Positions 1 to 64,000 of a DNA stretch of 64,000 bases are shown here, in pieces. The position numbers were made by a program, and so were the translations under genes. Location: the NCBI GenBank assembly GCA_963772455.1, contig CAVYXJ010000010.1, forward strand, positions 64,001 through 128,000, in the 5' to 3' direction. How positions within the stretch are numbered: the stretch's first letter is position 1; every line of letters begins with the position of its first letter. Source of the DNA: Candidatus Bathyarchaeota archaeon (GTDB lineage Archaea > Thermoproteota > Bathyarchaeia > Bathyarchaeales > Bathycorpusculaceae). The notes under the pieces were generated by a model. That model made no database searches and was not told where the DNA came from. It worked only from the letters and a program-made list of their open reading frames with translations.

Positions 1-1167
1 GTCCTGTTTGATCACTTCGGAAATTGGCATTTTTCCATAGAGCAGTTCTTCGCCTCGGTCGTCCGAAATAGTGCAGATAAAGTTTGAAGGCTTGCGAATG
101 AGTCCTTCTTTTAGCGCCTTTGCGTAGTCCATCGGAATTTTCGGAACTGGGGGTTCCGGCTTTGGCTTGATGATTCCTTTCTTGACCAAGCTCTCATATG
201 TCTCCCTTATCTTTAGGTCATAGTCATCATATGAATTTGGAACTATAGCGCCAGCAACTCGGAGAGCAGAATTCTTTGCGTCAGCAGTTTCCACTTCACA
301 ACCAGCTTTTGCACCTGCGTGCCCAAACTGAACTTCGGTTTTGAATGCTTTAGAGCAGGTACCAGTAACCCAAATAACTAACGGCTTGGTTATTTTCTTA
401 CATTTAAGCGCCTCAGCAATCTCGTATTCAGCGCTTCCGCCTACTTCGCCCAAGCAAACAAGCATCTTTACTTCAGGAATTTTCTCGAACCTTAGAAGGT
501 GTTCAAGCAGCGAGGAGCCTGGGTAAGTATCTCCTCCTATAGCTATTCCTTCGTACAAACCATCTGTATTCCGAGCAATGATGTTGTATGCCTCGTTGCT
601 TAAACCGCCGGATTTAGATACAAATCCTACGGAGCCTGGTCTGTGGAGTTTTGAGTCTATAATATTTTCGATTGTGCCGCCAGCGTTACCAATCTTGAAG
701 CACCCAGCTTTTATTCCTCCAACTGTTGCTGGACCAATGATGACTTTTCCAAGGACTTTGGCCTTGGCTGTGACCATTTTCATTCTCCTCTCAGGCACGC
801 CCTCGGCGATTATGACAACTATCCGTATCTGTGGAATGTCTAAAGCTTCTTCAGAAGAGGGTCCGGCTGACCTGAAAGACGCAAAGTTTATCATTACATC
901 AACGCTGGGATGCATCTTCGCAGCTTTCTCTATGGTTTTGTATATGGGTATCAGAATCTCACTTTTTCCAAAGAAAAATTTTGAGAAGCTGTCTGCACCC
1001 GTAGGGTTGATTATTGCTGCAACTGACGGTGTCTTGCGACCTGCCGCATAATCGAAGTCAAGCATCCTTTGCGTTGCGTTAACTTGGTTATTGTAAATGA
1101 ATGATTGAGTGTTGCAACTAAACAGTTCATTTTGGGAAGTCATCTTAGCTGGTTGTTTCTTCGGCAT
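1..1167 (-). CDS. aclA: ATP-citrate lyase alpha subunit (partial, runs off window start)
   Basis: Manual translation from ATG at 1167: MPKKQPAK...QRMLDFDY...IGPATVGG...SKSGGLSNE...AIGGDTYPGS...FGHAGA (phospho-His motif)...ISDDRGEE (start of the citryl-CoA lyase domain); follows aclB. Confidence 0.9.
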   Translation of the reverse strand, partial: MPKKQPAKMTSQNELFSCNTQSFIYNNQVNATQRMLDFDYAAGRKTPSVAAIINPTGADSFSKFFFGKSEILIPIYKTIEKAAKMHPSVDVMINFASFRSAGPSSEEALDIPQIRIVVIIAEGVPERRMKMVTAKAKVLGKVIIGPATVGGIKAGCFKIGNAGGTIENIIDSKLHRPGSVGFVSKSGGLSNEAYNIIARNTDGLYEGIAIGGDTYPGSSLLEHLLRFEKIPEVKMLVCLGEVGGSAEYEIAEALKCKKITKPLVIWVTGTCSKAFKTEVQFGHAGAKAGCEVETADAKNSALRVAGAIVPNSYDDYDLKIRETYESLVKKGIIKPKPEPPVPKIPMDYAKALKEGLIRKPSNFICTISDDRGEELLYGKMPISEVIKQD

Positions 1168-1168
1168 T

Positions 1169-2482
1169 TTATTTTCCTCCTTTCAAAGCCATAGAAACAA
1201 TCGTAGTCATGTGAGTTTCCGGTCCATACACTTCAATCGGCACGCCTAGCTTCTCGCCCAACGCCCGCATCTGACTTAGACCTTCCCGGTAGTTTGGCCC
1301 ACCCCTACGAACAAAGATCTTGACCTTGTTGTCCTGAAGCTTATTTTGGAATTCGTGTAGAGCCTTAATTATCCCCTTAAAGGTGTTAGCTACATCGGTG
1401 AAATTCGCTATGCCGCCCCCGATGAGGAGGAACTTACCCTTCGGGTGTACCTTCCGAGTCATAACGTCAAGTATCGTTTTGGCATAAAGATATGTAAATT
1501 CCTCGCTGGGGTCACCGGAGTATTCGCCGTAATTAGCTAATTCATGCATAAAGCCAAGGTCGGTGATGGTGTCTGCGTAAATTACTGATGCACCCCCTCC
1601 GGCCACCATTGTCCATACTCTTCCTTCAGGATTTAAAATTGTAAGCTTAAGAGAAGCCCCCGTCTGGGAGTCCAATTCCTCAACGTAAGCTTCTTCTTTG
1701 GTAAGTGCTCGACCAAAAGGTGCTGGAAACTCTATTTTGCCCCATTTGCTTCCGCTCTCGAATTCAGCGGTGCTGTCGAGTTTTGCTGCAAGATCAAGTG
1801 GAATGATTAAATCCTTGGTAACCACAAGCGGATTTATTTCTAAGTAAGTGAAGTTTAAGTCTGCATAGAATTTGAATAAACCCTCGACAAAACCTGCAAA
1901 GCGTTTTTTGCGGTCATCGGTTACTTTTCCAAGAAGCTTCTTTTCAATTTCCGAGGACGTTGGGAATGTACCAATAGGTACTTCCAGCCGCGTCGCTTTG
2001 GCATCTACATCTCCAACGTTCACTCCGCCTTCAGGGTAAAACATGATCGTGTCGCCATCTTTGGTTGATATTATTGCAACGTAACATTCATCTGAATCCT
2101 TATGGGGTATCATTGGTTCAATGATGAAGTGAGTTAATTGCCCGACTGTACCTCTGTCGGTGGGTTTTCCTTCTGCATCAAACTGGCCGTGGAGTATTAT
2201 AGGTTCTTTGGATTTCTCCATTATCCATTCTTTAGCCTGGTCGAAGTTCGCACCAACAAGAATAAGTTTGTTCTTTCCCCTTCGTTTTATCAGTTGGTCA
2301 GGTTTGACTACCAATTTTTCGGTGGTTAACCACTTGTGTTGGCTGGGCAGTTTTGTTATGTCTGTTCTTGGTCCAACTGTGACGATTTTATCTGATATTT
2401 CGTATTTTCCATCAGAGTAGTCTTTGAATAAACGAGCCAGCATACATTTGCCATCTGCTTCTCTAATTGCTTTATGCGCCAT
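1169..2482 (-). CDS. aclB: ATP-citrate lyase beta subunit (ATP-grasp + citrate-binding domain)
   Basis: VVKPDQLIKRRGK, YLEINPLVV, WTMVAGGGASVIYAD, NYGEYSG, GGGIANFT, RRGGPNY motifs. Confidence 0.93.
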   Translation of the reverse strand: MAHKAIREADGKCMLARLFKDYSDGKYEISDKIVTVGPRTDITKLPSQHKWLTTEKLVVKPDQLIKRRGKNKLILVGANFDQAKEWIMEKSKEPIILHGQFDAEGKPTDRGTVGQLTHFIIEPMIPHKDSDECYVAIISTKDGDTIMFYPEGGVNVGDVDAKATRLEVPIGTFPTSSEIEKKLLGKVTDDRKKRFAGFVEGLFKFYADLNFTYLEINPLVVTKDLIIPLDLAAKLDSTAEFESGSKWGKIEFPAPFGRALTKEEAYVEELDSQTGASLKLTILNPEGRVWTMVAGGGASVIYADTITDLGFMHELANYGEYSGDPSEEFTYLYAKTILDVMTRKVHPKGKFLLIGGGIANFTDVANTFKGIIKALHEFQNKLQDNKVKIFVRRGGPNYREGLSQMRALGEKLGVPIEVYGPETHMTTIVSMALKGGK

Positions 2483-2493
2483 TTTATTATCCT

Positions 2494-3711
2494 CTAATCA
2501 AACTTTTTCTTGAGTTTTTCAGCTACTTCAGCAATAAATTCCTCGGTGGACACGTTCTTGTTCTTTGGGTTCGGTGTGGCAACAACCATCAAATCGCCAG
2601 TCATTATACCGTCCTCGACAGTTTCAAGAGCTGCCTCTTCGAGCTTATTTGCGAATTCTACGACTTCTGGTGTCTGATCCAATTCACCTCGCTTTTTGAG
2701 GCAGCCTGTCCAAGCAAATATTATAGCTATGGAGTTGCTTGAGGTCCTTTCACCTTTCTGATACTTGTAATAATGCTTCTGAACAGTGCCGTGGGATGCT
2801 TCAAACTCGTAGAATCCTTGTGGACTTACAAGGACGGAAGTCATCATTGCTAAGCTACCATAGGCTGAACCCAACATGTCGCTCATAACGTCACCATCAT
2901 AATTCTTGCAAGCCCATAACAAACCACCCTCAGTTTTCATAATTCTGGCTACCGCATCATCGATGAGCGTGAAGAAATATTCGAGTCCAGCTTCCTTGAA
3001 TTTAGATTTCCAGTTAGCTTCGTACTCTTGCTCGAAAATCTTCTTGAATTGAGCATCGTACGTCTTAGATATTGTGTCCTTTGCTCCGAACCACAGGTTG
3101 ATTTTCTGGTCGTAAGCATAAGTAAAGCAAGCCTTAGCAAAGCTCCCGATTGATTTGTCAGTGTTGTGTATCCCTTGGATTATGCCGGAACCCTTGAAAT
3201 CCTGGATTGTCCCACGCCAAAGCTCCTTGCCGGCGCAGTTGGTAAACACCATCTCGGCTTTTCCCGCTTCTGGAACTCTGTATTCACAGTTCTTATACAC
3301 ATCTCCGTAAGCATGTCTCCCAATGTGAATAGGTTTATTCCATGACCTAACTGCAGGCAAAACATTTCGAACCAAAATCGGCGCCCTAAAAACCGTACCA
3401 TCTAATGCAGCTCGGATTGTTCCGTTTGGACTGCTCCATTCCTGCTTGAGGTTGTATTCTTTCACTCGATCCTTGTTGGGCGTGATGGTAGCGCATTTGA
3501 CTCCGACACCATATTTTTTAATGGCCTCAGCTGCTTCAAGCGTTATCTTGTCGTCTGTTTCATCTCTTTTTTTTAGTTGAAGGTCGTAGTAGACGAGGTT
3601 CATGTCGAGGTATGGTAAAAGAAGTTTGTCTTTTACCATTTGCCACATCACTCGGGTCATTTCGTCGCCGTCAATTTCAACTATTGGTGATTTTACGTTT
3701 ATTTTGTTCAT
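2494..3711 (-). CDS. icd: NADP-dependent isocitrate dehydrogenase (type II, IDH1-like)
   Basis: [47 protein letters not shown]. Confidence 0.95.
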
Positions 3712-3722
3712 AATTTACGCCT

Positions 3723-5657
3723 CTATTTTTTGACTGTGTAGGGGAGTAAGCCGCCTTCAAAGAGTATGTCCTTCTGTCTTTGCGAAAGGTTGTAACTAAG
3801 CTCTATTTTGAGGTTCTTAGTTTTATCAACCAAAACGACTGGCTCATTATGCTCTAGTTTCTTCTTCAGGGTAGGCAACTCAATTTCGTCACCCTGATCG
3901 ATTTTGTTATAGTCATCCATATTCTTGAAAGACAGTGAGATTATACCGAAGTTGACTAGGTTGGCTGCGTGAATTCTCTCAACGGATTTTGCTATTATTG
4001 CTTTAACTCCCAGATACATTGGGCAAAGGGCAGCGTGCTCTCTTGAACTTCCTTGGCCATAAGAGTCTCCCGCTACTATAACAGTTGCTAATCCTTTAGA
4101 TTTGGCGTCCATTGCTCTTTTTGGGAAGTCTTTGTCAAGCGGTTCGAAAACATATTTGGAATATTCGGGTACGTTAGAGCGGTACTTGAGTCTAGCTCCA
4201 GCGGGCATGATATGGTCGGTTGTGATTTTATCACCTACTTTTATGCCAATAACGCCTTTGATTTCTTCGGGCATTTTGTCGTTAACTGGCGGCGCACCGA
4301 TGTTGGGTCCCCTTACAATCTCGACATTTTTGTCTGCATTCGTGGGAAAAATGAACATGGAATCATCAACAAGGAACTTGTTTGGCATATCCACTTGTGG
4401 ATAAGTTATGCCCGCCTTTCGGGGATCAGTCATCTTGCCAGCAATTGCTGATACAGCCGCAACCTCGGGGCTTACAAGGTAAACTTGAGCGTCTACGGTG
4501 CCGCTTCGTCCCTCAAAATTCCTATTACTTGTCCTAAGAGAAACGCCTGTTGATTTGGGGCTTTGGCTATTGCCGATACAGAAGCCACAGGTTGCTTCAA
4601 GCAATCTAGCACCGCTATCTACAAGATCACCGATGTAACCGTCTTTTGTTGCCATCTGAAGAACTTGTCTTGAGCCTGGCGCAATCCCAAACGATACGTC
4701 TGGATGAACTTTTTTACCCTTCATAATTTTGGCGGCGGTGACTATTTCTTTGTACGATGAATTCGTACATGAACCAAGCATAACTTGGTCTACTTTTAAG
4801 TCTTTCAAATCACTTACTTTAACAATGTTACCTGGACTATGCGGTGCAGCTGCCAAAGGCTCCAATTCGCCAAGATCTAAGTCAATCACTTTATCGTATT
4901 CAGCGTCATCGTCAGCCTTTAGCTCGACCCAATCTGCCTCTCTACCTTGAGCTTTTAGGAACTTCAGCGTTTCTTCATCTGATGGAAATATAGAGGTTGT
5001 AACACCCATCTCTGCGCCCATATTGGTGATTGTGGCCCTTTCTGGGACAGAAAGAGTCTTTACGCCAGACCCCCCATATTCCATGACGACTCCTACATTG
5101 CCTTTCACCGTGAAAATTTCCAACATCTTCAAAACTACATCTTTGGCGCTTACCCAAGGTTGAAGGGTACCCTTCATATTTATCTTGTAAACTTTTGGAC
5201 AAGTTATGTAGAACTCTCCCCCACCCATAGCGACAGCAACGTCTAAGCCGCCAGCTCCAATGGCTATCATGCCTATTCCCCCTCCAGTTGTTGTATGGCT
5301 GTCAGAACCAAGAAGTGTTTTTCCGGGTTTACCGAATCTTTCCAGATGAACTTGATGACATATTCCGTTTCCTGCCTTCGAATAAATGATGCCATATTTG
5401 GCAGCAACTGTTTGAAGGTACTTATGGTCGTCCGCGTTCTCGAAACCCACTTGGATGGTATTGTGGTCTACATAGCTAACCGAAAGCTCGGTTTTCACCT
5501 GTTTTAGGCCCATTGCCTCGAATTGTAAGTAAGCCATCGTTCCTGTGGCGTCCTGGGTTAGGGTTTGATCAATTTTTATGCCTATTTCTTTTCCTGGCAC
5601 ATATTCACCGACTACCAGATGCTTTTCTATTATCTTACGAGTAAGGGACTTTCCCAT
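3723..5657 (-). CDS. acn: Aconitate hydratase (short 640-aa type)
   Basis: LTQDATGT, GSDSHT, GSCTN, CGFCIG, NRNFEGR, ITTDHIMPAG, GQGSSRE. Confidence 0.93.
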   Translation of the reverse strand: MGKSLTRKIIEKHLVVGEYVPGKEIGIKIDQTLTQDATGTMAYLQFEAMGLKQVKTELSVSYVDHNTIQVGFENADDHKYLQTVAAKYGIIYSKAGNGICHQVHLERFGKPGKTLLGSDSHTTTGGGIGMIAIGAGGLDVAVAMGGGEFYITCPKVYKINMKGTLQPWVSAKDVVLKMLEIFTVKGNVGVVMEYGGSGVKTLSVPERATITNMGAEMGVTTSIFPSDEETLKFLKAQGREADWVELKADDDAEYDKVIDLDLGELEPLAAAPHSPGNIVKVSDLKDLKVDQVMLGSCTNSSYKEIVTAAKIMKGKKVHPDVSFGIAPGSRQVLQMATKDGYIGDLVDSGARLLEATCGFCIGNSQSPKSTGVSLRTSNRNFEGRSGTVDAQVYLVSPEVAAVSAIAGKMTDPRKAGITYPQVDMPNKFLVDDSMFIFPTNADKNVEIVRGPNIGAPPVNDKMPEEIKGVIGIKVGDKITTDHIMPAGARLKYRSNVPEYSKYVFEPLDKDFPKRAMDAKSKGLATVIVAGDSYGQGSSREHAALCPMYLGVKAIIAKSVERIHAANLVNFGIISLSFKNMDDYNKIDQGDEIELPTLKKKLEHNEPVVLVDKTKNLKIELSYNLSQRQKDILFEGGLLPYTVKK

Positions 5658-5942
5658 ATTGCCTCATCCTTTGGAAAGATTTGACTTTCTTTTGCTAATA
5701 TAAAGATTGTCATTTATACGACAAATATCATCTGACATTGACTTAAAATTTCTGATTTTTACTTATCATATCAGTTAATTTTATCCATAGCTCATAAAGA
5801 GGGTTTGTTAAACTCTGGAAGAAAGAACAATGCAAATGATCTCTTATTATTAGACAATTTCAAATTTTTAACCAGAGGCTAATTTTAGTTCAATATTGGA
5901 TTAATTAAAACTAAAAAAAAGTTGTTGTTATTATTTGGCTGC

Positions 5943-6098
5943 TTATTTCTTTCTGAACAATAATAGGTCAAACAAAGCTCCTAAAATAATGATTGCAACA
6001 AACAATTCAGCGATTGCTGGATCAAAGTACATATCAGCTGCAGATTAAGGTCGAGTCTCAGTTGGAGCTATCGTTGGATGAGCTGGGTTAACCACTAT
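5943..6098 (-). pseudogene. Decayed C-terminal membrane-anchor fragment of a beta-propeller surface protein paralog
   Basis: Reads IVVNPAHPTIAPTETRP*SAADMYFDPAIAELFVAIIILGALFDLLLFRKK*, aligning with AVDPAHPTAAPTEIPPQSTADMYFVPAIAGLFVLIIIVAIVLALLMLRKHP in 8584..8907; in-frame TAA at 6045-6047. Confidence 0.8.
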
Positions 6099-6182
6099 GT
6101 CTACCTAATTAAAGCGAAAATTTACGCTTTGACCAATCAAATCTAAGTCAGTTCAATAGAATTTGCGATTAATTTAAATACA

Positions 6183-7211
6183 ATGAAAAGACGCATGAAT
6201 TCTGAAGGGGCGTCAATCTTTACATCACCTATTAGTGATATCCAAGCAAAAATTCTCAGAGAACTAATAGCAGATGGACGACAAACTGTTGCCGACATTG
6301 CGAAAAAAATAGGAAAAACAAAAAAAACTGTTAAAAATAATTACGAAAAACTTGAAAAAATGGGAATTATTACAGGTGCAACAACCCACATTAATTACAG
6401 ATTATTCGGATACAAAGCAGTTGCACATATCTTAATCACTGTGGACCCGTTACAAGCAGATAGACTTGAAAAATACTTACAAGAAATGCCTTGGGTTTAC
6501 AGTTTTTATAGTCGAGGAATCAAAGGAAACATCGACGTAATTGCAATTCTCACAACTCTTGACCAACTAAATAGAATTAAGGACCTGCTCAAAAGTAACT
6601 TTAAAGTCCTGGAAGTAAAGACTGGCATTTGGACTGATGTAAAAGAAATGAATCAGAATTTAGCAATAACTGATAATATCCGTAAATCTTCATTACCCTC
6701 CCCTAATATTGTGCCGAAATTAGAAATACGAAGGAAATCTACTAACGTTGTAATTGATGAAATTGACCAAAAAATTGCAGATATCCTGGCTGAGGATGGA
6801 CGTATTTCTATTGAGGATATTGGAAAAAGAATTGGTATTTCAGCTGGTCTTGCTAAGAAAAAATACGAAAAATTAAGGGACAATGGAATATTAAAAATTA
6901 CAATTCAAGTTAACCTAAAAAAGATCGGTTACTCTGCAATGTGCATATTCTTCACAGTAATTTCAGGTGAAAATTCTGTTTCAATTATTCAACAAATCAG
7001 CAAAATACCTGAAGTAATTAGCATAATGAAAACCACTGGAGATTACGACCTACAAATATATGCAATTATCCAAAATATTGATCAATTACTTTTCATTCAA
7101 GAAGAAATTTCAAAGATTGAGGGAATAAGTAAATTCGATTTGGAACTGTTGCGTTTTAGCGAGATGCTAACGAAGTGGCCCTCTCCGAGACAATACATTT
7201 CAACCTTCTAA
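6183..7211 (+). CDS. Lrp/AsnC family regulator with two tandem HTH-RAM units
   Basis: Two AsnC repeats (DIQAKILRELIADGR... and DEIDQKIADILAEDGR...TTGDYDL). Confidence 0.88.
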   Translation: MKRRMNSEGASIFTSPISDIQAKILRELIADGRQTVADIAKKIGKTKKTVKNNYEKLEKMGIITGATTHINYRLFGYKAVAHILITVDPLQADRLEKYLQEMPWVYSFYSRGIKGNIDVIAILTTLDQLNRIKDLLKSNFKVLEVKTGIWTDVKEMNQNLAITDNIRKSSLPSPNIVPKLEIRRKSTNVVIDEIDQKIADILAEDGRISIEDIGKRIGISAGLAKKKYEKLRDNGILKITIQVNLKKIGYSAMCIFFTVISGENSVSIIQQISKIPEVISIMKTTGDYDLQIYAIIQNIDQLLFIQEEISKIEGISKFDLELLRFSEMLTKWPSPRQYISTF

Positions 7212-7321
7212 GGACGAAAACTTACAGACTAAAAATACTGGCAGCTTAATACCTAAAACAAGATAGCGTAGGTTCAAACTTGAAATTTGAAGTTGAGAAG
7301 CAGGGAATAGAAGGCGTCTAG

Positions 7322-8296
7322 ATGAGCGAGTTGGATGCAAATATACTTAGAAATCTGTTGAAAGATGGACGTATTAGTTATGTTGAATTAGCAAAGAAAT
7401 GCGGAGTATCAAAAAATAAGGTTTGGAAGCGGTGCAGTGCAATGGAAAAAAAAGGCATTATTACCGGAGCAACAACTCAATTGAATTTTGAGGATTTCGG
7501 TTATGCTGCGCTTGCGACACTTCTTATTAGTGTTGAAGCACAACAAATTGAAGAAGTTATGGAATTCATAGAAAAAATTACTGAGATTCGCGCTCATCGG
7601 CAATACAATAGTGTTTACAACGTTAGAGCATTTGCAACTTTAAAAAACCTGAATGAGCTGGATTATATTAAGCAGATAATTAGGCGAAAACTTCCTACAA
7701 TTGGTTTAAAGACTTACATTTGGATGGGCGTTCGAAATATTCCTGAAAACCTAAATCTCAATGGTCATATGGATGGTATCAATGAAAGAAGTGATATTAA
7801 TTCAAAAGCGCCTATCTATGAGTCAACTAACAAAAAAATAATTGACGAAACAGATAGGCAAATATTACAAGAACTTACGGTTAACGGTCGCATGGCATTC
7901 ACAAAACTTGCAAAAATAAGTGGATTATCCACGAACACCGTTTTAAAAAGATATAAACATCTTGTGGAAAACGGCGCAATAAAGGTTTCAATTCAAATTG
8001 ACCCAAAAAAGATTGGGTACTCTTCAATACTTGATTTTAATATAGCATTCACTACACTTCGCGGTTTATCAGATGACATTGTCGAGTCGTTTTCAAAAAT
8101 ACCTGATATAATAATAATCACAAAAACTAGTGGCGACTATGATTTACAGGTAACTGCTATGATTAGGGATTTAGAACAATCATTCGCTATTCAAGATCAA
8201 ATAGCCAGAGTTCACGGGGTGACACAAATCGAAACTAGCTCAAGAAAAATACCCGACAGATGGCCAACTCCGCAACAATATATTTCTACTATTTGA
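7322..8296 (+). CDS. Lrp/AsnC family regulator with two tandem HTH-RAM units (paralog of the upstream gene)
   Basis: ELDANILRNLLKDGR... and DETDRQILQELTVNGR...TSGDYDL; shared C-terminal WP.P.QYIST motif. Confidence 0.88.
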   Translation: MSELDANILRNLLKDGRISYVELAKKCGVSKNKVWKRCSAMEKKGIITGATTQLNFEDFGYAALATLLISVEAQQIEEVMEFIEKITEIRAHRQYNSVYNVRAFATLKNLNELDYIKQIIRRKLPTIGLKTYIWMGVRNIPENLNLNGHMDGINERSDINSKAPIYESTNKKIIDETDRQILQELTVNGRMAFTKLAKISGLSTNTVLKRYKHLVENGAIKVSIQIDPKKIGYSSILDFNIAFTTLRGLSDDIVESFSKIPDIIIITKTSGDYDLQVTAMIRDLEQSFAIQDQIARVHGVTQIETSSRKIPDRWPTPQQYISTI

Positions 8297-8414
8297 TAGT
8301 AGTGTCGCAACTTGTCACATGTTTTTATTTAAAGCCGAACTCAAGAAAAATATCTTTATGTTCGATACGGGTTAAAAACGCCGAACTTGGTGAAATTTAA
8401 GTGAATAAAGGTTT

Positions 8415-8514
8415 GCTGAGGCTCTGGACCTCTTTAGGAGAAAAGAGCAAATGCAAACGCTCTATCACGAATTACTATGGGCAGTTATCGTGGATCAGCC
8501 AGAGCCTACTCAGC
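8415..8514. other. Multi-branch stem-loop intergenic element (candidate ncRNA or mobile-element relic)
   Basis: Outer arms gctgaggctctgg (8415-8427) / ccagagcctactcagc (8499-8514); inner stems agagc/gctct and cacga/tcgtg. Confidence 0.45.
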
Positions 8515-8583
8515 CCTCATTTTTTCCAATCATTTTTTTTAAAGACTAAAAAAGGGGAAATGATAGTTTTTTGTTTGTGTTTT

Positions 8584-11115
8584 TTATGGGTGTTTTCTTA
8601 ACATCAATAGTGCCAGTACGATGGCTACTATGATGATTAAGACAAACAAGCCTGCGATTGCTGGTACAAAGTACATGTCAGCTGTAGATTGAGGTGGAAT
8701 TTCAGTTGGAGCTGCTGTTGGATGTGCTGGATCAACTGCAAAAGATGTTACGGCATGCGATGGATAGTATGCTGCTGAACCTCCGAAGGATGCATAAACT
8801 TGGTATTGACCGCTAATGTCTGGTTTCCAGTTGAAAGCTAAAGAATCCGTCTGCGCTGCTTGTTGTTGTGCCAATTTCGCGGTAGTTTCCGTTCGAGTCA
8901 ACAACACTTAAAGTAACTGGGACACCTGTTGCGTCAGATGGTCGAGAGAATTGTTTGTACACATATAGCATCCAAGCACTCATACTAGCATCAGAGACTG
9001 CTGGAACTACCGTTTGGAAAACGAAGGGCCAAGGATATCACTGCTTGTTCCTGGTGAAACGTCTGTAACCATGCCTTCAATCTGTACGGTGCTTCCTAAT
9101 ACTGAAACTTTCGGTGAAGCTGTTACAGTTGTTTCGCTTGGACCTTTACCTACTGCATATATTCGTTGGTCATATGTGTCCATTGTAGCTATTATGCTGT
9201 CGCCCATGATTGCATTTCCGCCCCAGCGAGTCTGACGGTACATACCGTTTACTCTCCAGATTTCATCGCCTGAGGTAGCATTGAGGCAGATGTATGGTCC
9301 ACCGCGTGGTATTGGGTTCTCGGCTGAATGTTCTAAAGTGCCCACATAGATTTTGCCGTCTGCGATCATTGTTATCCAACCCCACCAATTATTGCCAGTT
9401 ACGGGTTCGTTGTACGGGTCGGTCATGTTGTATGTCCAGTCAGTTGCTCCTGTCCCAAGGTTATAGGCATAGACTATACCGCCAACTCCAACAGAATACA
9501 GAGTGGTCATATGCAAAGTACCATGTGTGTTCTGCATTGCCCCATCCGTATGCATCTAGCCAATGTTCAGAGTCTGTTTGCCATAGATATTGTCCGGTTT
9601 CTGTGCTAAATCCGTAGTGTTTTGTAAGTTCTTTGTCCCATAAGGCAATTACGCCGCCTTGATAGTTGTCACTTGCGCCAACATAGTTTAGTGTGTTAGA
9701 GCCTTCTAGCCATTCAGCAGGGGCTTTCCAAGTGTTATCAAATAGTTTTGTTCCTCTGGTTGATAAAGCAGTGCTTAATGCCCAAACACGTACCTGTGTT
9801 TGGTTAAAAGCCATAGATTCGACTCTGTCAGGATACACTTTGAGAATTGGCACAAAGAATGAACTGCTGGCTTCCAAACCTGCGGGGATTGTTACATTCC
9901 ATGAGTAGCTTTTTGGATTCGACGCATCCCATGTTAGTCCGTGAACGTTTCTGCCCCAACTGCCGACGCTTCCTTCAGCCCATGTGCCGGAGGCTTGTTG
10001 TCCACATGCAGTTGAGTTCCAAAGTGCCATCCAACGATTGGCATAGTCAATTACGTAGATTAGGATTTCACCGCTAGGTCCATACACTCGGGTACCTGAA
10101 GGTACGTTTGTCATTGAGTATACCCACTCTGCATTGTAAGGATCATAAGCTTTCCAAGTTGTTCCGCCAGAAGTGTCCCATATGTAGTTGAAGACTCCGT
10201 CAGTGTTGAAACTATTGAAGTAGAAGGTTTGACCAAATGACACGACACTGTTGTTTCTGAACCATAGTTCTTTTCCAGTATGAAGATCTACCGCGTAAAT
10301 ACCTTGCTGAGGATATGGATTACCTGAAATGGGTGCTGGCATTCTGTTGTAATAGAGTACTCCATTCAATATCACTGAGTTCGGGAATTTGCCTTCATAC
10401 GCGTCTCCAGATTCATGTGATGCTGGGACTTGTCCATCGCCCAATAATCCGCCTGTTAAGCCTCCGAAGGTTATGTCTCTTGCCCACAAAACGTGTGCAG
10501 TTTCGGGTGCATCGTCGTTGTAGAGTGCAATTGCATTTTCTGGTCTACTTAACCAGTTACCTGAGATTGAATTCCAAGATCTAAGTTGGGCATCTGCTGG
10601 TCGTGACCAATATTCAGTGGGAAGAGGTTGATCTGGGTAGTTTTGAAGTGGTTCGGCTTGTACAACAAGGTTAACGGTTTTGCTACTAGCCTTCATTATT
10701 GTACCTGCGAAAACCATAGCACTGCTTCTACGTTGAAGAATGTTACTGGGTTGATTTGTTGCGGGAATTGTACATGTTACTTTGTATGTACCGACTGTGT
10801 TAGGTGTATAGATTGTGGCAGTTCCTCCGGTGGAGTCTGTTGTGAATGGCCCGAAGGTTTCATTTGTCCCTGATGGGCTGGTGACGATTACTTTAATCCC
10901 GGTCCAGCCATATGATGCATCTCCTGTGGCTTCGATAATGCCAAATCTTAGCAATACTTCTTGACCAACGCCTACTGGGTTGGGAACAGCATCCATTATT
11001 GGGTAAGTTTTCATTGTGGTGCTGGCTTGTGCTTGAGTGGTGGTGTTGTCATAATCATTGAGGTTGCAAAGGTCAATAGTAGAAATATTGTAATTATTGT
11101 TTTAGTTTTTTGCAT
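8584..11115 (-). pseudogene. PQQ-like beta-propeller cell-surface protein with signal peptide and C-terminal TM anchor, broken by several frameshifts
   Basis: Signal peptide MQKTKTIITIFLLLTFATSMI from ATG 11115. Fragments 9461..11014, 9007..9555 and 8584..8907 contain AVDLHTGKELW, AYNLGTGATDW, CLNATSGDEIW and AVGKGPS. Frames shift near 11040, 10770-10720, 9500, 9020 and 8850. Confidence 0.85.
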
Positions 11116-11485
11116 TTTTTTTCTTTCCTTTTAATTTTATGCAATCTCATATTCTTTATCAATTTGTTTATAAGTTTTGTCATAATCGTTGAAAAAAATA
11201 CATAAAAACTCCTATTTTTCAAATGAAAGGCAACAATAAATCATTCTTTAACTATCATATTAGAACGAAAAGCAAACAAACAAAGAAATATAATTTAAAG
11301 ACAAACAATTCAAAAAATTACTTCTCATTATGTTGATCCGGAATACACGTATTTTATCTTTAGAAAAGATTTCTTCCAAAAGTGACATACCGCCATTCTC
11401 CAAAGATCCTTACGGCTATGATGTCAATAGGTTTAAAACGTGAAGGCTCTGTCAGGTAAAGCCTCAATGTCTCATCGTAATCACG

Positions 11486-12424
11486 TCAACTCTGAGAGAT
11501 TTGTTGAAAAGAACACCAGGCATCTTCAACTGTTTGCTTAAGATTAAACAGGATAGTAGCCAACTTTCTTCCACTATCAGTTAAATCATAAGTTTTGGGT
11601 GTTCTTCTTTGGAAAATCAGTTTTTTACCTTTCATGTGTTTTATGCATCTATAAGTTACTCTTTTTGAAAGATGTGTTTGCCTAGTAAGATTTCCTATTG
11701 AAATTCCTTGATAATCAATCCTATCGTAAATTTTGCTCTCAGTAGCCGTCAAGATTTCATTTCTTGAATCTCGTTTTGTTTTAAAGAAAAAAACGTATTC
11801 GCTGCCTTTTGTTGTTTTAATAAGTCCAGTTGATCGTAAGCGTTTGATTGTTCGTGATACATTTCTCAGCAAAATTACTTCTTCTATTGATTCAAATGTT
11901 TTTGACCCTGATAATAGATGTTGAAGAACGATTTCTTCATAGCATTTTGAATTATTAGGCAGCATTGGAGAAAATTCAGCGAAACATTCTAAACTTTTGG
12001 TTAAGCAACTACCAAACAAGGTCAAGTGATATTCTCCTTCTGATTCGCATACTAAACCTAAAGATGATAGAGGCTGCAAGAATTCATGGCAAATAATGCT
12101 CCTGCTATGACAACTTCCAGCTATTCTTAATTCGAGCTGAATCTGGCTTAAAGGACACCTGCAATTAGCTAATAAATTCAGAATATGAAGACTCGTTTCG
12201 TTTTTTAATACATTGAAAAACTCTTCGAGATAGGTAGGGTTAGTCAAACTTTTTCGGAGAACTCTTAACTCATTTTTTAGTCTATACACTTTACATCTAG
12301 TTATACATTCCAAAGGAGATATTGGAGTGCAATTTCTGCATTGTAAATCAAGCAATTTCAAAATTTCAAAAAAGTAGTTTTTTTCATTTTGATATTTTTG
12401 AATTTCTGATAGTAGGGTGCTCAT
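11486..12424 (-). CDS. Uncharacterised multi-winged-helix protein with N-terminal Cys cluster
   Basis: CRNCTPISPLECITRC followed by several wHTH-like segments ending in YHLTLFG and YDLTDSG. Confidence 0.7.
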   Translation of the reverse strand: MSTLLSEIQKYQNEKNYFFEILKLLDLQCRNCTPISPLECITRCKVYRLKNELRVLRKSLTNPTYLEEFFNVLKNETSLHILNLLANCRCPLSQIQLELRIAGSCHSRSIICHEFLQPLSSLGLVCESEGEYHLTLFGSCLTKSLECFAEFSPMLPNNSKCYEEIVLQHLLSGSKTFESIEEVILLRNVSRTIKRLRSTGLIKTTKGSEYVFFFKTKRDSRNEILTATESKIYDRIDYQGISIGNLTRQTHLSKRVTYRCIKHMKGKKLIFQRRTPKTYDLTDSGRKLATILFNLKQTVEDAWCSFQQISQS

Positions 12425-13082
12425 TTGTAATTCTCCTTTGCGATTTACCTTAAGGAACGGGCGAACAAAAACCCCTCCAGTTTCTTTAAAAAACTCTTGT
12501 TTCTTTGATGTAAAAGCGTTCTCGTTAAGGATTCTTTACTAACGGTTAGTCAAATTTTCTTTACTAAAAAAATCACAGTGTAACAATAATTTTTTGTTCA
12601 ATATTGAACTTTAAGGTAAATTCATAAGTTGAAAGTTTTAATATTTTACGCCTTAAAAAAATTTTTATCTTCTTGTAGTCACAAATAGGAACGACAACGA
12701 AACAAGAATTTGAACGGGTATTCTTTAAAGGAAAATCAACGTAGAAATATTTTGCTAATTTACTCTCGGTCCCAATAAGTTTGGTCGATGAAGAATAATT
12801 AAGTAGAAACAAAAATAATTAAACGAAAATCCTTGAGGAAGACTATCAAATTCCTTGTGAATGGGGCTGCAATTTTTTTTCAACCAGACACAAATGAAAA
12901 CATTTGCATTTTGTTTGAGATATTGTACGACCAATTGAAGCATAGCTACAACCTTTTCCTTCCGATTGCCCCCGTTAAGGACTTAGAAAAACTTTAGATT
13001 GGAGTACCTTAACAGCGCTATGGACTTTTTTGATGGTTGAAGTTGATGATGCTGTAATTACGATTTTTGAAGATTAATCTGC

Positions 13083-13394
13083 TTAGCCCATAATTGTTGG
13101 GTTTACATCTTCTTCATTTATGTGATGCATAACGTGGATAGCTAATCCTGTTGCCGCTCCCGCGGAAAGTCCGACCAACAAGTATGTTAGCCATGTAAAG
13201 CCACCAAGCAAACCAACAACTGCTAGAGCGTCAAACCCTAGTGCAACGGCGAGATAACCGACGCACCACATTTTCACACTCATCCCCCGAGGTTTATTGA
13301 TACCTATGCCGCCGAGCATGCCCAACATTATAAGGAAGCCGATCAAAGCGAAAATCAAATTAATTAGGTTTAAATCGAAATCCAAACTGTCCAC
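13083..13394 (-). CDS. Small 3-TM membrane protein with His-rich C-terminus
   Basis: Three hydrophobic segments, then IHVMHHINEE. Confidence 0.65.
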   Translation of the reverse strand: MDSLDFDLNLINLIFALIGFLIMLGMLGGIGINKPRGMSVKMWCVGYLAVALGFDALAVVGLLGGFTWLTYLLVGLSAGAATGLAIHVMHHINEEDVNPTIMG

Positions 13395-13690
13395 CTGTAT
13401 ATCTGGCTATGTTCCTTTTTGGGGTTAATTAGTTTATCGAAATCGCAACATGTACAAAAATATAGGATTGCTAAAGCAGTTGAAATACCGCTAGCTTTTT
13501 TTACTATATGCAGCGAATCTTTAAGCCTTAAGGGTGTGGATACATAACAAACTTTGATATTACGCAATGCCATAAATGGGCACGCCTCTTAGTCATCCGC
13601 AAACAAAAACTTTCCGAAGCCCAAGCGGCCATTGAAAGAAAGGATTTTGATTCTGCAAAAAAATTGTTTTACGATATTGTAAATGGGTTA

Positions 13691-15613
13691 ATGGGCAAAC
13701 AAGCTGACCCGGGTATGATGGGGTCTCTTTTATACCATATGGCTATGGTTAGCAAGATGGAATCTGAAACCCAAGTGCTCCTAAAAGAGCTGGGTATAGA
13801 GTTACCTAATGTGTCGATGCAATTAAGCAAGATCTATTGTGATTTTGAGTCCGACGCAAAGGAACTACTTCAAGAAGTTGCTCTCATGCCCTTATCTTAT
13901 CAAGAAATATCGAAAAGTTCAAGTTTACGAACTGAACAAAAAATCAAGCTCTTCAATGACCTAAAACAGAAGAACAAAGAAGTTGAAGAACTGTTAACCA
14001 GTAGAAACCCCAAAGCATCAGAAGCAATGCAGAAAGTTTTTGACGATTGGACAGAACAAGTCATAAAAATGCGACTTATTCAAGAATATGAAACAATCAA
14101 AGGATTATTGGTTACAGCTGAAATAGCTAAAAACATGAGTTTGCCAAAACTTGAAAAAACTATGGCTTCAGTCAAGGAAAAATTCGGTCAAGAAACCGTC
14201 AGTATTGCACTCGACGTTACTTTGAAGGTCGGGATGCGCCGAGAAAAGTTACAGTCAGTCATGCTAAGTGACCACTTCATTAACATGACCATGAGCAACG
14301 AAACTCTCGACGGAAAAATGGAGTTTCTAAATTGCCCAATTTTTGGAAGCCACAAATACGCAGCTGAAAAATTTGGAGTAAATCCAATGGTTTCGACGTT
14401 GTTTTGTAAACATTTTTGTTTTGCACACGCCAAAGCCATGCTTGACACAGTTTTGCCTTTTCCTTTTACTCTTTGGCAACCAAAAATAATAGCCACTGAT
14501 GGTAACTGCGAGTTCTACCTCAAACTGGCCCATTCACCGGAAGCCAAAAATTCCGAAAAATTCGTTCCGCTAGTAATGTCATGGAACGTTACTCGAGAAT
14601 GCAATATGAAATGCAGCCACTGCTACATTAACGCAACTGAAAACAAACTTGCGAATGAACTATCTACTCAGGAAGGCAAGGACCTAATTGATCAAATTTG
14701 TCAAGTTAGCAAACCACTTCTCATTCTGAGCGGGGGGGAACCTCTTTTGCGTGCAGATATCTTCGAATTAATCAAGTACGGTGCTTCAAGAGGTTTGAAG
14801 ATGGGACTTGGATCCAACGGAAGCCTCATAGATGATAGTGTGGCAGTTAAACTCAAGGCAGCAGGAATTGCGACAGTTTCAATTAGTATTGATTCAAATA
14901 TTCCAGAGCAACATGACGAGTTTCGAGGTGTGGCTGGTGCTTGGGAAAAAGCAGTCAACGCCTGTAAAACATTAAGAAAAAACAACATACTTGTCCAAGT
15001 TAACACTACATTGACCCATGAGAACTACAATCAAATTGATGACATAATGTCGCTGGCTGAAGAAATAGGAGTTGAAAACTTTCATCTCTTCTTCCTCGTC
15101 CCAACAGGGCGCGGAACCAAAATCGCAGACATTTCACCCCAAAAATATGAAGACATGATATCCAACACCTTCTCAAAAGTTGCAGGACATAAGTTAAACG
15201 TAAGACCTTCATGCGCACCCCAGTTCATGCGCATTGCTAAAGGAATGGGCTTAGATATGAGACAATGGGTCCGCGGCTGCTTAGCAGGATTGTATTATTG
15301 TCGTATTTACCCCAATGGGGACATCACACCCTGTCCATATCTTCCTGTCAAGCTTGGAAACATTCGGGATAAACCCTTCAAAGAAATATGGCTTTCCTCA
15401 CCTGTTTTCAAGACTCTTCGTATGCCTAAATCTTTGAAAGGCAAATGTGGCGCTTGTGAATATGGTACAGTATGTGGCGGTTGTAGGGCACGAGCTTATG
15501 GTCTTTCAAGCGACTTCATTGATTACTGCGGTGATCTCCATGAGCCATCAGAAATAAAAAGCGATTATTTAGCAGAGGATCCTTGGTGTGTTTATCAACC
15601 AAAAAACCATTAA
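13691..15613 (+). CDS. Radical SAM/SPASM protein (AhbC/AhbD/NirJ-like) fused to a ~290-aa N-terminal domain
   Basis: CNMKCSHC, SGGEPLLR, GCLAG...PCPYL, CGACEYGTVCGGCRARAY; N-terminal part carries CPIF...CKHFC...CEF. Confidence 0.85.
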   Translation: MGKQADPGMMGSLLYHMAMVSKMESETQVLLKELGIELPNVSMQLSKIYCDFESDAKELLQEVALMPLSYQEISKSSSLRTEQKIKLFNDLKQKNKEVEELLTSRNPKASEAMQKVFDDWTEQVIKMRLIQEYETIKGLLVTAEIAKNMSLPKLEKTMASVKEKFGQETVSIALDVTLKVGMRREKLQSVMLSDHFINMTMSNETLDGKMEFLNCPIFGSHKYAAEKFGVNPMVSTLFCKHFCFAHAKAMLDTVLPFPFTLWQPKIIATDGNCEFYLKLAHSPEAKNSEKFVPLVMSWNVTRECNMKCSHCYINATENKLANELSTQEGKDLIDQICQVSKPLLILSGGEPLLRADIFELIKYGASRGLKMGLGSNGSLIDDSVAVKLKAAGIATVSISIDSNIPEQHDEFRGVAGAWEKAVNACKTLRKNNILVQVNTTLTHENYNQIDDIMSLAEEIGVENFHLFFLVPTGRGTKIADISPQKYEDMISNTFSKVAGHKLNVRPSCAPQFMRIAKGMGLDMRQWVRGCLAGLYYCRIYPNGDITPCPYLPVKLGNIRDKPFKEIWLSSPVFKTLRMPKSLKGKCGACEYGTVCGGCRARAYGLSSDFIDYCGDLHEPSEIKSDYLAEDPWCVYQPKNH

Positions 15614-15874
15614 GCGATATTTTTCATTCAAAAAATTTAACATGTAGAGGCGGCTTTGGCAGCCTGCAAATTCAACGTTTTAGTCATTTCGGACCGCCAA
15701 TTTACTATTTGCAATTAGAGGGCTAATAGTCTTCAAAAACATTATTGAATTTCATGTTAAAAAAATACTGGAATAATAATATTAGATTTTATTATATTAA
15801 CCTAATATAGGTTGATTTATAATTAAAAACAAAAAAACTGAAAAGGAAAATTGTAAGAAAAGATTGAAGTAAAT

Positions 15875-16243
15875 TTACTTCTTTTTCTTTGCTGCTGGTT
15901 TGTCTTCAGTAGATGGCGCTTCAGTTGATTTCATTGCTTCGGTTTCTTCGACTTTTGGCTCTTCTTTTTTATCTTCGATTTCAGTTGTGATTTCTTCGAT
16001 TGGTTTAGGAGGGGGTGTTGTTGCCATTGTCCAGCCAATCCATGCGCCTATGAAAAGTATAGCTACGAAGGCTACGAATACAGGTACAGCAATGAGCCAG
16101 AACCTAACGTCGACTGATGAGCCAATGTTAAGCCAAGGCTGGATAAGTTGCTGATAACCAAATAGTGCTACTAAGTAAACTACAGCGACGACTACGCAAA
16201 CGAGTAGTATTGCTCCACCTATTGCTTGATCTTTACTAACCAT
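15875..16243 (-). CDS. Conserved archaeal 2-TM membrane protein with charged tail
   Basis: MVSKDQAIG...WIGWTMATTPPPKPIEEI. Confidence 0.75.
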   Translation of the reverse strand: MVSKDQAIGGAILLVCVVVAVVYLVALFGYQQLIQPWLNIGSSVDVRFWLIAVPVFVAFVAILFIGAWIGWTMATTPPPKPIEEITTEIEDKKEEPKVEETEAMKSTEAPSTEDKPAAKKKK

Positions 16244-16320
16244 TTAGTGATTCACCACTTTATAGCCATGTATTCGCTTAATCAATTTAAAGTTTGTCAT
16301 GTTTTTAATCGCTGGATTGA

Positions 16321-17577
16321 TTATGTCGTGCCCATTTCCCAAGTTGAAAGGTATTTTTTCTGCTCAGCTGTAAGTTCATCGATTGATATTCCCATCGATT
16401 TGAGCTTTAACTCAGCAACTTTCTCATCAAGGTCTTTTGGTACAGTATAAACTTTGGTTTGCAGTTTGGCGGTTTTTGCGATGTATTCTGAGCATAATGC
16501 TTGGTTTGCAAAAGACATATCCATAACTTCGGATGGATGACCTTCTGCTGCTGCCAGGTTTACTAGTCTTCCTTCTGCAAGAAGGTAGAGTTTTCTTCCA
16601 TCTTTCAAAGCGTACTCTTCCATGTTTGGGCGCATCGTTCTTTTGGCTTTAGTTAGCGATTCTAAGTCTGGAATATTTATTTCTACGTTGAAGTGTCCGC
16701 TATTGCACATAATGGCGCCATCCTTCATTTTTTCCATGTGCTCCTTACGAATGACGCTTATATCGCCTGTAGCTGTAGCGAATATGTCACCGATGGGTGC
16801 TGCTTCAATCATAGGCATAACTCGATATCCATCCATAACTGCTTCCAATGCACGAGTTGGTTGGATTTCGGTGACAATAACATTGGCTCCCAAGCCCTTT
16901 GCACGCATAGCTATACCTCTGCTGCACCAACCATATCCTCCGACCACAAAATTTTTGCCAGCAAGCAAAACTGAAGTTGCTCTCATTATACCGTCTATAG
17001 TACTTTGTCCTGTTCCATAACGATTGTCAAAAAGATATTTTGTGTAGGCATCGTTAACTGCCACGATGGGGTATTTTAGACTCCCATCTTGCTCCATGGC
17101 TTTTAGGCGCACCACTCCGGTGGAAGTTTCTTCTGTCCCGCCTTTGATATCTTTAAGTTGGTTTGGACGTTTACTGTGAAGCATACCTACGACGTCTGCG
17201 CCGTCATCCATTGTTATCGTTGGTTTATAATCGAGAACTTTGTCTATGCATTTGTAGTAGTCCTCGGTGTTTTGTCCTCTCCAAGCAAAAACGTGTACAC
17301 CACTATCTGCTAGGGCTGCGGCTACATCATCTTGGGTAGAGAGAGGATTAGACCCGCAGAGTGCTACGTTGGCGCCTCCTGCGATAAGCACTTTGATGAG
17401 TACTGCGGTCTCTTTAGTAACATGGAGACATGCAGCTATGGTATGTCCTTTTAGCGGCTTTTCTTTTTCAAATCTATTTTTTATGATGTTTAGGACAGGC
17501 ATATGTTTTGCTGCCCATTCAATTTGTAAATGACCTTGAGGTGCTAAACTTTTATCTTTAACTTGGAACCCTTCCAT
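16321..17577 (-). CDS. ahcY: Adenosylhomocysteinase
   Basis: [41 protein letters not shown]. Confidence 0.97.
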
Positions 17578-17680
17578 GAATATTCCTTCTTTTTCAAAAC
17601 ATGTGTCTTCTTCCTATTTAGAATTTGCCTAATCTATCGTTCATATAGGCGTTTTATATTCGAAAAATTTTAATTATCCA

Positions 17681-18316
17681 ATGCTCAGACCTACATTTGA
17701 GCGGATAATAGTGAAAGAGCCCTTCGCCTCATTTATAAAAAAGGAATTAGAACCAAGAATACTTCTAATAACTTGTGGATTACCTGCAAGCTATAAAACC
17801 GAAACAGCAGAGGTAGTCTCCAAAATCAAAGGATACCCAATCCTTCGCAGTGACTTGATAAGGCTAGAAGTACTCAAAAATGAGGATATTTTTGATGTAA
17901 AAGTTGCTGGAAATATGAATAAGCGTTTATCAGTCTATGATGAAGTGTTCCGACGTGCAGACCAAATTGCATCAAAAAGTAGCAATGGCTTAATCTTGGA
18001 TGCTACTTTTGTTACCCAAGAACTCCGAAGGCGCGCAGCTGAGATAGCCGCAAAAAACAACATGACTTTTGTCATATTACAAACTAGTTGCCCACAAGAA
18101 GTGTCTATAAATAGAATTATGAAGCGAACTAAAGAAAAGTATGAATCAAACGCGTTAACGGAAGAAGCTTACATTGCAAACAAGAAAAAGTTTGAACCAG
18201 TTGACATTGATGATTTAAAAAAGAAGTATCCAACTCTTAAAGTGACTCACTTAACGGTTGATACCTGCCATGATGAGACTGAATGTTGGTTCGTTGTTGG
18301 AGTAGATAAAAGGTAA
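17681..18316 (+). CDS. AAA_33-type P-loop kinase-like protein
   Basis: CGLPASYKT (variant Walker A), LRSDLIR, ILDATF. Confidence 0.8.
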   Translation: MLRPTFERIIVKEPFASFIKKELEPRILLITCGLPASYKTETAEVVSKIKGYPILRSDLIRLEVLKNEDIFDVKVAGNMNKRLSVYDEVFRRADQIASKSSNGLILDATFVTQELRRRAAEIAAKNNMTFVILQTSCPQEVSINRIMKRTKEKYESNALTEEAYIANKKKFEPVDIDDLKKKYPTLKVTHLTVDTCHDETECWFVVGVDKR

Positions 18317-18324
18317 AGTCATAA

Positions 18325-19197
18325 ATGAATATTGATTTACATATCCATTCAAGAAACTCAGACGGAATATTTTCCGTTAAAGAAATTCTTAAAGAAGCCA
18401 AAAAAAGAAACATACAATTCCTCTCAATTACAGACCATGATGGCATCGGTTGCCAAACCCACGCATCAGAATTCTCAAAAAAAGAAGCCGTCAGATACGT
18501 CACTGGAGTAGAGTTGAACGTGACTTTTTCTCACCCGAAGTATCAAGACGGAAAAGCAATTTCATTGGATTTCTTGGGTTATCAATTCGATCCCAAAGAC
18601 ATTGCTTTGGAGAGCAAACTAAATACAATAGCTAAGTACCGAGAAGAAAGAGCAATTAAAATTCTTGACAATCTCAATACTGAATTTAAAAAAGAAAACA
18701 TATCAGAGTTAACCAACGATGATCTAAAGCAGATTGAAGCATCAGTTGATGGCGTACTTGGAAGGCCTCACATAGCGGATTACTTGATTAAGAAAGGAAT
18801 CGTAAAAAATCGCCAAGAAGCCTTCGACAAGTATCTCGTTAAATGTGATGTCTCAAAATTTCCCCTATACCTGGAAGAAGCATCAAGAATCATTCGGAAC
18901 GCCGGTGGAAAACTCGTTCTAGCGCACCCCAACGATCCTCATGGAACCTCGCTGATTTCATTAACAAAAGACCTCATTGAACAAACCAATATTATTAAAG
19001 AAAAAATGTTACCCTACATTGATGGAGTTGAATGCTGGCACTCAAGAAACACCACCGAAGCAACTATGCACTACTCAAAATTTGCAATAGACCAAGGATT
19101 AATAATGACTGGAGGAAGCGATTGTCATCAAAAACCAATCGTAATGGGCACGGTCCAAATTCCTGACTTTGTTGCCAACCAGTTCGCTAAAACTTAG
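18325..19197 (+). CDS. PHP-domain phosphoesterase (TrpH/YciV-like)
   Basis: DLHIHS..SDG, ITDHD, GRPHIA, LAHP, TGGSDCH. Confidence 0.9.
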   Translation: MNIDLHIHSRNSDGIFSVKEILKEAKKRNIQFLSITDHDGIGCQTHASEFSKKEAVRYVTGVELNVTFSHPKYQDGKAISLDFLGYQFDPKDIALESKLNTIAKYREERAIKILDNLNTEFKKENISELTNDDLKQIEASVDGVLGRPHIADYLIKKGIVKNRQEAFDKYLVKCDVSKFPLYLEEASRIIRNAGGKLVLAHPNDPHGTSLISLTKDLIEQTNIIKEKMLPYIDGVECWHSRNTTEATMHYSKFAIDQGLIMTGGSDCHQKPIVMGTVQIPDFVANQFAKT

Positions 19198-19203
19198 TAT
19201 TGG

Positions 19204-20256
19204 TTAAAGGTTTTTTGCATATTCAGAGGCTAATTTAAAGTACTTTTGTGCTTCTTGGATTGCAATTATCTTTTCTTCGGATGTAATATTCGGGTCGTCT
19301 ATTCTGAAACTGATTACTTTTCCCCTTACATACGCCCTATAGCATTTGTAAAATGATAGAAGCTGAGTTAATTGCTGGTCTTCGGAAAATGCGAGATATC
19401 TCTCGATGAAATAGTTAGCGAGGTCAGAGTGATGTTGGAAATCCAAGTCCATGGCCAAAAAAGCAACGTCAGCAGCAACGTCGGAATACCGGAAGCGATC
19501 ATTAAATTCAATTGCATCGAATATGCATATTTTATCGGTTATGAAGATATTTCCTGAATGTAAATCACCGTGACAATCTCTTATTCGATTGTTAGTTATT
19601 CTGCTTTCAAAAAGAGATTTATTTTTTTCAACGAAATTATTGATTTTGGTTTGGATGAATTGGAATTCATCCTGAGAGATTGTTTTGTGCGTGTATTTTG
19701 TGGTTTGAGAAAAGTTTTCTTCCCAATTAGTTTTCACTATTTTTATAGAGCCGTACTGACTTATTTCAAGATTTGTTTGGGCGCTTGAATGAAATTGTGC
19801 AACTATTTGCGCAATGTTGTCAATAATTTTTTTGTCAATTTTATTTTCTCTAAGCAGTGCAGTCATTATTCTTTCTTGTGGAAGCCGTTTCATCTTTAAG
19901 GCGTATTCAATGATTTCGCCTTGTCCATCTATTTTAATGATGTTTGATTTTTTAATTGGAACTACTTCAAGGTAAATTTCCGGGCAAAGACGTCTATTAA
20001 GTTCCAACTCCTTTTCACAGAACAAATGCCTTTTCTCAAGAGTTGAAAAGTCTAGGAACCCGAAGTTCACCGCCTTTTTTACTTTGTAAACGAAGTTTTT
20101 GGTTAAGAAAACAAAGGATATATGAGTTTGTATTAGTTCGATAATGCCAGGGTCTTGAGCATAAGCTTCTGGCTTAAGCATGGCTTCTACTACTTGCTTT
20201 TGGTCCTGCATTTTATGATACTCCTTAAGAGTATATTCTTTTGAAGTGGTAGTCAT
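19204..20256 (-). CDS. Aminoglycoside phosphotransferase-like kinase (COG2187-type domain)
   Basis: IQTHISFVFL, YKVKKAVNFGFLDFSTLEKR, DCHGDLHSGNI, FDAIEFN, YRAYVRGKV. Confidence 0.85.
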   Translation of the reverse strand: MTTTSKEYTLKEYHKMQDQKQVVEAMLKPEAYAQDPGIIELIQTHISFVFLTKNFVYKVKKAVNFGFLDFSTLEKRHLFCEKELELNRRLCPEIYLEVVPIKKSNIIKIDGQGEIIEYALKMKRLPQERIMTALLRENKIDKKIIDNIAQIVAQFHSSAQTNLEISQYGSIKIVKTNWEENFSQTTKYTHKTISQDEFQFIQTKINNFVEKNKSLFESRITNNRIRDCHGDLHSGNIFITDKICIFDAIEFNDRFRYSDVAADVAFLAMDLDFQHHSDLANYFIERYLAFSEDQQLTQLLSFYKCYRAYVRGKVISFRIDDPNITSEEKIIAIQEAQKYFKLASEYAKNL

Positions 20257-20294
20257 TAAATATAGGGTTTCTCTTTTTTTGGAAATATAGTATT

Positions 20295-20918
20295 TTAACT
20301 CATTTGAAAGTTCTTGACGTAATTCAAGACATTGTTGGCCTGATCCTTAGAAATACTTTTTTCACGATAGAGTGAACCCACAATTTCTGTTATGGTCGCC
20401 AAAGCATGAACTTTATAACCGAGTTTCTCCAGTTTTTCTTTCCCCCCGTGTTCGCGGTTTACTACAACCATCAGATGCTTAACGTTGGCGCCAAGTTCTT
20501 GAAGAGGTTTTATTCCTTCAACTTTTGATAATCCTTCACTTATTACGTCGTCGAAGAAAAGAATGTTATCTCCTTCAGCTACAGTTGCCCCTGCGATTCT
20601 ACCGGTTACACCGTATGATTTGTCCTCTTTTCTTACAATAACGCAAGGCAAGTTTAGGATGCACGCAATGCTTGGCACAATCAAAGCACCTTTAAGTTCG
20701 ATAGAAGCTAACTTGTCGATTCTATTAGTAGCCATTATCTGAGTTATTTTTTTGGATGCAGATTCAGCTATAGTGCATAGTTGCTTTGGTGAGGATAGAA
20801 CACGGGCCAGATCAATATAGTATGGGCTTGTTGCTCCTGATTTAATCTTGAAGCTGCCGAACTTTAAGCAACCTGATAAGTAGAGTGCATTTGCTACTTC
20901 ATCAACAGTATTTACCAT
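20295..20918 (-). CDS. pyrE: Orotate phosphoribosyltransferase
   Basis: KFGSFKIKSGATSPYYIDL, RKEDKSYG, PRPP loop FFDDVISEG. Confidence 0.85.
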   Translation of the reverse strand: MVNTVDEVANALYLSGCLKFGSFKIKSGATSPYYIDLARVLSSPKQLCTIAESASKKITQIMATNRIDKLASIELKGALIVPSIACILNLPCVIVRKEDKSYGVTGRIAGATVAEGDNILFFDDVISEGLSKVEGIKPLQELGANVKHLMVVVNREHGGKEKLEKLGYKVHALATITEIVGSLYREKSISKDQANNVLNYVKNFQMS

Positions 20919-21076
20919 GCGAGTTATCCCCGTTGTGAATACGAACCAGTAAATTTAACCCTTTACCAAACTATTTTAAGCTTAAAACTCTCTAAAAAAA
21001 TCTTTTACAGAAAAATGGAATCAAAGATCTTTGTTTGCATTTTCAGCAACTGGTAGACATTAAAAGCTGAAAAAAA

Positions 21077-22051
21077 TTAAACAACTAAATCAGCCATGTC
21101 GACGCTACCCTCATAAATTTGTTTGAGAAAAGACACCACAGCCAAAATCTGGGGCATCAAATCCACAAACGATTCTTTGGAAACATCTTCAACTTTAGAG
21201 CAAGTTACCTCGATTTTCCCCCTCAAACCACGTACATTCTCAGCCAATGAAATATCTTTAACTAAGAAAGCTTTGAGAGCTTGCTCATTGGCGTCGTAAC
21301 AAACGCATTGTAGATCAATTAGCAGCTTTCGCAGTTCATCAGATAATTTTATTCCGTTGAGGGCAATAGTGTTTGAAGCTACTTGCACACATGCATCACC
21401 TAAACCTTCGATAAGACTTGCCGCTAAACGATAATCCAAGCATTCTATTGGGGTAATTCCAATCTTCTCACTTAAACGTGGATTTTGAATAATCGTGCGC
21501 AAAATTCTCACTAATAAAAAATAGAACTTATTGTTCTCCACGTCCCTTTCAATAACATTCTTTGCCAAATCCATGTCACCATTAACAAAAGAGGTAGCTG
21601 CGTCCCGGATCATTCGAACTGCACTAGCATGATTGCGCTGTAAAATTTTTTCAGGAGAAGTAAAAGGCTGTTGCTGCATCAAACACTGAAGTGAAATCAT
21701 TGAAGTGGTTTCCTCAACAATCATCAAACCAGCAAGAGACTCAGCTGTAGATTTAACTAGATTTCTAACATTTGAATCAATTCGATCTTTAGCTTCTATA
21801 CGAATAATATCATATCCAAGAAGGTAGTGCCCGACAATTTCTCTTCCTAAAAAAGGACTAACCTTTAAAAATGCAACTCTGGGTTGCTGTTCAACATCAT
21901 ATTTTGAGTCGATAAGAAGTTTACCGTCTGCAGTCATATCCAAATTAACTAGACTACCTTTTTTTAGGCCATTCTTTTGAGCCCAGTCTCGCGGCACACA
22001 AACAAAGAACGTGCCTGTTGGAGTTTGTTGGACTTTTCGTAAATCACCCAT
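21077..22051 (-). CDS. phoU: Phosphate uptake regulator (AbrB-like N-terminus + PhoU domains)
   Basis: RKVQQTPTGTFFVCVPRDWA, YLLGYDII, PhoU helical repeats. Confidence 0.85.
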   Translation of the reverse strand: MGDLRKVQQTPTGTFFVCVPRDWAQKNGLKKGSLVNLDMTADGKLLIDSKYDVEQQPRVAFLKVSPFLGREIVGHYLLGYDIIRIEAKDRIDSNVRNLVKSTAESLAGLMIVEETTSMISLQCLMQQQPFTSPEKILQRNHASAVRMIRDAATSFVNGDMDLAKNVIERDVENNKFYFLLVRILRTIIQNPRLSEKIGITPIECLDYRLAASLIEGLGDACVQVASNTIALNGIKLSDELRKLLIDLQCVCYDANEQALKAFLVKDISLAENVRGLRGKIEVTCSKVEDVSKESFVDLMPQILAVVSFLKQIYEGSVDMADLVV

Positions 22052-22288
22052 ATTGATACACCTAAGGAAGATATAATGTATCTAAACTAAAGTCCAGTTA
22101 TATAAATTAAGTTAATTAACAATAATTAATTCTTAAAAATCATCAATAAACATGTCACAACACTTTAAAACACTTTTAAAATAAATAAAGAGCAACGAGA
22201 AGCTTCTCCAAAAAAAAGACACAAAACGAAAAACAGTTAATAACTCAAAAGCATAAGTGGCTAACATAAAAAACCCTAGCAGGAAACA

Positions 22289-23896
22289 TTGGTTAAAGGC
22301 AAGAAGTCAATGAGTGCCCAGGAAAAACTCCAACGTGCAATCCAAGCAACTATGGAAGCTGGATATCAATTAAATAGCGAAGCATTCGAGTTCCTAATTC
22401 AAAACGCCCAAACCAACGATCCTGCAAAAATTATGAACTTGGCGCTTGAGAGAATCCAAGGATTACAAGATAAACCGATGTTTATTGAGAAAAGCTTCCT
22501 AGAACCGCTTCTACAAGTCATTGAATCTGGTCCGCTAATTCAAATATCTGAGCCTCAAAGTAGTCCATTGAATATTGTTCCACAACCTCAACTACGATCT
22601 ATTGAGGAATATCAAAGTTCCATTGAACCAGAGTTTTATCCGTACGCAAGAGACATTGCAGCAGAAATCAATATCCTTGAAGACGCTACTGGAAAACTCA
22701 CTTCAAACGGTACATTGGACGAGTATGTACTTTATTTTCAAGATAGGTTTAAACGAATCGAAAAAATCCTGAGGCAAAGGATTGATGTTAAAGCAGCAAC
22801 CCCAATCATCGAAGCTCTCAAATCGCCTCCAAAAACCAAGATTAAAATAATCTGCATGCTAACAGACAAAAGGGATTCAAAAAATAACATTATTCTTTCC
22901 GTCGAGGATTTACATGGAAGCGCTACTATTATTGTTTCTAAAAAAGCCCCTGAAGAAGTAAAGAAGAAAGCACTCACGCTTCTACCAGATCAGGTTTTTT
23001 GCGCTGCCGTCGTCAAAACAAGAAGCGAATTGCTGATGGCTGAAGATATAATTTTTCCTGACGTAGGCAGAAAAGTGCCACAAAGAGCACAAGAACCAGT
23101 TTATGCTGTCCTCACATCGGACATCCACATTGGCAGCACAAAATTTACCAAAGAGCCATTCAAACGCTTCATCCTCTGGCTAATGGGCAAGTATGGAACC
23201 CCTGAAATGCGCCAGATAGCCAGCCGTGTTAAATATCTTCTTGTTGCTGGTGACATTGTGGATGGCATAGGCATTTATCCTGGGCAACAAAACGAGCTAA
23301 CCATAAGGGATTTGCATAAGCAATACAATTTTGCAATTAAATATTTAGAAAAAATCCCAGATTACATTGAAATCATTCTTTCCCCAGGTAACCATGATGC
23401 AGCACGAAAATCCCTGCCACAACCTGCAATTCCAGAAGGATATTTGACTGCTATTCAAGGCAAAAAGAACATACACTCAGTAGGTAGTCCATGCCTACTA
23501 AGCATTCATGGTGTAGAAGTACTCATGTACCACGGCAGAAGCTTAGATGACATAGTATCAGTTATCCCTGGCATGGACCATCAGCACCCAGAAAAATCGA
23601 TGCGTTTACTCATGCAAGGACGACATTTAGCACCCGTCTATGGTGGAAAAACCATGCTTTCCCCGGAAAACCGCGATTACCTCGTAATCGACAAAGTTCC
23701 AGACATTTTTCATGCAGGACACGTACATGTTAATGGTCTTTGCAATTACCGTGGAGTGCTTGTGGTTAATTCTGGCGGGTGGCAAGAACAAACTGATTAC
23801 ATGGAAAAGTTAGGGTTGGTTCCTACACCAGGACTGGTGCCCGTTGTGAACCTTCAGACTCTTCAGACCACCGTTTTATCTTTTAACGATGTCTAA
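22289..23896 (+). CDS. polB: DNA polymerase D small (exonuclease) subunit DP1
   Basis: SDIHIGS, AGDIVDGIGIYPGQ, PGNHD, YHGRS, RHLAP, HAGHVH. Confidence 0.95.
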   Translation: MVKGKKSMSAQEKLQRAIQATMEAGYQLNSEAFEFLIQNAQTNDPAKIMNLALERIQGLQDKPMFIEKSFLEPLLQVIESGPLIQISEPQSSPLNIVPQPQLRSIEEYQSSIEPEFYPYARDIAAEINILEDATGKLTSNGTLDEYVLYFQDRFKRIEKILRQRIDVKAATPIIEALKSPPKTKIKIICMLTDKRDSKNNIILSVEDLHGSATIIVSKKAPEEVKKKALTLLPDQVFCAAVVKTRSELLMAEDIIFPDVGRKVPQRAQEPVYAVLTSDIHIGSTKFTKEPFKRFILWLMGKYGTPEMRQIASRVKYLLVAGDIVDGIGIYPGQQNELTIRDLHKQYNFAIKYLEKIPDYIEIILSPGNHDAARKSLPQPAIPEGYLTAIQGKKNIHSVGSPCLLSIHGVEVLMYHGRSLDDIVSVIPGMDHQHPEKSMRLLMQGRHLAPVYGGKTMLSPENRDYLVIDKVPDIFHAGHVHVNGLCNYRGVLVVNSGGWQEQTDYMEKLGLVPTPGLVPVVNLQTLQTTVLSFNDV

Positions 23897-25134
23897 GTGA
23901 GGGGGTTTGGGTTTTTGCGAGAAGCTTGGGGTGAATACTCAATCAATCGATTAAAACGATTATCGCTACTAAAGACGTCTCTAATCAAACTGCGAGATAT
24001 CTCAAGCCTAATCTTTTTAGTTCTGCCGTATCGTCCCATGCTTACAACTTTTGCGTTCACAAGACCCATCGAATCAAGCTCGTTGACCAAAGTACCTAAA
24101 CGACGCTGTGTTAGAAGCCCAGCGCCCATTTCACCGCATAGTTCATTGTAAATATCGTATATTTCGCCTGTAGTAGCGCTCGACCTATTTAGGTGGTAAA
24201 CACTCAGCAACACTAACTTTGAATGCAACGTCAGATTATTGAGAGCTTCAATAACTCGATTGTGTTCAATATGTTTCTCTGCTTGGCGTACATGTTCCTC
24301 AGTAATTGTTTTTGCACCTGAACGCTCAGCAACTTCGCCAGCAACACGCAACAGATCTAAAGCACGCCTAGCATCACCATGTTCCGCAGCAGCCAAAGCT
24401 GAGCAAATACTCAAAGCTGAATCTGAAAGAACTCCATCTTGGAAAGACAATTTTGATCGTTCTAGCAAAATATTTCGAAGCTCCCCAGCATCATATGGCC
24501 TAAAGACAAGTTCTTCTTCACTTAATGAACTGAATACTCTCGGGTCCAAGAATTCTTTTAGGCGAAGATCATTTGAGATTCCAATTAGGGCAACTTTGCT
24601 TTTGGTTAACGTTTCATTTATCCTTGTTAACTCATACATGAAAGCGTCGCCATGTTCCTTAATCAAGGCGTCAACCTCATCCAAAACTATGATGAATATT
24701 ATCCTTGATTGTTCTAACCCTGAGCGGAACCTGTCAAAGACTTCACCTACTGATAAACCAGTGAAGGGAATGGTTAATCCTACACTTTGGCTTAAGGCTG
24801 CGAAAACCCTGTATTCTGAACCTGTCATACGACAGTTAATGTAGCAGAATTTGACTTGTGCACCATATTCTTTTGCTTTGGATTCCAGATGGCTTAAAAC
24901 ATATTTTGTTACGGCTGTTTTTCCTGTTCCAGTTTTTCCATAAATGAAAATATTTGAGCAACGTGAATCTCTCAAGACTGGAGCAACAGTTGCACCTAAC
25001 AATCGAATCTGGTCTTCACGGTGTGGAAGTTTTTCCGGAAGATAATCATGTCTTAAGACCTCGCGGTCTTTGAACAATTTAACTCCGTTTACGAAGTTTT
25101 CGAATACATCATCTAATACGCTTGAGTTGCCCAT
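23893..25134 (-). CDS. cdc6: Orc1/Cdc6 replication initiator
   Basis: LPHRE, YGKTGTGKT, VLDEVD, HGDARRALDLLR, GRYGRTK wHTH. Confidence 0.97.
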   Translation of the reverse strand: MGNSSVLDDVFENFVNGVKLFKDREVLRHDYLPEKLPHREDQIRLLGATVAPVLRDSRCSNIFIYGKTGTGKTAVTKYVLSHLESKAKEYGAQVKFCYINCRMTGSEYRVFAALSQSVGLTIPFTGLSVGEVFDRFRSGLEQSRIIFIIVLDEVDALIKEHGDAFMYELTRINETLTKSKVALIGISNDLRLKEFLDPRVFSSLSEEELVFRPYDAGELRNILLERSKLSFQDGVLSDSALSICSALAAAEHGDARRALDLLRVAGEVAERSGAKTITEEHVRQAEKHIEHNRVIEALNNLTLHSKLVLLSVYHLNRSSATTGEIYDIYNELCGEMGAGLLTQRRLGTLVNELDSMGLVNAKVVSMGRYGRTKKIRLEISRSLIRDVFSSDNRFNRLIEYSPQASRKNPNPLT

Positions 25135-25281
25135 TCACTATCCCACACTGCTTCAGAGGTAACACCGTTACTTCGTGTGGAACAGATAAAGTCTATAGTA
25201 CAAAAAAATAGTTTTAGAACACAACATTCCTAAAAAACAATGAAAACAAACGATAATAACCAAACAAAGCGAGAGCACACA

Positions 25282-25303
25282 CACCCCAATGTTTCTACTC
25301 GAG
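25282..25303 (-). repeat. ORB element 1
   Basis: Minus strand CTCGAGTAGAAACATTGGGGTG, resembling the ORB consensus TTCCAGTGGAAAC-n-GGGGT. Confidence 0.75.
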
Positions 25304-25466
25304 AAAAAAGCTTAGTAAAAGAAAATCACTAAATAATATATATACAATTATATACTCTGATAGGTAAGATGTTTTTTTATATATTAATAATTGCTATCAA
25401 AGAATTTAGACAAACATTCTGCAAATATTTTTTCAGCCTCACCTGTGTTCTTTTTGTCCTAAATAC

Positions 25467-25488
25467 TTCGAGAGGAAACATAGGGGTG
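25467..25488 (+). repeat. ORB element 2
   Basis: TTCGAGAGGAAACATAGGGGTG. Confidence 0.8.
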
Positions 25489-25620
25489 CGTCTCCAACCA
25501 TTTTTCCATAGTAAATTGTCCATGCGATAGCTTCTATGTGACAAATTGTAATATGGCTTAACTGAATTCAAGTTAAAGTTTCTTTAACAATTTTTTTAGT
25601 TGTCTTTTCCAGGATTTTCA

Positions 25621-25920
25621 TTCACAAAACTGTGAATAGATGTGAATTGATAGAGAAGATGTTGATTTATCAAGCTTTGATTCTGGTAAATTACCATTTT
25701 TAGGTCTTTTACATGTGAACAAGGCACCCCTACGCTTCTACTGGAAAAGTATAACCAAGGCTGAACTGAATTATTTCAGACGTTTCTTTTTACTGTGAAG
25801 CTGGTAATAACAAACAAACTTCAAATTACACCCGATATAGATTTATGAGCATCTAAATCGCTTATTTATTTACCATGATTCACCATAACAGCTATAAGGT
25901 GTGAAGCATAAAGTTGTGAA
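25621..25920. repeat. Cluster of TGTGAA/TTCAC motifs
   Basis: Copies at 25621, 25631, 25641, 25714, 25794, 25879, 25900, 25915. Confidence 0.65.
25725..25746 (-). repeat. ORB element 3
   Basis: Minus strand TTCCAGTAGAAGCGTAGGGGTG. Confidence 0.8.
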
Positions 25921-25941
25921 CAACCTTAAGGTGTATACCAG

Positions 25942-26376
25942 ATGCCGGCTCGGAAAATGCGCGTTGAGCTGTTCGATAGCGATGGTAATCGATATACTAT
26001 TGCTTTTGAGGGTCAAGTGACCAGAGAAAAAGCTTTGCGCCTTCTGGATCTGGTAGAGTTGCTGGGAAGTGCGCCGGGAGAAAACCTTAGTACGAATACA
26101 GGTACGGCTTTACCTAACAAGACCTTGTCACGTTTTGAAAAGGTTCAACTCGTTATCCAGAAAAACTTTCCTTTGATTTGGTTCTCTTCAAAGGATATAC
26201 AGTCAATTTACGAGCAGGAACTCAAAGAACCCGTCGGCCTCAGCACAGTTTCAACATATCTTTCAAGGATGTCAACCAAAGGTATGCTGCTTAGAACGGG
26301 TGGACCAAACTCCTTGAAATACAAGTCCGTGCCAAACCTTTCCCAAGCGACAACCATAAAACAACATATAAAATAA
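25942..26376 (+). CDS. Origin-adjacent protein with C-terminal winged helix
   Basis: N-terminal RVELFDSDGNRYTIAFEGQVTREK; C-terminal FSSKDIQSIYEQ...LSTVSTYLSRMSTKGML. Confidence 0.8.
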   Translation: MPARKMRVELFDSDGNRYTIAFEGQVTREKALRLLDLVELLGSAPGENLSTNTGTALPNKTLSRFEKVQLVIQKNFPLIWFSSKDIQSIYEQELKEPVGLSTVSTYLSRMSTKGMLLRTGGPNSLKYKSVPNLSQATTIKQHIK

Positions 26377-26471
26377 CCGAGACCAAGCTCTAAACAATTT
26401 AATTCAATCCAGGTTTGGATGTTTGAATCCAAATTTTTTTTAGTTAAACTATTTCGAAGCTTCTTTTAAAT

Positions 26472-27212
26472 TTACGATTGGCTGCTTTCAGCTTTTTGCA
26501 TCAGATTCTCCATTTCTTTTTTGATGCTGTATCTGAATGGAATTTTGCCAGCTTCTCGCTCCAGATATCCTTCTTCGTAGAGTTTCTTCATCAATCTTGC
26601 CGTGTGTTCCCTGCTAAGGTGAACTCTTTCTTTGATTTCAGGTGCCGTTTTCGCCCCTTCTTTGGATAAAATTTCTAGAACTGATATTTCAGTGTCAGTT
26701 AATGAGGCCATGGCTTTGTCACGTTTTAGCATTATAACGGGTTCACTCCTAATTTCAGGTGGGGCAATGTTGATTTTTCGGATTTGTTCTTCAAAACCCG
26801 TAATCTTTACTCGCAGTGTTTCTTGAGTTGCTTCTATGTCTTTTATTTTTAGCTCTAAACCTGATAACCCTGAAAGTATGTTTGTGTTATTTTGTGAGAG
26901 GTTTTGTGATATTGTTTGTGTTATGACGCCAATTTGTTCTTCGAATGGCTTTATCCTTTTTTCCACGTTATCTATCTTCTTTAGGCTGGTATCTGTTTTT
27001 GCAGAGTTACCTTCAACTTTGAATGTGATTATATCTAATTTGTCGGCTTCACGTTTTAGCTCCCGATTGAAACTTAGCACAATATCTTCGACAAAGTCTC
27101 TGGCTTTTTCGTATTCTTTTTGTGCTTTACGTATTTGTCTGTAATACTCAAATGACGCTGCTGATGTTGCAGCTAACAGGATGCCAATGAGTATTGGTGT
27201 AAAGTCGACCGT
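26472..27212 (-). CDS. Putative membrane-anchored coiled-coil MarR-type wHTH protein (probable ACG start)
   Basis: Frame stays open 44 codons upstream of GTG 27080, adding (T/M)VDFTPILIGILLAATSAASFEYYRQIRKAQKEYEKARD; GGGGT SD-like site upstream; C-terminal LTDTEISVL...TAPEIKERVHLSREHTARLMKKLYEEGYLER. Confidence 0.75.
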   Translation of the reverse strand, partial: TVDFTPILIGILLAATSAASFEYYRQIRKAQKEYEKARDFVEDIVLSFNRELKREADKLDIITFKVEGNSAKTDTSLKKIDNVEKRIKPFEEQIGVITQTISQNLSQNNTNILSGLSGLELKIKDIEATQETLRVKITGFEEQIRKINIAPPEIRSEPVIMLKRDKAMASLTDTEISVLEILSKEGAKTAPEIKERVHLSREHTARLMKKLYEEGYLEREAGKIPFRYSIKKEMENLMQKAESSQS

Positions 27213-27498
27213 GATGTATTACCCCTGTGATTTACGCGTGATTTTAGCAGTAACATCACACATCACAGTAATTCCATGGACTTTTTAAGGTTTGTGGTCA
27301 CATTATCACATGTTAACTATGACATCACACATCACAGCCAAATGACTTGTAACAAAAAGTCATTGCAACAGAATCGTTAAGGTTTAAAATGAGGTTATTT
27401 TATTAATTAAAGCATTTATTATAGTTATAATTTCATGTTTGAAATATCATTTTTGGTACGGGAAAAAGTTGTTATTGCCTGTGATTTGTGACGTCACA
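27211..27498. repeat. Cluster of TGTGAT/ATCACA motifs including a 16-bp direct repeat and a 12-bp palindrome
   Basis: ACATCACACATCACAG at 27253-27268 and 27322-27337; TGTGACGTCACA at 27487-27498; about 12 motif copies. Confidence 0.75.
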
Positions 27499-27991
27499 GA
27501 ATCTCTTTTGATGGACTAGAAAGCTGTTTTAGGCTCGTTTCGAGCTCCTCACGGATGATTTCTATGACTTTTAGATGATCTTTTAGTTCCTCTTCCTTCC
27601 CTGGGATGTCTTGGTGCGCCTCGACATATTCGTGAAGTTTATTGGCTATTTCGAGATACGGGTCAAGAGTTGGGCTCTCAAAAACACCCAAATACCCTAA
27701 AAGTAGTACTGTGTAGATCGATTTTATTACGTTTTCTTTGGACTGTTTTAAAGTCCTATTAAACGAGCCGCGGCTTATTTTAGCCTTAGTTAATCTTAAG
27801 GCAGCTTTTTCATCGTACTTTAGCTGTTTATCTGATATATTCTCGGCTAAAACGTCTATTAGCAGAGTTTCGAGTTGAGTTCTTGTTAATTGACTGTTCT
27901 TAGCCAGGATTTTGACTATAGGGTCGTTTAATGCCCCATTTAACCATGCTTGTACACCATCTTTTAGCTTCAAAGTGACACTATCTCCCAT
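27494..27991 (-). CDS. Conserved hypothetical protein, probable HTH
   Basis: SQLTRTQLETL...ISRGSFNRTLKQSKENVIKSIYTVLLLGYLG. Confidence 0.75.
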   Translation of the reverse strand: MGDSVTLKLKDGVQAWLNGALNDPIVKILAKNSQLTRTQLETLLIDVLAENISDKQLKYDEKAALRLTKAKISRGSFNRTLKQSKENVIKSIYTVLLLGYLGVFESPTLDPYLEIANKLHEYVEAHQDIPGKEEELKDHLKVIEIIREELETSLKQLSSPSKEIL

Positions 27992-28363
27992 GCTCTGAAT
28001 GGATACAGTTTTGTATTCCCAGCCTGCTTTTTAAGTTTTAGCTAGGTCAAACATCATACTAATTGTCCAATAAAGCCTGTAAATATTCGTTTAAACAGCT
28101 AAATAACCTAAAAATAATGCTTATTTGGTGTTTATGGCATATTTTGCCATAGTTAACATAAATAAGGTTAAATTATAGGCAATCCAAATCGAGTTATAGT
28201 AGGAACTTTAAACAAAAAATACACTTTTGTAATCTCTTCCAAAGATGTTTCTCGTTTTTTTAGACAACTTTATCCAAACAAAACCCATACGTTTTCATTT
28301 TTACACAAATTAAAACACAGTTTTTGACATAAATGCCTAACTTATCAACAATAGGAACGTTCC

Positions 28364-28477
28364 GTGACGTCACCAATCACGAGCAAAAATCACTGTGATT
28401 TCACCATAAAACTGTTGATATCACGGGCTGTGATTCAATTGTGATATGTGGCTACGGAGAAAGATTTTTTGTGTGAC
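28364..28477. repeat. Cluster of GTGAT/ATCAC motifs
   Basis: GTGACGTCAC 28364-28373, AATCACTGTGATT 28388-28400, further copies at 28376, 28420, 28429, 28440, 28472. Confidence 0.75.
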
Positions 28478-28479
28478 GC

Positions 28480-29313
28480 TTAAAGAAGCTCGGAATAATC
28501 CTTTAGTTTATCAAAAAGTTCAGGCCGTAAGTCCTTAAGCGTTGGAATAAACGTTTCTGCTGTCCTTAAATCGTCAAAATCCACTTCACAGACGATAAAA
28601 TCTTCTTCATCGTACTTTGCCTTAGCCAAAACATCGCCAGTAGGGCCGACAAGGCGGCTTCCTCCCCAAAATTGCAGGCCATCCTCAACTCCAGCAAGGT
28701 TAACATATGCAAGAAAAGCCGTATTCTCCAATGCACGGGCAGAAGTTAAGATCTCAAAATAGTTTCTCCGTACGGCTGGAGACGCAGAAATACAGATTAT
28801 CAATTGTGCCCCTTTCAGTCGAGTCAACCTATACACTTCTGGAAAGAAAACATCATAGCAAATCGTTAACCCAATGTTTCCCAATTCAGTTTGGTACTCG
28901 GATGTATCGTAGCCTGGACGGAAATATCTTTTCTCTTCAAAAACACTGTGCGTTGGCAGATACATTTTGCGGTATTTGCCGATTAAACCCTTGGGTCCAA
29001 CAAAAACGGCGGTGTTAAAGATTATCGCTTTGGTTTTTTTGCTAAGCTCAGGCATTCCAAAAATGATATACATCCCTGTTTTCTTTGCTAAATCCTCAAT
29101 TCTCTGAGTAGACGTTCCAGGTATCGTTTCAGCTAATTCATAGACCTGATCTAAAATGACATAGCCCGTAAGCGAAAGCTCAGGGAAGATAATTAGATCT
29201 GCTCCTTGCTGCTTGGCTTTCAAAGTTAACTTTTCGATTTTAAGCAGATTATCTCTTTTACTTTCTCGTTTGCTGCTTATTTGAGCGAGTGCAAGTTTAA
29301 TCTTACTTTTCAT
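28480..29313 (-). CDS. Carbon-nitrogen hydrolase (nitrilase family; possible glutaminase partner of NadE)
   Basis: FPELSLTGY, YRKMYLP, ICYDVFFPE (E-K-C triad). Confidence 0.9.
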   Translation of the reverse strand: MKSKIKLALAQISSKRESKRDNLLKIEKLTLKAKQQGADLIIFPELSLTGYVILDQVYELAETIPGTSTQRIEDLAKKTGMYIIFGMPELSKKTKAIIFNTAVFVGPKGLIGKYRKMYLPTHSVFEEKRYFRPGYDTSEYQTELGNIGLTICYDVFFPEVYRLTRLKGAQLIICISASPAVRRNYFEILTSARALENTAFLAYVNLAGVEDGLQFWGGSRLVGPTGDVLAKAKYDEEDFIVCEVDFDDLRTAETFIPTLKDLRPELFDKLKDYSELL

Positions 29314-29325
29314 TCGAGAACACTT

Positions 29326-30168
29326 TCAATAGGTATGTCTTGGAAGCCTAAAATCGTTTCCCACACTTCTAAACCCAATTTTTGGAGCAAGCGGCATTTT
29401 TCTTTTATGTTCATTTGCAAGCCACCTACTCTTTATCTTATCAACAAGCTTCTTCTCGATACCTGTTTGCTCGGCAACATCTTCAGTTGACATAAATCGT
29501 TCAATCCCGAAAAGAATTAGGTCCAAATCTTCATACTTGATTCCAAGTTCAGACTCTGCCAACTGGTTAGGCCAAAGGGCAGGTGTTGATGGTTTTTGGG
29601 TAAGTTCCTTTGGGAGTCCTAAATTGGTTGCAAGTTTGCGAACTTGTGTCTTATATAAGTCCATGATTGGAGCTATGTCCGCTGCGGCATCTCCCCACTT
29701 AGTAAAATAGCCCATCATCGTCTCTGACTTATCGGAGCTACCGCAGACTATTCTACTTTGTTTGTTAGCATAGTAGTAGAGATATATCATTCTTGTTCGT
29801 GCCTTGATATTTCCCTTACAGATCTTATCCGATAAATCAAATATGGGAATTGCGCCGTAAATGCCGTTAAGGGCATTTGACATGTCGCATATCTGAGTCT
29901 TAAAATGAAATTGATCAGCAACAATTTTTGCGTCGTCAACATCTTTCTGATTAAAGTTCTCGTTCTCAGGTAGCATAAGCCCTAAAACGTTTTCGCCTCC
30001 TATTGCAAGGCTTGATAAAGCCGCGATGGTTGCGCTGTCGATTCCTCCAGATAGTCCAAGTACAATTCCTTTTGCTCCAGCGTTTTCAACATATTCTTTG
30101 ATGAAACGGCAGATCCTTTTTTGAGTCTCAAAAAAATCTATCTCTAAGAGGGAAGGTGTTAACTTCAC
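29326..30168 (-). CDS. nadE: NAD+ synthetase
   Basis: GLSGGIDS, GNIKARTRM, GYFTKWGD, LYKTQVR. Confidence 0.95.
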   Translation of the reverse strand: MKLTPSLLEIDFFETQKRICRFIKEYVENAGAKGIVLGLSGGIDSATIAALSSLAIGGENVLGLMLPENENFNQKDVDDAKIVADQFHFKTQICDMSNALNGIYGAIPIFDLSDKICKGNIKARTRMIYLYYYANKQSRIVCGSSDKSETMMGYFTKWGDAAADIAPIMDLYKTQVRKLATNLGLPKELTQKPSTPALWPNQLAESELGIKYEDLDLILFGIERFMSTEDVAEQTGIEKKLVDKIKSRWLANEHKRKMPLAPKIGFRSVGNDFRLPRHTY

Positions 30169-30266
30169 TTATTATTGCAGCCTCATAATTCATGGTTAGT
30201 AGGCAAGTATTTAAGGACAAGTATAAATATTAATGACATTACCAGTCGATTCAGAAGGTTGTATTA

Positions 30267-30533
30267 TTGGGGCGAAGAAGGAAAAAAGTTGTTCATATTC
30301 CAAAAAAACGTTTACCTAAATTCTTCTCTTGCCCAAGATGCGGAAAAGAAACCGTTAAAGTAGAACTTTTCAGAGAAGATGGTCATTCCACTGCTCAATG
30401 CAGTAGTTGTGGTCTTAAGGAAGAATTTCCTGTTAAACCCGCACAAGGAGAAGTCGACGTTTACTGCATGTTAACTGATCGAGTTTATGGTCCCCAGAAA
30501 AGAACTCCGGTGACAAACATAAAAAAAGAGTAA
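30267..30533 (+). CDS. elf1: Transcription elongation factor Elf1
   Basis: MGRRRKK...FSCPRCG...CSSCGL...VDVYC. Confidence 0.88.
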   Translation: MGRRRKKVVHIPKKRLPKFFSCPRCGKETVKVELFREDGHSTAQCSSCGLKEEFPVKPAQGEVDVYCMLTDRVYGPQKRTPVTNIKKE

Positions 30534-30549
30534 TTGAAGGATTACTGTT

Positions 30550-31302
30550 ATGCTAGGGCCTATTGAAAGGTACTTGCTCGAAAAAATAAAAACTGATGGC
30601 TCAATCCACATAACCCTAATAGATCCTGAAAAAGTGTCTGCTGCTGATGCCTCACGGATTGCTGAAAGTTCCAAAAACAGCGGAACAGCTGCCATAATGA
30701 TTGGAGGCTCAACATTTGTTTCTGAAAATCATCTCGACAAAGTAATAAAAGCCATTAAATCCAAAATAGATCTTCCTACAATTCTTTTTCCAAATAACGT
30801 AACAGGAATAAGTTGTCATGCTGATGCAATTTGGTTTATGTCTCTGCTTAATTCAGTTGACCCTTATTTTCTCATAGGCGCACAAATTTTGGGTGCACCT
30901 CTTGTAAAAAAGTACGGTTTAGAACCAATTTCAATGGGTTACATAATCGTTGGCGACGGCGGAACAGCTGGTATAGTTGGAAAAGCAATCTCAGTTCCGT
31001 ATAACAAGCCTGAACTTGCAGCTGCTCACGCTCTTGCAGGACAATACCTTGGAATGCGTTTTATCTATCTTGAAGGTGGTTCTGGAGCAGCTAACCCTGT
31101 TCCTCCCGAAATGATTAGGGCAGTTAAACACCTAATTGACATTCCGCTAATAGTCGGCGGTGGAATAAAGAATAAAGAACAAGCCTTCATAGCCGCCTCG
31201 GCAGGTGCAGATATAATTGTTACAGGAAATGTCACTGAATCAAGTGATGCAAAACAACGGGTTTCCGAAATTATCTGTGCCATAAAGGGCATTAAGGCCT
31301 AA
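30550..31302 (+). CDS. Geranylgeranylglyceryl phosphate synthase
   Basis: HITLIDPEK, IMIGGS, YLEGGSGA, VGGGI. Confidence 0.93.
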   Translation: MLGPIERYLLEKIKTDGSIHITLIDPEKVSAADASRIAESSKNSGTAAIMIGGSTFVSENHLDKVIKAIKSKIDLPTILFPNNVTGISCHADAIWFMSLLNSVDPYFLIGAQILGAPLVKKYGLEPISMGYIIVGDGGTAGIVGKAISVPYNKPELAAAHALAGQYLGMRFIYLEGGSGAANPVPPEMIRAVKHLIDIPLIVGGGIKNKEQAFIAASAGADIIVTGNVTESSDAKQRVSEIICAIKGIKA

Positions 31303-31384
31303 TTACCTTTGGTTGGTTTTTCTCTTTCTTTTAGAAAGCCAAAATAACCCATAATATCATATCTTGCGCTGTGAGCAATTTACT

Positions 31385-34300
31385 TTGAATATTAGCAAAG
31401 GCTATCAAAAATACGTTAACGCAATGGAAGCTGAGCTTAAACGATTATATACAATAAGCGATAACGCCAGATCTAAAGGGCTTGATCCAGCTTTAAAAAC
31501 AGAATGTATCGTTGCTCAAGACATCGCTGATTTAGTTGAAGGATTAGTAGGACCAAAAGGAGTTGCCCTTAGCATCCGTGAATTGAGCACTAAGATGCCA
31601 AGAGAAGAAGTGGCTTTTAAGGTAGCGCAGCAAATTGCTCAAGGAAAGTTCTCAGAGACAGAACAAAAACAAGAGCAACTAGCTGAGCAAGCAATTCGAA
31701 CTGCACTAGCAATATTTACTGAAGGCTTAACTGCTGCACCAATTCAAGGTATAGCTCAAGTTAAAATCAAAACTAATTCTGACAAAACACGTTATCTTGC
31801 CGTCTATTTTGCTGGACCTATTCGTTCAGCAGGAGGTACAGACCAAGCTTTAACTTTGGTTGTAGGCGATTACGTGCGAAGAGAATTGGATCTTGACAAG
31901 TATAAGCCAACCGAAGAAGAAGTTTCACGTTTCATAGAAGAATTAAGACTCTACGAACGTTCCGTGGGGCGTTTTCAATTCCACATCCCAGATGAAGAAC
32001 TTAGAAAAGCTCTAAACCTAATTCCAGTTGAATGCACTGGAACCGAATCAGACCCAGTAGAGGTCTCATCATATCGTAACTTAGAAAGAGTTGAAACAAA
32101 TCGTGTTAGAGGAGGCGCACTCCGAGTTGTCAATGACGGTATCGTTGGGCGTGCACAGAAAGTCTTTGTGATTATCGATAAACTCGGTTTCCAAGGTTGG
32201 GAATGGCTGAAAAATTTCAAAAAGAAATCTGAAAAAAAATCTGGCGGTTTCATGGATGATGTTATTGCAGGAAGGCCAATTTTCGCGTTTCCTTCAACAC
32301 GCGGTGGCTTTAGGCTTAGATACGGTAGGTCAAGAAATACTGGACTCTCGGCTGTAGGGATTCATCCTGCGACTATGTTAGTTGTCGAGAGTTTCTTAGC
32401 TGCTGGTACCCAGATGCGTTTGGAATTGCCTGGGAAAGGCGGTGTCACAATGCCTGTTGACAGTATCGAAAAACCTGTGGTTTTACTAAATGATAACTCG
32501 GTGGTTCGGGTATCACTAGAAAACTATTCTACAGTTAAAGGTAAGATTCAAAAAATCCTCTTCTTAGGTGATATGCTAATTGATTTTGGCGATTTCCTTT
32601 ATTGTAATAAAGCACTTCCACCTTCTGGATACGTGGAAGAATGGTGGGCTAAAGACCTCCAGAATTCTATTTTATTAGGATACGAAAAGGACTTTAAAAA
32701 AGCGGCAGAGACGTGCAAGCTTTCGGTAGAAAAGCTACAAAGCTTCATAGTTGACCCATTCGTAAACAAACCAACAATAAATGAGGCAATAATGCTTAGT
32801 CAAAACTTGGGGATTCCATTAGCGCCTAATGCCACTTTGTTTTGGACAAGTTTAGATACTGTCCAAGAAGTTGAAAATCTCCAGAAGTGGTTAGGTTCCT
32901 CATATGTCAAAGTTGAGGCTGGAGTGATATCTGAAATTACAGGGTTGGTAATCGAAGATGTGGTTAAATCTCTAAGGAAAATCTTTGTCCCCCATAAAAT
33001 TATCGACGGCAAAATAATACTGTCGGGTCAGGATGCGGCTGCTTTAGGAATGACTCTTGGCTACGGCACAAACCGACTAAATGAATCTATTCAAGCAGGT
33101 TCGGTTCTCGAGTTATTAAGTCTACTTTCAGGTGTGCTGATTAAAGATAAATCACCAACATACGTGGGTGGACGCATGGGTAGACCAGAGAAAGCCAAGC
33201 ACCGTGAAATGAAACCGCTTGTTCATGTTCTATTCCCAGTCGGTTTGAAGGGAGGTTCTCATCGTGACCTTGTTGAAGCAGCGAAGCAGGGTCCAGTTTT
33301 TGTTGAGATAACAAAACGAAAATGTCCTATCTGTAAAAATTATTCGACAAAAGTAAAATGCAATGCTTGCGGTTGCGAAACTGTTCACGAGAAAACTTGC
33401 CCTCGATGCGGAAGACCTGTAAAAGATTCTGGTTGTTCCACATGTAAGACAGACGGGGTATTGTATCAGAGACAACCAATCAACTTCAAAGAACTAATCA
33501 GTAACGCGTGCACCTCACTTGGCTATCCATCTCCTAAACTTTTACGCGGGGTCAAGGGACTAACAAACTTGGATAAGACTCCGGAAATGATTGAAAAGGG
33601 AATTTTACGTGCGAAACATGGCTTATCGGTCTATAAGGATGGTACAATACGTTTTGACGCCACAAATGCCCCGTTAACACACATCACACCAATAGAAATC
33701 AGCGTATCCATCGAAAAGATGCATCAAATGGGTTACCTCTCGGACACGCAAGGTTTGCCCTTAACAGATCCTAATCAAGTGTGTGAACTCAAAATTCAAG
33801 ATGTCGTAATTCCTTGGAGTGCGGCCAAATATTTTATCCAAATTGCTGCCTTCATCGACGACCTCCTAGTATATGTTTACAAGCAACCTGCTTTCTACAA
33901 TGTAAGAAAAGCTGAGGAATTAGTTGGGCACATACTTTTTGGGTTAGCCCCTCACACATGTGCTTGCATCTTAGGCAGAATTGCTGGTTTTACTGACCGA
34001 AACGTGATTTATGCTCATCCGGTCTGGCATTCAGCTAAACGTCGTGACTGCGACGGTGACGAAGACGCCATAATGCTTGGGCTGGACACACTTCTTAATT
34101 TCTCTCGCATTTTCTTACCTGCACAGATAGGTGGAATAATGGACGCCCCAATCTTGCTTATTCCATTTGTCAATACTAAAGAGGTGCAACGCCAAGCCCA
34201 CGACTTCGACGTAAGTGCCACTTATCCAATCGAATTCTACAAGAAAACTTTGGATAAGTCTGATGCTCGCCCAGCCAGTGCAATCATGGACATAATTAGC

Positions 34301-34801
34301 CATAGATTAGGCACGGAAGCACAATACGAAGGTTTCCAATTTACTACTCCCTGTTCAAGCATTAATCTCGGTAATGCAGACAGTTCTTACAAAGAATTCA
34401 AGTCAATGATCGAAAAACTTCACATGCAACTTGAATTAGGTGAAAAAATCGATGCTGTGGACCCCAGACGTGTCGCCTTAAAAGTTTTAAACACGCATTT
34501 AATGCGAGACATCGCTGGTAACTTGCGTGCTTTCTCAACTCAAGGTTTCAGATGCAAATCTTGTAATAAAAAATTTCGACGATTACCCCTTCAAGGCAAA
34601 TGCCCCTCTTGCAGTGGGAAATTAACGCTTACCGTCTATCGAGGCGGTATAGAGAAATATCTTGTAGCAGCCCAAGAACTTGTCGACAAATACGGTTTAC
34701 CTAAATATTATACCCAACGCATGGACTTAATTAAGGAAGAGATAGCCACAATGTTTGATAATAAAAAGCCAAAACAATCGAAGCTTTTTGATTTTAAGTA
34801 G
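31385..34801 (+). CDS. polC: DNA polymerase D large subunit DP2 (no intein seen)
   Basis: AGPIRSAGGT, GFRLRYGRSRNTG, GRMGRPEK, KRRDCDGDED, C-terminal Zn finger. Confidence 0.96.
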   Translation: MNISKGYQKYVNAMEAELKRLYTISDNARSKGLDPALKTECIVAQDIADLVEGLVGPKGVALSIRELSTKMPREEVAFKVAQQIAQGKFSETEQKQEQLAEQAIRTALAIFTEGLTAAPIQGIAQVKIKTNSDKTRYLAVYFAGPIRSAGGTDQALTLVVGDYVRRELDLDKYKPTEEEVSRFIEELRLYERSVGRFQFHIPDEELRKALNLIPVECTGTESDPVEVSSYRNLERVETNRVRGGALRVVNDGIVGRAQKVFVIIDKLGFQGWEWLKNFKKKSEKKSGGFMDDVIAGRPIFAFPSTRGGFRLRYGRSRNTGLSAVGIHPATMLVVESFLAAGTQMRLELPGKGGVTMPVDSIEKPVVLLNDNSVVRVSLENYSTVKGKIQKILFLGDMLIDFGDFLYCNKALPPSGYVEEWWAKDLQNSILLGYEKDFKKAAETCKLSVEKLQSFIVDPFVNKPTINEAIMLSQNLGIPLAPNATLFWTSLDTVQEVENLQKWLGSSYVKVEAGVISEITGLVIEDVVKSLRKIFVPHKIIDGKIILSGQDAAALGMTLGYGTNRLNESIQAGSVLELLSLLSGVLIKDKSPTYVGGRMGRPEKAKHREMKPLVHVLFPVGLKGGSHRDLVEAAKQGPVFVEITKRKCPICKNYSTKVKCNACGCETVHEKTCPRCGRPVKDSGCSTCKTDGVLYQRQPINFKELISNACTSLGYPSPKLLRGVKGLTNLDKTPEMIEKGILRAKHGLSVYKDGTIRFDATNAPLTHITPIEISVSIEKMHQMGYLSDTQGLPLTDPNQVCELKIQDVVIPWSAAKYFIQIAAFIDDLLVYVYKQPAFYNVRKAEELVGHILFGLAPHTCACILGRIAGFTDRNVIYAHPVWHSAKRRDCDGDEDAIMLGLDTLLNFSRIFLPAQIGGIMDAPILLIPFVNTKEVQRQAHDFDVSATYPIEFYKKTLDKSDARPASAIMDIISHRLGTEAQYEGFQFTTPCSSINLGNADSSYKEFKSMIEKLHMQLELGEKIDAVDPRRVALKVLNTHLMRDIAGNLRAFSTQGFRCKSCNKKFRRLPLQGKCPSCSGKLTLTVYRGGIEKYLVAAQELVDKYGLPKYYTQRMDLIKEEIATMFDNKKPKQSKLFDFK

Positions 34802-34842
34802 ACTAAAGCTTTTCAAGGTAAACCGCACTCATATTTTACTCG

Positions 34843-35115
34843 GTGGAATCAGAGATCAGAGAATCCATGCACCCGAATGCTTTCTTAAGAAACATCAGAA
34901 ACGTACATTGCGGTCTTATAGCCCGAACAAAAATCTTGGTTATACTTGAAAATCAAGGGTTCAATGCAGGCAAGATTGCAAAAGAATCAGGCTTGTCTTA
35001 TGGTGTTGTTACTTATCATCTTAAGCTTCTAAAAAACGACGGTAGTGTTGAAAGGAAAGGCAATAGGCGTTATGTTTGGCTATCGACTGGTTTAGGGCAG
35101 AAAAGATTAGGCTAA
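34843..35115 (+). CDS. Small winged-helix protein
   Basis: AGKIAKESGLSYGVVTYHLKLLKNDGSVER. Confidence 0.75.
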   Translation: MESEIRESMHPNAFLRNIRNVHCGLIARTKILVILENQGFNAGKIAKESGLSYGVVTYHLKLLKNDGSVERKGNRRYVWLSTGLGQKRLG

Positions 35116-35399
35116 AAAACGCAAAGACAAGGTGAGCCTTGGCATTTTGGGCATTTGTGATTATATTTGGTGAGTGCTGCTTTTTCAAGGTCAATTCCCA
35201 TAATGTTTGCTAGCGAGGCGAGCCAAGCAAGTACATCTGCAAACTCTTTCTCTGTAGCTTCCCTGTCATTTCCCTTCAACTCCTCGCCTAACTCAGCCAC
35301 TTCATCGATTAACCAGTTGAAAGTTCCATTTAGCCCCCGTTCAGAATCTCTTTGGAAGTACAGACGCTTCATCATTTCTTGAAATTCATGTATCTGCAT
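35112..35399 (-). CDS. MazG-like nucleotide pyrophosphohydrolase
   Basis: WLIDEVAELGE...EFADVLAWLASLAN, C-terminal CPKCQGSPCLC. Confidence 0.9.
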   Translation of the reverse strand: MQIHEFQEMMKRLYFQRDSERGLNGTFNWLIDEVAELGEELKGNDREATEKEFADVLAWLASLANIMGIDLEKAALTKYNHKCPKCQGSPCLCVF

Positions 35400-35590
35400 A
35401 ATACTTTCCTCAATGAATATGTTTTTAGTTTCGTTTAAACAGTTTTCTTTCTTGCTCTTTAGACATCATTCCTAGTTTATGTTAAAAGAGTCTCAAAAAT
35501 AAAATGAGAATGGTTTTTTAGATTAGGCGCAAGATTAATTAGTCAAATAAAAGATAAGGCATGTATCACATTAACTTAGAGGTATATTTG

Positions 35591-35764
35591 GTGAGTAGGA
35601 AGAAAAAGAAAGATACTGGTCCAATGCCTGCTGCAAGTGCAGGGTTGCTCAGATTTTTCGAAGAAGAGACAGAAGGAGTCAAAATCCGACCTGAACTTCT
35701 AATAGTCTTTGCGGTTTCATTAATTGTTATATCGGTTTTGGCAAAAATCTTCTTCCCAGTTTAA
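35591..35764 (+). CDS. secG: Preprotein translocase Sec61-beta subunit
   Basis: ASAGLLRFFEEETEGVKIRPE followed by a TM helix. Confidence 0.88.
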   Translation: MSRKKKKDTGPMPAASAGLLRFFEEETEGVKIRPELLIVFAVSLIVISVLAKIFFPV

Positions 35765-35771
35765 TTTTTTT

Positions 35772-36062
35772 TTAACGTCTTGGAGAAGTTGGATGCAAGA
35801 CTTCAATTCTTTGAACAGAATTCAAATGCAGAAATAATTCACTTCTTTCTTCTCGGCTTGCAACCTGAGGTATAGGTTGAGCGATGGTTGAACGCAATAC
35901 GATAGCCTCGGCATCCGAGAGCCAGATTCCTGATGGTTCGTGGGTAACCGCGGTTAAAGTTCCTTCGAAACCGTAAGCTGGATCTAATATTACTCTTATT
36001 TTTTTGCCCACGTTTCTTTCCAGCATATGAAATATTGAAGGGGGCAATTCTTGATCTGGCAT
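35772..36062 (-). CDS. Divergent Sm/LSm-fold protein
   Basis: VGKKIRVILD...FEGTLTAV...IWLSDAE...LFLHLNSVQRIE. Confidence 0.6.
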   Translation of the reverse strand: MPDQELPPSIFHMLERNVGKKIRVILDPAYGFEGTLTAVTHEPSGIWLSDAEAIVLRSTIAQPIPQVASREERSELFLHLNSVQRIEVLHPTSPRR

Positions 36063-36307
36063 AACCTTAGCAAATTAATACAATTGTGGCTCTAAAGATA
36101 AAACAATATCCCCGCTGAGGTATGTTACCTTTCACGGTATTATAGTTATTTGGTATTTGGTTGACGGTAGCTTTTGATTACTTTATGATAAAATAAGACA
36201 TCGTTTACCTGACGTTATAAAAAAAACTGTCTTTATTGTACCAAAGTTGAGACTTAAACTTAGCTAAATTTTAATATGGCAGGTTAATTCCATTGTAGAG
36301 ATAAAAA

Positions 36308-38122
36308 TTGGCGATAGATAATTCTCTTAATACTTCAATGGATAGCGCGAAAAAACACTATTCCTCCATGTTTACTCTTCCATCATACAGAAAAGCAATT
36401 CTTGCAATCGTTGTACTCTGTATTGTTGGAGTTAGCATATGCGCTTCTGCTATTTTCCCCCTGATTAACAGTATATTCTTGGGATTCATTCTTTTAGGTA
36501 TAACATTTTTTACTGATTTAGTAACTAGCAAAATAATTTTGAAAGAAGACCCGATTTTTTCCATGCGGAGAACTCTAGTACTTTCCCTAGTTGGATGGAT
36601 TTTCTGGGTTTTCTTTCTATCTTTGGGCGTGGGGTTAGGTTTTATTTTAGGATGGATTTTCTGGGTTAAACTTTCATTGTTAGGATTCTCAGTGGTAGTA
36701 ACTTTAAGACTTATCGTGTTCACCACCACCTCGTCAGCGTCCTCCTTTAAGCGGTGGTCATCAACTTTAATGCAACCTGTCTTTTGCATAACCGCTTTCC
36801 TTATTTTCTGGACAGGTTACCCAAATATCCTAATCATTGGTTGGCAAATGTTGCTCTTTGTTGTTGTAGCACCAATAATCGGGTTTCTCGCCGTTTTTCT
36901 CTTACTTTCATCTATAGATCGCTTAGGAAAAAATCTTTTTTCTTTACCCGCTTTGCCAATATTTAGAGCTTTCTTACTTAATTGGGTAGATAACCAGAAT
37001 GCTCCTCTTGAAGAGTACCTGGAAGAATTGGGTGAAGACGCAGATATTTCAGTGACAATGCTAAAGTTTGGGAATCCCAAAAACAAAGCGGCTATAATCG
37101 TTCCCCAGGTCCATCCGGGTCCATTCAAAAACATAGGAAGTAGCATTTTACCTTCTCTTCTAAAGCGCGAAGTCGAAAAAGAATTTGGTGCTAATATCTG
37201 CGTTCCATTGGGGCTTCTCGGACATGAACTTGACTTAACTTCACAAGCACAAAACTACAAAATAATTGAGCAAGTTATCTCTTCGGCAAGGTTTGAACCT
37301 CAATCTATCTTAGCTTCGCCCTTTGTCCAAGTCAAAGAGGGCATTGCAACGGCTTCTTGTCAGATCTTCGGCGACACAGCTTTCTTGTCTTTTACATTGG
37401 CTCCAAAAACGACTGAAGATTTACCACAAGAGCTAGGACATATAGTTACTGAGGCTGCAAAAAAATTAGGGCTCTCAAATTCCGTAGTTGTTAATTGTCA
37501 CAACTGTTTAACTGACATAGTTGATTCAGCTGAGCATCTTGATGAATTGCAAAAAGTGGGTATTAAATGCCTGCAAAAAGCCGTTGCCTTACCGACAAAA
37601 CCGTTTAGCGTCGGTTCCCATACTATTTTTCCCAATGAATTCAATCTTAAAGCAGGAATGGGCGCTGGAGGAATAACTGCAATAATCATTCAATTAGAAA
37701 CCCAAAAAACAGCTTATGTAGTTATAGATGGCAATAATATGGTTCCTGGTCTTCGCGAAAAAATTCTGAAAAGTTTACTTGACCTAGGGTTTGAAGCAAG
37801 CGAAGTCTTTACAACAGATACTCATGCTGTTACTGCTTCGATAACTGGGAGGCAAGGATATCATCCCGTTGGTGAAGTCATGAATCAAACCTTGCTTATT
37901 CAGTACATAGGTGAAGTTGCAAAGAAGGCAAAAGCAAACCTTGAAGAATGCAATGCTGGTTGCCGGACGTTCATAGTGCCACATGTTAGAGTAATCGGTG
38001 AAGAGCGTCTCAAATCCATAACGACTCTCGTAGACAAAGCAATTTCGAAGGCAAAACATATAGTTGTTCCAATCTTTGGGGCAGAAGGGTTAGTTTTACT
38101 CTTACTTACGTTGTTATTTTAG
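36308..38122 (+). CDS. DUF2070 family membrane protein
   Basis: N-terminal TMs, VHPGPFKNIGSS, NCHNC, DGNNM, TTDTH. Confidence 0.88.
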   Translation: MAIDNSLNTSMDSAKKHYSSMFTLPSYRKAILAIVVLCIVGVSICASAIFPLINSIFLGFILLGITFFTDLVTSKIILKEDPIFSMRRTLVLSLVGWIFWVFFLSLGVGLGFILGWIFWVKLSLLGFSVVVTLRLIVFTTTSSASSFKRWSSTLMQPVFCITAFLIFWTGYPNILIIGWQMLLFVVVAPIIGFLAVFLLLSSIDRLGKNLFSLPALPIFRAFLLNWVDNQNAPLEEYLEELGEDADISVTMLKFGNPKNKAAIIVPQVHPGPFKNIGSSILPSLLKREVEKEFGANICVPLGLLGHELDLTSQAQNYKIIEQVISSARFEPQSILASPFVQVKEGIATASCQIFGDTAFLSFTLAPKTTEDLPQELGHIVTEAAKKLGLSNSVVVNCHNCLTDIVDSAEHLDELQKVGIKCLQKAVALPTKPFSVGSHTIFPNEFNLKAGMGAGGITAIIIQLETQKTAYVVIDGNNMVPGLREKILKSLLDLGFEASEVFTTDTHAVTASITGRQGYHPVGEVMNQTLLIQYIGEVAKKAKANLEECNAGCRTFIVPHVRVIGEERLKSITTLVDKAISKAKHIVVPIFGAEGLVLLLLTLLF

Positions 38123-38123
38123 A

Positions 38124-38666
38124 CTATTTGTTTGTTGTTCGACGTGGTTTTCGCTTGAGTTCTGTACCGCAAACAAGGCATTCAGAGGTTTTAGAGTTTG
38201 CTGGGTACTGACGATGGCAAGCTGGACAATATCTTATCCATTCTAAAAGTCGTTTGATTCCGAAAGTGGCTATAGCTAAAAACTCTATTTCCATTTGAGT
38301 AGCAACGTTTTGGATTGAATAGTCATCAGTGACAATTTGAGGATTGTACCCGGCGGCTTTGAGTTCAAAGGCTAACGCTAAAAGCTCAATGTCCGCTTCT
38401 GAGAGTTTAAACGAGTCACCAACTTTGCTCGCAGAAACTTTAGCAGTATCTGAAAATTGCTGGGAAGGTGCTTTAACTTTAACTTTGCCGGATTCGACCG
38501 CGGTTTCAAAACGCATTTTAATCATAGAATTTCTGAGTATTTCTTCTCCAACCTTTGGCACCGTTACTTGTTCTGCACCAAGAGAAAAAGGATCAAAACC
38601 AGCCAAAAAAGCCGAAGTATCTAAAACAAAAATGCGTTTATGTTGACTGTCGACTTGGTTATTCAT
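38124..38666 (-). CDS. nob1: Nob1 PIN-domain rRNA maturation endonuclease
   Basis: VLDTSAF, LSEADIELLALA, TDDYSIQNVA, Zn ribbon. Confidence 0.92.
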   Translation of the reverse strand: MNNQVDSQHKRIFVLDTSAFLAGFDPFSLGAEQVTVPKVGEEILRNSMIKMRFETAVESGKVKVKAPSQQFSDTAKVSASKVGDSFKLSEADIELLALAFELKAAGYNPQIVTDDYSIQNVATQMEIEFLAIATFGIKRLLEWIRYCPACHRQYPANSKTSECLVCGTELKRKPRRTTNK

Positions 38667-39514
38667 TCTGTTCCCTTAAAAAGTAATCTGTTCTTTAACC
38701 TGTCATAAAAATCGGTTTCAAAACGAATAAACGAAGTTACGTTTTTGGACCTTGTAACTTCAAGTATATCCTCAACAGCTACAATTTTTCGGTAATTGCC
38801 ATCGATTAAGATAAGCATTTCATTTGGTCTTTCAACATTGAAGCTCACAGTTGAATCAGCCGGAAACACAAGCGAATGAAAAACCGTTAACGAGCAAATA
38901 GGCGTTAGAACATAGGCATCAACTTCTTGGTCTAAAACTGGTCCCCCTGCTGAAAGTGAGTAGCCTGTGGAACCTGTTTGAGTTGCAACGATTAATCCGT
39001 CTGCTTGGCATTTTAGGATTGGCTGTCCATCTTTACATATTTGCGAATAAAGTATTTTTGAAGGTTCACAAGCAGATATGACAACATCGTTTAAAGCATC
39101 GGGCATTGGTTTTTTGCCAATTGAAACGGCCAATTTTGCACATTTTTCTATTTTGTACTCGCCTTTAAGAATTCTTTCTACCGCATCATAGACCTTTTTT
39201 GGTTCAACTTCTGTTAGAAAGCCTCTGACTCCCATGTTTATTGTTAATATCGGAGGCTCAGGTTTAGGAACATTGAGGCAAGTTCGCAGAATGGTTCCAT
39301 CTCCCCCAATAGTAATGATAAAATCAGTCTTCATTTTTGAGAGTGGAATAAATTCTTCTTTAGTAGTCACTTTGTCTGCGAGAGTATCTTCAATGTAAAC
39401 CTTCAAGCCTCTCTTTTTTAGGTACTCAGATAAATCTTCGGTTAGTTTCAGCGCCGATTTTTTATCGTAGCGGGCAACTAAACCAACGCTTTTGAACACT
39501 TTTCCACAGCTCAT
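38663..39514 (-). CDS. nadK: NAD kinase
   Basis: IGGDGTIL, ALND, ADGLIVATQTGSTGYSLSAGGP. Confidence 0.93.
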   Translation of the reverse strand: MSCGKVFKSVGLVARYDKKSALKLTEDLSEYLKKRGLKVYIEDTLADKVTTKEEFIPLSKMKTDFIITIGGDGTILRTCLNVPKPEPPILTINMGVRGFLTEVEPKKVYDAVERILKGEYKIEKCAKLAVSIGKKPMPDALNDVVISACEPSKILYSQICKDGQPILKCQADGLIVATQTGSTGYSLSAGGPVLDQEVDAYVLTPICSLTVFHSLVFPADSTVSFNVERPNEMLILIDGNYRKIVAVEDILEVTRSKNVTSFIRFETDFYDRLKNRLLFKGTE

Positions 39515-39589
39515 TATTAGCGTAAACCTTAATCTATATATGCGTGTTGTTCAGAATTGCATTAAATAGAAAGATACTGTGGTGAGCGT

Positions 39590-39982
39590 ATGAGTAAACC
39601 AGTAGATGTTGGAGAATTACGCGTCGGCGGCTACATGATGATTGAGGGTGAACCCTGTCGCATAGTAGACATCGCCAAGTCCAAACCGGGAAAACATGGT
39701 TCAGCTAAAGCCAGAATCGTTGCTATAGGCGTTTTTGACGGACAAAAAAGACAATTCGTTAAACCAGTTGACCTTGGAGCGGAGGTCCCCATAATTGATA
39801 AAAGGACAGGTCAAGTCTTCGCGATTAACCCCACTGGCGTACAGATAATGGACTTGGAAACCTATGAGTACTTAGATGCTCCATTTCCAGATGAGCCAGA
39901 GTTAAAAGTAAAACTTGTTGCTGGCGCTGAAATTGAATACTGGGCGATCCTTGGAAAAGTAAAAATCGTCAGAGTAAAATAA
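39590..39982 (+). CDS. eif5a: Translation factor aIF5A
   Basis: SKPGKHGSAK hypusine motif. Confidence 0.96.
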   Translation: MSKPVDVGELRVGGYMMIEGEPCRIVDIAKSKPGKHGSAKARIVAIGVFDGQKRQFVKPVDLGAEVPIIDKRTGQVFAINPTGVQIMDLETYEYLDAPFPDEPELKVKLVAGAEIEYWAILGKVKIVRVK

Positions 39983-40048
39983 TCATTTAAATATTTTTTC
40001 TTCTTATTTCCGTTAAAGTTTATGTTCTAGCGTGAAGCCTTTTGCATT

Positions 40049-40114
40049 GAAGCCAATGATGCATGAAGAGCCGTCTGATTTGTGAAGAATATTTTAATGG
40101 GGAACTGAGGCTTC
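40049..40114 (+). ncRNA. C/D-box guide sRNA
   Basis: Terminal stem gaagcc/ggcttc; C ATGATGC (1 mismatch), D' CTGA, C' GTGAAGA, D CTGA with guide-length spacers. Confidence 0.65.
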
Positions 40115-40198
40115 ACCTAAATATTACCCTCCGTTGTTTCAGTTTTAAGATGCAATCTTTATTTAAAAGAACAATAGATGTTTAGGCTGGAGACTCTG

Positions 40199-41545
40199 AT
40201 GGCACTAGATAATTTAGGTTCATCTCTAACAAACGCTATAAAGAAGCTTTTCAAAGCTGGCGTAGTTGATGAAGCCACAGTGAAGGAACTGGTCCGCGAT
40301 ATCCAACGCGCTCTGCTTCAATCAGACGTTAATGTCCAACTTGTTCTTCAAATCTCCAAAAACATTGAAGATCGAGCACTTAAAGAAAAAGTTCCGCCAG
40401 GCGTTTCAAGACGCGAACACGTAATAAAAGTAGTTTACGAAGAATTAACAAAATTCGTTGGCGATAAGCCTGTTCCACTCAAAGTGGAGCCGGGCAAAAA
40501 GAAAATCGTAATGCTAGTAGGTATTCAAGGTTCAGGAAAAACCACACACGCTGCTAAACTGGCGAGGTATTTCCAAAAGAGAGGTTTAAAGGTGGGATTG
40601 ATTTGTGCTGATACTTACCGTCCAGGAGCTTATGCCCAACTTCAGCAACTTGCAACTCGAACAAATACACCCTTCTTTGGTGACCTAAAACAAAAAGACC
40701 CAGTGAAAGTGGTTAGGGAAGGTCTAAAGCAATTCGTCGAAAAAGATTTTATTATTGTTGATACCGCTGGCAGGCATAAGGAAGAGAAAGATTTAATCAA
40801 GGAAATGAAGGACCTTGAAAAGAACATTAAACCTGACGAGGTCATAATGGTTATTGACGGCACCATCGGTCAGCAAGCACTTGCACAAGCAAAAACCTTC
40901 CATGAAGCAACACCCATCGGCGCAATTATAGTAACTAAACTCGATGGATCCTCAAGGGGAGGCGGAGCACTTTCAGCAGTTGCCGCAACTGGAGCCCCCA
41001 TTAAATTTATAGGGACTGGAGAAAAAATCGAAGACATTGAACCTTTTATTCCTTCGCGGTTTGTCGGTCGACTGTTAGGCATGGGTGATCTAGAAACTCT
41101 ATTAGAAAAAGTAAAAGACGCTGAAATTCAAGTTCCTCAAAAGAAAGCTAAAGAAATTATGAGCGGTAATTTTACTTTAACCGATATGTATGAACAATTC
41201 CAAGCAGTTAAAAAAATGGGGCCTTTCGGAAAAGTTCTCAAAATGATTCCAGGTATGTCTTCTTCAGATGTTCCGGAAGAGATGTTAAACACCGCCGAAG
41301 GACGACTTGAAAAGTGGGGAGTAATAATCCAATCCATGACTCTACAGGAGAAAGAGAATCCTAAATTGCTAAATTCTTCAAGGGCAAAGCGCATTGCTCG
41401 AGGATCAGGAACATCTGAAAAGGAGGTCAAGGAACTTCTCAAACAATACATCATGATGCGTAAAATGCTGAAGATGTTCAAACACAAGAAGAAGCTTCCT
41501 TTTGGCTTAGGTGGCGGGAAAGGTATGCCCACAGGTTTCAAGTAG
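40199..41545 (+). CDS. srp54: Signal recognition particle protein SRP54
   Basis: GIQGSGKTT, DTAGRH, TKLDG, M domain. Confidence 0.97.
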   Translation: MALDNLGSSLTNAIKKLFKAGVVDEATVKELVRDIQRALLQSDVNVQLVLQISKNIEDRALKEKVPPGVSRREHVIKVVYEELTKFVGDKPVPLKVEPGKKKIVMLVGIQGSGKTTHAAKLARYFQKRGLKVGLICADTYRPGAYAQLQQLATRTNTPFFGDLKQKDPVKVVREGLKQFVEKDFIIVDTAGRHKEEKDLIKEMKDLEKNIKPDEVIMVIDGTIGQQALAQAKTFHEATPIGAIIVTKLDGSSRGGGALSAVAATGAPIKFIGTGEKIEDIEPFIPSRFVGRLLGMGDLETLLEKVKDAEIQVPQKKAKEIMSGNFTLTDMYEQFQAVKKMGPFGKVLKMIPGMSSSDVPEEMLNTAEGRLEKWGVIIQSMTLQEKENPKLLNSSRAKRIARGSGTSEKEVKELLKQYIMMRKMLKMFKHKKKLPFGLGGGKGMPTGFK

Positions 41546-41555
41546 GCTAAAAAGA

Positions 41556-42893
41556 ATGGATATTTTAAAAAAAGCTTTCGAAATACTTAGTAAATACCCG
41601 CTTTGTGACCACTGCTTAGGCAGACAGTTTGCATTACTTGGTTACAGTATGGAAAACAATGTTCGAGGTCAAGCATTAAAAATTAGTTTAACATTACAAG
41701 CTAACGACCTTATCGCAGAGAAGAATGTTGAGGGTGTGAAGAGGCTTAAGGTTCTTTCAACAAATGGTTTTTCTAGAGAAGCCAAAGAAACTTTGAAACA
41801 CCTAAACAAACGCTTGCCAAAAAATGATTCTGATCAAAAATGCATTCTTTGTGAAGGTAAATTTGAGATTATTGACAATTTAACCAATAGAGCATTGGAA
41901 ATACTCGCTGATTATGAATTTACAACTTTTCTTGTAGGAATTGAATTACCCACCAAAATTGAAGAACAAGAGGACGAGTTTAAGGCTGCGGTCAACATTG
42001 GTTACGGTGAAAGCATCAAACATGAATTTGGCAGATTGCTTGGCAAAGCAATAGGAAAACGCACAGGCAAAGAAGCTGATTATCTAATACCTGATATTGT
42101 TGTTATCTTCAACCCTTTCCTTGAAAAAATCCGAGTGCAAGTTAACCCTCTTTTCGTTGCTGGCAGATACCGCAAACTAGTGCGGACTATTCCCCAGTCG
42201 AAGTGGTTCTGTTCAAATTGCAGAGGTCGAGGTTGCGAAAAATGTGGCGAAACTGGAAAAATGTATCCTGAATCAGTTGAGGAGTTGTCTTCTAAACAGT
42301 TGCTTGAGGCTGTTAATGGCGAAGAAATTTTCTTTCATGCTTCGGGCCGTGAAGATATAGATGCACGAATGCTTGGAAGTGGTAGGCCTTTTGTTATTGA
42401 GGTTTCTAAACCCAGGAAACGGTTCATTGATTTGAAACCGATTGAAATTCAAATTAACGCTGAGGCAATGGGAAAAATTGCGGTATCAGGATTACATTTT
42501 ACCACCAAAGATGTTGTTAGACGTCTCAAGAAGGGTGAGGGTGCTCAGAAGGAATATAGTTTGTTGGCTGAGTTTGAAAATGAATTAGTGGATCAAGATT
42601 TGGTCACAATAGAAGAAAAGTTTTCTGGGGTGTGTATTAAACAACAGACACCATTGCGTGTTATGCATCGTCGGGCTGACCTTATCCGAGAAAAGTACAT
42701 ATATCAGGTTAAAGTTAAGAAGGTGTCGCTTAAGAGGGCTCTACTGGAAATTCATTGTCAAGGTGGGCTCTACGTTAAAGAATTGGTGTCTGGAGATGAA
42801 GGAAGAACAGTACCGAACGTTTCGGATTTGCTTAAAAATAGAGCGAAGACGCTTAAGCTTGACGTTCTTAATGTAATAATGGATGATAATTAA
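41556..42893 (+). CDS. pus10: tRNA pseudouridine(54/55) synthase Pus10
   Basis: LCDHCLGRQF, FHASGREDIDARMLG, QGGLYVKELVSGD. Confidence 0.95.
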   Translation: MDILKKAFEILSKYPLCDHCLGRQFALLGYSMENNVRGQALKISLTLQANDLIAEKNVEGVKRLKVLSTNGFSREAKETLKHLNKRLPKNDSDQKCILCEGKFEIIDNLTNRALEILADYEFTTFLVGIELPTKIEEQEDEFKAAVNIGYGESIKHEFGRLLGKAIGKRTGKEADYLIPDIVVIFNPFLEKIRVQVNPLFVAGRYRKLVRTIPQSKWFCSNCRGRGCEKCGETGKMYPESVEELSSKQLLEAVNGEEIFFHASGREDIDARMLGSGRPFVIEVSKPRKRFIDLKPIEIQINAEAMGKIAVSGLHFTTKDVVRRLKKGEGAQKEYSLLAEFENELVDQDLVTIEEKFSGVCIKQQTPLRVMHRRADLIREKYIYQVKVKKVSLKRALLEIHCQGGLYVKELVSGDEGRTVPNVSDLLKNRAKTLKLDVLNVIMDDN

Positions 42894-42906
42894 AGGTGAA
42901 AATTGA

Positions 42907-43203
42907 ATGAGAGGTTCAAAAGGCTATTACACAGGTACTCGCAGTTTGCTGCGTAAACCAACTCGTGCTAAAGGTAAACCACATATTGGTAAAACCCTTC
43001 AAGATTATGCTCCTGGTTCTCAAGTAATCATAAAAATGGATTCAAGTACACAGAAGAGTATGCCTCATAAGAGATTCCATGGCAAAATCGGTGTAATAGT
43101 GGAAAAACGTGGTAGAGGATATGTCGTTAGTGTTCCACAGGGCAACGCTATTAAAGAAATTATTACTCGCTCAGAACATTTAGAGCCATATACAGGTAAG
43201 TGA
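42907..43203 (+). CDS. rpl21e: 50S ribosomal protein L21e
   Basis: MPHKRFHGKIG; position after pus10. Confidence 0.95.
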   Translation: MRGSKGYYTGTRSLLRKPTRAKGKPHIGKTLQDYAPGSQVIIKMDSSTQKSMPHKRFHGKIGVIVEKRGRGYVVSVPQGNAIKEIITRSEHLEPYTGK

Positions 43204-43208
43204 GAGAA

Positions 43209-43547
43209 ATGAGCAAGAGAGAAGTAAGCGAAAGCCGCTTGACCTTACCGCAAGTTAAGAAAGTATTGGAAACCATCGGCGAAGAAAACCTGGATCAATT
43301 CCAACGTCGAACGCTCGATTACGTAAGCAAATTCTCCAAATGTGACCCTGTTAAAGCCGAAGAACTCTTGCAAACGCTACTCAAAGAATATGAACTTGAA
43401 GAAGCTGAAGCAGTTCAAATTATTAATTGTATGCCTGAGACTGTAGACGAGTTGAGGATTTTCTTGGCAGGCGGTCGGAAAATCATTGAAACCACTAAAT
43501 TGCACACGATTGTTGAGCTTCTAAATGAGAATCGAATGTTGAAATAG
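43209..43547 (+). CDS. rpo4: RNA polymerase subunit Rpo4/F
   Basis: QRRTLDYVSKFSK, IINCMPETVDELR; synteny. Confidence 0.92.
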   Translation: MSKREVSESRLTLPQVKKVLETIGEENLDQFQRRTLDYVSKFSKCDPVKAEELLQTLLKEYELEEAEAVQIINCMPETVDELRIFLAGGRKIIETTKLHTIVELLNENRMLK

Positions 43548-43605
43548 GCGTAATTGACTAAGTATTTTTAAGCAGTAAGCGAGAATAGACTAGCGGACGG
43601 ACTCA

Positions 43606-44181
43606 GTGACTATTATGGAAAAGCGGTATGAAGAACATGCTTACGTGTTAGATTTCCTTCAACACGGCAAGCCAGGATTTCGACCCACTGGAAGAGCAGG
43701 TTACCGAGCGGGCGCTCTAATTCAATGTGTCGGTGAAGAATTCTTTACCCTTTTAGAAGCCTTAGTAAAAGAAGAGCTAGTTTTGAAACCTGGTGACCGT
43801 GTGTATGTTGGAAAAGATTCCCGTGAAGAAGTCACCTATATTATAGGCCGTATTAGCTTTGAAGAATTGACTGCTTCAGCAAAAGCTGAACTTGCCAGTG
43901 TTATTAGCAAAATAGTTTCAAACCGAGAAAAATGGTTTGTAGGTTTCTTCAACACTGCTCGAGCAATTACACCTCGTATGCATGCCTTAGAACTGGTTCC
44001 AGGTATAGGCAAAAAATACATGTGGCAAGTCATCAATCAACGTGAACATAAACCCTTTGAAAGCTTCGAGGACTTACAGAAAAGGACCGAATTGCCCAAC
44101 CCTGTAAAATTGATTACAAAACGCGTAATGGAAGAGCTTGAGGGTGACAGCAAATATCGCTTGTTCACACGAGCTCAATAA
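43606..44181 (+). CDS. DUF655 family putative RNA-binding protein
   Basis: YEEHAYVLDF, RMHALELVPGIGKK. Confidence 0.92.
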   Translation: MTIMEKRYEEHAYVLDFLQHGKPGFRPTGRAGYRAGALIQCVGEEFFTLLEALVKEELVLKPGDRVYVGKDSREEVTYIIGRISFEELTASAKAELASVISKIVSNREKWFVGFFNTARAITPRMHALELVPGIGKKYMWQVINQREHKPFESFEDLQKRTELPNPVKLITKRVMEELEGDSKYRLFTRAQ

Positions 44182-44191
44182 GGTCAAAACA

Positions 44192-45010
44192 ATGAGTCTT
44201 GAGGAAACCAAGCAATTACTTAGAGTGCACAAAATTTCCCCTAACAAAATTTTGGGTCAAAATTTTATGGTTGAGCCATCGTTTTACCTAAAAATGTGCA
44301 ACTATGCGGAAATTGGTAAAGAGGATATTGTCTTAGATGTCGGCGCTGGCTTCGGGTGGTTAACCTGCTTCTTAGCAAATAAATGCAGGAAAATAGTTGC
44401 AGTCGAAAAGGATCCAAACGTTACAAAGGTTCTTCGCGAGCAAGTAAAAAACTTGGACAACGTATCCGTTATTGAAGGTGACGTTTTGAAAGTAGCCTTG
44501 CCAGAATTTAACAAGGTAGTTGCTATTCCCCCTTACTATCTATCTTCTCATTTGATCCTGTGGCTTTTGGAAAAAAAGGTTGAATGTGCAGTCCTGATTT
44601 TGCAGAAAGAATTTGCTGCTCGCCTAATCGCATCTTGTGGTAGTGAAGAGTATGGCTGGATAACAGTTGTCACAAATCAAGGAGCGGCAGTTGAGCTGCT
44701 AGACTCAGTAACCAAAGAAATGTTTTATCCGCAGCCAGAAGTTGATTCGGTAGTCGTTAGCTTAAAATTTTGGAGAACCAAACCTTTCGAGGTAAAAGAT
44801 CATGTATCTTTCGTGAGAATGACAAAGTGGCTTTTTTCCCAACGCAATAAAAAGTTAGCAAAAGCAATTGCGCCATTTATCAAGAGCAACTTCAAATTGA
44901 GCAAACAAGATGCAGAAAAACTTTCTCACAGTTTGCCTTTTATTGAAAGACGTGTAAGAGAGTTATCTCCTAATGATTTTGGAGCATTAACAAATGCATT
45001 GTATAAGTAA
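44192..45010 (+). CDS. rsmA: 16S rRNA dimethyladenosine transferase
   Basis: LGQNF, LDVGAGFG, QKEFAARL, FYPQPEVDS. Confidence 0.93.
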   Translation: MSLEETKQLLRVHKISPNKILGQNFMVEPSFYLKMCNYAEIGKEDIVLDVGAGFGWLTCFLANKCRKIVAVEKDPNVTKVLREQVKNLDNVSVIEGDVLKVALPEFNKVVAIPPYYLSSHLILWLLEKKVECAVLILQKEFAARLIASCGSEEYGWITVVTNQGAAVELLDSVTKEMFYPQPEVDSVVVSLKFWRTKPFEVKDHVSFVRMTKWLFSQRNKKLAKAIAPFIKSNFKLSKQDAEKLSHSLPFIERRVRELSPNDFGALTNALYK

Positions 45011-45629
45011 AAGAGTGCACTTTGATAACTACGTTTTTAACATTTATGAAGAAGTCTATGATCCTGCAGAAGATACTTTTCTCTTCGCCGAAAACATTGA
45101 GATTAAAGAAGGTGACCTGATTTTGGATATAGGCACTGGTTGCGGATTGCTTGGAATATTAGCTGCAAAAAAAGCTGTGCGTGTGATAGCAGTTGATTTT
45201 AATCCTTTTGCGATTCGCTGTGCGAAGGAAAATTCGGCGATCAATGGGGTGTGCAGTAAAATCGATTTTATTCAAGCCAGTCTATTAAAAGCTCTAAATT
45301 CTAGTGCAAAATTTGACTTGATTCTATTTAATGCTCCTTACTTGCCCTCAGAAAAGGGTGAGGATTCGTCTTGGATTGGGCGTGCTTGGGCAGGAGGTGC
45401 CAACGGACGTGAAGTGGTTGATCAATTTATTTTTGAAGCATCTTTGCATTTGAAGCCTCAGGGTAGAATTCTTTTGATGCAATCTACGCTCACAGGCGTC
45501 GAAATTACGATTCGCAAATTTATCGAGCACGGACTTAAAGCGTGTGTGAAGGTTGAACAGAAACTGCCTTTTTTCGAGACTTTAACCTTGGTAGAAGCTA
45601 CTGCTAACAAGTATAAAGAAACAATTTAA
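44994..45629 (+). CDS. HemK2/Mtq2-like protein methyltransferase
   Basis: VYDPAEDTFL, DIGTGCG, FNAPYLP, AWAGG. Confidence 0.9.
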   Translation: MHCISKRVHFDNYVFNIYEEVYDPAEDTFLFAENIEIKEGDLILDIGTGCGLLGILAAKKAVRVIAVDFNPFAIRCAKENSAINGVCSKIDFIQASLLKALNSSAKFDLILFNAPYLPSEKGEDSSWIGRAWAGGANGREVVDQFIFEASLHLKPQGRILLMQSTLTGVEITIRKFIEHGLKACVKVEQKLPFFETLTLVEATANKYKETI

Positions 45630-45652
45630 AGCTAGAATCGATTTAATACTGA

Positions 45653-45994
45653 TTGGTAGTAGTTATGACACTTTGGTTTTATGTAAAAACAAATGAAGAC
45701 ATAAAAGCTGTTGGAGAAGTTGTTTGTGCCTTCAACTTCATGCAGGGGCAACATCCTGAAGACAAATATTCTTGGATTATTGAAGCTGGAAAAGATGAAC
45801 CTGGTTACTGGGAAATCAAAGGTAAATATGCCGCGTTAAAAGACGTTACGATTATCTGTATTGTTTATAGGATTGGCGATACCGTGGCTTTTGCTGAAAT
45901 CGATGATGATTTGTCTCCGAATTTTGCTGACCCACTTATTGCAAAGTATGGGTTGGATAATGTTAAATGGATGGTTATTCCCTCAAAAAAATAA
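45653..45994 (+). CDS. Hypothetical protein
   Basis: Clean ORF with protein-like composition; no motif recognised. Confidence 0.6.
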   Translation: MVVVMTLWFYVKTNEDIKAVGEVVCAFNFMQGQHPEDKYSWIIEAGKDEPGYWEIKGKYAALKDVTIICIVYRIGDTVAFAEIDDDLSPNFADPLIAKYGLDNVKWMVIPSKK

Positions 45995-46124
45995 GTTAGT
46001 TCTAAAAGTTATTGGGTAACTCCATCTCTTCTATTTTTAGATTCTGTACATTTTTAATTTAATAACTTAAGTTCTCTTGCGTGTCCATTTAAAAAGGGAC
46101 TATAAACTTCGCTAAGAATATGAT

Positions 46125-46610
46125 TTATTGTTTATCGTATTTTTCAACTATATCATTCATAATTGCTAGTTCTATTCCAGCCTGCTTGAACATATTGATA
46201 GTGTCAGCGTCGGCATGATAGCGTTTCGCGCAGACCACCCTTTTAATTCCAGCATTAATTATCATCATAGCGCAGGTTCGACACGGTGTCATCTTGCAGA
46301 AAAGTGTTGACCCTTCAAGGGAGATGCCAAACCTCGCCGCTTGAATTATCGCATTCTGTTCTGCATGTAATGTCCGAACACAGTGTTGGGTGACTTCCCC
46401 GTTGGAATTGAATACTTTGCGCATGTCGTGTCCGGCTTCGTCGCAATGTGGTAATCCTGCAGGAGCACCAACGTAACCAGTAGTCATTATTCGTTTATCT
46501 TTGACGATTACGCAACCGCTTCTTCCTCTGTCACATGTCGCGCGAACTGCAACAGCTTCACATAAGTCTAGGAAATACCTGTCCCAATTTGGTCTTGGAT
46601 TAGTGCTCAT
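46125..46610 (-). CDS. dCMP deaminase family protein
   Basis: HAEQNAI, PCRTC. Confidence 0.92.
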   Translation of the reverse strand: MSTNPRPNWDRYFLDLCEAVAVRATCDRGRSGCVIVKDKRIMTTGYVGAPAGLPHCDEAGHDMRKVFNSNGEVTQHCVRTLHAEQNAIIQAARFGISLEGSTLFCKMTPCRTCAMMIINAGIKRVVCAKRYHADADTINMFKQAGIELAIMNDIVEKYDKQ

Positions 46611-46683
46611 TATTTGTTGCCTCGAACCGTTTTAGATTCATAGTTCGCTAATCGAATTAATAAATTGCACCGGAAGGCAGCAA

Positions 46684-47985
46684 TTATTTTTCAACTATGT
46701 GAATTTCTCTTCCAATCATGTGCCGTTCATCCATTTCAACTAATGAACCTGTGTTAACCAACCGTTCGAGTAGTAGACCTGTATTCTGTGAGAACATTTC
46801 TTTCGAGAAGGGATATTTCTTTTTGAGTCCCAAACTCTCAAATTTTTTGCAAATAGGCATAGTTATTGCTTGTCCGGATCGCGTTTTGATGTAAGGAGTA
46901 ACCAATACTAAAATTCCACCAGACTTTAGTGATTGTTTGGCTTGTTCAACAAAACCAAAATACAGCGGTTCAAGTTTCTGGATAATTTTTTCTGCATATG
47001 GACCTGTAGGCACTTGTCGTAGGGCTGGACCTAAATCTGGCTCACAAACAATACAATCCATTGTTTCCTGCCCGATTTTTTCAACCAGCCTATTAACGTC
47101 ACCTTGCAAAACCCGAAAATCCGCATCTTTTAGTGTGTACTCGTTAACTAACCATTCAAGATTCTCAGATGCAGCTTTAACACACCAAGAATTAACATCC
47201 ATACCTACAACCATTGCCTTCTCCAAAAGTGCTTCCTGAAGAATTGTGCCAACGCCGCAGAATGGGTCAAGCAAAGTCCTCCCAGCTTTGCATAAAGACA
47301 AGTTAACCATAATTCGCCCTAACCTTGGCGGCATACCAAAGATTTTTCTTTGGTTAGGTTTATAAATATCTCTTTTCTGGAATTCAAAGGGATTATGCAC
47401 TGCTACAGTGGTGCCTACCCAAGTTTCTGTTCTGCCGATGCAGAATAATATTTCAGATTTGCTTTCAACTAAATTCTTTTTTATGACTTCAACATGGCTG
47501 AGCTGGGCTTGCTTCCTTTCGTTGCCAAAACCCATAAAATTCGATTTCTTTCCTAAATTAGCAATTTCATCTTTTACAGCGCTTCCGACAAACCTTTGAA
47601 TTATTCCAGACGACGAGCGCAAGGTGCTTTCAGTGCAGTAAACGCTTACTCCAAACAGCACTTTTTCGGACGATTTATCTATACCATCAACTAAACCGCA
47701 TGATCGAATAGAGCTGCTTATTTGCGATTTGGCTTGCTTGTTCTTTTTGATAAATGCCTCTTTGACGGTTTCAGTAGGTAGCTTTGTTTTTACTTCCCCG
47801 ATTTTTATGGTACCTCCCAAATCGGTTATAGCTGAAGCGTCAAAGTCTTTGTTAAATGATAAAACGAAGAATTCTCCTGAAAAGAACAGGATTTCAAAAA
47901 CAATTTCTCTTGCTTTAAAGTAGGCGGTCAGCTCCGCTAGTGAGAGCATCCAGTTTTTTCCTGAAACAAACAATTCAGTTGGCAT
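46684..47985 (-). CDS. TRM11-like tRNA methyltransferase
   Basis: MPPRLGRIMVNL, LDPFCGVGTILQEA, CEPDLGP. Confidence 0.8.
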   Translation of the reverse strand: MPTELFVSGKNWMLSLAELTAYFKAREIVFEILFFSGEFFVLSFNKDFDASAITDLGGTIKIGEVKTKLPTETVKEAFIKKNKQAKSQISSSIRSCGLVDGIDKSSEKVLFGVSVYCTESTLRSSSGIIQRFVGSAVKDEIANLGKKSNFMGFGNERKQAQLSHVEVIKKNLVESKSEILFCIGRTETWVGTTVAVHNPFEFQKRDIYKPNQRKIFGMPPRLGRIMVNLSLCKAGRTLLDPFCGVGTILQEALLEKAMVVGMDVNSWCVKAASENLEWLVNEYTLKDADFRVLQGDVNRLVEKIGQETMDCIVCEPDLGPALRQVPTGPYAEKIIQKLEPLYFGFVEQAKQSLKSGGILVLVTPYIKTRSGQAITMPICKKFESLGLKKKYPFSKEMFSQNTGLLLERLVNTGSLVEMDERHMIGREIHIVEK

Positions 47986-48151
47986 TTTGGAAAATCAAAA
48001 GTAAACTAAGTATATAAGTGAATGACTGCAATTCGCTTGAATGGTGCCTATTACGTAAATAACTGTAAGTATGAAAACGCACGGAAGTATCTTAACTGAT
48101 TTACAAATCGTTTAAATACCGCTGAAGTAGTATGCTAAAAAGGGACGCAGC

Positions 48152-48715
48152 ATGCAAGCGAGAAATTACAGGCACGTTAAGAATCGGGCTTACACAAGAA
48201 AGAAGTATATTAGAGGTTTTCCGCCACCAAAAATAGTGAAATTCTCTATGGGTGACACTAAAGGGACTTTTGGACTTGAAGCTAGACTTATTGCTTTACA
48301 ACGTGCCCAAGTTCGTCATAGCGCTTTAGAAGCAGCGCGTGTTGCAACAAATCGTATCTTGATGGATAAACTCATAAATGATTATTATATGGTTGTTAAT
48401 TTATATCCACACATTATTCTGAGAGAAAATAAAATGATCTTTGGCGCTCACGCTGACCGACTTCAACAGGGAATGAGACGTTCATTTGGAACCCCAATTG
48501 GTACGGCAGCAAAAGTTGAGGTAGACCAAACTATTATAACAGTTAAAGTAAAAGCAGGTCAAGAGGTTCTTGCTAGAGAATCTCTTAAAAGAGGAAGTGC
48601 AAAACTTCCAATTCCATGCAAAGTAGTTATTTCCAAAATTGTAGCTCCTCCAATGATAGTCGAAGCGGATAAGACCGAATCCGAAGCGTCCGAAGTGGAG
48701 ACGGAGTCGACTTGA
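48152..48715 (+). CDS. rpl10e: 50S ribosomal protein uL16 (L10e)
   Basis: ALEAARV, YPHIILRENK, ADRLQQGMRRSFG. Confidence 0.96.
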   Translation: MQARNYRHVKNRAYTRKKYIRGFPPPKIVKFSMGDTKGTFGLEARLIALQRAQVRHSALEAARVATNRILMDKLINDYYMVVNLYPHIILRENKMIFGAHADRLQQGMRRSFGTPIGTAAKVEVDQTIITVKVKAGQEVLARESLKRGSAKLPIPCKVVISKIVAPPMIVEADKTESEASEVETEST

Positions 48716-51138
48716 CCGTAAAAGAGAAAGAACTTGTTTTATGGTTTGAAGATGTAAGAAATGTTGATGTTTCCATTGTTGGCGGCAAAAACGCCAGCCT
48801 TGGAGAAATGATTAATTCGGGACTGCCTGTTCCACCTGGTTTTGCAGTAACTGCTTTTTCATATGAGCGATTTATTCAAGAAAAGAAAATTGCTGAGCAG
48901 ATATATTCGATTATTACGGAAACAGTGACAAACCCAAACGACCCTAAACAATATGATACTGCTTCAAAGAAGATTCGTGAATTAATCGAAAAGACTCCCA
49001 TGCCAAAGGACATAGAGGTCGCCATTAGAGAAGCATACAGAAAACTGAACAAGCGTCTTGAGCTTAAGGATACTTTTGTAGCTGTACGTTCAAGCGCAAC
49101 AGCTGAGGACTTACCGGACGCATCGTTTGCAGGGCAGCAGGAAACTTACCTTAATGTTAAAGGTGAAAATGACCTAATCGACAAAGTCGTGAAGTGCTGG
49201 TCAAGTCTTTTCACTCCGAGAGCGATTTTCTACCGTAACGAAAAAGGGTTCCCTCATGAAAAAGTCTTCATAAGCGTGGGCGTGCAAAAAATGGTTAACT
49301 CACGTTGCGCCGGAGTAATGTTCACTATTAACCCGGTTTCTGGTGACAGAGACGAAATTGTAATAGAAGGTAACTTCGGCTTGGGCGAAACCGTCGTGTC
49401 AGGCGCTGTTAACCCCGATGATTTCGTTATAGACAAGAATACTATGCAAATCAAAGATCGTCGTATATCTCGTAAAACAATCAAGTTTATTCGTGATTCT
49501 AAAACAGGAAAAACAGTCCACTTAGATATTCCTGAGGATGAACAAAAAACCGTGTGCATAAGTGATAAAGAGCTTATGACGCTTGCTGAGCTTGCCAAAC
49601 GCATCGAGAAACACTATGCTAAACCAATGGATATCGAATGGGCAATTGACCAAGATTTGTCCTACCCTGAAAACATGATGTTAGTTCAAGCTCGTCCTGA
49701 AACTATTTTCGGTACAAAAACAATGGAAGTCACAAAGATGGAAGAAAACCAATCTAAAGACCTAAAAGTTATTGTTCGAGGAATCTCTGCCGGGAGAAGA
49801 GGCTATGGTGTAGGTAAAGCAAAGGTTGTTTTAAACCTTCAGGATGCCAATCGTGACATGATGAAAGGAGATATTCTTGTAACAGGTATGACCGACCCTG
49901 ACTTTGTACCCTTTATGAAAATGGCTAGTGCCATAGTCACAGACAAAGGTGGAATTACTTCTCACGCAGCAATCGTTAGTCGAGAACTAAATATTCCATG
50001 TGTCGTAGGCACCGAAAATGCAACTCACGTAATGAAAACCGGTCTAGAATACACAGTGGATTCAAGAAACGGCGTAGTATACGAAGGAATAATGGCTCAA
50101 GCAGTTCAACCAACTTCAGCAACCAATGGAAATGTATTGATGCAAATTGCAGAAGCAGCTCCAGTAACAGCTACAAAGATCTATATGAACCTTGGAACTC
50201 CAGAGATGATTGAACAATACAAGAACTTGCCCTTTGAAGGCATCGGTTTAATGCGTACAGAATTTATCTTAGCTAGCGCTATTGGAAAACACCCCATGGC
50301 ATTTGTCGATGCAAATCAAAGCCAACAATTCGTCGACAAACTCGCGGATGGCATTGCAACAGTTGCCCGGGCAATCCAGCCAAAACCCGTCGTGGTGCGA
50401 TTGAGTGACTTCAAAACTAATGAGTACCGAGGTTTACAAGGCGGCGACAAATACGAAATCATCGAAGAAAACCCAATGTTGGGTTGGAGAGGTTGCAGCC
50501 GATATATAAGTAAGTGGTACGACAAAGCTTTCCGTTTGGAATGCCAAGCCATAGTAAAATGCCGCAAGGAATGGGCGCTCAAAAACGTCTATGTTATGCT
50601 CCCAATGGTTCGAACGCTCTGGGAAGCAAAAGCAGTTCTACAACTCATGAAGGAAGAAGGCCTAGAGCGCAATAAGGACTTCAAAATCTGGTTTATGGCT
50701 GAAACTCCCGCAATCGGAATAATGGCTGATGAATTTAGCAAACTCGTTGACGGTTTCAGCATAGGTTCAAACGATATGACACAAGGAGTGCTTATGATTG
50801 ACCGCGACTCTGAACGCCTAGGGCAAATGGGGTACTTCGACGAACGCGATCCAGCAGTCAAGCGTATCATCGCACATCTAATAAGAGCCGCCCACGAAAA
50901 TGGTTGCACAGTATCAATATGCGGCGAAGGACCATCAAACCTTCCTGACTTTGCAGAGTTTTTAGTTAGAGTAGGTATCGACAGCATATCGGTAAATAAC
51001 GACGCAGTTACTGCAACCCGCAAACACGTTGCAAGTATCGAACAAAAAATCATCCTTGAACGTCTCGCTGAGCAAGCTGCTTTGGCTCGTGGACAACCTC
51101 TTAAAAAGCCAATTCAAGATTGGGAATGGCAGTTATAA
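48712..51138 (+). CDS. ppsA: Phosphoenolpyruvate synthase
   Basis: VGGKNASLGEM, AVRSSATAED, GGITSHAAIVSRE, SIGSNDMTQ. Confidence 0.96.
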   Translation: MTVKEKELVLWFEDVRNVDVSIVGGKNASLGEMINSGLPVPPGFAVTAFSYERFIQEKKIAEQIYSIITETVTNPNDPKQYDTASKKIRELIEKTPMPKDIEVAIREAYRKLNKRLELKDTFVAVRSSATAEDLPDASFAGQQETYLNVKGENDLIDKVVKCWSSLFTPRAIFYRNEKGFPHEKVFISVGVQKMVNSRCAGVMFTINPVSGDRDEIVIEGNFGLGETVVSGAVNPDDFVIDKNTMQIKDRRISRKTIKFIRDSKTGKTVHLDIPEDEQKTVCISDKELMTLAELAKRIEKHYAKPMDIEWAIDQDLSYPENMMLVQARPETIFGTKTMEVTKMEENQSKDLKVIVRGISAGRRGYGVGKAKVVLNLQDANRDMMKGDILVTGMTDPDFVPFMKMASAIVTDKGGITSHAAIVSRELNIPCVVGTENATHVMKTGLEYTVDSRNGVVYEGIMAQAVQPTSATNGNVLMQIAEAAPVTATKIYMNLGTPEMIEQYKNLPFEGIGLMRTEFILASAIGKHPMAFVDANQSQQFVDKLADGIATVARAIQPKPVVVRLSDFKTNEYRGLQGGDKYEIIEENPMLGWRGCSRYISKWYDKAFRLECQAIVKCRKEWALKNVYVMLPMVRTLWEAKAVLQLMKEEGLERNKDFKIWFMAETPAIGIMADEFSKLVDGFSIGSNDMTQGVLMIDRDSERLGQMGYFDERDPAVKRIIAHLIRAAHENGCTVSICGEGPSNLPDFAEFLVRVGIDSISVNNDAVTATRKHVASIEQKIILERLAEQAALARGQPLKKPIQDWEWQL

Positions 51139-51205
51139 GCTTAAGCCCATACATTAAATGCGTCTCTTTCTTTTATTTTCTCATTCGCAAGTTTGTGGGT
51201 AGAGT

Positions 51206-52207
51206 ATGCTAGGCTTTGATTTTGAAGAGGAACGAATAAAACAAGAAATCACCAAACTAGATGCTAAACGCGTTCTATTGCAGATGCCTGAAGGATTAAA
51301 GCCGGAAGGTCCAAAATTAGCTACAATGATTGAGAAGTGTGGTGCTCTGGCGATAATTTCAGCCGACCCCTGTTACGGAGGCTGTGATGTTGCCGTTAGT
51401 GAAGCAGAAGGTTTAGGAGTGGATTTGATAGTGCATTTTGGGCATGCAAAAATGGTTAAGCATGAGACGGTTCCAACGATTTATGTTGAAGCCAGAGCAA
51501 CTGTAACATTAGACAATGCAGTTGAACGGTCTCTTCCTTTATTGCGTGATTATACTTCGATTGGGTTAGCAACTTCGGTTCAACATTTGCATATGCTCAA
51601 CATTGCAAGAGAAATCCTGACTCGAGCTGGAAAAACCGTTATTGTGGGCGACTCTTTACAAATAGCCTATCCTGGACAGGTTAGTGGCTGCAACTACAGT
51701 AATGCAAAATCCATCGCCGACGAAGTTGAGGCGTTTCTCTTCGTTGGCGGCGGAATGTTCCATGCACTAGGAATTGCTTTGAGCACTTCTAAACCAACTT
51801 TCATTTCAGACCCTTATGATAACAGAGCTTACTCGATTAATGTTGAAGCGCAGAAGATTCTAAGACAACGTTTCGCAATCATTCAAGAAGCTAAAAACGC
51901 CAAAAAATTCGGAATTTTTATAGGTCTAAAACCTGGCCAGAAACATTTGGACAGTGCACTTCATGTGAAGGAGATGGCTGAGAAAAATGGCAAAATCGCG
52001 TATTTGTTAGCTGCTAAGGAAATTAATCCTGAGACGCTTTTGGAGTTCCCATCAATTGACTCATATGTTAATACAGCTTGCCCAAGAGTTTCTCTTGAAG
52101 CTACAGGAAAGTTTCAGAAACCTGTTTTGACCATTAATGAATTTAAGGTAATTTGCGGTGAATCTTCATGGGAGAACATGCTCAAAAAAGGCTTATTCGA
52201 AAAATAG
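51206..52207 (+). CDS. dph2: Diphthamide biosynthesis enzyme Dph2
   Basis: QMPEGLK, CYGGCD, VSGC, TACPRV. Confidence 0.93.
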   Translation: MLGFDFEEERIKQEITKLDAKRVLLQMPEGLKPEGPKLATMIEKCGALAIISADPCYGGCDVAVSEAEGLGVDLIVHFGHAKMVKHETVPTIYVEARATVTLDNAVERSLPLLRDYTSIGLATSVQHLHMLNIAREILTRAGKTVIVGDSLQIAYPGQVSGCNYSNAKSIADEVEAFLFVGGGMFHALGIALSTSKPTFISDPYDNRAYSINVEAQKILRQRFAIIQEAKNAKKFGIFIGLKPGQKHLDSALHVKEMAEKNGKIAYLLAAKEINPETLLEFPSIDSYVNTACPRVSLEATGKFQKPVLTINEFKVICGESSWENMLKKGLFEK

Positions 52208-52869
52208 ACTTGGAAAGATTTCTCTCTCAAATAGATTCCCAACCTAGCCCAAAGATTCGTTTGGAACAATACACAGTTTCAGAACAGCTCGCAGCAAGCA
52301 TGCTTTACATCGCCGCTTATGCGAACGACGATATAGTTGGAAAGTCGGTTTTGGATTTGGGATGTGGTACAGGCAGGCTTTCGTTTGGGGCTTTATTCGT
52401 TGGAGCTAAAGAGGTTGTAGGCATTGATATTGATAGATTAGCGATTCAAACAGCGTATAAAAATTCTAAAAATATCGGATTAGACCAAACTGTTCAATGG
52501 GTTCTCGGAGATATAGGCATCGTAATTGGGAAATTCGATACCGTTTTGCAGAATCCTCCTTTTGGTGTTCAAACGCGTGAGGCTGATCGAGCGTTTTTGG
52601 TTAAAGCACTCGAAGTTAGCAACTGTGTGTACTCGCTTCATAGTCATCCCGAAGTCGATGCTCGGTTGATTAAACAGCTGAAAGTCAGTAAGGGTTGTTT
52701 GCAGGTTTCCGCTTCCCCTTTCCTTGAAAAGTTCATTGCGAAACATGGGGGTTCAGTTACAGCAGTCTATGCTATGCTTATGACTATTCCCCGAATGTTT
52801 GATTTTCACACAAAATTAAAACACGACTTTGTCATCGATTTATACATAATCAAAAAGAAAACTCTTTAG
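52168..52869 (+). CDS. METTL5-like RNA methyltransferase
   Basis: LEQYTV, DLGCGTGRL, QNPPFG. Confidence 0.9.
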   Translation: MGEHAQKRLIRKIDLERFLSQIDSQPSPKIRLEQYTVSEQLAASMLYIAAYANDDIVGKSVLDLGCGTGRLSFGALFVGAKEVVGIDIDRLAIQTAYKNSKNIGLDQTVQWVLGDIGIVIGKFDTVLQNPPFGVQTREADRAFLVKALEVSNCVYSLHSHPEVDARLIKQLKVSKGCLQVSASPFLEKFIAKHGGSVTAVYAMLMTIPRMFDFHTKLKHDFVIDLYIIKKKTL

Positions 52870-53111
52870 AAACCCGATTAGCTGCTGAAGCTTAAATGGC
52901 TAAATTTTTTTATTGCATGTGCTAAAAATGCTTTTCACCATTTTTTATCACATATCTTGCGTTCATAAAAATCCCGCAAAATTTGGAACATTCATTTTTG
53001 CCGGCAAAATCCTTATTTTTATTTATTTATCAAAAGGTTTATTGCATCGAATGGAAACTAAGCATATGCATTTATCAAAATCAAGCTTATTTACAAGTAA
53101 AGGGAACTATC

Positions 53112-53693
53112 ATGAGTCTAAAATCTCCAGAACAAAAAAGTGGTCATTTAGTTGTGCCCGGCGAACGTTTGGGCGTAATTGAAGAATTTATTCCTGACTC
53201 GGGGACATACGAGAAAAACGGCGTTATATATTCAAAGATTGTTGGCCGTTCATTACTAGATTTACAAAATAGACGAGTTTCAGTCTATCCCGTAGCCGAA
53301 GGCATAGTTATTCCAAAAGTCGGAACGGTAGTAATGGGGCAAATCGGCAATGCACAATCTGATAATGTTTTAGTAAAAATATTCAGGATTGGAAAAAGAA
53401 AGCTTTCAGGCAATTTCGGTGGTGTCTTACATGTTTCAGATGTTTCTGACAGATACGTTGACCAAATTAGTGATGTAGTTAAGCCAGGAGACATTGTTCG
53501 TGCAAAAGTCATCAGCGATAAAAACCAAACATTTCACTTATCAATGAACGACAAGGGTTTAGGTGTTGTCTATGGTTTCTGTTCACGTTGCGGTACATTG
53601 CTTGAGCAGCATGGATATGACCTAAAATGTCCAAAAGATGGAAACGTTGAAACACGTAAGATAGCTCCAGATTACGACAAAGAAGATTTATAA
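53112..53693 (+). CDS. csl4: Exosome RNA-binding subunit Csl4
   Basis: VVPGERLGVIEEF, S1 domain PGDIVRAKV, Zn ribbon. Confidence 0.93.
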   Translation: MSLKSPEQKSGHLVVPGERLGVIEEFIPDSGTYEKNGVIYSKIVGRSLLDLQNRRVSVYPVAEGIVIPKVGTVVMGQIGNAQSDNVLVKIFRIGKRKLSGNFGGVLHVSDVSDRYVDQISDVVKPGDIVRAKVISDKNQTFHLSMNDKGLGVVYGFCSRCGTLLEQHGYDLKCPKDGNVETRKIAPDYDKEDL

Positions 53694-53713
53694 AATTACA
53701 AGAGGAAGAACCT

Positions 53714-53995
53714 ATGAAAGTTAAAGTACTAAAGAAATCCGAAAATGAATTAAAGATTGAAATCGAAGGCACAAGTCACGGGCTCTGCAACTTGATAGCG
53801 AAAAGACTTCTAGAAGATAAAAAAGTAGAGTTTGCAGGCTACGATCTACCACATCCTTTAGCTTCAAGCCCCATAATCTACCTAAGGATGAAAGGCGCCA
53901 ACAAACCTGAAGATGCATTGATTGAGGCCGCAAACAAAGTTCGGGAAGCAAATGATGCTTTTAGTAAAGAACTTGATCGTGTTCTAAAAGCCTAA
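53714..53995 (+). CDS. rpo11: RNA polymerase subunit Rpo11/L
   Basis: IEGTSHGLCNL, FAGYDLPHPL. Confidence 0.93.
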   Translation: MKVKVLKKSENELKIEIEGTSHGLCNLIAKRLLEDKKVEFAGYDLPHPLASSPIIYLRMKGANKPEDALIEAANKVREANDAFSKELDRVLKA

Positions 53996-54099
53996 CCTAA
54001 CTTCTAAAAATATTATTTTCCTCTTTATCCTTTTTTACAATTTGATGCTGTTTTATTTTAGTGAAAAATAGTAACTGAAAACGGTTTCAGGGAATAGAT

Positions 54100-54681
54100 T
54101 TGAGCAACCAAAAAAAATTGCGTTTAATTAAACCAGAAATCAGAGTGCTAGGCATCGACGACGGAAAATTTACTCCCAAAACTAAAGAAAGCGCATTAAT
54201 TGTGGGAGTTGTTTTTCGAGGAGGGAGTTCAATTGAGGGAGTAATGCATACTCGAATTATTATTGATGGCTTAGATGCAACTGAAAAGTTGGCTTTAATG
54301 ATTAACAATTCCCCTCACCGTAAGCAGCTACGTTTGGTAATGTTGAACGGCATAACTTTTGGTGGATTCAATGTTGTTGATATACAAAAATTGCATTTAG
54401 CAACGAAAATTCCGATTTTAGTTTTGACTCGTAAGAAGCCTGATTTGAATTGTATTCGTGAAGCGCTAAAAAACTTGGAAAAAGCTGAAGAACGTTGGGG
54501 AATGATTCTTGAGGCCGGAAAAATTTACGAGATGATCAACAAGGGCAAAACAGTATTTTTGGAAACTGCTGGTCTTTCATTTGAGGATGCCGAAAAAATT
54601 GTTGGTTTAACCTCGACTAGGAGTAGTCTGCCCGAGCCATTGCGTGTTGCTCATATTATTGCTTCTGGAGTTAGTTCTTGA
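54100..54681 (+). CDS. DUF99 family protein (endonuclease V-like fold)
   Basis: LGIDDG, IDGLDAT, GITFGGFNVVD, PEPLRVAH. Confidence 0.9.
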   Translation: MSNQKKLRLIKPEIRVLGIDDGKFTPKTKESALIVGVVFRGGSSIEGVMHTRIIIDGLDATEKLALMINNSPHRKQLRLVMLNGITFGGFNVVDIQKLHLATKIPILVLTRKKPDLNCIREALKNLEKAEERWGMILEAGKIYEMINKGKTVFLETAGLSFEDAEKIVGLTSTRSSLPEPLRVAHIIASGVSS

Positions 54682-54754
54682 TTTTTGAGTTATTTAGAAA
54701 AAGTTTAAAAGGTAGAATGCTAAGGTGTCCCAAAACGGATGTGGAGTTAGGTAT

Positions 54755-55111
54755 ATGGAATTCTGCCCTAAATGCGGTTCACGTCTTGAGCCAAAAAAAT
54801 CCAAGAGTGGTAAAGAAGCAACTTTGGTTCTTGCCTGTGGAAAATGCGGATACAAAAAGCCTGAAGTCGACAAAAAAACCGAAACCAAAGTGGCGCCTAA
54901 GGTTATTCAGCATACTCCACAACAGCTTGTAGCTGTGATCGGCAAAGAGGAGCAAAAGTTGAGTACTTTGCCCACTGTGCGTATTGAATGCCCAAAATGC
55001 GGGAACAACACTGCTTATGTCTGGCAAGTTCAGACACGTGGAGCAGATGAATCTTCAACTCAGTTTCTACGTTGCACAAAATGCAACTACACATACAGAG
55101 AGTATAGCTAA
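54755..55111 (+). CDS. tfs: Transcription cleavage factor TFS (RpoM-like)
   Basis: FCPKCGS...CPKCGN...QTRGADE...CTKC. Confidence 0.93.
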   Translation: MEFCPKCGSRLEPKKSKSGKEATLVLACGKCGYKKPEVDKKTETKVAPKVIQHTPQQLVAVIGKEEQKLSTLPTVRIECPKCGNNTAYVWQVQTRGADESSTQFLRCTKCNYTYREYS

Positions 55112-55194
55112 ACCTCTTTGTTTTTCTTTTTGCTTTTTGTTTGCAAAATACCAGAGGGTACTAAAAATGCATATTCTTTTTTAATTGACTAAAC

Positions 55195-56274
55195 ATGTTT
55201 ATGGTTGTGCTCGGATTGAAAAACGACTCCAATTCACCAAACACCAGGAATCAATCAAGATTCTTTGTTAAAATCTTGCCATTCATTGCATTCGCTGTTC
55301 CATTGGCGTTACTGTTTTTTTTAAATCCGATGGATCCATACTTGAAGGTTTCAGCGCAGGATTCTTTCCAATTAATGTGGAAGGGTAGAACCTTCCAGTT
55401 ATTCTTCATTTGGCTTGTAGCCTTGGAATTCATTTTAAGTTGGGAAAATATTAAACTGAAAATGGAATCTAAGAACAAAACAAGAGTCGTTGTTTTTGCA
55501 TTAGTTTTGTTGCTTCCAACATTGTATGTGTTGTTTGAAAACTATTTTGGTTTAAACTCGGCCATCGTAAGCTGGGCAACCCAAAGTGGAATAGCCTTCT
55601 CTGAGTCCATGCCGCTTGCAATCGAGTACCTTATCTTTTCTCTTTTATTTTGTGGAATCGTTTTTCTCTCGTTTGGAAAAAAAGGTTTAGCAGGTTTCGC
55701 TTTACCCGCCTTTTTTGCTGGGTTAGTCGGTGTACTTTACACAATTGACAATGTTTTTCCATATGGGCAATTTACGCCCTTTCAACTGCTAGTTCCAACA
55801 ACTGCAACTCTTGCGTCGGGTGTTTTAGGTTTAATCGGGTACTCTTCTGTACCAGGAATTGAAATAGGGACTGGGATGCCAACTTTGCAAGTTACTAGTG
55901 CAATAGGATCAGCAAAATTCGCGATTGCGTGGCCTTGTGCAGGTATTGAGAGTTTACTTATCTTTACTGCCGTGGGTCTCCTATTCTTGAAGAAGATGAA
56001 CATTTCTTGGAAAGCCAAAATAGGTTTCTTTGCTTTTGGTGCGTTAATCACATATCTCATAAATGTTCTTCGAATTGCAACAATCTTCACCATTGGGGTA
56101 CAGTATGGAGTAAATTCTAGTCAAGTACAGTCATTCCACTTTTACTATGGTCCATTATGCGCTATGGCATGGATTATATCTTATCCACTGCTTATTCTTG
56201 CAATTCCAAAGTTATGGAGAAAAATCAAAATAAAAGTTATGAAATCTCAACCAAAACAGCTAAACCTTGCTTAA
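55195..56274 (+). CDS. Archaeosortase/exosortase family protein
   Basis: Multi-TM; catalytic triad motifs WPCAG, NVLRI, FHFYYG. Confidence 0.85.
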   Translation: MFMVVLGLKNDSNSPNTRNQSRFFVKILPFIAFAVPLALLFFLNPMDPYLKVSAQDSFQLMWKGRTFQLFFIWLVALEFILSWENIKLKMESKNKTRVVVFALVLLLPTLYVLFENYFGLNSAIVSWATQSGIAFSESMPLAIEYLIFSLLFCGIVFLSFGKKGLAGFALPAFFAGLVGVLYTIDNVFPYGQFTPFQLLVPTTATLASGVLGLIGYSSVPGIEIGTGMPTLQVTSAIGSAKFAIAWPCAGIESLLIFTAVGLLFLKKMNISWKAKIGFFAFGALITYLINVLRIATIFTIGVQYGVNSSQVQSFHFYYGPLCAMAWIISYPLLILAIPKLWRKIKIKVMKSQPKQLNLA

Positions 56275-56821
56275 CCAAAATTTGGGCGTTTTGAGGTGGT
56301 AGAGACGCAACATCCTCAGCAATAAATGGACCATATGACTTCATGTCTGCGCCCATAATGGCTGGAATATTCTTTAAAAATCGAATAGTTGACCGTTTAT
56401 GAGTTTGAAGAGCAACAACGTTGGGTTCGTTTCTAATTACCACTTTGATAGGTTCCGCAGTTAGATGCCCTTGCATTAAGTCCTCTGTAAACTTGTGGTA
56501 TAATTTTGTGAAGTCTGTAAAAGTTTCACACATTCTTGTCTCTTCAACTGTTAGTAATTCTATTGGCAACTTTTGGGTTTTTGTGACAGTTTTAATGATT
56601 TTTCTGTACCTTGCCCCGAGGAGTTCTTTAAGCATCCTCTCAACGTTTGCTGATTCATGTTCAAGCAAATTTGTTTTAACAGATTTTTTGTCCAAAACTT
56701 TGTCTTCTTCTATAATATGTTTAAGATATTGTGAGATTTTCGCATAGAAATCTAGTGGAAGCCCTCCCAGTGTTGGGTCGTCGATTTCTCTTTGCCAAGC
56801 TGAATAAAGTTCATTATACAT
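56237..56821 (-). CDS. GINS15 (Gins51) replication factor
   Basis: LPLDFY...; C-terminal domain IMGADMKSYGPF..EDVASLP..NA.IL; downstream of priS. Confidence 0.88.
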   Translation of the reverse strand: MYNELYSAWQREIDDPTLGGLPLDFYAKISQYLKHIIEEDKVLDKKSVKTNLLEHESANVERMLKELLGARYRKIIKTVTKTQKLPIELLTVEETRMCETFTDFTKLYHKFTEDLMQGHLTAEPIKVVIRNEPNVVALQTHKRSTIRFLKNIPAIMGADMKSYGPFIAEDVASLPPQNAQILVKQGLAVLVEIS

Positions 56822-58050
56822 TAGTTTGCCACCTGAGCTCGTTTTTTACAGATAAGCATAACCGCTGCAGCAACAGGCATCTCAACCGTTTGATTCTTGT
56901 ATGGTCCCAAGGTTTCCCCACTCATTCTAAACTCTGGTGCGTCTGAAACAAACACTTTAGCTGTTCCCTTTTTAAAAGCTACCGCTCCTGTAAAAGGATC
57001 AAAAGTCTGTAAGTCTTTCGCCGGAAACTTTACTTTTTTAAGGCCGGTTTTTCCATGTAAAGTGCCGTTCATGCGGATTAAGCGGTGAATGTCAGTGGTG
57101 ACGACGGTATCAATCTTTGAGGATTGCATTTCTCTGACATACTCTGCTAGTTTTAGCCACGTTTGGACTTTTACACCTTTTATGCTTTCCCATTTGCCTT
57201 CCTGAATTGCTCGTTTAATAATAAGCTCTTTATTTTCTAAGATTGCTTTGTTATTCAAGCCTACTGCTTTGAGATTTTCTGTAGTCGCATTTAATAGAAA
57301 ATCTGCCATCCCAAACTTTAGTCGCTTATTCCATCCGAAATCGTGTAAACTAAATTTTTTTGCACCCGAACCACGTTTTCCTCGAGGTTGTTTACCTCCA
57401 TTATCCAAAATAGCAATACCTAATCCTGTTACAAAATCAACGATTTCTTTACGCGCCATTGCATCCAATGATTTTACAGAATCACTTTCGATGTGGACAT
57501 GATAACCTCTATGACCAGAAAAATATAAGTGCAATTCATTTTGGGAAAATCCAAAATCGTTCTCTAACATATCTATTAACTTGGCAGTTTCGGTGCGTGC
57601 GGAATGTATGCAAAGTTCACAAGGCCAAGTTTTTGATTCGAATTTTGTTGCTTCACAGCAGGGACAGACTTCAGGAATTAGTCCTCTGCCGCTAAACCCG
57701 CATTTGACACATGTGAATTCGTCATGAATTTTATCGCAGTTTGTTGGAATATGGTCAGCGTCGATGTCAAAGACTAAGTCAGCGCCTAACCAACCTTTTT
57801 TATCCATGTCTAAATCTGGGTTTTCATAGTAAGCGCAGGAATGATAAACATCTGAGGGTATAGTTTCAGCAAGCATTGCTCTAAAGTTTTTGAATTCAGC
57901 AAACCTTCGGTGTCTGACCATGAATCGTTCTTTGAACATGAGATATGCAAATTCTCGCTGTTCAGGGATGGTGATCGCAGGAATTGTTGTCGAGGGATCT
58001 TGGTAGTATTCAGCGAATTTTTGGTAAACGAATTCTCGAGAAGCCTCCAA
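56821..58050 (-). CDS. priS: DNA primase small subunit
   Basis: QREFA, ADLVFDIDADH, FSGHRGYHVH, IDTVVTTDIHRLIR. Confidence 0.95.
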   Translation of the reverse strand: MEASREFVYQKFAEYYQDPSTTIPAITIPEQREFAYLMFKERFMVRHRRFAEFKNFRAMLAETIPSDVYHSCAYYENPDLDMDKKGWLGADLVFDIDADHIPTNCDKIHDEFTCVKCGFSGRGLIPEVCPCCEATKFESKTWPCELCIHSARTETAKLIDMLENDFGFSQNELHLYFSGHRGYHVHIESDSVKSLDAMARKEIVDFVTGLGIAILDNGGKQPRGKRGSGAKKFSLHDFGWNKRLKFGMADFLLNATTENLKAVGLNNKAILENKELIIKRAIQEGKWESIKGVKVQTWLKLAEYVREMQSSKIDTVVTTDIHRLIRMNGTLHGKTGLKKVKFPAKDLQTFDPFTGAVAFKKGTAKVFVSDAPEFRMSGETLGPYKNQTVEMPVAAAVMLICKKRAQVAN

Positions 58051-58129
58051 ACCCTACCCCTCTTATGTGATGAATTATCCTGTTAGCCTAAATTTAACTT
58101 TATATTGCTAAGAATAGAATTGCCGCTAA

Positions 58130-59806
58130 TTAGATTTTGATCAGACTTTGGATGTTTTTTATTATTTGTTGGGGTAACAAGGGCATCCCGCTGAAGGCGA
58201 GTAATGCAATCATGATAATTAGCCAAATCATCGTAACCCCAAGTTCTGTTTTGCGTTGAGGTATCAATATGTAAACAAAAAAGTAAGGGATGTACCAGTT
58301 TTGGAAGTAGGGTAATGTGAAACTTGGCAGAAGAAGGAAGAGTGCTGACAATGAAAGTAAACTATTTTTATTTAACATGTAAAACGTGTAAACCAAGGTG
58401 GCTGCCAGCGTTAGAAGAATATATGTGAATTGCAAAGACCATGAGATTTGAGTGTGGGGTGCAAAAGCATTGATGCCGTTCATAATCAATTCTGGTCTAG
58501 TTTGTGATAGAAATGGAGCACTCAAAAAAGCAGTAAACGCACTAATGAGAATAAAAACGGCGCCCAAAATAACCGCTTTATTTCGGAACAATTTTCCAAG
58601 TTTGTTTCTTTCAATTAGTCTCAAAAAGCCCACGATTATTAAGGGCAATAAGAATATGCCAGCTTGATATTTTAAGAAGACAGAAATTCCGATGAGCAAA
58701 AAGAAGTAGTCATAACGTTCACTCAAAAGCATGGTTACTGCAAGTAAGGAAAAGATAAACGGGATGGAATCAAACATGCCGCCGGCAGCATAAATTACCA
58801 AACTCAAATAAATGATGTAGAGTCCTACCAATTTCCAAAATAAATGCAAACTCTTTTTTAAAAAGACTCTCAAGAAGAAAAAGAGGCATATGTGGGCAAA
58901 AATAAGGAAAAGAGCAATCTCGAGCTTATAGATTAAAACTGAGTCAAAACCATTCTGTAACAAAGAGCCAAAAGGTAAAAACAAAAGAATGCTGCCCAGT
59001 GGGTATAGATGTGGCATTTCAGGCCATGTTACATACATAAAGTGCGAATTATCTTGGCTTGAAAGTGTTCCTAAGGGCTGACTAAAAACTGATAAGCCGT
59101 CTTTGAGAAATAAAGTTGAAACATATGAGTGCCTTACATGGTCTGTGAACCAATTTTCAACGGTTGCAAGTGAATTAGAATTTAGAGCTAACAAAATAAG
59201 CCAAAGGATCAGTGATAATGCAATTAGTGATAATAGCCTGTTGCGGAAGATTTTGTCTATTGGTGGTAAGGTGGGTTTGGTTTCTATTTTTTCTATGTTT
59301 TTGCTAAATGTCAATTTTATTATGATTAACATTGAAACGCCTAAGCTGAGGATGAACATGATTTTTGCTGGAGTTGTTATCCAGGAGTATGGGTGAAGGC
59401 TTTGTGTTTTCTCTGCTGTTACTTGAAAATTGATCCAGTTCGCATTTGGCGAGTTTGAGTAGAAAATGGCTTCATAATAGTCTGGGTCTGCAGTGAAGGA
59501 ATAGGTGATGTTTAGTTTAGAAGAATTAACATAGAATGAACTGTTGGTGCTATTTACGATGGAGAAGTTTTTCGAGAACGATGATGATTCTATCCTAACC
59601 GAAATATTTTCCCCACCCTGGAAAGTCCCTATGCCTTTTCTGTAAACTTCATTTTGACTTAATCTGAAGGAGTCATTGAAAAGTGAGGTTTTTTCATTTT
59701 TTTCAGTTACTATTGGAAATATACTTAAAACCGATAGGAATAGACTTAGCGTTAGGAACACAATGGAGACTATAAGAAAAATTTTAGTTGTTTCCAGCCT
59801 CTTCAT
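58130..59806 (-). CDS. Multi-TM membrane protein, probable GT-C glycosyltransferase with N-terminal extracellular domain
   Basis: About 12 TMs; FTDHVRH, HLYPLG, GMFDSI, LKYQ motifs; follows a polyprenol-phosphate mannose synthase gene. Confidence 0.6.
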   Translation of the reverse strand: MKRLETTKIFLIVSIVFLTLSLFLSVLSIFPIVTEKNEKTSLFNDSFRLSQNEVYRKGIGTFQGGENISVRIESSSFSKNFSIVNSTNSSFYVNSSKLNITYSFTADPDYYEAIFYSNSPNANWINFQVTAEKTQSLHPYSWITTPAKIMFILSLGVSMLIIIKLTFSKNIEKIETKPTLPPIDKIFRNRLLSLIALSLILWLILLALNSNSLATVENWFTDHVRHSYVSTLFLKDGLSVFSQPLGTLSSQDNSHFMYVTWPEMPHLYPLGSILLFLPFGSLLQNGFDSVLIYKLEIALFLIFAHICLFFFLRVFLKKSLHLFWKLVGLYIIYLSLVIYAAGGMFDSIPFIFSLLAVTMLLSERYDYFFLLIGISVFLKYQAGIFLLPLIIVGFLRLIERNKLGKLFRNKAVILGAVFILISAFTAFLSAPFLSQTRPELIMNGINAFAPHTQISWSLQFTYILLTLAATLVYTFYMLNKNSLLSLSALFLLLPSFTLPYFQNWYIPYFFVYILIPQRKTELGVTMIWLIIMIALLAFSGMPLLPQQIIKNIQSLIKI

Positions 59807-59891
59807 TGAATCCCCTTATCTTCGGCTAAAAATAGGAATTTGCTAATATTTAATTCTGCCACATGAAAAGAAGCTTTAACTCCACAGACAT

Positions 59892-60635
59892 CTATGAACG
59901 CCAAACTGCTTTCATTGTATATGATAAATAACTCTTAATTTCGGTCCATGAAAGCTTAGATTTTCCACGTTTCCTATTTACAAATAGAATTGGCGTTTCT
60001 TTTATGTTGAATTTTCTTAATCTTGCTTGTCTCACTGTTTCTATTTGGATTTCGTATGTGTGACTGTGTAGGTTTCCAATGGTTTCTTCGAGGAATTTTG
60101 TAGAGTAACATCGAAAGCCGCTGGTGCAATCCTTGAGCTTTAACTTTAAAGATGCTCTGGCGATTAGGTTGGCGGTTTTGCTGATTATTTTTCTTGTAAA
60201 TGGCCAACCGGCGATTTTGCCTCCCTTGACATATCTGCTGCCTATAACGATCCCGCAGTCACATTCCCTCATTGTTGATAGGAGTTGAGGAATGTCTTGG
60301 GGGTTGTGGGAGTAATCAGCGTCCATCGTAAAGACGTATTTTGGAGGTTGCTGGGAAGATAGAAATATTTTGAAGCCGTCCGTAATGGCTGTGCCTAAAC
60401 CCGTTTTTTTTGGTCGGCTATAAAGCATGATATGGGGGTACTCGGATTGTTTTTGTAGGACTAACTCTGCAGTCCCGTCGGGGCTTGAATCATCAATAAC
60501 TAGAATGGACACATCCAGATTGAGGTTTTCAATGTCATCGATTAACTTGGCGATGTTTTCAGCTTCTCCATAAGTTGGAAGAATCACGCCCACTTCAGAA
60601 TTTAAATCAGAGTTTCCTATTAGTTGATAGACCAT
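59892..60635 (-). CDS. Polyprenol monophosphomannose synthase (GT2, Dpm1-like)
   Basis: ILPTYGEAENI, IDDSSPDGT, MDADYSH, GSRYVKGG, DCTSGFR. Confidence 0.92.
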   Translation of the reverse strand: MVYQLIGNSDLNSEVGVILPTYGEAENIAKLIDDIENLNLDVSILVIDDSSPDGTAELVLQKQSEYPHIMLYSRPKKTGLGTAITDGFKIFLSSQQPPKYVFTMDADYSHNPQDIPQLLSTMRECDCGIVIGSRYVKGGKIAGWPFTRKIISKTANLIARASLKLKLKDCTSGFRCYSTKFLEETIGNLHSHTYEIQIETVRQARLRKFNIKETPILFVNRKRGKSKLSWTEIKSYLSYTMKAVWRS

Positions 60636-60689
60636 CAGCGAATCTTGCCATCCTTATAGCAGAGTAGTTGCCTAATTAGTCTTATCAAG

Positions 60690-61712
60690 TCATTTAACCT
60701 GAATTAATGATTTTTGTTTCCTCTGGTAATATCTTAAAGGGTGATAGATACTGTTGCATAATGCGTCACGGTTTTTACATACCCCATGCGTTTGCAAAAC
60801 TGAGCATTGAGGGCACGTGTATTTTGTTCCGGACCCTCGTTCACCTGCGATGTGTTCGATTTGGTAGCGGGTTAAGCGTTCGTTGTAATCCGAGAATGTT
60901 TTATACAGGTCATTTAATCCCTCGGGAGTCATTCCAATGTTGACTAGAAACGAAGTTAATGTGAAGCGTCCGATGTGACTGAGATGGTGGCTTTGGGCTG
61001 CATCTGCATGGAGTGCGTTTATACATGGTGGGAAAGCTGCTTGGATCACAACTTTGGGCATTTCCTCGATTTCCTGCCCCATAATCTCCTGCGCTAGCAC
61101 CATCAGTCCTTCGGCGATTGTAGTGATTTCTTCGGGTAAGTTCTTGATTTCAGAAACTTCTAACCGCTTCTCGACGCGCCGTTTAATTTCTTCTTGGAGT
61201 AGGCGTACACATTTGTCTCTGTTCAAGTAAACTATGCCCTTATCCATGATTTGGTTTATGAGCTTCCATTCAGAACCATGCATATGAGCAGAGTTTTTCA
61301 AATAAGTGGAAAATCCTATGCGGAAATCCTTGTAGGGTTTACCTTGGCCAATATCCCAATCAAAGTCTTTAGCTATACATTCAATTTTTTCTTTTGGCTT
61401 AAGCAATTGCGTGTGAGCTGTCTTTGCCACTGCCAAGGCATATCTTTTTTTTATCCAGGAATTTTTAGTGGCAATAACTAAAATGAGTGATGCGGCGAAA
61501 GATGAAATTTCTGTGGCTTTGTCTTTGACCAATTCACCCGTGTTTACATCCAATATGGCTTTTTTAACACGTTCTTGGGCGCGGTCAAAAACAGGTTTTT
61601 CCGAAGCTAAGCTTCCAATTGTAAACTGCAATTCTTCAATTTGTTTGGATGCCTGCTTCAAAAAAGGGTATTTGGCAAAATCTTCAGAAGATATTGCCGA
61701 TTCCATCTGCAA
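60690..61712 (-). CDS. priL: DNA primase large subunit
   Basis: AKYPFL, FPPCI, TRYQIEHIAG, YTCPQC...C...C..IYHPL. Confidence 0.94.
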   Translation of the reverse strand: MQMESAISSEDFAKYPFLKQASKQIEELQFTIGSLASEKPVFDRAQERVKKAILDVNTGELVKDKATEISSFAASLILVIATKNSWIKKRYALAVAKTAHTQLLKPKEKIECIAKDFDWDIGQGKPYKDFRIGFSTYLKNSAHMHGSEWKLINQIMDKGIVYLNRDKCVRLLQEEIKRRVEKRLEVSEIKNLPEEITTIAEGLMVLAQEIMGQEIEEMPKVVIQAAFPPCINALHADAAQSHHLSHIGRFTLTSFLVNIGMTPEGLNDLYKTFSDYNERLTRYQIEHIAGERGSGTKYTCPQCSVLQTHGVCKNRDALCNSIYHPLRYYQRKQKSLIQVK

Positions 61713-61721
61713 TTGGAGTCA

Positions 61722-62486
61722 TTACTCTGTTTCGATTCTTGGTGCCAAGAAGAAGGTTAGTTTTCCCTCTTTTGTTTGTTGAAAATCTATTCTTACAGGC
61801 ATATCAGATGAGAATTCAAGTGTTGCAATATCTGAAGTAGCTGAAGCAGCCTTAATGATTTCTGAGAGGTAACTTAGGCTGAATGTGGCTTTAGCGTTCT
61901 CTTTAACTTCCAAGTCAAGTAATGCATCGTTTCCTTTTTGAAGAACAATGGTTGCTCCCATTAAATCGCCTGAAGCGCTCAATGTCAGTTTGTCTGGTTC
62001 AGCTTCGATCCTTACGTGGTCGCTTACTAGTTGAGCGTCTTCAATTGCTTGGCTTAAGCCTTGTGTTGTGGTTTTGGCTTTAACGTTGAAGCTTATTTTT
62101 GGTGTTGGGACTTCTTCTTCTGAGGCTTCAAGTGTTGGCATTGTAAAGTTTCGTTTGTACTTTCCTGTAATCGCTACAAGTAGTTTTCCAGTTTTTTCAT
62201 CAAGTGATAATTCAACTGCTTCTTCTTTTCCAGCTCGTTTGAGGAGCTTTAGAAGTTCGCTTATGTTTAAGCAAATTTTAGTGGGCTCAGTAGACACGTA
62301 TTCTTGGAAAAGTGATTTTGGCCATTCAAAATCGATCATGGCAACTCGTGATGGATCCATGGCTCGTAACTTTAAGCCTTCAGCGTCAATTTTGAAGGTT
62401 GCTTCATCAACAAGAATTGAGATGGCTGTAGCCATATCTCTTAGGAGTTTAGCATCAGACACTTTAAGCTTAAACATATTACCCAT
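61722..62486 (-). CDS. pcn: PCNA sliding clamp
   Basis: LRAMDPSRVAMID, FSLSYL, FFLAPRIE. Confidence 0.96.
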   Translation of the reverse strand: MGNMFKLKVSDAKLLRDMATAISILVDEATFKIDAEGLKLRAMDPSRVAMIDFEWPKSLFQEYVSTEPTKICLNISELLKLLKRAGKEEAVELSLDEKTGKLLVAITGKYKRNFTMPTLEASEEEVPTPKISFNVKAKTTTQGLSQAIEDAQLVSDHVRIEAEPDKLTLSASGDLMGATIVLQKGNDALLDLEVKENAKATFSLSYLSEIIKAASATSDIATLEFSSDMPVRIDFQQTKEGKLTFFLAPRIETE

Positions 62487-62873
62487 TTCCTCGCTTAATC
62501 ATGTATTGTAAAGTTATATAGCTTATGATTACACTTTGAGCTAATAAATAAATTGTTCAAAACTGAAATAATACATGCGATTAATTTCCTTAAAAATACT
62601 AAAGGACAGTTTTTACTGAATTAATGAATTTGCTCTGAATGTTTCGTATCAAGAAATGGTTTATCGGATGCAAACCAAATTGTAAACCCAAAAGATCCAA
62701 ACAATTAGCCTGAAACTGTCTGAGCATGAATATTGGTATCACTTCAAAGGACTTGTAAATGGGAGTTGATATCGAAAAAACCCTGATGGGTTTTGAAAAC
62801 TGTGTTTTCTTGTTCAGAAGGTGAAAAAGTATAAGAATGTGTATGTTTCTTTATTGCGAAGCTGGTCGATACC

Positions 62874-63149
62874 GTGAACGTTCCTAAAGAAGTAAAGACT
62901 TACTGTCCAAAATGTAAAGTTCATCAGATTCATGCAGTAACCTTATACAAGCCTGGAAAACGCAGAGCCTTGGCTCATGGTGAACGGCACCATGAACGTG
63001 AAAAAGAGGGTTACGGTGGACAAAAATATCCACTTCAAAGAGAATTCGCTAAAACTACAAAGAAGCAGACCTTGCGTCTAAAATGCAAAGTTTGTAATTA
63101 TATGCGACATAAAGACGGCATTCGCCTGCGAAAACTAGTCATACAATAA
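62874..63149 (+). CDS. rpl44e: 50S ribosomal protein L44e
   Basis: YCPKCKVH, GYGGQKYP, KTTKK. Confidence 0.96.
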   Translation: MNVPKEVKTYCPKCKVHQIHAVTLYKPGKRRALAHGERHHEREKEGYGGQKYPLQREFAKTTKKQTLRLKCKVCNYMRHKDGIRLRKLVIQ

Positions 63150-63167
63150 TTGTTGGAGTAGAAAATC

Positions 63168-63365
63168 ATGTCTGAATGGAATAAACTTATCCCGAAGCCT
63201 AGAAGCGTCTTCCTAAGAGTTAAATGCCCCAAATGCGGCAATGAACAACTCATCTTCAGCAACACAGTCAACAAAATCACCTGCAATGTTTGCGGTGAAT
63301 CATTAGCTGAACCCTCTGGTGGAAGAGCAAAAATCAACGGTGACGTCCAAGCAGTTCTCGAGTAA
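63168..63365 (+). CDS. rps27e: 30S ribosomal protein S27e
   Basis: FLRVKCPKCGNEQ...CNVCG...PSGGRAK. Confidence 0.96.
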   Translation: MSEWNKLIPKPRSVFLRVKCPKCGNEQLIFSNTVNKITCNVCGESLAEPSGGRAKINGDVQAVLE

Positions 63366-63368
63366 GAG

Positions 63369-63485
63369 ATGAGCACCCAAATGGCTCATGGCAAGCCCGA
63401 AAGGCAATTAGCTGGCAAGCTTTCAATCGACACTTTAATGAAAGCCATTATGGGTGGACTAGTCATTTTTAGAAGGGACAAATAA
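63369..63485 (+). pseudogene. Probable internally deleted aIF2-alpha remnant (38-aa ORF)
   Basis: MSTQMAHGKPERQLAGKLSIDTLMKAIMGGLVIFRRDK* fills the rps27e-nop10 gap where aIF2-alpha normally lies. Confidence 0.55.
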
Positions 63486-63656
63486 TTGGTTTGGCAATTG
63501 CGCAAATGCGTAAAATGTGAAAATTATACACTAAACAAAACTAGTTGCCCCTACTGTGGTGGGCCAGTGAGAATTCCCCATCCAGCCAAATTCTCCCCAG
63601 ATGATAAATATCTAAAGTACAGAATGGCAATGAAAAGGAGCGCAACAACAGAGTGA
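63486..63656 (+). CDS. nop10: H/ACA RNP protein Nop10 (missed by ORF track, <60 aa)
   Basis: TTG start; MVWQLRKCVKCENYTLNKTSCPYCGGPVRIPHPAKFSPDDKYLKYR. Confidence 0.93.
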   Translation: MVWQLRKCVKCENYTLNKTSCPYCGGPVRIPHPAKFSPDDKYLKYRMAMKRSATTE

Positions 63657-64000
63657 AAGAAACATACATCAAAGAATTTGCTGAAATCAAACCAAACAAC
63701 CCAATCCTTATCGAAGGTCTTCCAGGTTTAGGCTTGGTGGGCAAAATTGCACTCCGCTACCTGATCAAACAGTTGAAAGCAAAAAAAGTCGCTTACCTGT
63801 ATTCACCACATTTTCCGTACTTTGTATTAGTTAATAAAAAAGGCAATGTGCGGCTCCTAAGAGGTGCTTTTTACTATTACCAAAACCCGAAAGGAAACGA
63901 CATTATCCTCTTTACTGGAGATAGCCAATCACAAACCATTGAGGGTCAATACGAAATCGCCGATAGAATGCTTGACTATTCTGAAAAACATGGGGTAAAA
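63653..64000 (+). CDS. PAC2 family proteasome assembly chaperone (partial)
   Basis: GTG start; NPILIEGLPGLGLVGKIA...LYSPHFP...LFTGDSQ. Confidence 0.9.
   Translation, partial: MKETYIKEFAEIKPNNPILIEGLPGLGLVGKIALRYLIKQLKAKKVAYLYSPHFPYFVLVNKKGNVRLLRGAFYYYQNPKGNDIILFTGDSQSQTIEGQYEIADRMLDYSEKHGVK

Follow-up and report, generated by a model that had tools for sequence, protein, structure and literature searches.

Three Predicted DNA-Binding Proteins, Each with Its Own Candidate Site Set, Beside the Predicted Replication Origin of a Soil Archaeon

Introduction

The Bacillus subtilis origin is anchored at the cell pole by RacA with its ram sites, which are spread over hundreds of kb. RacA combines an N-terminal MerR-type HTH with a coiled coil, and it is anchored through DivIVA. 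In ParB-parS, Noc-NBS, and SegAB, origin-proximal palindromes lie beside the gene of the binder, and the sites are tolerated in coding DNA; parS-type sites are often found inside coding sequences. In the Noc system, membrane contact is made by the DNA binder. Plain repressors offer a further comparison, as follows. The operators of gal, lac, and deo may lie inside genes, a gene with its promoter sits between two operator clusters, and an oligomeric binder forms the loop.

Among the archaea, an ORB-type oriC has cdc6 next to inverted ORB-like repeats with an AT-rich stretch between them, and Sulfolobus Orc1-2 uses ORB-like sites as an initiator acting as a regulator. Control of origin firing in archaea outside Sulfolobus is, to our knowledge, largely unknown. 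The TrmB family regulators TrmBL1/Tgr bind the TGM site, TATCAC-N5-GTGATA, as given in PMC4158304. Sulfolobus SegAB is treated in a review, PMC7617429, which describes segregation as largely unknown in archaea outside Sulfolobus.

Here, we describe a locus of a soil archaeon, Candidatus Bathyarchaeota archaeon, within a window of 64,000 nt (contig CAVYXJ010000010.1, positions 64,001 to 128,000). Three small DNA-binding genes, g1, g2, and g3, adjoin the predicted replication origin in the block order polD-cdc6-oriC-g1-g2-g3. A preliminary description of the region proposed a centromere-like system of TGTGAH site arrays that would anchor oriC to the membrane or regulate initiation. Its coordinates and gene calls hold, with the annotation that the g2 start it gives is an ACG codon, and the three genes indeed encode predicted DNA binders: a wHTH protein (g1), a TM segment plus coiled coil plus MarR/TrmB wHTH (g2), and an HTH-like protein (g3). 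The arrays, the DNA-binder genes, and the linkage to cdc6/oriC stand; the single site family does not, and many of the boxes occupy operator positions. We propose that the locus encodes three self-regulating DNA binders with their own site sets, that g2 forms a loop around g3, and that Orc1/Cdc6 acts on g1, a reading that we consider somewhat better than an even call. Literature searches of main texts found no description of g1, g2, or g3, of the arrays, or of an ORB embedded in a wHTH array.

The Predicted Origin and Its Setting

The cdc6/orc1 initiator gene (23893..25134, minus strand) encodes a 413-residue protein with Pfam matches to Cdc6_lid (2.1e-25), Cdc6_C (2.8e-24), and AAA domains. 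As in other archaeal ORB-type origins, the gene adjoins inverted ORB-like repeats around an AT-rich stretch. ORB1 (25279..25305, minus strand), conserved in 13/13 genus sequences, forms an inverted repeat with ORB2 (25467..25491, plus strand), which is 83% complementary to it and also conserved in the genus. The AT-rich stretch between them (25327..25393), itself an inverted repeat, contains a block, TATATATTAATAAT, conserved in the genus alignment, and is presumed to be the unwinding element. Since GC skew has no clear turning point and leaves the origin unmarked, the origin call rests on the ORBs and cdc6. A third element, ORB3 (25724..25748, minus strand), is a direct repeat of ORB1 located 235 nt from the ORB1/ORB2 pair. 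Here the locus departs from the usual archaeal arrangement: ORB3 is embedded in the array of the neighboring wHTH gene and travels with g1 even where cdc6 is not adjacent.

The neighboring housekeeping genes, encoding the polD small subunit, NAD synthase, and GGGP synthase, are in conserved order, and g1, g2, and g3 are each present in one copy in the host genome. An Rfam scan of positions 25000-28600 gave a single chance-level miRNA row and nothing else, and a scan of the locus for bacterial-type promoters and terminators stayed at background level.

Motif Clusters of the Locus

The preliminary description counted roughly 30 copies of TGTGA(A/T/C) in three non-coding clusters, 25621-25920, 27211-27498, and 28364-28477. 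The figure is correct for the looser core GTGA[ACT] (8 + 12 + 10 = 30) but not for exact TGTGA/TCACA, of which there are 21 copies (7, 10, and 4, respectively). The density claim withstood a genome-wide count. The 2.45 Mb genome contains 3750 copies of TGTGA/TCACA, a mean of 0.46 per 300 nt; among 48,777 sliding windows, all 8 with at least 6 copies fall in the locus, the maximum being 10, and 5 of the 7 with 5 copies do so as well, the other 2 being in a coding region of contig C7. The three clusters are thus the densest TGTGA/TCACA stretches of the whole genome, and the TGTGAA/TTCACA density of the g1 array is likewise the genome maximum. A 16-bp repeat, ACATCACACATCACAG, is present at 27253 and 27322, and its 13-bp core has no further occurrence in the genome; the palindrome GTGACGTCAC occurs genome-wide only at 27488 and 28364. 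The arrays are therefore real and genome-unique, and they are conserved in the genus: for 23 of the 30 GTGAH boxes, the 5-mer is identical in at least 10/13 genus sequences, and the DNA between boxes varies. Their distance from the ORB1/ORB2 pair is 0.5-3.3 kb. Windows rich in GTGAT or TGTGAA elsewhere (C13:60550, C7:7650, and C7:128700) were discarded; they lie inside ORFs, without site structure, and look like chance occurrences in coding DNA. The composite motifs are confined to the locus in this 92%-complete genome, and neither they nor the dense windows revealed a regulon outside it.

The TGTGAH sequences are not a single array but three separate site sets, one per gene. TGTGAA boxes accompany g1, GTGAT boxes and GTGAYRTCAC palindromes accompany g2, and an ATAC-N6-GTAT palindrome accompanies g3. 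What we observed directly is where the sites are, that they are unique and conserved, and that each set co-occurs with its gene. GTGAA boxes and ORB3 are found in 7/7 cdc6-g1 spacers and in 0/2 cdc6 spacers lacking g1. The GTGAYRTCAC palindrome is present in 13/13 class loci with g2 and in 1/7 without it, and ATAC-N6-GTAT is at the g3 5′ end in 19/20 class loci, g2 being present or not. Many boxes are at positions typical of archaeal repressor operators, that is, at the TATA box and transcription start.

g1 and ORB3

The g1 gene (25942..26376, plus strand) encodes a protein of 144 residues, in which a linker joins an N-terminal beta-beta-alpha domain to a C-terminal winged helix. In a Foldseek search, the wHTH of its AF2 model (pLDDT 72) was similar to MecI/BlaI, Fur, and RosR (E 2e-3 to 1e-2), with MecI (1sd7) matched at E 2.4e-3 over 78 columns of the wHTH. 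The resemblance to the BlaI/MecI repressors is one of wHTH fold, as g1 stays below the Pfam Penicillinase_R cut-off (17.3 vs. 22.6 bits).

The g1-type array (25621..25921) has eight TGTGAA/TTCAC boxes, at 25621 (minus), 25632, 25642, 25715, 25795, 25879 (minus), 25901, and 25916, each with a 5-mer identical in 12-13 of 13 genus sequences. The boxes at 25879, 25901, and 25916 flank a TATA-like sequence, GCTATAAG, at 25891-25898, and boxes surround ORB3, an element inside the array that begins 217 nt ahead of g1. The G-rich end of ORB3 directly adjoins a g1 box, both within the genus and in distant families. In 43/46 loci, including 7/9 with no cdc6 in view, the region from −300 to −100 of g1 contains an ORB-like element in a single orientation (mode about −215), against an expectation of 0.017 per 200 nt. 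Conversely, the two cdc6 spacers without g1 have two ORBs only. In ammonia oxidisers, the g1 spacer has 10-11 copies of TGTTAA, vs. 0.4-0.8 expected, in an unchanged layout; thus, the box sequence shifts with lineage. The gene is widespread and single-copy, being present in 134/201 Thermoproteota genomes and in 28/28 genomes of the ammonia-oxidiser family.

It is tempting to propose from this association that g1 is an origin accessory factor that binds beside Orc1/Cdc6 at ORB3 and modulates either the binding of the initiator or the firing of the origin, or that Orc1/Cdc6 at ORB3 sets g1 transcription in a replication-coupled manner. Either version can coexist with self-regulation. The persistence of the ORB upstream of g1, the abutting box, the two-ORB spacers lacking g1, and the wide single-copy distribution of the gene all speak for it. 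The distance of 235 nt between ORB3 and the pair around the AT-rich stretch does not, and the ORB-like sites may serve merely as initiator-as-regulator sites of the Orc1-2 kind. Further, in 7/10 distant Thermoproteota loci the g1-g2 pair has no cdc6 within 6 kb, which shows that g1 is not tied to origins that have cdc6 alongside. On balance, we hold this proposal as a tentative one, and rather doubtful.

g2, Its Boxes, and Its Membrane Anchor

The g2 gene (26472..27212, minus strand) encodes an N-terminal TM anchor, a coiled coil, and a C-terminal MarR/TrmB-type wHTH. Its reading frame, ending at 26472, is open up to 27215 and has no ATG, GTG, or TTG ahead of the TM segment; the start given in the preliminary description, 27212, is an ACG codon, and ACG at 27212-27210 is the probable start codon. 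Residues 1-19 have a hydropathy of 1.76, a heptad pattern extends over residues 25-165, and residues 172-231 match Pfam MarR (34.3 bits; cut-off 24.6) and TrmB (28.7 bits; cut-off 25.6). The TM segment and coiled coil occupy the place of the effector domain. The effector-binding part of a soluble dimeric regulator is lacking, and the Pfam scan gave no match to the TrmB C-terminal domain. Because the extracellular part is only about 4 residues, g2 also lacks a sensor domain for signal-responsive membrane regulation.

The g2-type boxes number about 18 and form three patches that together span 1.3 kb, at 2-3 kb from oriC. The main array (27211..27336), which contains both ACATCACACATCACAG copies, spans the g2 start codon, 5′ leader, and transcription start and reaches upstream of the TATA-like element CCTTAAAAAG (27281-27290, minus strand) that lies inside it. 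The boxes at 27211, 27227, 27238, 27255, 27262, 27324, and 27331 are shared without change by 10-13 of the 13 genus sequences, in whose alignment the array shows footprints. Relative to the TATA-like element, there are box pairs both downstream, at 13-26 nt, and upstream, at 34-47 nt; the positions of boxes relative to such elements fit operators.

The closest regulators are those of the TrmB/MarR type. The g2 wHTH passes both the MarR and TrmB Pfam cut-offs, and, going by the site printed in PMC4158304, the presumed g2 half-site, GTGAT/ATCAC, is the TGM half-site. The g2 sites likewise are at the TATA box and transcription start, suggesting autoregulation. The differences are as follows. In place of a sugar-binding effector domain, g2 has a TM anchor and some 140 residues of coiled coil; the TGM sites, as that source gives them, are N5 dyads, whereas the g2 sites are direct 7-bp repeats and zero-spacer palindromes; and the roughly 18 g2 sites are only around g2’s own gene.

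g3 and Its Flanking Sites

The g3 gene (27494..27991, minus strand) encodes a helical protein of 165 residues with an HTH-like N-terminal domain. It has no Pfam family and no PDB sequence match, a profile search against PDB sequences giving only a 21-residue chance match to SKP2, and no PDB structure came out below E 1 in Foldseek. A weak likeness to DnaA domain IV and sigma region 4 (Z 5-6) extends over residues 3-105: in the VIA ranking, DnaA domain IV takes the first three places (Z 6.0, 5.7, and 5.3; rmsd 3.3-4.5 over 79-83 residues), followed by sigma region 4 (Z 5.0-5.1), in a range, Z < 8, that is common for helical models and with an AF2 model of pLDDT 67. Bac_DnaA_C (PF08299) has no match in the host genome at E ≤ 0.001, where 10/14 control genomes matched, and none of 16 g3 orthologues scanned with Pfam matched DnaA_C. 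The gene is present in 126/151 Bathyarchaeia and 102/201 Thermoproteota genomes, and its within-genus identity is 86-93%, compared with 88-98% for Cdc6.

Between the g3 ATG and a TATA-like element, CTTAAAAAG (28027-28035, minus strand), lies the putative g3-type operator, GGATACAGTTTTGTATTC (28001..28018), the sole match in the genome to the strict ATAC-N6-GTAT pattern. Among 12 phylum loci, 4 have this palindrome at the g3 5′ end, 3 of them in ammonia oxidisers. Sites of the g2 type bracket g3. At the 3′ end, TGTGAT plus a palindrome, TGTGACGTCACA (27480..27498), overlaps the g3 stop codon and is invariant in 12-13 of 13 genus sequences; GTGAYRTCAC adjoins this end of g3 wherever g2 is present. 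The distal cluster (28364..28446), 373-455 nt upstream of the g3 ATG, consists of CGTGACGTCACC and boxes at 28376, 28389, 28395, 28420, 28430, and 28441. Four genomes of another family have an equivalent cluster with a palindrome at −413 to −670 of g3, and the two palindromes around g3 are spaced by 876-907 bp in the window and in these four genomes. The distal cluster is within the nadE coding sequence in 3/3 other-family genomes where nadE was located. Indeed, where hypF or nadE flank g3, GTGAY arrays are overprinted in their coding DNA, at distances of 0.4-0.9 kb to g3 and some 1.5-1.9 kb to the promoter of g2, with 19-21 boxes in the flanking hypF, vs. 3 in the hypF of the host genome, and 8-9 in the flanking nadE, vs. 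0.

Conservation of the Block

Conservation of the polD-cdc6-oriC-g1-g2-g3 block extends across Bathyarchaeia and to ammonia oxidisers, and a synteny check bore out the linkage to cdc6/oriC in 19/20 order loci, 14/20 class loci, and 3 ammonia-oxidiser genomes. In one family, g2, g3, and the arrays persist 344 kb from the sole Cdc6 homologue. The N-terminal TM segment is present in 35/43 g2 orthologues and missing in 8; three TM-less orthologues, at the Bathyarchaeia loci L126, L127, and L131, still have 3-4 GTGAYRTCAC palindromes. Given arrays with Cdc6 344 kb away, g1-g2 pairs without cdc6, and g2 proteins without a TM segment, the reading of the preliminary description, as written, is supported only in part.

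A HerA-like (DUF87)/NurA-like pair lies between g1 and g2 in 7/8 other-family loci of the order and in 1/12 genus loci. It was rejected as the motor of the system, tblastn finding no homologue in the host genome or the 20 class loci (E 1e-3 for both), nor any in the 12 phylum loci at E 1e-2.

A Membrane Tether or Self-Regulating Circuits?

The GTGAY arrays could be docking sites by which TM-anchored g2 holds origin-proximal DNA at the membrane as a centromere-like tether that would serve to organize or segregate the chromosome, with promoter control secondary. The roughly 18 genome-unique boxes in their three patches near oriC, the TM segment of most orthologues, and the lack of a sensor domain that would account for a signal-responsive membrane regulator favor this proposal, as do arrays kept at fixed distances from g3 even inside hypF and nadE and the statement in PMC7617429 that archaeal DNA segregation is unresolved. 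The likeness to RacA/ram is in the DNA-binding domain with coiled coil, the array of short sites near an origin, and the outcome, envelope attachment of origin DNA, which is proposed here for g2. There is no homology between the two; the MarR-type wHTH of g2 is C-terminal, g2 would use its own TM helix rather than DivIVA, and its sites fall within 1.3 kb. With ParB-parS, Noc-NBS, and SegAB, the locus shares clustered origin-proximal palindromes beside the gene of the presumed binder and sites within coding DNA, and g2, like Noc, would make the membrane contact itself. A difference is that three presumed binders, unrelated to one another, divide the site set between them. None of the ten proteins scanned in the locus has a ParB or ParA/SegA domain, neither the binder nor the ATPase of a partition system being found; the preliminary description had also noted that no ParA-like gene is present. 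There is thus no partner ATPase in the locus, and the HerA-like/NurA-like pair of relatives is absent from the host genome. The missing anchor in 8/43 orthologues, the palindromes retained by three of them, and the family with arrays far from Cdc6 count against a tether, and gene-internal operators and loops of about 880 bp fit plain repressors too. We regard the tether as unlikely, though still a serious minority view.

We return to three self-regulating circuits, in which binding, repression, and looping are what we infer from the layout of sites and genes. A BlaI/MecI-like winged helix with an extra N-terminal domain, g1 would bind the TGTGAA boxes, and the three boxes around its TATA box and transcription start would allow g1 to shut off its own promoter. 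Five further g1 boxes reach 300 bp upstream, around ORB3, and g1 and Orc1/Cdc6 would therefore meet on the same DNA. As a membrane-anchored coiled-coil protein with a MarR/TrmB-type winged helix, g2 would bind GTGAT boxes and GTGAYRTCAC palindromes, covering its own promoter, leader, and start codon. With g3 enclosed by two g2 clusters some 880 bp apart, it is probably looped out, and its expression damped, by g2 oligomers. Finally, g3, a novel HTH protein, would bind the ATAC-N6-GTAT palindrome on its own transcription start. The arrangement around g3 is like that of the gal, lac, and deo loops in its two clusters bracketing a gene and promoter, its operators in coding sequence, and its presumably oligomeric binder, and differs in the spacing of about 880 bp, the 5-10 boxes per cluster, and the membrane anchor of the presumed looping protein.

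Several observations weigh against self-regulation as the whole explanation. Three regulators controlling only themselves would be odd, and no regulon was found beyond the locus. The number of g2-type boxes is far above the need of a promoter, and the GTGAY arrays within the coding DNA of hypF and nadE speak for a role beyond promoter control. The identity of g3 within the genus, near that of Cdc6, is high for a private repressor.

A more ambitious and, in our judgment, quite improbable extension is that g1-g2-g3 form an undescribed origin-organizing system of Bathyarchaeia and ammonia oxidisers, in which g1, next to Orc1/Cdc6 on ORB3, would gate initiation, membrane-anchored coiled-coil g2 would gather its GTGAY arrays into a nucleoprotein complex fixing the origin region to the membrane as a ParA-independent centromere, and g3 would be the regulated output. 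That the clusters arose by chance, are low-complexity DNA, or represent the iterons of a plasmid or virus that integrated here is barely credible: integrated elements can carry short repeats close to a cdc6-like gene, but synteny and conservation contradict this, the clusters being genome-wide extremes conserved site by site in 13 genus members, with a layout kept across the class and in ammonia oxidisers and with single-copy genes g1, g2, and g3 among housekeeping genes in conserved order.

Implications

The locus provides three widely conserved candidate proteins with mapped candidate sites, directly beside oriC, in Bathyarchaeia and ammonia oxidisers, groups that are abundant and uncultured or slow-growing. 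An ORB that accompanies a winged-helix gene across the phylum suggests that the initiator and g1 are directly connected. If the site sets are only self-regulating operators, they would still be clean archaeal operator-regulator pairs, together with operator arrays written into coding sequence.

Gene Order and Neighbourhood

In this stretch of a Bathyarchaeia genome, the PolD small subunit gene (22289–23896, + strand) comes first in the gene order and is followed by cdc6/orc1 (23893–25134, − strand) and by three small genes of DNA-binding type: g1 (25942–26376, +), g2 (26472–27212, −), and g3 (27494–27991, −). Beyond a 488-bp spacer on the far side of g3 are the genes for a CN-hydrolase, NAD synthase, and GGGP synthase. 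The 807-bp spacer between cdc6 and g1 contains three ORB-like repeats: two (25279–25305 and 25467–25491) are inverted about an AT-rich stretch, and the third, ORB3 (25724–25748), lies 235 nt further on. Since GC skew leaves the origin unmarked, the origin call is based on cdc6 and the ORBs. A second, divergent Cdc6/Orc1 homologue (contig C7:36812–37912) has 29% identity to the oriC-linked Cdc6. The spacer upstream of g3 holds two conserved blocks at 28150–28235, TTAACATAAATAAGG... and GAACTTTAAACAAAAAATGCACTTTTG, the latter with a TATA-like core; no gene was assigned there, and neither a conserved small ORF nor an Rfam match was found.

The linkage to cdc6 is kept among relatives. All 20 order-level loci have g1-g2-g3 in synteny, and cdc6 is a neighbour in 19 of them; the remaining locus begins 361 nt upstream of g1. 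At the class level cdc6 is in view in 14 of 20 loci, and in three ammonia-oxidiser genomes, all with AmoA, the order polD-cdc6-g1-g2-g3-pcrB is unchanged. Among 151 sampled Bathyarchaeia genomes, 126 have g3; in Thermoproteota, g3 was found in 102 of 201 genomes and g1 in 134 of 201; the ammonia-oxidiser family has g3 in 25/28 genomes and g1 in 28/28. Conservation of g3 nearly equals that of Cdc6. No description of these genes or their arrays was found in the main texts of the literature searched.

Other genes recur here. A 333–341-aa protein with no Pfam match and a 515–527-aa HerA-like ATPase are encoded between g1 and g2 (L015:4479–7011, L025:4499–7028, and others), in 7/8 loci of the order's other families and 1/12 genus loci; the ATPase matches DUF87 (E 5e-8 to 1e-7, order-level loci). 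By tblastn, the genome studied has no homologue of this HerA-like/NurA-like pair of many relatives. In distant lineages, an XRE-HTH gene with a CBS domain, read from ORF translations, and hypF recur by g2 or g3 (L113:7977–8660, L146:7186–7749, and adjacent loci), which hints at an older g1-g2-(HTH-CBS)-hypF-g3 neighbourhood. At L146, the HTH-CBS gene accompanies a g2 lacking the TM segment.

The Three Proteins

As the preliminary description held, all three genes appear to encode HTH-type proteins. In the predicted structure of the g1 protein, a beta-beta-alpha unit at the N-terminus is joined by a disordered linker to a winged helix that resembles MecI/BlaI, Fur, and RosR in structure comparison; its score against the Pfam BlaI profile is under the cut-off. 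In g2, a hydrophobic N-terminus and a heptad-patterned helical middle part accompany a winged HTH above the Pfam cut-offs of both MarR and TrmB. No relative of g3 was found in Pfam, or by sequence in the PDB. Its model, of moderate confidence (pLDDT 67), shows the N-terminal domain as helical, with DnaA domain IV (Z 5.3–6.0) as the best structural matches and sigma region 4 (Z ~5) next. As a DnaA_C profile matches nothing in the genome and such Z scores are common for helical models, g3 is read as a probable HTH protein rather than as kin of DnaA.

At the start of g2 (27210–27215, − strand), no ATG, GTG, or TTG precedes the TM segment. The codon aligned with 27212–27210 is ACG in 62 of 78 distinct contexts from relatives, 50 of them with no canonical in-frame start nearby, and is ATG in six, GTG in three, and TTG in one. 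An SD-like GGAGG/GGGGT lies 6–10 nt upstream. This suggests that g2 has a conserved ACG initiation codon, overlapping an ATCAC(G) box.

Three Families of Sites

The unusual density of TGTGA in three non-coding clusters (25621–25920, 27211–27498, and 28364–28477) is borne out against the whole genome. The mean is 0.46 TGTGA/TCACA per 300 nt; eight of 48,777 windows hold at least six copies, and all eight are inside the locus. Other motif-rich windows are in coding DNA and appear due to chance. The roughly 30 copies first reported are matched by the looser GTGA[ACT] core (8, 12, and 10 in clusters 1 to 3) but not by exact TGTGA/TCACA (7, 10, and 4). Both the 16-bp repeat and the palindrome GTGACGTCAC are confined to the locus, the composite sites having zero copies elsewhere in the genome. 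When 13 members of the genus are aligned, the boxes are invariant islands amid variable spacer DNA; 23 of 30 keep an identical 5-mer in 10 or more of the 13 sequences.

A single TGTGAH array family is not borne out; the apparent one breaks down into three site families, each tracking one gene. The motif of cluster 1 is TGTGAA, and that of clusters 2 and 3 is GTGAT plus GTGAYRTCAC; a distinct palindrome, ATAC-N6-GTAT, precedes the g3 ATG by 10 nt. Of 20 loci drawn from distant Bathyarchaeia families, all 13 with g2 have GTGAYRTCAC, versus 1 of the 7 without it, and ATAC-N6-GTAT is at the 5′ end of g3 in 19/20, irrespective of g2. GTGAA boxes and a third ORB are found in 7/7 cdc6-g1 spacers and in 0/2 cdc6 spacers with another neighbour. 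The g1 spacers of the three ammonia oxidisers have the same layout with 10–11 TGTTAA boxes, versus 0.4–0.8 expected. Box sequence has shifted with lineage, and the architecture has been retained. TATCAC-N5-GTGATA is a known site of TrmB-family regulators (PMC4158304), which fits g2 as a candidate GTGAT binder.

The genome has 27 copies of ATAC-N6-GTAT, fewer than the ~72 that its base composition would predict. At C5:38930 and C15:7925 is the same 20-mer with ATACA-N4-TGTAT; these two copies may be additional g3-type sites or a repeated element.

Proposed Roles: Self-Regulation, Origin Control, and Tethering

The TATA-like GCTATAAG and the presumed start of g1 transcription have three g1 boxes on their flanks. 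One 16-bp repeat is just downstream and one just upstream of the g2 TATA-like element, with three further g2-type boxes over the leader and start codon, and the g3 palindrome is between a TATA-like element and the ATG. Boxes at the TATA element or transcription start are the classical layout of archaeal repression. From this match, the leading reading, to which we give somewhat better than even chances, is that g1, g2, and g3 are self-regulating DNA binders; each would regulate its own gene via private operators, with the g1 circuit coupled to Orc1/Cdc6 through ORB3 and g2 looping around g3.

Palindromes of the g2 type bracket g3, 876 bp apart here; in four genomes of another family the distance is 880–907 bp. 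Where hypF lies between g3 and g2 it carries 19–21 boxes, palindromes included, with as many as 12 in 300 nt; the hypF of our genome, located elsewhere, has 3. The nadE upstream of g3 has 8–9 boxes in three genomes of that other family versus none in the window's nadE. These coding-DNA boxes are roughly 1.5–1.9 kb from the g2 promoter. In these loci, where genes fill the flanks of g3, g2-type arrays are written into coding DNA.

Control of the origin by g1, which overlaps with self-regulation, is a doubtful but serious alternative. An ORB-like element in fixed orientation is 100–300 nt upstream of g1 in 43/46 loci across the phylum (mode ~−215; background 0.017 per 200 nt), among them 7 of the 9 where cdc6 is out of view. 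The ORB thus travels with g1, tying g1 to the initiator as target or as partner; however, 7/10 distant loci have the g1-g2 pair with no cdc6 inside 6 kb.

Membrane tethering by g2, again overlapping with self-regulation, is unlikely. In its favour, the TM segment is found in 35/43 orthologues, the arrays persist inside hypF and nadE, and the composite sites are restricted to the locus. Against it, three Bathyarchaeia loci that keep the palindromes lack the segment, as do five loci of other Thermoproteota, and the locus has no partner ATPase, ParA/SegA having already been reported missing. Moreover, one Bathyarchaeia family has g2, g3, and arrays 344 kb from its sole Cdc6 homologue, a divergent one. 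Together with the g1-g2 pairs distant from cdc6, this indicates that arrays follow the genes and not oriC as such. Of the origin-tethering/segregation module first proposed, the clusters, the HTH genes, and the cdc6 linkage stand; the gene-tracking arrays and the sometimes missing TM segment count against it.

Self-regulation may not be the whole of it. The ORB with g1, the bracketing of g3, the arrays in coding DNA, the private sites, and the strong conservation of g3 keep alive a structural role, which would take the form of a loop or of a complex held at the membrane, and a role in origin control besides.
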